Both the position numbers and the translations under genes were made by a program. DNA of 63,290 nt, the filler included, from Octopus bimaculoides (taxonomy: Eukaryota), in NCBI RefSeq assembly GCF_001194135.2. It is 10 parts of 9 records of this genome, joined end to end, with 100 filler letters (N's around TTAATTAATTAA, not from the genome) between each part and the next. Parts side by side here need not be neighbours in the genome. Positions count along the whole stretch, not along the records: positions 60,302 to 63,290 come from NW_026432063.1; 9 more parts are not named here. One strand, given 5' to 3'. Positions 1-63,290 of this stretch are shown piece by piece. Each line of letters begins with the position of its first letter. The first letter of the stretch is position 1. The notes under the pieces are model-generated. The model was given only the letters and a program-made list of their open reading frames with translations, was not told the DNA's origin and ran no database searches.

Positions 1-1380
1 TATGTATGTATGTATGTATGTATGTATATAATAATTAATATTTACCTCCCCTCATATATTAATTCAATTTTATCTTTGATGTCATAAACGACTATCCCCT
101 AAGTAATATATTTTCAGTGGCATAAGAGAATTTTCAGTTTCGTAAACAAAGTATCTTTATTTTCCGTTAGATCTATTTAATTAGATAATAAGGAAACGCT
201 GTATAAGTGTATAAAAAGATTTACGAAAATATGTGTGTTACGTATAATTGTTATAAAAATATGTATTAATGCCTAAGCATAAGTGTAGATATAAAATGTG
301 TATGTGTATATGTACATCTGTATATATGTACATATAAGTTTTTTCATGTAAGCGTACTTTTTACATACATCTTAGTACCAACTATTTGTGTACGTGTGTT
401 TTATGCGTGCATGTGTATGTATTTTTACATATATGCACATATTGTTACTTATATGCATATATTATTACCTAGAAGTGTATATCTTGAATGTGTACATGTA
501 GATACGTGTGTATATATGTATGTATGCATATATATATATATATATATANNNNNNNNNNNNNNNNNNNNNNNNNNNNNNNNNNNNNNNNNNNNNNNNNNNN
601 NNNNNNNNNNNNNNNNNNNNNNNNNNNNNNNNNNNNNNNNNNNNNNNNNNNNNNNNNNNNNNNNNNNNNNNNNNNNNNNNNNNNNNNNNNNNNNNNNNNN
701 NNNNNNNNNNNNNNNNNNNNNNNNNNNNNNNNNNNNNNNNNNNNNNNNNNNNNNNNNNNNNNNNNNNNNNNNNNNNNNNNNNNNNNNNNNNNNNNNNNNN
801 NNNNNNNNNNNNNNNNNNNNNNNNNNNNNNNNNNNNNNNNNNNNNNNNNNNNNNNNNNNNNNNNNNNNNNNNNNNNNNNNNNNNNNNNNNNNNNNNNNNN
901 NNNNNNNNNNNNNNNNNNNNNNNNNNNNNNNNNNNNNNNNNNNNNNNNNNNNNNNNNNNNNNNNNNNNNNNNNNNNNNNNNNNNNNNNNNNNNNNNNNNN
1001 NNNNNNNNNNNNNNNNNNNNNNNNNNNNNNNNNNNNNNNNNNNNNNNNNNNNNNNNNNNNNNNNNNNNNNNNNNNNNNNNNNNNNNNNNNNNNNNNNNNN
1101 NNNNNNNNNNNNNNNNNNNNNNNNNNNNNNNNNNNNNNNNNNNNNNNNNNNNNNNNNNNNNNNNNNNNNNNNNNNNNNNNNNNNNNNNNNNNNNNNNNNN
1201 NNNNNNNNNNNNNNNNNNNNNNNNNNNNNNNNNNNNNNNNNNNNNNNNNNNNNNNNNNNNNNNNNNNNNNNNNNNNNNNNNNNNNNNNNNNNNNNNNNNN
1301 NNNNNNNNNNNNNNNNNNNNNNNNNNNNNNNNNNNNNNNNNNNNNNNNNNNNNNNNNNNTATATATATATATATATATAT

Positions 1381-1600
1381 TCTTTTACTTGTTTCAGCCA
1401 TTTGACTGCGGCCATACTGGAGCACCGCCTTTCGTCGAACCAATGGATCCGAAGACATTCTTACGAAGCCTAGAACTGATTCTATTGGTCTCTTTTGCCG
1501 AACTGCAATGTTACATCGGTTGTCAAGCGATGAGGAGGGAAAACACGGACACACAAATACATACATACACACATATACATACACATATGCATACATACAT
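1381..1600 (-). mobile_element. SINE 3' module (family B/C tail) followed by AC-rich microsatellite
   Basis: Matches the recurrent TCTTTTACTTGTTTCAG.CATTTGACTGCGGCCAT.CTGGAGCACCGCC block seen more than 8 times in the window. Confidence 0.75.
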
Positions 1601-2119
1601 ATTCATATAGATAGATAGATTATTGGTCTATTTGATATGCTGGCCACTGATAATATCTTTAACGATTTCATCCTGTATTATTATAGCTGAATAATTTCTA
1701 TTCACTTCGGGACAGTCTAGTCGCTTCTGTACTACTCTGACCAAATACACACGTGCTGAGGTAGACTACGATATTCGATGCGGATATATTTTTGATATTT
1801 GTATGTAATCGTAGCTTTGCGTTTGCTTTCCTGTGGGTACGTATAAATATCTCATTTATTTCCCTCAGTATGTCTTGCTGATTAGGAAAAGTTATTAAAC
1901 TAATCCAGAAATTGACCTATCCAAGAATAACTGCACTATTATTATTTTATGAATTTCTGTGAGCCTACTCTTTTGATTTCAACAAGTATATACTGTAAAA
2001 GTGGTAATTTTAAGCGAATTGACGATTTTAGCGTCTATTTTCAACATAGGCATTGTCTCTTCTATGCGCTTAATTATAATTGCATTTTATACTATTATGA
2101 ATTTCTCTCTTTCTGTATA

Positions 2120-2161
<42 letters not shown>

Positions 2162-2171
2162 NNNNNNNNNN

Positions 2172-2209
<38 letters not shown>

Positions 2210-2299
2210 ATATATAATAGGCTTAAGCTGGTGGAAACTCTTACTAATTCCACGTGTTAGGTCTTTGTTATTTCGGATACAATCAAACATATTTGACAA

Positions 2300-2590
2300 G
2301 GGTACCATAGTAGGCCATGTTGGGAGTCTAAAAAGTTAGCGCACAATATCAATTTCTCTCCGACACACAATAGACTATTGCTTCCTTCACTTCCTGGATT
2401 GTACAGCCATTAGGTTTTAGATGTTTCATGTAATTCGTGGTGTTTTGGAACATATTTCTCATGATCCGGACTCTGGAATTTAATTCTGCCACACTTCAGT
2501 TCAATTTCGCAAAACCATATGCTTGTAACAAGCGCTCTAAATGTATTGGCGGCCCAGATAATATTCTTGCTAATGAGATGAGTTTTTAAT
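2300..2590 (-). mobile_element. Highly decayed R4/Dong-like LINE RT C-terminal fragment
   Basis: Frameshifted minus-strand peptides SKNIIWAANTF, YGFAKLN*SVAELNS and LYNPGSEGSNSL resemble the N+I.A+NT..../Y.FG++.W+..EL/RLY+PR.EGGRGL region also seen at 6765-7000. Confidence 0.5.
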
Positions 2591-2667
2591 ATACTTTTTA
2601 TTTGAAAAAGTATTTGTTATTTATTCTTGTTGGACAGCTTTCAGACATGGACTTTTACTTCCATTAC

Positions 2668-2735
<68 letters not shown>
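2668..2735 (+). repeat. (TAA)n microsatellite abutting the 5' junction of a Dong-like LINE
   Basis: Direct reading. Confidence 0.95.
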
Positions 2736-2737
2736 TA

Positions 2738-3735
2738 TAGTAAAGCTGACAAATACAAACAAGAAACCATACTACTTAAGAAATATGAACAGTAAAAGTT
2801 ATAAAGCAAATGAAATCCAAACTAAAACTAGAACAGCAACGGACCATGATAAAACGATGGCAAGAAAATCCCCTTCATGGCAAATACTGGGCTAAACTAA
2901 ATGCAAAAGAAATACATAGAGAAAAATCCCTGCAATGGTTGAAAAGCTCAGGACTCAAAGCAGAGACTGAAGGATTTTTAATTGCAGCACAAGACCAAAG
3001 TCCCCTCACCAGAAATTACTAAAAACATAAAATGAAAAGAAATATAACAAGTAACTGCAGAATATGTGGAGATGGACAAGAAACAATAAATCATATTATC
3101 TCTGGCTGCTCAGTCCTGGCTAAGAAGGAATATATTCACAGACACGACAGAGCTGGTACCTACATACACTGGAAGCTATGTCAACACTATGGAATAACAA
3201 CAGAAAAAAGATCGTATAGGCACACGCCAGAAAAGGTCACAGAAAACGAGAAAGCAACTATACACTGGGATATGCCAATACACACAGATAAAGAAATTAA
3301 GGCTAATAGGCCAGATATAGTTGTCAGAGATAATAAAGAACAAAATTGCTTTCTAATTGATGTATCGATACCAGCAGATGACAACGTTTCTCTAAAAGAA
3401 ATGGAGAAACCTTCAAAATACAAAGACCTGGAAATAGAGGTAACTCGAATGTGGAATCTGAAAACAGAAACAGTTCCTATCATAGTAAGTGCATTAGGTA
3501 TGATAAAAAAATTCAGACAAATACATAACAAAAACACCAGGACTTACAAGTATATATAACATACAGAAAATTGCACTACTGGGCACTGCACACATCCTAC
3601 GCAAAACACTTTCAATACAGTAACCATAAGAGCATCACAGCAAACCGCAGCACATACCCAAGGTACACAGAGCTGCGCTCGGTAGTGAAGTGAAAGCACG
3701 TTATAAAAATAAAACTACCGAATAATAATAATAAC
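2738..3735 (+). mobile_element. 5'-truncated R4/Dong-like non-LTR retrotransposon (CCHC knuckle, restriction-like endonuclease, 3' UTR)
   Basis: LKAETEGFLIAAQDQ, CRICGDGQETINHIISGC, RHD, RPDIVV..FLIDVSIP, KYKDLEIEVTRMW, PIIVSALG. Ends in (AAT)4; has stops and frameshifts. Confidence 0.88.
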
Positions 3736-4020
3736 TTAATATGTTGTGTTAAATAGCTTCCTCCCCTCCCTTGTTGATCTTCCTTTTTTCCTTATATCTA
3801 TTTTTTCTCTCTCTCTCTCTCTCTATATATATCTCTTCTACTAGCTGCTTTTTTTTTACTTTCTGTCAATGGTGGGATGGTGAGGGAAGTTGAGCGTCCA
3901 TCACTCATAAAATGCTCCAATAGCTTGCGCAGGACCTTTCCTCTGACAGTCAAGCTCGACTCCTTCTCCAGATCAACAGGAGAAGAGTGGGAAAAGCGAG
4001 TATCTGGTGCCTTCAAATAA

Positions 4021-4570
4021 CCAGTGTTCTGGGTAGGCTGTATTCGTTAGCCATGGATGGCAAGCAAGCTAGGAGAAGGAACACTGAGTTCAAAACCAGG
4101 GGAGCAAGGCTCCTGCCACATTAGCAGACTACCTTGATAGAGACGGTATCTCGATAAAAGTACTGGTTGGTAGTAACCTAAAAACACACCTTATTTGTGA
4201 GTGAAAATGTCAAGCAAAATAGATGACGATAACTGTATGAACAGGACTGGAATCAATGGTGAAGGTGCCGCACCAAGCAGGTGCCCCACTGTGCAGCAAG
4301 GTGGGCCAAGTCGTAATTCAACAACTCCTAGCCCTTCTACAAGACATAAGTGGAGAAAACAAGTAAACATGATAGTTATGGAGTGTTACTACCGGAGCAT
4401 CCCAACGAATGTGAATGGTGTGCCTGTCAGAGGGAACAGAAAACAAATGCACAGTGAATTGAAGGCAATGGAACTGTTTGAAATTACTGAAGAGAGATTA
4501 TGTTAACAAGCAAGAGTAATACGAAAGAATGGATGATTAACAGAATTGGAACTAGAAGCTATTAAAAGAG
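4021..4570 (+). mobile_element. 5' UTR and N-terminal domain of a second R4/Dong-like LINE
   Basis: RHKWRKQVNMIVMECYYRS.P..G.PVRG.RKQM...ITEERLC*QARVIRKNG*LTELELEAIKR, resembling the R4/Dong N-terminal (Myb-like) region. Confidence 0.75.
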
Positions 4571-5779
4571 TTAGGCCTAACGATAAGAACAGTCGTCTCA
4601 CATTGTGTCATATCCGACTTCGATTGGAAAATGCTCTGCTTTCCAGCCTGCATCTCCACATTCCTCGAGGGGGTTTACATAACGGTCAGTCTTTCGAGCC
4701 CGAGCGGCGTCCATGTTATCTTCATGGGGAACCGTTAACTCGACTAGATTTACAACTTTCTTTCCTTCACACCACATTAAAATGTCCGGAATTTTTCGTA
4801 ACTGGGATGGGAAAGAATCCCTGGCACCCAGGTAAATCTGCAGTCACTTCCCAATAGCCGTTCCACTTTTCATCTTTTACAGGAAGTTTCTTGTTCTTCT
4901 TCTTGAAACGGATCTGCTGACCTGAGCGCACGACGGTAATGAAATCTCTAGTTGGTTCTTTCAACGGTTTTTCCCCCCTGTTGTTGAGATGAATTTGGTT
5001 CTTCATAGCATTGAAGATAACCTTCAGGACCAGGTTGTGTCTCCATGTATATATATTCAATGCTAAGGAACAGTTGGAAAGAATATGTTTCAGTGTTCCG
5101 ACCTTTCCGCATTTGCATATGTCATTCTCTGAGACGTTCCATCTTACTAGATTTGAAGGTGATGGCAAAACATCATAGGATGAACGAATCAGAAAACTTA
5201 GCCGAGATGTGGTCCACCTCCATATCTCATCCCAACTTATTTTCCTCTCAACATGTTCTTCCCATCTCGTCATCTGTCCTTGTTGAATACATCGGATCAT
5301 ATGAAACTCTCTTCTCTCTGCTTCTCTTGTTTTGACGCTGTTGCTAACAACAAATCTGCGTTCGCTCCGCATCATACTCGCAAACGGCCTGAAATATCTG
5401 CGCCAAAACCAAGCCCTTTGCGATGATTCTGCGTTGCACCCACCATATCTCTCTGTGTAAGAGAAGACAAGATGTCATCAGTCTCTACTTCTGCTTTCCA
5501 CTTCCTGGCTGTTTTCACCTCTGGTGGGTTACGCCTGATTTCCATGTCCTTCGATTCACTCAGCATCATCACCGTCCGTATCTTCCTCAGTTTACATATT
5601 TCGACTACTGACACTAGTGGTAACTGCCACGAATCTCTTTTACGATAAAGAACTGAACTGTTCAGCATCCGAGGTAGGCCTAGCCACTTTCTAATGAACA
5701 AATTACATTTTTGTTCAATGATCTGAACTCGTGACAAGGCTACCTCGTATATCAAAAGTGGCCACGAATGTCGCGGGTA
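4568..5779 (-). mobile_element. HERO/NeSL-like RLE LINE fragment nested in antisense within the Dong-like copy
   Basis: [99 protein letters not shown]. Confidence 0.82.
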
Positions 5780-7968
5780 CAAGCCGAACTGCAAGCATCA
5801 AATTTTAATTGGAAAGCAGCAGGACCCGATGGTGTACAGGGATTTGGGATAAAAAATTTCAGTAGTTGCCATAAATTGATCGCAGAGCAATTTAATACAT
5901 TGATCAATAGAGAAGAAGAAATACGGAGCTGGTTGACAAAAGGACGAACGGCGCTGTGCCTGAAGGATGCATCAAAACAAAAAGCTACTGACAATTACAG
6001 AACAATTTCCTGCCTCTCATTATTATGGAAGTTATTGTCAGGAGGAATTTCAGAAGAACTGTATAAATTTCTTGATGAAAACAACATATTGCCGCCCGAA
6101 CAAAAAGGCTGTAGAAGGAGATGCAGAGGTACCAAAGATTTAATTATTGACAGACAAAATGATAAGGAGTACAAATCTAGAAATGGCATGGATTGACTAT
6201 CGCAAAGCTTATGATACGATTCCACATTCGTGGATCATCGAGTGCTTAGATCTGTTTGGAATTGCAAGGAATGTAACGTGTTTCCTGAAGAGAAGTATGG
6301 TGGGATGGAAAACTGAACTGACATCTTGCGGAGAAAGCTTGAGAACCTTTGGTTTCAGAAGGGAGATTTTCCTGGGTGATAGCCTTTTTCCTTTGCTTTT
6401 TGTTCTCTGCATGATACCACTAACCTTGGTACTTAGGAAAATGAGGAAAAATCCCAAACAATCAACCATTTCATCTTCATGGATAATTTGAAACTGTATG
6501 GCAAAGATAAGACACAAGTGGGAGTCTTGGTGAACACGGTCCACTGTTTAATATTAGAATGGAATATGGATTCAAGAAGTGCGGAATAATCTACCTAAAA
6601 AGAGGCAAGTTACAGTCCCTAGCAGGGATAAAATTACCAAACAAATACTTGATTAAACAAATTGAAACGGAAGGATACAAATACCTTTGTATACTAGAGT
6701 TCAATGAGATAATGGAAGAGGTAATAAAAGAGAAACTGAGGATGGAATATTTCAACGACTGAGGTTGGTGTTGCGCTCAAAATTGACTGGATGGAATAAA
6801 ATCCAAGCAGTTAATACGTGGGCGATAGGATCACTTCGGTATGGAGCGAGAATCATAAAATGGCGAAAGAGAGAAATGAAGAAAATGACTACCAAAACCA
6901 GAAAAATATTGACAGTACATGGAGTCTTCTACCCTAAGAGTAACACCGATTGACTGTATTTGTTCAGAAGAAAGGGTGGGAGAGGTTTAATCAGTTGCCA
7001 GGACTGTATCGAAGCAGAGGAAAACGGTTTAGGGTGGTATATGAAAAATTCCGGGAAGCCACTGTTAAAACACACGAAGAAGGTCGGCATCATCAACACT
7101 GAAAATTGTATAAATAAAGAAAACATTAAACAAGAAATGAACGAAAATAAAATAAAGATCATGGAAGGGGAAAAAATGTACGGTCAGTTTGCAAGAGATG
7201 TGAACGCGAAGACAGATACAGAGGACCGGTGACTATGAATGCGGCGGAGTGACCTGAAGATAGAGACAGAAGCACGCACATGCGCAGCTCAGGATCAAGC
7301 GTAAAGGACCAACTATATGAAGTGCAGAATAGACACTACTACCGGTAGCGATAAATGCAGAATGTGTGGTGAGAGGAGTAAAACGGTATGGCACATCGTT
7401 AGCGGATGCCCGAAATTGGTGTAACGCGAATATAAAAGAAGCCATGATAATGTGGCAAGAAGGATCCATTGGGAGCTCTGTGGAAATCATGGCCTACAAA
7501 GAGCAAAGACGTGGTATGAAGAAACTCCAGAAGGAGTCACCGAAAATAAAAATTGCAAAATCCTGTGAGATGCAATGATCCAGTGCAATCACCCGACAAG
7601 ACATCGGAAATCGAACATTGTTGTGGTGAATAAAAAGAAATAACATGTATGATAATCGACATAGCATGCCCCGATGACAACAGGATGAATGTGAAAGAAG
7701 AAGAAAAAAATATACAACTATAACGATTTGAATTGGGAAATACGAAGGTTGCAGTCAATAAAGAGAGTGGTGCACTTCGAAGTATCAGTGCTCAATTACC
7801 AACATGACTGAAAGTGAATGTAGAGCACCGACAAAAATCAGCATTGCTTGGAACTGCAAGAATTCTTCGCAGGGTTCTTGAAGCATGAACAATAAACAAG
7901 TGTCGCCTTAGTCTGCTGGCTGTGGACAGCTGACACTTTCCACCATAGCCAAGCTGTGAGTTTTCATG
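5780..7968 (+). mobile_element. R4/Dong-like LINE RT, CCHC, RLE and 3' UTR (decayed; continuation of 4021-4570)
   Basis: [71 protein letters not shown]...V.HIVSGC, RQDI, LLGTARILRRVLEA*. Followed directly by (TAA)n. Confidence 0.9.
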
Positions 7969-8221
<253 letters not shown>

Positions 8222-9468
8222 ATATGGAGAACGCAAAATTGTCCCGTTCTAGTAATACTTTCTTACCCTGGAGTTACAATTTATCTACTCGAATGGCAAC
8301 TCTGCTTCGTTTTATTGTTACTTTTTTTTCCAGTTCATTGGAATCTTAATATTCTAGCTTAACAATGTTCAGGAGCTTCCGTTTGCAACATACAGTTTTA
8401 GGTCAATGATAACGAGAATATGGTGAATGGATCTGGTCCACCGTCTCTGCTTATATCATTCGAAACTGGCATTTTGAACAGTCAATGAAAGCAATAAGTC
8501 CACTCCGCTATGAGATTGCAGTTTATTTTCTTTTATCAATAGTCTTAGTGTCATTTGTATGCACCGAAAGCAGAATATTGTATATCCTTTGATTTTTTAA
8601 TTTCATTTTCTATTAACCAACAGTACACAAAATTATGTGCGCAGTGCCTAGTAGGGCAATTTTCTGTTTATTACGCATATTTGTGTGTCACAAAATTTGT
8701 GTTACGCATGTGTCTTCATTTTTTAAAATCATTTCCAAGTCGCATGCTATTATAGTTTCTTTTTTCTGTTTTAGTTCCTAACATTCTGATTATCTGCATT
8801 TCCAGAAATATATAAAAAAAACTTATAAAATTTCTGTTAGTGATATATCATGGTCTGTTGAGACTTAAATTTTGATCCTTGTCAAGACCTAGCAGTTTTA
8901 AATTGTCAGCTCTGTGAAATTGCCATGTTATTGTATATATTTTCTATATCCTCTTCTGCTTTGTTTAATATCTGTAGGTGTTGGAAGCTATTTTCAATTT
9001 AGGTTTAATTTTTAACGGTTTCTTTCATAGCTGTCTGTTATTACAGCGTCTGTTTGTATTACGAACAGTATTCTCTCATTCATATGATAATATTACTTAC
9101 TGTAACTCACTATCTAACCTTTAATACAACCTATTACCCCTGGCCCAAGTTTATACCAATATTAGCAATTAAATTATATTCAGTCTTTTGAGATGATTTG
9201 GAAACATAAGATCAAATAACCTAACCGTATGTTTTTTTCTACTCCTCTGATGAAATTTTGTCCAATAATTTAACAACTGGAATTTGATCGTTGGGCAAAA
9301 TATCTAATATCTGCCTTAATATCTAATATTATATTATTATTATTATACTACAATCAGTTTCAATATAGTAAACCTTCTCTTCGTAACTTGCCATATTTAA
9401 TGCCGAATTATAGAATTGAGCTTCATTATTAAAAACCCTATTATTAGCAGATAATCTGGAGAGTCTTA

Positions 9469-9780
9469 ATGAAATTCTTACATCTCCAGCATTTAGAGAT
9501 TCATTGTCATTGTTCAACATCAGTGTGGTTCTCCATGACCTCATACTTACAGATAAAAAGTTTCGCAGAGTAGGAGCTATTTTATACATTTCCAGACATT
9601 TCCTAATCCAGCTATGTGGTAGGCTATCAAAGGCCTTTTTATAGTCTATCCAGGCTATTGACAAGTTTTTGTGTCGCTTGTGACAATCTTCTAAGATCAT
9701 CTTATTGATGAGTAGCTGATCTTTACAACCATAAGATCCACGTTTACATCCCTTTTGCTCATTAGGGAATATGCTACTTT
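9469..9780 (-). mobile_element. R4/Dong-like RT fragment truncated by scaffold end
   Basis: [52 protein letters not shown]. Confidence 0.85.
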
Positions 9781-9880
9781 NNNNNNNNNNNNNNNNNNNN
9801 NNNNNNNNNNNNNNNNNNNNNNNNTTAATTAATTAANNNNNNNNNNNNNNNNNNNNNNNNNNNNNNNNNNNNNNNNNNNN
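9781..9880. other. Artificial scaffold-joining spacer N44-TTAATTAATTAA-N44
   Basis: Exactly 100 nt, palindromic six-frame stop cassette, identical at nine sites. Confidence 0.95.
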
Positions 9881-10207
9881 ATATATATATATATATATAT
9901 ATATATACTTATGATGGAGAAACCTGCTTATTAATTAGGTATGTAACAGTTACTAAAAGAAAGCAATTATTAAAGGCTTGACCGTTTGGAAATTTTCTCT
10001 ATAAATTCATGTTACTGAAGGTCATTTCTGAAGGTTATTGAATGCTTGAACTGCAGGTTTTGACAAATTTAAATAATCGTTCCATTCACTGCGGAGAAGC
10101 TTTAATAAACGATATTACTTCGTTGCAGGCGAAACTTTTGTTTTCATTTCCAACAGTCTCTCACTCTCTGTCACCTCTATTTTCATTAATGATAATTTAA
10201 AATATAT

Positions 10208-10372
10208 TTTCGTTTGTCATCATGTTCTGAGTTCAAATGCTGGCGGGGTCGACTTTACCTTTCGTCATTTCGAAGTCGATAAATTAAATACCAGTTCCGC
10301 ACTAGGGCCGATCTAATCGACTTAATCCTTTCCCTCAAATTTAAGGCCTTGTGTTTCCAGTAGAAAGGATAA
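10208..10372 (+). mobile_element. tRNA-derived SINE family A, partial
   Basis: GTTCTGAGTTCAAAT (B box) ... GTCGACTTTACCTTTC ... GTCGATAAATTAAATACCAG ... ATCGACTT. Confidence 0.75.
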
Positions 10373-11138
10373 TTTAATATATATTCATTTCAATGTTTTC
10401 ATTTTAAGTTTTAATTTGCTATTTGCAAAACCCACAGTTTATTCTATATACGTTTAAAAAAAATTATTTATTCAATGAATGATTGTTATCAGACAAAATA
10501 GCTGTATAATTCTGAAGCTTATTTTTGATAAAATGAATTTTTTTTTTAATATACCGGCATGATTTTTCTTTTCTAATTAAGAAATGATTTTGTTGGTATA
10601 GCCGTTTAGAATACTATAAGTTTTACAATAAACTATGTGATCGCTGCTATTTCTAGCACACTAAACCTTGAAGTTTGTTTAAATTACTGATGTATTACGA
10701 CTACGATAAATTACTAAAAGAAAATTTACTAAGCAAATGAGAATTTTTTATAAATTGAAGTTTTCAGGAAAATTTGCTTTTATTATTGAATAGTTGATGT
10801 TTAGAAATTTAAATGATCGGTACAAGGTAGTTTTTAACGAGATTTTATTTATTTATACGATTTTTCATTTCATGTTTATTTCATTCATTGTTTACAATAT
10901 TCTCTCTCTCTCCCTCCCTCTCTGTCTCTCTCACACACATTGTCTCTGTAATATAAACATACACACACTCCAGATGTGAGTAGCAGAAAACCGCCCAGAA
11001 GGTGGTGTTTCTGCTAGTATGTATAATGTATACGCCTTGTTGATGGTCCATTTGTAGTAGTATTTCTCCTTAGAGAACATCTTGTTAGATTCAAAACAAT
11101 AAATACCAGAGAGAAGGCACTCTAGTGGCGATCAACGA

Positions 11139-11276
11139 CGGTGAGCGGCGGTGAGCGGCGGTGAGCAGCGGTGAGCAGCGGTGAGCGGTGATGAGTGGTG
11201 GTGAGCAGAGGTGAGCGGTGATGAGCGGTGGTGTGTAGCGGTGATCGGCGGCCAGCGGCGGCCAGCGGCGGCGAGT
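11139..11276 (+). repeat. GC-rich 10-mer minisatellite (CGGTGAGCGG)n, degenerate
   Basis: Direct reading, about 13 imperfect units. Confidence 0.85.
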
Positions 11277-12002
11277 GACAGGCCCAGATGCATTTTAACT
11301 TTTAGGGCATTTTTCTATGGTGGGTAATCGCAGGTAGATAGACGCTCAGGAGAGAATTCTCCGTCTCTGATATAGCGAAAAAGTGAATAAAACATTCAGT
11401 GACGTTGTGAATGACTGCCCGTTGCTTAGAATTCCGATATGCACAATTCAGGCTCTATTTAATTAAAATACTAATCTGGATGCCATACTTAATATATACA
11501 CACTGTCCTGTCGATACTCCACTAACAGCAGCATTTGTCCTGAAGCAACATCCACGGATTTGCTGTGGTTAGAACACATTATATATCAGATACGTTTGAA
11601 AATTGGTCCCAAAAGTGGCCAGTTAGTGTGCTCTGTATATACCAATATACCTTTCACTGAAAACATCTATTCGTCAGTCTACCTATCTATGTATTTGTCT
11701 ATCCAAATACCAGTCATTTTACAGCAGAATTCTGCTTTAAGCACCCCGTATAATCTTTTATAACGTTTTGTTTTTGTTTTTGTTTTTTGAGGAATTTCTA
11801 AAAAATTTTGCTTATTTGTATTCTGCATATGAAAATTCATATGATTATCAAAAAAGAGTTTTTTCTGAATTTTTTTTTTTTTTATATTTCGAATTTGAAA
11901 AAAAATCAGAGTTTAGAATACGGATACTGGATTTTTTGCTTAAATCTCAGCAATAGGCCATTAAATGTGTTTATGGGGCGAAAGATATTTATTTCTTTAT
12001 TG

Positions 12003-12218
12003 CCCATAGGGGGCTAAACAGAGAGGGTTAAACAAGGACAGAAACCGGGATTAAGTTGATTACAGTGACCCCAGTGCGTAACTGGTACTTAGTAATCGAC
12101 CTCGAAAGAATGAAAGGCAAAGTTGACCTCGGTGGATTTTGAACTCAGAACGTTACGGCAGACGAAATACAGTTAAGCATTTCGCCCGGTGTCATAACGA
12201 TTCTACCAGCTCGCCGCC
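12003..12218 (-). mobile_element. tRNA-derived SINE family A, near full length
   Basis: Reverse complement begins GGCGGCGAGCTGGTAGAATCGTT (A box) with GAGTTCAAAATCC (B box) and the GCCTTTCATTCTTTCGAGGTCGAT core. Confidence 0.85.
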
Positions 12219-13802
12219 CAATGGGGAGAAAGGTATTGAAAAACATCAATACGTCAGAGTGACAAAGAAATGACGAGGGTGTCAGTTGGTCGTGATACGT
12301 GCTATAAACAACAGCTAAATAGCCCTTAAATGACACACAATTTTTTTATGCCTATTCGTATGAATTCCTGCGAGTAGAATACAAATACGCAAAGATTTTT
12401 TGAAAATGCCCGAAATTTAAAAAGTTATGAGGGGTTTTATGGAGGGCTTAAACCAGAATTCCGCCCATTTTACTTCTTTGTCTGAGACAGATGTCTAAAT
12501 TGCTATCTATCTCTATTACCTCAGTTACCAATGCTGGTAGATATGAGGCTGGAAACTAGCAACAAAACTCATAATGTCTCGTATACTTTCCTATTTTCTT
12601 TTATACGTATATTTGGATACTTTGTCATTTAGCTATTGTATTTTCCCACGTCTATAAAACAATTTTAACTGCAAAGACGCCATAACCACAAATTAAAAAT
12701 ATTTTCCTCAAGCATAATATTTACATATAAAATTATGTTTCCTTGCCACTTTCATCAATGGTATATAAAAAAAACATCGTCTTGGGAAAAAATGATATAT
12801 ATACGTCAACTAGTCCAGAAAACAAAGCCGTAAACATTGTAAACAGCCAAAATAGCTATGATTTAAAGCAGTGCCTAAATGTAAAGCATTTTTATTAGTG
12901 TATTCGACTCTCGTAGAATTAAATCAACATACAAAAGAAAAACAAGCTAATACATTTACTGTTGATATGTGTCTGTAATTTAATAATCATATCTCTTGGT
13001 GGAAGCTGTTGAATATCTCCTCATTATAATTTGACATTAATATCATTTCTTGTGGTGTACGTTAATATAGTAGCTTTGAATATACAATGACTGTATTGAT
13101 ATCACAGCTGTCTCACATATTTAGGATATGCTATAGTTTAGCGTTCCTTGTATGAACTCGTATATAATGGCAGAACTTTACTGATGGCAGTCTTTCTCTA
13201 CTCCGTCGATGAAGACAACACTTATGATTTCGAGATACCTGTTGCTCCGTCCGTACATAATATATCCATGCATGCATGCATATGTGTGTGTCAGGGGGTG
13301 GGTTGAGTGTGTCTGTGTATATTTTTATATGCTGACAAAGAAGCTCCGCTTTATGAATAGCTACTGAATTAGACCAAGCCGAGTTGCTTTTTTTTTTTTT
13401 ACTAAAACTTTAAATATACAAAACATAGCTATTCAATCTACTGTTATCCTCAAAGCGTATAAAAGTATGTTTGGATTCCTGGCCTCTTTGATTTTCCTTT
13501 CAATCATCTTCGTAAGTGCGGATAGATGGTAACGATAGAGTATGTATTTTATATAATTAATTTGTGCTCGCGCATGCGTGCGGAAAAGTGAATGGGTTTG
13601 TGTGGGGGAGGGGTGTATCGCTGTGTGTGTATATGTATGTGTGGAACCAAATATTGTTTGAAATAGCGTGACTAAATGTTTAGATATTTTTGATATAACG
13701 CAACATGCTACAAAAATTATTAAAGGCTTTGGCCTTAACATAGCATTCCTGTTGGGAATATACATCACTTGCAGATAACATAGGACTATCGCTGAAATGA
13801 AT

Positions 13803-13900
<98 letters not shown>

Positions 13901-14139
13901 GATATATAGATATATATATATTAGCATTAGCATTAATACTCTAGAAACCCGTTGTAGGTGTTTCATGCAAGCATAACTATCAAAAATATCAAAACCCACA
14001 TGTTTACGAAATATTTGTATAGAAAGTCTAGAAGATAGTTCAAGATTTTTATATAATTTATATACCACAAGATGGCAAGCTACAGAATCTTTAACACGAA
14101 GGGAAGCATTCTTAGCGTCTTTTTGTCTGTCTCTATGTT

Positions 14140-14500
14140 ATGATTTCAAATTTCGTCCAGTCCTCAATCTCGGGGTCGGGTCAATAAAATAAAATACCAG
14201 TTGAATACTAGGATCGATCCAAGCGTCTTAACTCCACCCACCCCCACCGAAATTGTTATTCTTATGCCAAAATTTGAAAGCAGTATAGTTTATATACCAT
14301 AAGGCGACGAGCTAGGAAAACCGTTTAGCACACCGGGTAAAATACTTAGTGGCATTTCGTCCGTCTTCAAGTTCGAAGTTGAAATTCCGCCGAGGTCAAC
14401 TTTGTCTTTCGTCGACAAAATAAGTGTCAGTTGAGCCCTGGAGTCGATGTAATCGACTATCTCCCGAAATTGCTGGCCTTTTGCAAAACTTTGAAAGCAA
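14140..14500 (+). mobile_element. Two head-to-tail SINE family A copies (first partial)
   Basis: Partial copy 14140-14285 then copy 14300-14500. Confidence 0.7.
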
Positions 14501-14978
14501 TATAAATTCATATACACCCACCAGGATTTCGCTGCTCTTTGAACAGTTGTCTTTCTAAATGATAGCCACACATGTAAAGTCATAGATTCATTTCTAAGGG
14601 ACCATATTTCTTTCTCTTCCTTTCTGCTTCCCGTGCTCTCTCTCATCTTCTTTTCACAAATGTCTTTGTTCAGTAATTTTGTCTGTGTATTCCTTTATTT
14701 CAGTTTCCTTATTTCGGTCTCGGCCATGTATAGCAACAGTTTCACCCTACAATACTTCAGTAGAAAACAGGTAAGAGATACAAAGATTCACTATGTAAAA
14801 TCCGAGCTGATTTCAAGTTTTATTCGTACTCATTAGTTCGTAGCATAACATCATTCTTAAATATTCTTCATTTTGTTATGTTTACCATCCTAGACCCAAA
14901 TGTGATGTGAATAAAGTTTTCTGATTTATGTACCAAAACCTTCAAAGTATTGTGCATGTCTATTAAAATATACATTGG

Positions 14979-15196
14979 TTTCAAAATTGGCACAAGACCT
15001 GAAATGTCGGGAGAGGAAGTAAGTTGATTACATCGACCCCAGTTCTCAAGTGGTATTTATTTTATCGACCCCGAAAGGATGAAAGGCACAGTTGACCTCA
15101 GTAGGATGCTGCGTTAAATGAAACTTAGAACGTAGACAAACGAAATGCTGCTGGACAGTTTATCCGGCGTGCTTACGATTCTTCCGGCTTGCCTCT
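14979..15196 (-). mobile_element. SINE family A
   Basis: ATCGACCCCGAAAGGATGAAAGGC..GTTGACCTC core and head on the minus strand. Confidence 0.8.
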
Positions 15197-16943
15197 TTTT
15201 CCTGTCAAAAAAGTATATTGAAGATAGAAAATGGTAAATAACCCCGCAGTTTACGTAATGTTCCGTGGGTACAATCTTTGATAAATTGGGTTCAAATATT
15301 AAAGTTAACACTGCCCAATCGACTGATAAATTTAAATACAAAATTTCGCATTAGTTAGAGAGAAACGAAATAAATATTTCTTGCTAAGATCATTTATTTA
15401 TTCGTCGGTTATTACGATTTATATACATACAAGAGAAAAGATATTTCTCATGTTTGCATGTTAAGGAAACGTAATAGAGACAGAAAACCTAGCGATGATT
15501 CGATCCAGGAAAAAAAAGTTAGTAGTTAATACGATTCATTAAATAAGAATCTTTCGAGTTTTCTATCCATTGAGATCGTACTTCTACAAACGTTTTCGTA
15601 TGTTGTAAGAGATTTTAGAAAATCAGATTATCAACTGCACACATACAACACGCACATATATACATGCATATATGCATATACATATTCTCAAACAAACACA
15701 CAGAAATAGATAAACGCATACATACATACATACATACATATATACATACATACATATAAATACATATATACATACGTACACATCTATATACAAAAACACT
15801 CACGCGCATACACATATGCGGCTTATTTTATTATGAGAACTAACAAGGATTAAGTATATAGTAAAGAATACAGCTATATAGCTGTGCATGGAACAGATAA
15901 AGGAGATGGAAAATAAATATATATAAGAAACTGAGAGGCAAGGTAGATAAGATTATGAAAATGGCAAAGACATTAAGGAAGAATATTAGGAATTGTTACG
16001 ATATGGTATCTTCCTTTTTGTATGTATTCTCTTTTAAGTTAACTGCTAGTGCAAATAGTTATGAGCCTTTCAAGCAGAGAAATATGTTATGTGCGATATT
16101 ATGCGCGAGTAAACTTTGTGTAACAGAGTGTGTACAATGACATTTCCTGATTGAAACTGAAGAAAATGACAAAGGTGAGAGACGAATGTTTGAATCAGCT
16201 TTGGGATGATTTAATATAATACTTAATCGGATTCATGTTTAATTATATATATATATATATATCATTAAACATTAATTTAGAAAGAAGACCAGACCTTACT
16301 TGTAGGCAGTTGGGACAGAAATTAAAGAATCGGTTCTTTAAGTCTATATTTCTATCTCTTGTGTCCATGATCCAGTGTGTAATGAATACTCCGTTGTTGT
16401 AAAGGGTTGATAAATTAAGTACCACTTGCATACTAGGGTCGATCTAATTGACTAGAGTAGAAAAGTACACTGTCGTCGCAAATGAGAGATGTTGTTCTGT
16501 GAGGTAAACACCCACGACGTATTATATTCCGCGTTCAAATTTTGTGAACGCATGGCAAATAAATAAACAAAACATCGTCTCTTTTTATATATATATGTAT
16601 TATGCTTTCGGAACATGTCGAAGAAAATTTCATATTTTATCGTCCCATTCCATATGCGTGAATGCGTAGGTGCATAAGACTGCTTGTATGCATAAATGCA
16701 TTTATATACACAGGCATTATTTCATCACCATTTTTCATTATTTTTATCAATATTTCTGTTCAGTCATGTGAAAATCTATTATTTGTTATGTAGAAACATT
16801 CACTTCACTCCGACGCAAATCGACATTGGTTTTCTAGAGCACATAGCTGTTCATTCCAGAGGTAGTATTGATCCCAAGGAACTTCTAAATACATACCTGC
16901 TATATGTGTTTTGTATATCTGTACATGAGTATCAATATATTAT

Positions 16944-17008
<65 letters not shown>

Positions 17009-17021
17009 TAGATAGATAGAC

Positions 17022-17058
<37 letters not shown>

Positions 17059-17139
17059 CATTTCTTTTATTAGCCACACAGGGCTCAACGAAGATGGGAC
17101 AAATACAATGTAGAGCTTTTCTTTTTGGGAGGGGGGAGG

Positions 17140-17239
17140 NNNNNNNNNNNNNNNNNNNNNNNNNNNNNNNNNNNNNNNNNNNNTTAATTAATTAANNNNN
17201 NNNNNNNNNNNNNNNNNNNNNNNNNNNNNNNNNNNNNNN
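17140..17239. other. Artificial scaffold-joining spacer
   Basis: N44-TTAATTAATTAA-N44. Confidence 0.95.
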
Positions 17240-17430
17240 TGTGTGTGTGTGTGTGTGTTTTGAGAAGAAAAAAATGAAAATGGGGTTTTGCGTTACGATC
17301 AGGGTTTCGGATCTGTACGTAAGATGAGCGAAAGACAAATTCGTAATACGAAACTGCACTGATTCCATTTCGTTCTGCAATCTACGTATGTATGTATGCA
17401 TGTATGTATGTATGTCTCTTCTATTTTTTA

Positions 17431-17758
17431 ATTATTATAAATCTTCCACTGAGGAGAGAGCCGGTTCCCAACACAGATACAAGTTTCCATCTTTAGGATG
17501 TAGCTAACACAGGCAAATTCACATTTGGAACTTGAGAAAAGTCTTGCATATTTTTACTGTTCCACTCACAGATTGTACTTGTAATGTACGAATTAATCGG
17601 TCGATTTCTCTTTCTGAAAACCTCAGTTTATCTAGATTCTTCTTTAAGCATTCACTAACAAGACCTAGTGCTCCAATTATTATTGGTATGAATATGAATT
17701 CTTAGTCTGGATATAGAAGCTGGAGGTTTCGAAAAAGTTGTCCATAGATATCCTCTTT
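17431..17758 (-). mobile_element. 3' end of another RLE-type (R4/CRE-like) LINE with short TAA tail
   Basis: KEDIYGQLFRNLQLLYPD*EFIFIPIIIGALGLVSECLKKNLDKL...LQVQSVSGTVKICKTFLKFQM*, ending GATTTATAATAAT. Confidence 0.7.
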
Positions 17759-17941
17759 AGCATTTCGTCCGGCGCGCTAACAATTCACCCAGCTCACTGC
17801 ATTTATAATAATAATAATAATGATAATAATAGAGTCAAAATTAAAAGAAGAGTGCCATTTGTTATCTGGTGAACGATATTTCGACATCTCGTGTGTCTTC
17901 AACTGGTTCAAAAAATAAAATTGTCAATCTACTTCATTTTG

Positions 17942-18045
<104 letters not shown>

Positions 18046-18211
18046 TCTCTTTTGTATGTGTTATTCGTTTCAGGTATTAGACTGCGGCAACTCTGGTGAG
18101 GGTTACCTTGAAGTGTTTAATCCAGCATATCGAACCCACTTTCCGTCAATCAAATCCACTAACAATGCTTTGGTCAGACTGGGGATATAATAGAAGACTC
18201 TTACCCAAGTG

Positions 18212-18269
<58 letters not shown>

Positions 18270-18427
18270 CATCTATCCATCTATCTATCTTTCTATCTAT
18301 CTATCTATCTATCTTTCTTTTTTCTATGTATTTATCTTTCCTTCTCGTTCACTCTCAGTCATTCTTTTTCTCTCCTCCGCCTTTCCCTCTCTGTCACTAT
18401 ATATATATATAAACGCATAAAAGAATA

Positions 18428-18467
<40 letters not shown>

Positions 18468-18690
18468 GGGAGCGAGAGAGAGAGAGAGAGGGAGGGAGAG
18501 ATAAGAGGAAGGAGAGGATGTGTTTTAATGTACTTCGATTAAACAATAGAATTTGAGACATCATTGCAAAATGTTTTACGAAGGTCTCGCAAAAGCTTTA
18601 CATATTACATTATGTATTAAATTGTTTTAACAAAATTCTTTTACATAATAATTGTTTAGCAAAATCCGTTTTAAAATCATTTGCCGCAAA

Positions 18691-18778
<88 letters not shown>

Positions 18779-18780
<2 letters not shown>

Positions 18781-19200
18781 GCGTCGATCTGACAGAATCC
18801 TTAGCACGCTGGGCGAAATGCTTAGCGGCATTTCGTCCTTCTTTACTCTCTGATTTTATATTCCGCCGAAGTCACCTTGGCCTATCATCCCTTTCAGAGT
18901 AGATAAAATAAGTACCAGTTGGGCACTGAGGTCGTTGTAATCGACTTATCCCATCTTCGAACTTGCTGGTCTTGTGCTAAAAGTTGAAATCAATATTTAT
19001 TCCTATTTACAAGGCGGTAAGCTGTCAGAATCGTCGGGAACGCCGGGCAAAATACTTAACGGTATATTTCGTCCGTTTTTACGTTGTGAGTTTAAATTCC
19101 GCAGAGGTCGATTAAATAAGCATCAGTTGAGCGTTAGGGGTCGATGTAATTCCTTCCTTCGAAATTACTGATCTTGTGCCAAAATTTGAAATCAATATTT
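18779..19200 (+). mobile_element. Two head-to-tail SINE family A copies
   Basis: 18779-18997 and 19011-19200; the second has an internal deletion. Confidence 0.82.
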
Positions 19201-19408
19201 ATCCATATTTGCACCTGTCAATTTTTCTATTTTTCATTCTGTTTAAAAATTTTTTTCTTTCTCATTATGTCTTTCTTTCCTTCAGTGATTCTTCTCTGTC
19301 TCCCAATCTTTCTCACTAAATCACACAGTCTCTATTTACCCCATGCTACGTCTTACAATTTCTTCTTTTCTCTACCCTCTCACCTTTTTTAACTTTCTGT
19401 CTCTGCCT

Positions 19409-19670
19409 CTTCGATTCACTCTCTCGCCTCTCTTTCATTCTCTCGCCTTTCTTTCATTCTCTCGCTTCTCTTTCAGTCTCTCGCCTCTCTTTCATTCTCT
19501 CGCCTCTCTTTCAGTCTCTCGCCTCTCTTTCATTCTCTCGCCTCTCTTTCATCCTCTCGCCTCTCTTTCAGTCTCTCGCCTCTCTTTCATTCTCTCGCCT
19601 CTCTTTCATTCTCTCGCCTCTCTTTCAGTCTCTCGCCTCTCTTTCACTCTCTCGCCTCTCTTTCATTCTC
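19409..19670 (+). repeat. 19-bp minisatellite CTCTCGCCTCTCTTTCA(T/G)T, about 13 copies
   Basis: Direct reading. Confidence 0.9.
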
Positions 19671-19859
19671 TTTCCATCGCTTAATCTCACATTCCTGCTA
19701 CTCATCTCTTCCGTTATTTACTACAATCTTACGATGTCTCCCCTAACTCTTTCTCTGCCTTTCACACAGACGCCCTCTCCTATTCTTTCTTCCTTTTTGT
19801 TTTATTGATGTTCTCTCTTCAATCTTTCTCAGCCACCTCTCTCATACATTCTTTTATCT

Positions 19860-20312
19860 TCCCGTGTCTCTGTCTGACTGCCTATCTCTCTTTCTCTTCA
19901 CCTCTCTCTTTCTCCTTTTCTCTCTCCTCCTTTCTTTCATATTCTCTCTTCATTTCTCCGTCCTCTCTCTGTTTCTCTCATCCACCTGTCTACTACATCT
20001 TGTCATCCGTCCGTGTCTGTCTACTTGCCTGTTTGTCTGTCTGTCTGTCTGTCTGTCTCTCTACCTCTTCACCTCTATATCTTTCTTTTCACCTCTGTCT
20101 CTCTCTTTCTCTCTCTCTCCTCTTTATTTCATATTCTCTTCTCATTCCTCTCTCTCTCGGTTTATTTCTCTCACTCACCTGTCTCAAGCAGCTTTACCTG
20201 TCTGTCTGTCTGTCTGCATGTGTCTGTCAGTCTGTCTGCTTGTCTGTCTGTCTGTGTCTGTCTGTCTGTGTCTGTCTGTGTCTGTCTGTCTGTGTCTGTC
20301 TATCTGTCTGTC

Positions 20313-20365
<53 letters not shown>

Positions 20366-20600
20366 GTCTCTTCACCTCAATCTCTTTCTGTTCACCTCTG
20401 TCTCTCCATTTCTCTCGCTTTCTCTCTCTCTCCTCTTTATTTCATATTCTCTTCTCTTTCCTCTCTCTCCCAGTTTATTTCTCTCATCCATCTGTCTCAA
20501 GCAGATTTACCTGTTCGTCTGTCTGTCTGTCTGCCTGCCTGTATCTATCCGTCTGTCTGTCTGTTTGTCTGTCTGTCTAACTGTCTGTCTCTGTCTGTCT
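19860..20600 (+). repeat. Pyrimidine-rich higher-order tandem repeat (about 3 units) containing (TCTG)n
   Basis: The block TCTTCACCTC...TTTCATATTCTCT...CTGTCTCAAGCAG.TTTACCTG recurs near 20060 and 20370, with a more diverged unit near 19890. Confidence 0.75.
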
Positions 20601-21554
20601 TTCCCTCCCTTTATTCCTAAACGTATCTCTGTTTTTACCTCTGTTTCTCACCCACTGACATTTTGTCATTTTTCTCTCTCCGCCTACATTCACACTGACT
20701 TTCTCTCCCTCANNNNNNNNNNNNNNNNNNNNNNNNNNNNNNNNNNNNNNNNNNNNNNNNNNNNNNNNNNNNNNNNNNNNNNNNNNNNNNNNNNNNNNNN
20801 NNNNNNNNNNNNNNNNNNNNNNNNNNNNNNNNNNNNNNNNNNNNNNNNNNNNNNNNNNNNNNNNNNNNNNNNNNNNNNNNNNNNNNNNNNNNNNNNNNNN
20901 NNNNNNNNNNNNNNNNNNNNNNNNNNNNNNNNNNNNNNNNNNNNNNNNNNNNNNNNNNNNNNNNNNNNNNNNNNNNNNNNNNNNNNNNNNNNNNNNNNNN
21001 NNNNNNNNNNNNNNNNNNNNNNNNNNNNNNNNNNNNNNNNNNNNNNNNNNNNNNNNNNNNNNNNNNNNNNNNNNNNNNNNNNNNNNNNNNNNNNNNNNNN
21101 NNNNNNNNNNNNNNNNNNNNNNNNNNNNNNNNNNNNNNNNNNNNNNNNNNNNNNNNNNNNNNNNNNNNNNNNNNNNNNNNNNNNNNNNNNNNNNNNNNNN
21201 NNNNNNNNNNNNNNNNNNNNNNNNNNNNNNNNNNNNNNNNNNNNNNNNNNNNNNNNNNNNNNNNNNNNNNNNNNNNNNNNNNNNNNNNNNNNNNNNNNNN
21301 NNNNNNNNNNNNNNNNNNNNNNNNNNNNNNNNNNNNNNNNNNNNNNNNNNNNNNNNNNNNNNNNNNNNNNNNNNNNNNNNNNNNNNNNNNNNNNNNNNNN
21401 NNNNNNNNNNNNNNNNNNNNNNNNNNNNNNNNNNNNNNNNNNNNNNNNNNNNNNNNNNNNNNNNNNNNNNNNNNNNNNNNNNNNNNNNNNNNNNNNNNNN
21501 NNNNNNNNNNNNNNNNNNNNNNNNNNNNNNNNNNNNNNNNNNNNNNNNNNNNNN

Positions 21555-21605
<51 letters not shown>

Positions 21606-21623
21606 ACCCACCACCACCACCAT

Positions 21624-21665
<42 letters not shown>

Positions 21666-21683
21666 AACCACCACCACCACCAT

Positions 21684-21743
<60 letters not shown>

Positions 21744-22030
21744 CAATAACACCAACGCTATGACGACTTATTACTATTACCGTCACCTCTACTACTACCA
21801 CTACAGCTACCACCACTATCACCACCACCACCACCACCACCACTAGCATAACTATTACTAAAACTACCACCACTAACACTAGCATCACCGCCACCACCCC
21901 AACATCACTACCTACAGCATCAACGCCACAAGCACTAACACCACCATCATCACCAGCATCACCACCACCACGTCTCCTCCTACTATAAAAAAAACAACAA
22001 CCACAACAACAACGACAGCTACTTCTTCTT

Positions 22031-22079
<49 letters not shown>

Positions 22080-22085
22080 TACTCT
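21555..22085 (+). repeat. Compound (TAC)n/(CAC)n trinucleotide repeat
   Basis: Direct reading. Confidence 0.9.
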
Positions 22086-22419
22086 TTTATTCCTAAATTA
22101 AATTTACTTCTATATCCCTGCTGGTTCATGATTTAAGTTACATGTCCACTTAATAGATTGTGTATAACAATCATCGCAATATGTAACTGTACAACAGAAA
22201 CGTGTTACGTATTCTCTTCCGGCAATTTGTTTTAAAATCCGACTGATGATTGCTAGAAACAAAGTATAAAATACAGAGCCGTGTACCAGTAGATACCTCC
22301 TTTGATGGTTTATGTGTGCACAATGCATAAATCCGTTCCCTTGAAAAATGGCAACGTACACAAATAGGTAGTCCTATGCATGTTGATTGAACCATAGAAG
22401 ATCGTGAAACCGTTCAGTA

Positions 22420-22613
22420 ATTTTTTCTACTCTAGGCACGAGGCCCGAAATTTTTGGAGGAAGGGAGCCAGTCGATTAAGTCGATCCCAGTACGCGACTG
22501 GTAGTTAATTTATCGACTCCGAAAGGTTGTAAGGCAAAGTCGACCTCGGCGGAATTTGAACTCAGAACGTAAAAACGGACGAAATACCGCTAATCATTTA
22601 ACCCCGGCGTGCT
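22420..22613 (-). mobile_element. SINE family A, cut by scaffold end
   Basis: GGCAAAGTCGACCTCGGCGGAATTTGAACTCAGAAC. Confidence 0.82.
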
Positions 22614-22713
22614 NNNNNNNNNNNNNNNNNNNNNNNNNNNNNNNNNNNNNNNNNNNNTTAATTAATTAANNNNNNNNNNNNNNNNNNNNNNNNNNNNNNN
22701 NNNNNNNNNNNNN
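22614..22713. other. Artificial scaffold-joining spacer
   Basis: N44-TTAATTAATTAA-N44. Confidence 0.95.
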
Positions 22714-23000
22714 TTTCCAATCGAAGTTGGATGTAGAGGGTTTGTAGGACACAGTGTGAGACGACTGCTGTTATCGTTAGGCCTAACTCATCGTAAGGTA
22801 AATACCACCATGACCGATATCCAAAATACAGTGGAGAAGGCTAACCACTGGATTTGGTTAAAAAGAGACGATGAGTGATGGCTAGAGACATATTGAGCTT
22901 TGTTTTTAATAACCAGTTGATCTAGCAAGCAGGGCCTCATATCAGTGAGGGGGGCAGGTATGCATTGATGCCGTTGAGATAGACCCCGAAACAGCGTGCA
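22714..23000 (+). mobile_element. HERO/NeSL-like LINE 3' end (same family as 4568-5779)
   Basis: FPIEVGCRGFVGHSVRRLLLSLGL...VEKANHWIWLKRD. Shares the nucleotide block TTTCCAATCGAAGT.GGAT...GTGAGACGACTG.T.TTATCGTTAGGCCTAACTC with 4568-4635. Confidence 0.8.
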
Positions 23001-23139
23001 TTCTCTCCTGATAACCCCATACACTTGCTGGCTTCCGGTATGCAGGAGTTCTCAACTGGTAGCACTTGCATGTGCAAGTTGTTTGCAAGACATATATATG
23101 CAGATATACATACATGTGTATATATATATATATATCCCT

Positions 23140-23853
23140 AAATCAAAATCACTGCATGACCTGGACATTGACATGAGCAAGGATGCTTCTTTCCAGCTGC
23201 ATATTACCAATTTGGTAATAAAATGCAGATGGCTGGCTGGCTGGCTGGCTGGCTGGATCCTCCGAACTATCAAAACAAGAGAAAAGGAGACTTTGATGAT
23301 CCTTTGGAGGACATACGTTCTCAGCCGCTTAGATTATTGCTCCCAACTATGGTCAACACACAATATAAAATCCACAGCGGAACTCGAAGCAATCCAACGA
23401 AGCTACACTAAGAAAACTGTCTCGATGCAACATGTCAGCTACTGGGAAAGACTTAAAGAATTAAAACTCTTCTCCCTGGAACAAAGGTGGGAGAGATATG
23501 CAGTGATATACATCTGGAAAATCCTAGGCCTTGTACCAAGCTTTGGCATTGAAAGTTACTCAGACTGTAGAATGGAGCGCCACTGCATAGTGCCAAAGAT
23601 CTTAGCATCGCCATCAAAACACAGGACTAGATACTGCAACATCTTGGGCTTCAAGGGCCCACATCTCTTTAATATCCTTCCAAAATGCCTGAGAGACCTG
23701 CATGGTGTGGATGTAAGTGTCTTTAAAACAAAACTAGATCTCTTCCTGTTACGGGTTCCAGATGAGCCTACCACACTGCAGGAAACACAGATGAGGGCAA
23801 CAGCATCAAACTCCGCCATTGACCACATGCCACATATCAGAGGAGGTTCCAAA
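23140..23853 (+). mobile_element. CR1-clade LINE RT C-terminal fragment
   Basis: LDIDMSKDASFQLHI..AGWILRT..YVLSRLDYCSQLWS..LEAIQRSYTK..SYWERLKELKLFSLEQRWERY. Confidence 0.85.
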
Positions 23854-23939
23854 TAATTATATAGCTCTGTCAATGGTGGTGCTCCAGCATGACCGCTGCT
23901 TTGCAGCTGAAACATTTTAAAATAATTAAAACAAAATAA

Positions 23940-24009
<70 letters not shown>

Positions 24010-24239
24010 ATATATATAAGCATATATATATGCATATATATACATGTGTATATATATGTGTGTATATGTATATATACATACATATATATATGTATATAGA
24101 TATATATATATTCTGTTGTGTCTGGGGAGAGTCATTCTCTTTTGGTGCCTTATAATTTAACACACTCGCCAGTAAAATTTCCACTTATTTCTTTTTTTTT
24201 TTCCTAAAATTTTTGTTGTGTATATATATTGAGGTAATG

Positions 24240-24778
24240 ACAAGTGACCAAGACCTTTGGGGATATGCAGTACTTGAGAAAACCTGGCAAGCCAAGTGAG
24301 ACCATAACTGTGGCCAATGCCAGTGCAGCATTACCAGCGCATTTAAGAGTACCCTTCAATCATTGGGCAATAAACTGCTCTTGCGAAGACCTGTTGAGGT
24401 AAGTGAAATTACTGCCATGGTCAAAGACAGTACTGCCTAATTGGCACCTGTGCCAGTGGCACATTAAGAGCACCATTTGAGCGTGATCATTGCTAGTGCT
24501 GCCTGATTGGCTTTTGTGCTGGTTGCATGCAAAAATGCACTAATTGAGCGTGGTCAATGCCTGTACCACCTGACTGGCCCTAGTGCCAGTGGCATGTAAA
24601 AAGCACCCACTACACTTTCAGAGCGGTTGGCATTAGGAAGGGCATCCAACTGTAGAAACTCTGCCAGATCAGATTGGAGCCTGGTGCAGCCTTCTGGCTC
24701 GCCAGCACTCAGTCAAACTGTCCAACCCATGTCAGCAGGGAAAGCAGATGTTAAACGACGATGATGATGACGATGTTT
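24240..24778 (+). mobile_element. RTE-clade LINE 3' terminus and 3' UTR with (GAT)n tail
   Basis: Homologous to 55990-56650: GACCTTTGG..GAGAAAACC..AAGTGAG..AAAAGCACCCACTACAC..AGGAAGGGCATCC..CAACCCATG..GTTAAACGACGATGATG. Confidence 0.8.
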
Positions 24779-24888
24779 TATTTATATATGTGTCTGTGTG
24801 TGTATATATGTGTGTGTGTGTGTATACATACATGTGTATATGTATATATATGTATATATGTATATATATATATATACATATACATATA

Positions 24889-25489
24889 GGTGCAGGAGTG
24901 ACTGTGCAGTAAGTAGCTTGCTTACCAACCACATGGTTCCAGGTTCAGTCCCACTGCATGGCACCTTGGGCAAGTGTCTTCTACTATAGCCTCNNNNNNN
25001 NNNNNNNNNNNNNNNNNNNNNNNNNNNNNNNNNNNNNNNNNNNNNNNNNNNNNNNNNNNNNNNNNNNNNNNNNNNNNNNNNNNNNNNNNNNNNNNNNNNN
25101 NNNNNNNNNNNNNNNNNNNNNNNNNNNNNNNNNNNNNNNNNNNNNNNNNNNNNNNNNNNNNNNNNNNNNNNNNNNNNNNNNNNNNNNNNNNNNNNNNNNN
25201 NNNNNNNNNNNNNNNNNNNNNNNNNNNNNNNNNNNNNNNNNNNNNNNNNNNNNNNNNNNNNNNNNNNNNNNNNNNNNNNNNNNNNNNNNNNNNNNNNNNN
25301 NNNNNNNNNNNNNNNNNNNNNNNNNNNNNNNNNNNNNNNNNNNNNNNNNNNNNNNNNNNNNNNNNNNNNNNNNNNNNNNNNNNNNNNNNNNNACGTCTCT
25401 GTCACTTAGTAGTTCGGCAAGAGAGACCGATAGAATAAGTACTAGGCTTACAAAGAATAAGTCCTGGGGTCAATTTGCTCGACTAAAGG
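24889..25489 (+). mobile_element. Composite tRNA-SINE (head B, gap, tail C)
   Basis: A/B-box head and GGCACCTTGGGCAAGTGTCTT block, an N gap, then the GATAGAATAAGTACTAGGCTTAC..GGGGTCAAT tail. Confidence 0.8.
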
Positions 25490-25559
25490 GAAAAAATATG
25501 GTTGGCAGTAGATTGTTTCAGCATGAATCTGGTTTGTTGTAGGTGGCATCTGCTTCTCA

Positions 25560-25920
25560 TGGTAGGAAAAGCACAGTTGAGAAGGATTCATGTCAGAGAT
25601 GGCCTGGACCATCCCCCCCTCTCTATGTATGCATGCATCAACCTGCAGCCTCCCACCTCATAGCTGTCTGTCACATGCACTAGTATGGACATGTCCTCTG
25701 TCTCCTGCAAGATCAGCCTACCAGGACTTTACTCTCAATTGACAGGGTAACTGCAGGCTGGAAGAGGTGTCATGGCAAGATCTGTACCAGCTGGCTGGAT
25801 GTAAATGGGGAGGATCTCCAGAGGCTCAATGTCACCTTGGAGGATGCACAGGGGCTGGCATGAGACCGCTGTGATGGAGAGCACTGGTGGACCTGGTCGG
25901 CTCTATGCATGATGATGCCT
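25560..25920 (+). mobile_element. Decayed RTE-like LINE C-terminal fragment
   Basis: GWKRCHGKICTSWLDV..EDLQRLNVTLEDAQGLA*DR..RALVDLV resembles the RTE C-terminus. Confidence 0.55.
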
Positions 25921-26298
25921 ATGGAACCTCTAATTTGGAATGACCCCAGCCCCATCAAACAAGAGCATGAAGTCAAGAAGCCAAGCTAAATCTGACTGTT
26001 TGAAAGATTCCTAAACTTCCAGATCTTCCCTTCCCAGATTGGTTTGCATCTCTGAGACCCCTATGTTGGGAAGTACATTCTTCATCAAGAAAGGACTTTG
26101 CATTCACAAGTATCTGCCTACCCTACTTTATAGTGAGAATGTAGTCAACCTGGCTTTTGTACCAGATTCAAAAGGTGATCGAAAGGTTGGTAGGTTAATG
26201 TTGCAGATCAACAAGTCATTAGCACTATAGACTCCCAGTAACCTTCTTCCCTCCTTATTTCTAGAATCCCACACATATTTATGCATACATATATACAA

Positions 26299-26330
<32 letters not shown>

Positions 26331-26411
26331 ACATACATGTATGCATATACAAATTTATATATACATATATACACATATATATGTGTATGACTGTGTCTGT
26401 ATGTGTGCGGA

Positions 26412-26785
26412 CCTCACAAAACAGCAAACACATAGAACAGACAGTCAGATGGAAACTAATTGCATTCCTTGAAGAGAATGACTTGCTGAATGATACTCAG
26501 CACAGTTTTCAACCAAGCAGAAGCTGCCTGACACAGCTCTTGCAGCACTACAACTGGGTGTTTAAGAAGCTAACCAACAACTCAAATGTGGACGTAATAT
26601 ATCTTGACTTTGCAAAAGCCTTTGATAAAGTTTACCATGATATATGTTATAAGCTGCATAATCTCAGCATAGTTGGAAAACTTGGAGAGTGGCCACACTA
26701 CTTTCTAAAAGATAAAAATTAGGTAGTAGTAGTCAACAGGACTATCTCCAAGGAAATGTAAATAATGAGTGGTGTTGGTCATTCA
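26412..26785 (+). mobile_element. CR1-clade RT fragment
   Basis: FLEENDLLNDTQHSFQPSRSCLTQLL..VDVIYLDFAKAFDKVYH. Confidence 0.88.
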
Positions 26786-26799
26786 CTTTGACCATTGAG

Positions 26800-53329: not shown

Positions 53330-54065
53330 CACGCATCTTCTTCCAAGTAAATTTTATCTCAATAATTCTGGTGCGCACTCTATCTTTTTACTCTTTCATT
53401 GTTCTCTCTTTCTCTTATTCTTTTACCTCCTCTTCTCCCATTATTCTATCCTATTACTCTTTCGTTTTTTTTTCTTATTCCTCTACCTCCCTTTCTCCCC
53501 CTCTTGTTTTATTTCTCACTTATCCTATCTCCAATTTTTCCCTCTCCCCTTCACAGTTCTCTGTCTCTCACTCTCTCTCCCTCACTCTGCCTCTCTTGCT
53601 CACGTGGCTCCCACGGGAACATCAGCCATCTTTCTTCTCCTAACTTTTGTTTGTTTGTTTCTTTCTTTCCGTTGTAGCTGGATCAAGGAAGACGTGTTCT
53701 TGTCTGTCTCCTGTCCAAGTTTGATTTACTCGTTCGCCACCACAACCTCGTTTAGGCTTAGCAGCCCTTCCTGTTCGTTTTCACTGTTCTGTTTGTGCTA
53801 CCAATTTTGACTCTCTGCAAAATCCCAAATTTTATTTAATTTGTTTTGCGGGAGCAACTGTTTTATCAAAAGTGTATATTGTTGTTAAATGCTTGAAATA
53901 CGAGACTAGAAAAACAGCCAACAACTGATGAAGGGTCATTCTTTGTGTTGTTTGTCTTGTTTTCCATTCGTGTCTTTCACTGTGCGCAAAAATAGTTCAT
54001 ATTCCATGTACTCGTACTTTGTATTTTTTGTTGTACATGTTTTGTGACATCTCGTACCCACATAT
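53330..54065. repeat. Unclassified interspersed repeat, copy 2
   Basis: Colinear with 41930-42530, with a longer CT-rich internal tract. Confidence 0.8.
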
Positions 54066-54111
54066 GCATATAGCTATACATATACGTATGTATATATGCA
54101 TATATATATAT

Positions 54112-54907
54112 ATTACTCTTTTACTCTTTTACTTGTTTCAGTCATTTGACTGCGGCCATGCTGGAGCACCGCCTTTAGTCGAGCAAATCGACCCCAGGAC
54201 TTATTCTTTGTTAGCCTAGTACTTATTCTATCGGTCTCTTTAGCCGAACCGTTAAGGTTGAGGAGGGTATTGGATTTAACCAAACCCAAGAGGATACAGG
54301 TAATACCGTGTAAGTTNNNNNNNNNNNNNNNNNNNNNNNNNNNNNNNNNNNNNNNNNNNNNNNNNNNNNNNNNNNNNNNNNNNNNNNNNNNNNNNNNNNN
54401 NNNNNNNNNNNNNNNNNNNNNNNNNNNNNNNNNNNNNNNNNNNNNNNNNNNNNNNNNNNNNNNNNNNNNNNNNNNNNNNNNNNNNNNNNNNNNNNNNNNN
54501 NNNNNNNNNNNNNNNNNNNNNNNNNNNNNNNNNNNNNNNNNNNNNNNNNNNNNNNNNNNNNNNNNNNNNNNNNNNNNNNNNNNNNNNNNNNNNNNNNNNN
54601 NNNNNNNNNNNNNNNNNNNNNNNNNNNNNNNNNNNNNNNNNNNNNNNNNNNNNNNNNNNNNNNNNNNNNNNNNNNNNNNNNNNNNNNNNNNNNNNNNNNN
54701 NNNNNNNNNNNNNNNNNNNNNNNNNNNNNNNNNNNNNNNNNNNNNNNNNNNNNNNNNNNNNNNNNNNNNNNNNNNNNNNNNNNNNNNNNNNNNNNNNNNN
54801 NNNNNNNNNNNNNNNNNNNNNNGTGCTTTTAATTATTAATTTTTCTACATGTGATAGTGGATTTTCATCGATGAGTTCTTGAAAATTGGTTATTTTCCCT
54901 AAAACTA

Positions 54908-54941
<34 letters not shown>

Positions 54942-55146
54942 TACTCTTTTACTCTTTTACTTGTTTCAGTCATTTGACTGCGGCCATGCTGGAGCACCGC
55001 CTTTAGTCGAGCAAATCGACCCCAGGACTTATTCTTTGTTAGCCTAGTACTTATTCTATCGGTCTCTTTAGCCGAACCGTTAAGGTTGAGGAGGGTATTG
55101 GATTTAACCAAACCCAAGAGGATACAGGTAATACCGTGTAAGTTCT
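54112..55146. repeat. Apparently identical 200-bp direct repeat (SINE tail C plus flank) on both sides of an N gap
   Basis: 54112-54316 matches 54941-55146; probably an unmerged assembly overlap. Confidence 0.75.
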
Positions 55147-55206
55147 GTATACCGACTAGTTTGCCCCAGTCATATATATATGTACATGTACATACATATG
55201 TGTGAA

Positions 55207-55535
55207 GGCGCATGGCTCAGTGGTTAGACCATCGAGCTTACGATCATGAGGTTGTGAGTTTGAATTCCGGACCGGGCTGCGTGTTGTATTCTTGAGTAAG
55301 ACACTTTATTTCACGTTGCTCCAGTTCACTCAGCTGCAGAAATGAGTTGCGACGTCACAGGTGCCAAGCTGTATCGGCCTTTGCCTTTCCCTTGCATAAC
55401 ACTGGTGGCGTGGAGAGGGGAGGCCGGTATGCATGGGCGACTGCCGGTCTTCCATAGACAACCTTGCCCGAACTTGTACCTGGGAGGGTAACTTCCTAGG
55501 TGCAATCCCATGGTCAGTCATGACCGAAGGGGTTT
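55207..55535 (+). mobile_element. tRNA-derived SINE, near full length
   Basis: GGCGCATGGCTCAGTGGTTAGA (A box), GAGTTTGAATTCC (B box), TTCTTGAGTAAGACACTTTATTTCAC. Confidence 0.8.
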
Positions 55536-55921
55536 TTAGCAGCATAAATATGTATATATACATATATATGTGTGGATATATATATATGTATATAATAATA
55601 TTAGGGACAAAATCCAAAATTACAGGTAAAAACTCAATTAAAATCAATTTATAAAAAATTAAAATTAAATTGAGCTTTATAGATTATAATATATATAAAA
55701 ATATATAGTTAAAGGAAAATAACCAAGTTTCAAGAACTCATCGATGAAAATCCACTAGCTTTAGTTTGAAATACGGAAAAATATGGATAAGTACTGTTTT
55801 TACTTTGCTAAACGATTTTCTNNNNNNNNNNNNNNNNNNNNNNNNNNNNNNNNNNNNNNNNNNNNNNNNNNNNNNNNNNNNNNNNNNNNNNNNNNNNNNN
55901 NNNNNNNNNNNNNNNNNNNNN

Positions 55922-56657
55922 CGATTGCGCTGGTATGGACATGTGGCGAGAATGGATGAGGATAACTGTGAAAAAGTTCCACACCCTAGCGTTTGAGGGA
56001 TCCCGTGGAAGAGGCAGGCCCAGGAAGACCTGGGATGAGGTGGTGAAGCACGACGTCCGAACTTTAGGCCTCACCGAGGCAATGACTTGTGACCGAGACC
56101 TTTGGAATTATGCTGTGCGTGAGAAGACCCGGCAAAGCAAGTGAGACCAAAATCCAAGGCCTCTGCCAGGGATAGACCAAAATCCAAGGCCAGGGATGTA
56201 GCCAGCCCACTTATGCGTAACATTCCTTCTTTGGACATTAAACTCCCCTTGCCAAGACCTGTTGAGGCAAGTGAAATCGAAATCGAACTAAATTTGTAGA
56301 CTAGCACCCGTGCCAACGTCTTCATTGAACACTAAACTCGGCTTACGATGACCTGTTGGGGCAAGCGAAAGCGAATCGTGATGGCACCAGTACCTGTAAA
56401 TCAGTAAGAGCACTGTCCGAGCGTGATCGTTGCCAGAGCACCAGCTGTCTGGCTTTCGTGCCGGTGGCACATAAAAGCACCCACTACACTCTCTAAGTGG
56501 TTGGCATAGGAAGGGCATCCAGCTGTAGAAACTCTGCCAAATCAGATTGGAGCCTGGTGTAGCCATCTGGTTTCCCCAGTCCTCAGTCAAATCGTGCAAC
56601 CCATGCTAGCATGGAAAGCGGACGTTAAACGATGATGATGATGATGATGATGATGAT
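55922..56657 (+). mobile_element. RTE-clade LINE 3' end, UTR and (GAT)n tail (CpG-retaining copy)
   Basis: RLRWYGHVARM..GRGRPRKTWDEVVKHDVRTLGLTEAMTCDRDLWNYAVREKTRQSK*. Confidence 0.9.
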
Positions 56658-56690
56658 ACATGTATATATATTTATATATATATATGCATG

Positions 56691-56723
<33 letters not shown>

Positions 56724-56988
56724 TTATAAATGTGTGCAAATATATATGTATACACTTTTACTTGTTTCAGTCATGTGACTGCAGCTATGCTGGAGCACCG
56801 CCTATAGTCGAGCAAATTGACCCTGGGACTTATTCCTTGTAAGCCTAGTACTTATTCTATCGGTTTCTTTTGCCAAACCGCTAGATAACGGAGTGTCAAG
56901 CAATACCCTCGCATCACACCACGCACACACTACAACTGACCAACTACTTTCTCCCTTCCCCATTTTCACACTACATACGTCAAGATCA

Positions 56989-57088
56989 NNNNNNNNNNNN
57001 NNNNNNNNNNNNNNNNNNNNNNNNNNNNNNNNTTAATTAATTAANNNNNNNNNNNNNNNNNNNNNNNNNNNNNNNNNNNNNNNNNNNN
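56989..57088. other. Artificial scaffold-joining spacer
   Basis: N44-TTAATTAATTAA-N44. Confidence 0.95.
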
Positions 57089-57123
57089 AATTGAGTTAAT
57101 ATTCAATTTATCACCCTACCTAT

Positions 57124-57161
<38 letters not shown>

Positions 57162-57504
57162 CCACAAAGCTTTGTCGGCTTGACGCTATAGTAGAAGACG
57201 CCCAATGTGCCGCACAGTGGGACTGAACTTGGAACCATGTGGTTGGGAAGCAAGCTTCTTACCACACAGCCACTCCTAATATATATTACGTGATCACATG
57301 ATTGAACACATCATCAGATGTTAACTGTGCCGCTAATGGATGGCAGGATTTGAGCGATGCACGTCAGTTTCTTTTGTTCAAATTCCTTACATATGTATAC
57401 ATGCATGCATGCATGTATGTATGCATGTATATATGTATGTATACATATATGTATGTATAAGATGGCAAACGAATGATAGAATGCTCAACACATTTAGCCT
57501 ATTA

Positions 57505-57924
57505 TTTTTTTACTTGTTTAGGTCATTGGACTACGGCCATGCTGGGGCACCATCTTGAAGAATTTTAGCTGAACAAATCGACCCCAGTTCTTAAAGTTTG
57601 GCACTTATTCTATTAGTCTGTTTTGCCGAACAGCTAAGTTACGGGGACGTAAACACACCAACACCAGTTGCCTAGTGGTATCAAGGACACACACATGTAT
57701 ACATACACACACATATGCACGCATACACACATACACACGCATACACACACACACATATACGGCAGGCTTCTTTTAGTTTCTATCTATCAAATCCACTCAC
57801 AAGACTTTTCATTGATCCGAGGGAGTAGTAGGAGGCACTTGCCCAATGTGCCACGAAGTGGGACTGAACACGGAACGATGCAGTTGGGAAGCCAGCTTCT
57901 TACCATACAGCCACGCCTGCGCCT
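57505..57924 (-). mobile_element. Complete composite tRNA-SINE (B, AC-rich microsatellite, C)
   Basis: Same architecture as 44541-44980, ungapped. Confidence 0.82.
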
Positions 57925-59649
57925 ATTCGTAATTGTTTACTCGTTTGGAAATCCTTCTTCATCACGTGATTACCATGAGGTGACATACGATGTCTTCTTT
58001 CAGTCTAATACGAACACATTTTGTCTCTCTCAACCTTCATACACGCACATCCACACAAACGCACCTCCGCACAGACACGCATCCACGCAAGCACACATGC
58101 ACCTTGCTTCACATATGCACGACAGCAGCCTGGATCCTCATTTTTAAACGTTTCTTTTACTTAGACCGTCGTCCCCATCTCAGCACCTCAGGAGAACGTG
58201 CCGCAAATATGACTGGTATGGCTTAATCTCTGGAGTGGAATTGGGGGTGAGGGTGGGGGTGAAGGTGGGGGGGTTTCTTCGTTTTTCACAACCCCAAAAT
58301 ATATTTGATTACATAGTAGTAGTAGTAGTAGTAGTAGTAGTAGNNNNNNNNNNNNNNNNNNNNNNNNNNNNNNNNNNNNNNNNNNNNNNNNNNNNNNNNN
58401 NNNNNNNNNNNNNNNNNNNNNNNNNNNNNNNNNNNNNNNNNNNNNNNNNNNNNNNNNNNNNNNNNNNNNNNNNNNNNNNNNNNNNNNNNNNNNNNNNNNN
58501 NNNNNNNNNNNNNNNNNNNNNNNNNNNNNNNNNNNNNNNNNNNNNNNNNNNNNNNNNNNNNNNNNNNNNNNNNNNNNNNNNNNNNNNNNNNNNNNNNNNN
58601 NNNNNNNNNNNNNNNNNNNNNNNNNNNNNNNNNNNNNNNNNNNNNNNNNNNNNNNNNNNNNNNNNNNNNNNNNNNNNNNNNNNNNNNNNNNNNNNNNNNN
58701 NNNNNNNNNNNNNNNNNNNNNNNNNNNNNNNNNNNNNNNNNNNNNNNNNNNNNNNNNNNNNNNNNNNNNNNNNNNNNNNNNNNNNNNNNNNNNNNNNNNN
58801 NNNNNNNNNNNNNNNNNNNNNNNNNNNNNNNNNNNNNNNNNNNNNNNNNNNNNNNNNNNNNNNNNNNNNNNNNNNNNNNNNNNNNNNNNNNNNNNNNNNN
58901 NNNNNNNNNNNNNNNNNNNNNNNNNNNNNNNNNNNNNNNNNNNNNNNNNNNNNNNNNNNNNNNNNNNNNNNNNNNNNNNNNNNNNNNNNNNNNNNNNNNN
59001 NNNNNNNNNNNNNNNNNNNNNNNNNNNNNNNNNNNNNNNNNNNNNNNNNNNNNNNNNNNNNNNNNNNNNNNNNNNNNNNNNNNNNNNNNNNNNNNNNNNN
59101 NNNNNNNNNNNNNNTGGTGGTGGTGGTGGTGGGGGGGTTGTAATGGACGTCCAATATGCGAGCGTAAACTAGATGAGTGAAGGAAGTTTAAGACGTCAGA
59201 AAAAGAAAAATGAAGAATTAGAATGAGTGAATAAAAACAGAAACATTAAGACGATGAAGTCACGATATGATAGGATATAAAAGGGAATGTTGATGTATCC
59301 CTCCTTTATCCTGCTGTCCCTAACAACTTGTAATTGGGCATGTTCAGTCATGCGTAGTTGGATTAAGTGTCTAATTATTAGTTATTAACCCGAAATTGCA
59401 AATAAAGGAACCGTAGAGTTGCTTGTAGCACGTGACAAGATGTGTAAGGATTAATACGAACCGATAGGTGTTTATTATTGGTACAGGCGGTGTGTAAATG
59501 GATTGAATGACATTCATGGCCTCTTCTTCTTATTTTCTTTTTTCGATGTTGTTGTTGTTGTTGTTCTTGTTCTTGTTCTTGTTCTTGTTGTTCAAGAATG
59601 TGATCGATATATACGGAGTGTGTTACTGTTAATGGTCATTAATGATAAT

Positions 59650-59855
59650 CTGTGGCAAGCTAGTAGATTCGTTAGTACGCTGGACGAAATGCTTGGCCCG
59701 TCGCTCCGTTCCAAGTTCAAATTCTGCCGACGTCGACCTTGCCTTTCATCCTTTCGAGGTCGATAAAATAAGAACCAGTTGAACACTGGGGCCGATGTAA
59801 TCGACTCATCCCCTACCCCAAAATTGCTGCCCTTGTGACAAAATTTGAAGCCATT
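59650..59855 (+). mobile_element. SINE family A
   Basis: AAGTTCAAATTCTGCC..CCTTGCCTTTCATCCTTTCGAGGTCGATAAAATAAG. Confidence 0.8.
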
Positions 59856-59944
59856 AATGATGATATGAATGAAATAAGGAGATAAAGACGAACCGATATC
59901 TTCTGCAGATCCAATTCTAAATAGATAAAAAATAAAGGTATTTT

Positions 59945-60201
59945 TTTATCTTTTATCTTTTACTTTGTTTCAGTCATTTAACTACGCTCATGCTGAAGGA
60001 TTTTTAGTCGAACAATCGACCCCAGGATTTGTTTTTGTTTTTTTAAGCCTAGTAGTTATTCTGTAGGTCTCTTTTGCTGAATCGCTAGCTTATGGGGACG
60101 TAAACACACCAAAGCCAGTTGTCAAGCCGGTGGGGGGAAACACACACACATGTGTATATACATGTGTATATATATATATTTATATATATATATATATATA
60201 T
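59945..60201 (-). mobile_element. Composite SINE tail C running into its microsatellite at the scaffold end
   Basis: TTTCAGTCATTTAACTACG..GGGGACGTAAACACACC..GTTGTCAAGC, then AC/TA repeats. Confidence 0.72.
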
Positions 60202-60301
60202 NNNNNNNNNNNNNNNNNNNNNNNNNNNNNNNNNNNNNNNNNNNNTTAATTAATTAANNNNNNNNNNNNNNNNNNNNNNNNNNNNNNNNNNNNNNNNNNN
60301 N
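60202..60301. other. Artificial scaffold-joining spacer
   Basis: N44-TTAATTAATTAA-N44. Confidence 0.95.
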
Positions 60302-63290
60302 AGGATGCAAACAGTATTTGTCTAAAGTTAGGATCCTGTGAAGAATGCTTCAAATACTTTCTCAATAAACCAATTGATCTTCACACAACAACATTGTTTT
60401 TGAAAGTCTTGAGGCAAAGTTTGAAATCTTTCATACTAAAGGAAATGAACAACAAACATCTATCACTAATGATGTATTCCACATTCTTTGATCATATCAA
60501 TGATGTAATTATTGCCATAAGAGACATAAATGACAAAGAAAAAGACTTCTTAACTGAAATATTAAATATATTTAAAGTAATTCTAACACTTACTCCCAGC
60601 CATTCTACAAAAGTTATGCAAACTGTTGGCATTATAGATATTGCTGTTCAAGATCCTGATTCAGAACTTAATTTGAAAATGAAAGAACTAAAAGATCTTT
60701 TACAATCTGTCAGTTCTGAACGTGCACCTAGATCCAGACAGAGCAGAACACATTCTTCAGCTACTATTGTGGATGATTTTAGGAATCTTAAACTGATTCC
60801 CACAGTAGGAGAGATTGTTTCAAATAAGAAACCTGTTCTCCATAAAAATATAAAACAAGGTGTTTATGAAAATCTTGAGCATTATCTGGATGTGCAGTTT
60901 CGTTTGTTACGAGAGGATTTTGCTGGTCCATTACGTGATGGCTTAGCTTTACTCATCAGCAATGAGAAAATACTAAATGATAAAAAGAATGATGATTTTT
61001 ATATTTATCATAAGGTATATGTTCTAGATTGGGTAGCAACTAAGAATGGTATTCAATATAAAGTATCATTTGATGTTTCTAAATTCTCAAATATCAATTG
61101 GGAACAGAATAAAAGATTTATATATGGGTCACTTCTCTGTTTGTCTGAAGACAATTTCATAACTACTTACTATGCTACTGTTTCTGACAGGAATTCAAAA
61201 GATCTACAGCAAGGAATTATTACAGTGAACTTCTTTCCTGACATTAAATTGAATATGCTGTTAAATAAGCAATTTGTTATGGTTGAATCAAAAGCATTTT
61301 ATGAAGGATATCGACCTATTTTGATGGGTTTAAAGGAAATTCTTTCTCATGATTTACCTTTCAAGGATTATATTTTATATGCTGATAAAAATGTGAAGGC
61401 TCCAAAATATTTGACAGCTTCTAGCCCTGTCTTTGATTTATCTTGTCTCACTGATAAATCCAAACTTGTTTATGATTATTCAACCAAAACTGTTAAAGTT
61501 CAGGGAACATCTTCAACTGCCATTAAGGTTGATGTTCTAGGTAACAACTGGCCAGAAGCAGTGTCACTGAATTTCAATGATTCTCAGTTAAGTGCATTTT
61601 CCAATATTTTATCCAAAGAATTCTCTCTTACACAAGGTCCACCAGGTACAGGAAAGACTTATATTGGCCTTCAGACAGTCAAGGTTCTCTGTAGCAACCA
61701 TGAAAAATGGTGTGGCAAGCCAATGCTGATTGTATGTTACACAAACCATTCTTTGGATCAGTTTCTTGAAGGTATCGATAAGTTTTTAGATGGAGGTATT
61801 GTTCGAGTTGGGGGACGAAGCTCTAGTGAAATTCTTGAAAAATATTCTCTGCACCAAATGAAATTAGAATTTTCATGGCAAAATCATTTTGCTCTGAATA
61901 TAAACAAACAAAATGTTGAAGAGGAAATAAAAGAACTTAAAAGCAATATTGATGGAAAAACTGACCAGTTCCAGGAAACAAAATATAAAATTATTTCTGT
62001 TGATATTCTTGGACAATATATGGGTCACTTTTATGACTTGTTAATAGAAGGTTTTCAAGATAATTTTGGTAAACTGAATGGAAGTAAATATTGTATTATA
62101 GAAGAATGGTTAGGTTTTGGAGATGTCACAGTTAATGAAGAAAATAGTTTCAAAAGCATAGCTAATTGCGATGAAATTATTGATGACCCTGGTGTTGAAT
62201 TTCTTCAAAATAATCGTATGCTTGATACAGATATTGAAGATTTAAGTCAAGCAAGTTGTAAAAGAAATCCTGTCTCTGATGAAACAGAAAAAAGTAATAA
62301 TTTAAACAATAAAGATGGATTTGAAAGAAAAGCAAGAGAAAAAGAAAAATTGCAAAAGAGACTCAAAGTGGAATTAGAATCTAAAGAGGTAATGTCTGTT
62401 GAAGAAATTGATTCAATCAGTTATATTGATTTGTGGATAATGCCTGTTTCCAAACGTTGGTGCCTTTATCGTTATTGGGTGTCTCTCTATTCTTCAAAAT
62501 TATTAGAAGACATTTTTGAATTAACAACAGAGTACAACATGGCTGCAAAGAGATTGGAAGAGCTGAGATATGAAGAAGACAAAATCATCTTTCAGAATTC
62601 TTTAATCATCGGAATGACAACTACAGGTGCTGCTAGATATCGAGCAATTCTTCAAGAAATCCAACCGCGAATTATAATTGTAGAGGAAGCAGCAGAAATT
62701 CTTGAGGCTCATATTATAACAAGCTTAAATCGCAACTGTGAACAGCTTATTCTTANNNNNNNNNNNNNNNNNNNNNNNNNNNNNNNNNNNNNCTATAAAC
62801 TTGCAAAACACTACAATTTGGAAATTTCTCTCTTTGAACGTATGTTTAATAATGACATTGAAGTGAAATGCCTTAACTTTCAACATCGCATGCGGCCTGA
62901 AATTGCAGAACTCGTTCATCCAATTTATCCAAAGTTAAAAAATCACCATTCAGTGAAACTGTATGACAACATCCATGGAATTAGTAAAAATATATATTTT
63001 ATTAATCACAATCAGCCAGAAAATGAAGTGAACTTTGGGACAAGTAAACACAATCCATATGAGGCATCATTTATCACTGGACTGTGTTGCTATTTACGAA
63101 AACAAGGTTATGAAAGCTCACAAATCACTTTACTGACAACATATTCAGGACAGTTGTTTTCTATAAAGAAATTGGTTAAAAAGGAGCCACTATGTGATGG
63201 TGTCAGAGTAACCATTGTTGACAATTATCAAGGAGAAGAAAATGACATAATTTTATTGTCTTTAGTCAGAAGTAATGAGCATAATTCAAT
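60302..63290 (+). CDS. ZNFX1: NFX1-type zinc finger-containing protein 1-like SF1 (UPF1-family) RNA helicase, partial (open at both ends)
   Basis: Manual translation in frame 60304+3n has no stop to the window end (about 995 codons, 13 masked by Ns). It contains the ZNFX1-type DDFR..P..E...P.L..N..G.Y...HYLDVQFRLLREDFAGPLRDG, KRFIYGSLLCLS, Walker A QGPPGTGKT, CYTNHSLDQFLEG, VRVGGRS, GMTTTGAA, Walker B EEAAE, SLFERM, QHRMRPEI and VDNYQGEENDIILLSLVRSN. The zinc fingers would lie beyond the window. Confidence 0.93.

What the first reader, a model, noticed from the sequence alone, without database searches (positions are those of the whole stretch)
60302..63290. Intron-free ZNFX1-type helicase (>=995 codons) missed by the ORF track
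Seen: one reading frame with no stop and no apparent intron, running from the N-terminal helical region through SF1 motif V (YQGEE), with all visible helicase motifs intact. Established: ZNFX1 and its relatives (C. elegans ZNFX-1, S. pombe Hrr1, Neurospora SAD-3) act in dsRNA sensing or small-RNA amplification and inheritance, and human ZNFX1 spreads this helicase region over many small exons. Inference: this is either a retrogene or paralogue from a mollusc ZNFX1 expansion, or a gene that lost its introns in this lineage. A dsRNA sensor is of particular interest in a lineage known for heavy A-to-I editing.
Basis: partly seen in the sequence, partly recalled or inferred. Interest (0 to 1): 0.7.

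Follow-up and report, generated by a model that had tools for sequence, protein, structure and literature searches.

The report
Octopus ZNFX1-like helicase, single coding exon
The piece is a real, intact part of an octopus gene for a ZNFX1-type RNA helicase written in one uninterrupted exon, but this is ordinary: sister octopus species already have it annotated, and snails, sea urchins and amphioxus use the same giant-exon layout.

Summary
Confirmed: the frame starting at 60304 (+) is open for 995 codons, against 47-118 stops in the other five frames. The 37-N gap is in frame and exactly 13 codons long. The Octopus vulgaris orthologue aligns without a single indel across the whole piece, and human ZNFX1 skips exactly 13 residues there. 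The gap hides helicase motif III.

The protein matches human ZNFX1 (PDB 9q9z, E=8e-120) and has an ARM domain, 1B barrel, Walker A, the deviant EEAA Walker B, a 1C insertion with a plug-helix counterpart, and motifs IV and V.

The source is Octopus bimaculoides. An older model there (XP_014781925.1, 206 aa, "uncharacterized") leaves the ORF at 60577. O. sinensis and O. vulgaris annotate the 1226-aa orthologue as an intronless "ZNFX1-like" CDS.

dN/dS against O. vulgaris is 0.38 (0.13-0.18 in the RecA lobes), so this is a functional gene, not a pseudogene.

The giant exon is not octopus-specific. Two Haliotis genes, a sea urchin gene and an amphioxus gene also have it. An ancestral Walker-A intron shared by bird and sea anemone is missing in all of them. 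No retrogene hallmarks were found.

In the orthologues the ORF stops after one finger-like module, with no finger stalk and no RZ finger. Interest is low.

The parts
60304..63288 (+). Open reading frame of 995 codons, cut by both edges of the piece. It corresponds to residues 112-1106 of the 1226-aa O. vulgaris/O. sinensis orthologue.
   Evidence: 0 stops. Ungapped 2987-nt alignment to L001 10332-13318. 92% amino-acid identity to P0001.
60304..60717 (+). N-terminal armadillo-type domain with eight predicted helices (aa 1-138).
   Evidence: AlphaFold model shows helices H2-11 to H121-138 with pLDDT about 85-93. Foldseek hit to 9eve, the ARM domain of human ZNFX1: TM(target) 0.67, rmsd 3.2. Human ZNFX1 has an eight-helix ARM fold.
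60577..60582 (+). GTAATT inside the ORF. The O. bimaculoides model XP_014781925.1 uses it as a splice donor and leaves the frame here.
   Evidence: Window aa 1-91 are identical to aa 110-200 of P0122. The model then ends FICYCD, which is not encoded anywhere in the piece.
60982..61293 (+). ZNFX1 domain (regulatory insertion 1B, a beta-barrel). It includes Y274 (61123-61125), the counterpart of human Y450 that stacks on RNA.
   Evidence: Pfam PF25396, E=4.6e-32, aa 227-330. Beta strands in the model. Y450 mapping.
61636..61659 (+). Helicase motif I / Walker A, GPPGTGKT. It is contiguous here, whereas bird and sea anemone have a phase-1 intron in the last Gly codon.
61732..61767 (+). Helicase motif Ia, VCYTNHSLDQFL.
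   Evidence: Invariant columns C478 T480 N481 H482 L484 D485 F487.
61831..62601 (+). Large regulatory insertion 1C (aa 510-766; human 688-978). It is the fastest-evolving part of the protein.
   Evidence: Mapping to human numbering. dN/dS 0.74 over the overlapping bin aa 521-760. Human description.
62191..62217 (+). Counterpart of the autoinhibitory plug helix (GVEFLQNNR against human 828-836 EADLIQADR). The LQxxR core is kept, but it has one acidic residue against three in human.
   Evidence: Alignment. Predicted isolated helix 629-638 between low-confidence loops 609-628 and 647-674. Function in human.
62680..62697 (+). Helicase motif II / Walker B in the ZNFX1-specific deviant form VEEAAE (EEAA instead of DExx).
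   Evidence: Human EEAA 1006-1009, with catalytic E1007.
62756..62792 (.). Assembly gap of 37 N. It is in frame, has the exact length, and hides motif III (IGDHKQLQPSTNV in O. vulgaris).
62794..62796 (+). Tyr831, the counterpart of human Y1043 that stacks on the 5' RNA base.
62881..62904 (+). Helicase motif IV, QHRMRPEI.
63226..63261 (+). Helicase motif V, YQGEENDIILLS. The piece ends 9 codons later, before motif VI.
   Evidence: Motif VI NRVCVALSRAK is seen in the orthologue P0001.

Best explanation
The piece is the central 81% of the Octopus bimaculoides orthologue of O. sinensis XP_036367004.1 and O. vulgaris CAI9736495.1. That gene is a functional ZNFX1-family (Upf1-like SF1) RNA helicase whose whole coding sequence, about 1226 codons, sits in a single exon.

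Shown: the open frame, continuity across the gap, the domain order (ARM, 1B barrel, RecA1 with a large 1C insertion, RecA2), retention of the ATP- and RNA-contacting residues, purifying selection, and orthology.

Inferred from the human structure: the protein works as an RNA-stimulated 5'-3' translocase. Its RNA groove is closed by a short helix of the 1C insertion until RNA displaces it, and it dimerises through the ARM domain.

Inferred from the orthologues only, because the piece ends before that point: the protein stops about 12-20 codons after one finger-like Cys/His module. It therefore lacks the zinc-finger stalk and the Miz-like/RZ ubiquitin-ligase module of vertebrate ZNFX1. If so, it would bind and remodel RNA without ubiquitylating anything itself.

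A role in antiviral or small-RNA defence is an inference from the family.

The single giant exon is the common layout of invertebrate ZNFX1-like genes, reached by old loss of ancestral introns. It is not an octopus-specific retroposition.
For: - Open frame: 0 stops in 995 codons; P about 8e-37 by composition.
- Gap: exactly 13 codons, and colinear with the O. vulgaris orthologue and with human ZNFX1.
- Family: human ZNFX1 9q9z E=8e-120 and 4e-49. Pfam ZNFX1, AAA_11 and AAA_12. AlphaFold model pLDDT 83, with best Foldseek hits the ZNFX1 helicase core (E=5e-31) and the ZNFX1 ARM domain.
- Functional residues: EEAA, Y274 (human Y450), Y831 (human Y1043) and a plug-helix counterpart are kept.
- Source and orthology: aa 1-91 are identical to O. 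bimaculoides XP_014781925.1. 92% amino-acid and 95% nucleotide identity to the intronless O. vulgaris CDS. The O. sinensis RefSeq model has the same length. A syntenic intronless orthologue exists in Argonauta.
- Selection: dN/dS 0.38, bootstrap 95% interval 0.27-0.55; 0.13-0.18 in the RecA lobes.
- Giant exons elsewhere: Haliotis rubra aa 16-1317, H. asinina aa 40-1369, S. purpuratus aa 121-1040, Branchiostoma aa 66-1003.
- Ancestral intron: same position and phase in bird and sea anemone, absent here.
- C-terminus: no Pfam NF-X1 or RZ finger in P0001 or P0002 at E<=1. No finger or RZ coding DNA within 5-10 kb downstream.
Against: - The piece shows neither the start nor the stop of the gene, and 13 codons, including motif III, are unread. 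Integrity of the O. bimaculoides copy outside the piece rests on P0122 (N-terminus) and on the orthologues.
- No transcript evidence was available. No close transcript-derived protein fragment appeared in the collection.
- The plug counterpart is much less acidic than in human, so autoinhibition may differ.
- In O. vulgaris a GTAAGT lies just before the stop, so a spliced continuation to distant exons cannot be excluded.
- The deep position of the octopod clade in the family tree is unresolved, with bootstrap below 40%.
Confidence: 0.85

Rival explanations
1. It is a lineage-specific processed retrogene: a reverse-transcribed copy of an intron-bearing cephalopod ZNFX1 that became a new gene.
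For: The CDS has no introns. The ancestral Walker-A intron is absent.
Against: - The same giant exon occurs in gastropods, sea urchin and amphioxus.
- Both octopod paralogues are intronless, and the gene is syntenic between Octopus and Argonauta, with the same convergent neighbour about 5 kb downstream.
- No flanking direct repeats or poly(A) remnant at the O. vulgaris locus.
- No other cephalopod family member appeared among the best 120 hits, although ZNFX1 proteins of all other phyla scored high enough to be listed.
Confidence: 0.08
2. It is a processed pseudogene or decaying relic whose frame happens still to be open.
For: An older O. bimaculoides annotation gives only a 206-aa 'uncharacterized' model. 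No transcript evidence was found here.
Against: - dN/dS is 0.38, and none of 300 bootstraps reached 1. Constraint is strongest on the catalytic lobes, 0.13-0.18.
- The frame of more than 1100 codons is kept open in four octopod genes in AT-rich DNA, where about 8% of random codons are stops.
- Family-invariant residues are all retained.
Confidence: 0.02
3. It is the 5' giant exon of a full-length canonical ZNFX1. The zinc-finger stalk, Miz-like domain and RZ finger would lie in distant downstream exons that the annotations of all octopod genomes missed.
For: - GTAAGT sits just before the O. vulgaris stop.
- The Argonauta B paralogue carries at least five finger-like modules after the same point.
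- Annotation splits of this kind occur: the sea urchin model is followed 57 nt later by a model with AAA_12 and an RZ finger.
Against: - No finger or RZ similarity within 10 kb downstream in O. vulgaris or Argonauta A.
- A convergent gene starts about 5 kb downstream in both.
- Argonauta A has no GT at the equivalent site and stops within 20 codons.
- Similarity to the finger-bearing paralogue ends at the same nucleotide in both orthologues.
Confidence: 0.1

Closest known systems
[quoted passage not shown]
   Same: Same order of ARM domain, 1B barrel (Pfam ZNFX1), RecA1 with a long 1C insertion, and RecA2. Same deviant Walker B EEAA. The same RNA-stacking tyrosines (human Y450 and Y1043). A short helix at the plug position. 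About 30% identity over the whole region.
   Different: In the orthologues the octopod protein stops after one finger-like module. It has no rigid six-finger stalk, no Miz-like domain, no coiled coil and no RZ finger, hence no E3 ligase module. The plug is less acidic. The coding sequence is in one exon, whereas a bird gene has 11 introns in the same region.
[quoted passage not shown]
   Same: Direct orthologues with 92% amino-acid identity, colinear without indels, and an intronless CDS.
   Different: A different species. In O. bimaculoides the collection holds only a 206-aa mis-spliced model of this locus.
Invertebrate multi-copy ZNFX1-like genes (Haliotis, Mizuhopecten, Aplysia, sea urchin, amphioxus)
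   Same: One giant exon covers most of the coding sequence. Several copies per genome appear, and three genes are reported in Aplysia (PMC9334734). From my own recollection, Blasi et al. 2022 (Fish Shellfish Immunol 121:456), which could not be read here, describe exactly this layout. The strong induction of mollusc ZNFX1 by dsDNA viruses reported there is quoted in PMC12585102.
   Different: The octopod clade is long-branched, only 30-38% identical to all other members, and has 100% bootstrap support of its own. Some of the other genes keep an RZ finger.
C. elegans ZNFX-1 / S. pombe Hrr1
   Same: The same helicase family with a 1C-type insertion. C. elegans ZNFX-1 also lacks an RZ domain yet acts on RNA in granules.
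   Different: Their role in small-RNA amplification and inheritance was not tested or testable here. They were not among the close hits.
UPF1, Aquarius, Senataxin, IGHMBP2 (Upf1-like SF1 helicases)
   Same: The same two-lobed RecA core with a 1B barrel.
   Different: Far weaker matches (E=1e-4 to 1e-13 against 1e-120). They have no ZNFX1 domain match, no ARM domain of this type and no long 1C insertion.

Membership tests
ZNFX1 family (helicase module) | Upf1-like SF1 core with motifs I, Ia, II, IV and V | tested here: met
   GPPGTGKT, VCYTNHSLDQFL, VEEAAE, QHRMRPEI and YQGEENDIILLS are all present. Pfam AAA_11 and AAA_12 match. 9q9z matches at E=8e-120 and 4e-49.
ZNFX1 family (helicase module) | Motif III (GDHxQL) and motif VI (VALSRAK) | not testable with these tools
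   Motif III lies in the 37-N gap and motif VI lies beyond 63290. Both are intact in the O. vulgaris orthologue.
ZNFX1 family (helicase module) | Deviant Walker B EEAA instead of DExx | tested here: met
   VEEAAE at 62680-62697. The human feature is described.
ZNFX1 family (helicase module) | ZNFX1 domain (1B beta-barrel, Pfam PF25396) | tested here: met
   E=4.6e-32 at aa 227-330, 110.6 bits against a cut-off of 27.
ZNFX1 family (helicase module) | N-terminal eight-helix armadillo-type domain | tested here: met
   Eight confident helices at aa 2-138. Foldseek match to 9eve, the ZNFX1 ARM domain: TM(target) 0.67, rmsd 3.2 A.
ZNFX1 family (helicase module) | Long 1C insertion carrying a conserved, acidic plug helix | tested here: inconclusive
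   The insertion is present (aa 510-766). An isolated predicted helix 629-638 aligns to human 828-836 and keeps LQxxR, but only one of its nine residues is acidic, against three in human.
Full-length ZNFX1 architecture | Stalk of about six NFX1-type zinc fingers after the helicase | tested here: not met
   This lies outside the piece and was tested on the orthologues. P0001 and P0002 end 12-20 codons after one Cys/His module. There is no Pfam NF-X1 hit at E<=1 and no finger coding DNA within 5-10 kb downstream. The Argonauta B paralogue does carry more modules.
Full-length ZNFX1 architecture | C-terminal Miz-like domain and RZ finger (E3 ligase module) | tested here: not met
   No RZ match in P0001-P0003. 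tblastn with the RZ-bearing C-termini of four homologues finds nothing outside the known CDS in L001-L003.
Processed retrogene | Intronless copy plus an intron-bearing parent in the same genome | tested here: inconclusive
   The copy is intronless. No second cephalopod family member appears among the best 120 protein hits, but no cephalopod genome could be searched directly.
Processed retrogene | Poly(A) remnant and target-site duplications | tested here: not met
   None at the O. vulgaris locus. The test is weak, because the gene predates the Octopus-Argonauta split.

The most novel reading that the evidence does not exclude
Octopods keep, under purifying selection since before the Octopus-Argonauta split, a ZNFX1 paralogue cut down to ARM domain, helicase and one finger, with no zinc-finger stalk and no Miz/RZ ubiquitin ligase. 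In Octopus proper it may be the only ZNFX1-family gene left. If so, RNA recognition by ZNFX1 would be uncoupled from ubiquitin signalling in a lineage with massive ADAR editing.
Probability: 0.15. Interest if true: 0.45.

Novelty: new member of a known kind. Interest (0 to 1): 0.2.

Why it matters
Mostly it is an annotation repair. In the O. bimaculoides gene set held by the collection, this locus appears only as a 206-aa 'uncharacterized protein' that leaves the reading frame at 60577. The real product is a ZNFX1-like helicase of about 1226 aa, as annotated in O. sinensis and O. vulgaris.

Biologically it adds one data point to a known pattern: invertebrate ZNFX1-like genes are intron-poor and often duplicated. 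It also adds one modest lead. The octopod copy seems to lack the whole ubiquitin-ligase half that the 2025 human structure shows to be needed for function.

It does not open a long-standing question, and nothing here links it to RNA editing.

Tried and rejected
- A third homologue search, using the finger region of the Argonauta B paralogue, was meant to find a separated finger or E3 gene in Octopus. It returned 'no candidate shares three 5-residue words', although P0003 itself contains that sequence. This is a tool limitation, not evidence of absence.
- Two locus look-ups failed (P0004 Mizuhopecten and P0039 Pomacea), so no bivalve exon map was obtained.
- Blasi et al. 2022, the survey of metazoan ZNFX1 gene structures, is not held. 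What I say of it is from memory, apart from one sentence quoted in PMC12585102.
- Literature searches for ZNFX1 with octopus or cephalopod found nothing relevant.
- Rfam and Tandem Repeats Finder found nothing on the piece. The longest minus-strand ORF is 64 aa.
- The NJ tree could not place the octopod clade, with deep nodes at 5-36% bootstrap. Whether it belongs to a 'mollusc expansion' stays open.
- Rejected: an in-frame retained intron. The piece has no insertion relative to O. vulgaris, and a stop-free intron in 32% G+C DNA is very unlikely.
- Rejected: a pseudogene, on the dN/dS result.
- Rejected: a frame shift across the gap.
Full report
**Observation.** In the piece 60302-63290, the + frame that starts at 60304 runs for 995 codons without a stop. 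The other five frames hold 47 to 118 stops. The DNA is 32% G+C, so about 8% of random codons would be stops, and the chance of none in 982 readable codons is about 8e-37. The ORF tool did not list this frame because it omits frames that run off an end of the source. Rfam and Tandem Repeats Finder found nothing on either strand, and the longest minus-strand ORF is 64 aa.

**The gap.** The 37 N at 62756-62792, together with the a at 62755 and the c at 62793, make exactly 13 codons. Three independent checks agree that the two sides are continuous and in frame.
- The O. vulgaris orthologue aligns to piece positions 1-2987 without a single gap opening. Identity is 94.2% counting the N as mismatches, and about 95.4% without them.
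- O. vulgaris reads ATT...GTC there, which is IGDHKQLQPSTNV.
- The human ZNFX1 chain 9q9z aligns up to residue 1116 on the left and from residue 1130 on the right, again 13 residues.

The price is that helicase motif III (GDHxQL) is unread in this genome.

**What the protein is.** The part left of the gap matches human ZNFX1 (9q9z) at E=8e-120 and the part right of it at E=4e-49. The next best hits, Aquarius and UPF1, are no better than E=2.8e-13. Pfam finds the ZNFX1 domain (E=4.6e-32, aa 227-330), AAA_11 and AAA_12.

An AlphaFold model of the 817 residues left of the gap, built on 40 homologues, has mean pLDDT 83. It shows eight N-terminal helices, a beta-barrel, and a RecA lobe interrupted by a long helical insertion. 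Its best structural match is the cryo-EM helicase core of ZNFX1 (E=5e-31). The N-terminal helices match the crystal structure of the human ZNFX1 ARM domain, 9eve, with TM(target) 0.67 and rmsd 3.2 A.

Motifs I, Ia, II, IV and V are intact. Motif VI lies beyond the right edge.

**Fine features taken from the human structure.** Naydenova et al. (bioRxiv 10.1101/2025.10.14.682297) describe human ZNFX1 as an autoinhibited 5'-3' SF1 RNA helicase with these features:
- a deviant Walker B, EEAA (residues 1006-1009);
- two RNA-stacking tyrosines, Y450 and Y1043;
- a 1C insertion (688-978) whose acidic plug helix (828-836) blocks the RNA groove until RNA displaces it.

In the window, EEAA is kept (62683-62694). 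Y450 corresponds to Y274. Y1043 corresponds to the Tyr immediately after the gap (62794-62796). The 1C insertion spans aa 510-766. The plug position reads GVEFLQNNR against human EADLIQADR. The LQxxR core is kept, but only one residue is acidic. The model places an isolated helix at 629-638 between two low-confidence loops, as in the human structure. Autoinhibition is therefore plausible but not shown.

**Source and orthologues.** Window residues 1-91 are identical to residues 110-200 of XP_014781925.1, 'uncharacterized protein LOC106877513 [Octopus bimaculoides]', which is 206 aa long. That model uses GTAATT at 60577 as a splice donor and ends with six residues that are not encoded in the piece. 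In that annotation, therefore, the helicase is missing, and the gene has its start codon 109 codons upstream of the piece.

[quoted passage not shown] Its CDS is one uninterrupted stretch of 3681 bases.

Argonauta hians has two relatives:
- A (P0002, 63% identical) is intronless and syntenic. As in O. vulgaris, a gene of about 1725 aa lies convergently about 5 kb downstream.
- B (P0003, 57% identical) has a genomic frame that is contiguous for 1364 codons. Its annotated 57-nt intron is in frame.

**Selection.** Against O. vulgaris, dN=0.036 and dS=0.094, giving dN/dS=0.38. The bootstrap 95% interval is 0.27-0.55, and none of 300 replicates reached 1. dN/dS is 0.13-0.18 in the RecA lobes and 0.74 in the 1C insertion. 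This is a working gene, not a decaying copy.

**Is the missing intron structure unusual?** I mapped each homologue onto its own genomic locus.

| Gene | Exon layout of the region |
|---|---|
| Haliotis rubra P0005 | 15-aa first exon, then one exon of 1302 codons |
| H. asinina P0041 | 40 aa, then 1330 codons |
| S. purpuratus P0032 | 121 aa, then 920 codons |
| Branchiostoma P0012 | aa 66-1003 in one exon |
| Lymnaea P0056 | two large blocks |
| Bird P0017 | first 666 residues in one exon, then at least ten small exons |
| Sea anemone P0033 | 1-481, 480-554, 554-865 and further exons |

Projected onto the window, window residues 1-451 lie in one bird exon, and 11 bird introns fall in the rest.

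Bird and sea anemone share an intron at the same nucleotide and phase, inside the last Gly codon of GPPGTG|KT. It is therefore ancestral and has been lost in the octopod, Haliotis, sea urchin and amphioxus genes.

The giant exon is thus derived, but it is old and widespread. From memory, Blasi et al. 2022 already reported this layout for sponges, sea urchins and molluscs; I could not read that paper. There are no flanking repeats and no poly(A) remnant at the O. vulgaris locus.

**The C-terminus, outside the piece.** In O. vulgaris and Argonauta A the frame stops 12-20 codons after a single module, CLKPCEARLDCGHTCALLCHP. Similarity to the finger-bearing Argonauta B copy ends at the same nucleotide in both. 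Pfam finds no NF-X1 or RZ finger. tblastn with the B finger region and with four RZ-bearing C-termini finds nothing within 10 kb downstream. A GTAAGT lies just before the O. vulgaris stop, so distant exons cannot be fully excluded. The most likely product lacks the stalk and the E3 ligase half of vertebrate ZNFX1.

**Paralogy.** The four octopod sequences form a clade with 100% bootstrap support, but its deeper position is unresolved. Argonauta A is closer to B over most of its length. Over O. vulgaris residues 595-709, however, A is closer to Octopus (61%) than to B (42%). This mosaic suggests an A/B duplication older than the Octopus-Argonauta split, followed by gene conversion in Argonauta. 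No B-type or canonical ZNFX1 from any Octopus species appeared among the best 120 hits, although ZNFX1 proteins from cnidarians to vertebrates did. This is suggestive only, because no cephalopod genome could be searched directly.

**Verdict.** The thing itself is an ordinary, already named gene of a known family in its usual invertebrate layout. The retrogene idea has no support. The link to RNA editing is untested speculation. The only mildly new points are the mis-annotation in O. bimaculoides and the probable loss of the ligase half in the octopod copy.

Noticed in passing
window 60577-60582: The O. bimaculoides model XP_014781925.1 (206 aa, 'uncharacterized protein LOC106877513') treats GTAATT inside the ORF as a splice donor. 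It therefore misses the whole helicase. Its last six residues (FICYCD) are not encoded anywhere in the piece.
   Followed up: yes
L006 3990-4790 and L007 3435-3965: A bird and a sea anemone ZNFX1 gene share a phase-1 intron in the same Gly codon of the Walker A motif (GPPGTG|KT). It is an ancestral eumetazoan intron that is absent from the octopod, Haliotis, sea urchin and amphioxus genes.
   Followed up: yes
L002 10001-14100 and L003 10001-13537: The two Argonauta paralogues are mosaics. They are 80-92% identical over most of the gene but only 42-45% identical across O. vulgaris residues 595-825. Over residues 595-709, copy A is closer to Octopus (61%) than to B. This fits an old duplication followed by gene conversion. 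Only copy B keeps a run of NFX1-like fingers.
   Followed up: partly
L002 9487-9579 and 13945-14037: A 93-nt direct repeat (78% identity) flanks the Argonauta B gene. The downstream copy supplies the last codons of its ORF. It looks like a dispersed repeat, because related pieces occur in L003.
   Followed up: no
L003 12934-13883 and 13884-14833: The 3' end of the Argonauta A gene is repeated head to tail (period 950 bp; the 300 nt compared by the repeat finder are 100% identical, and protein residues 978-1178 match at 99.5%). It could be an assembly artefact or a very recent duplication.
   Followed up: no
L001 18779-23681 and L003 18875-23537 (minus strand): A convergent gene of about 1725 aa, with no Pfam hit on record, lies about 5 kb downstream of the helicase gene in both O. 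vulgaris and Argonauta. The synteny is conserved, but the gene was not identified.
   Followed up: no
L010 5766-5823: In S. purpuratus the ZNFX1-like model (P0032) ends 57 nt before a second model that carries AAA_12 and an RZ finger. This is probably one gene split by the annotation.
   Followed up: no
window 61864-62583: The part of the 1C insertion that was binned (aa 521-760) evolves almost neutrally between O. bimaculoides and O. vulgaris (dN/dS 0.74), while the RecA lobes are at 0.13-0.18.
   Followed up: partly
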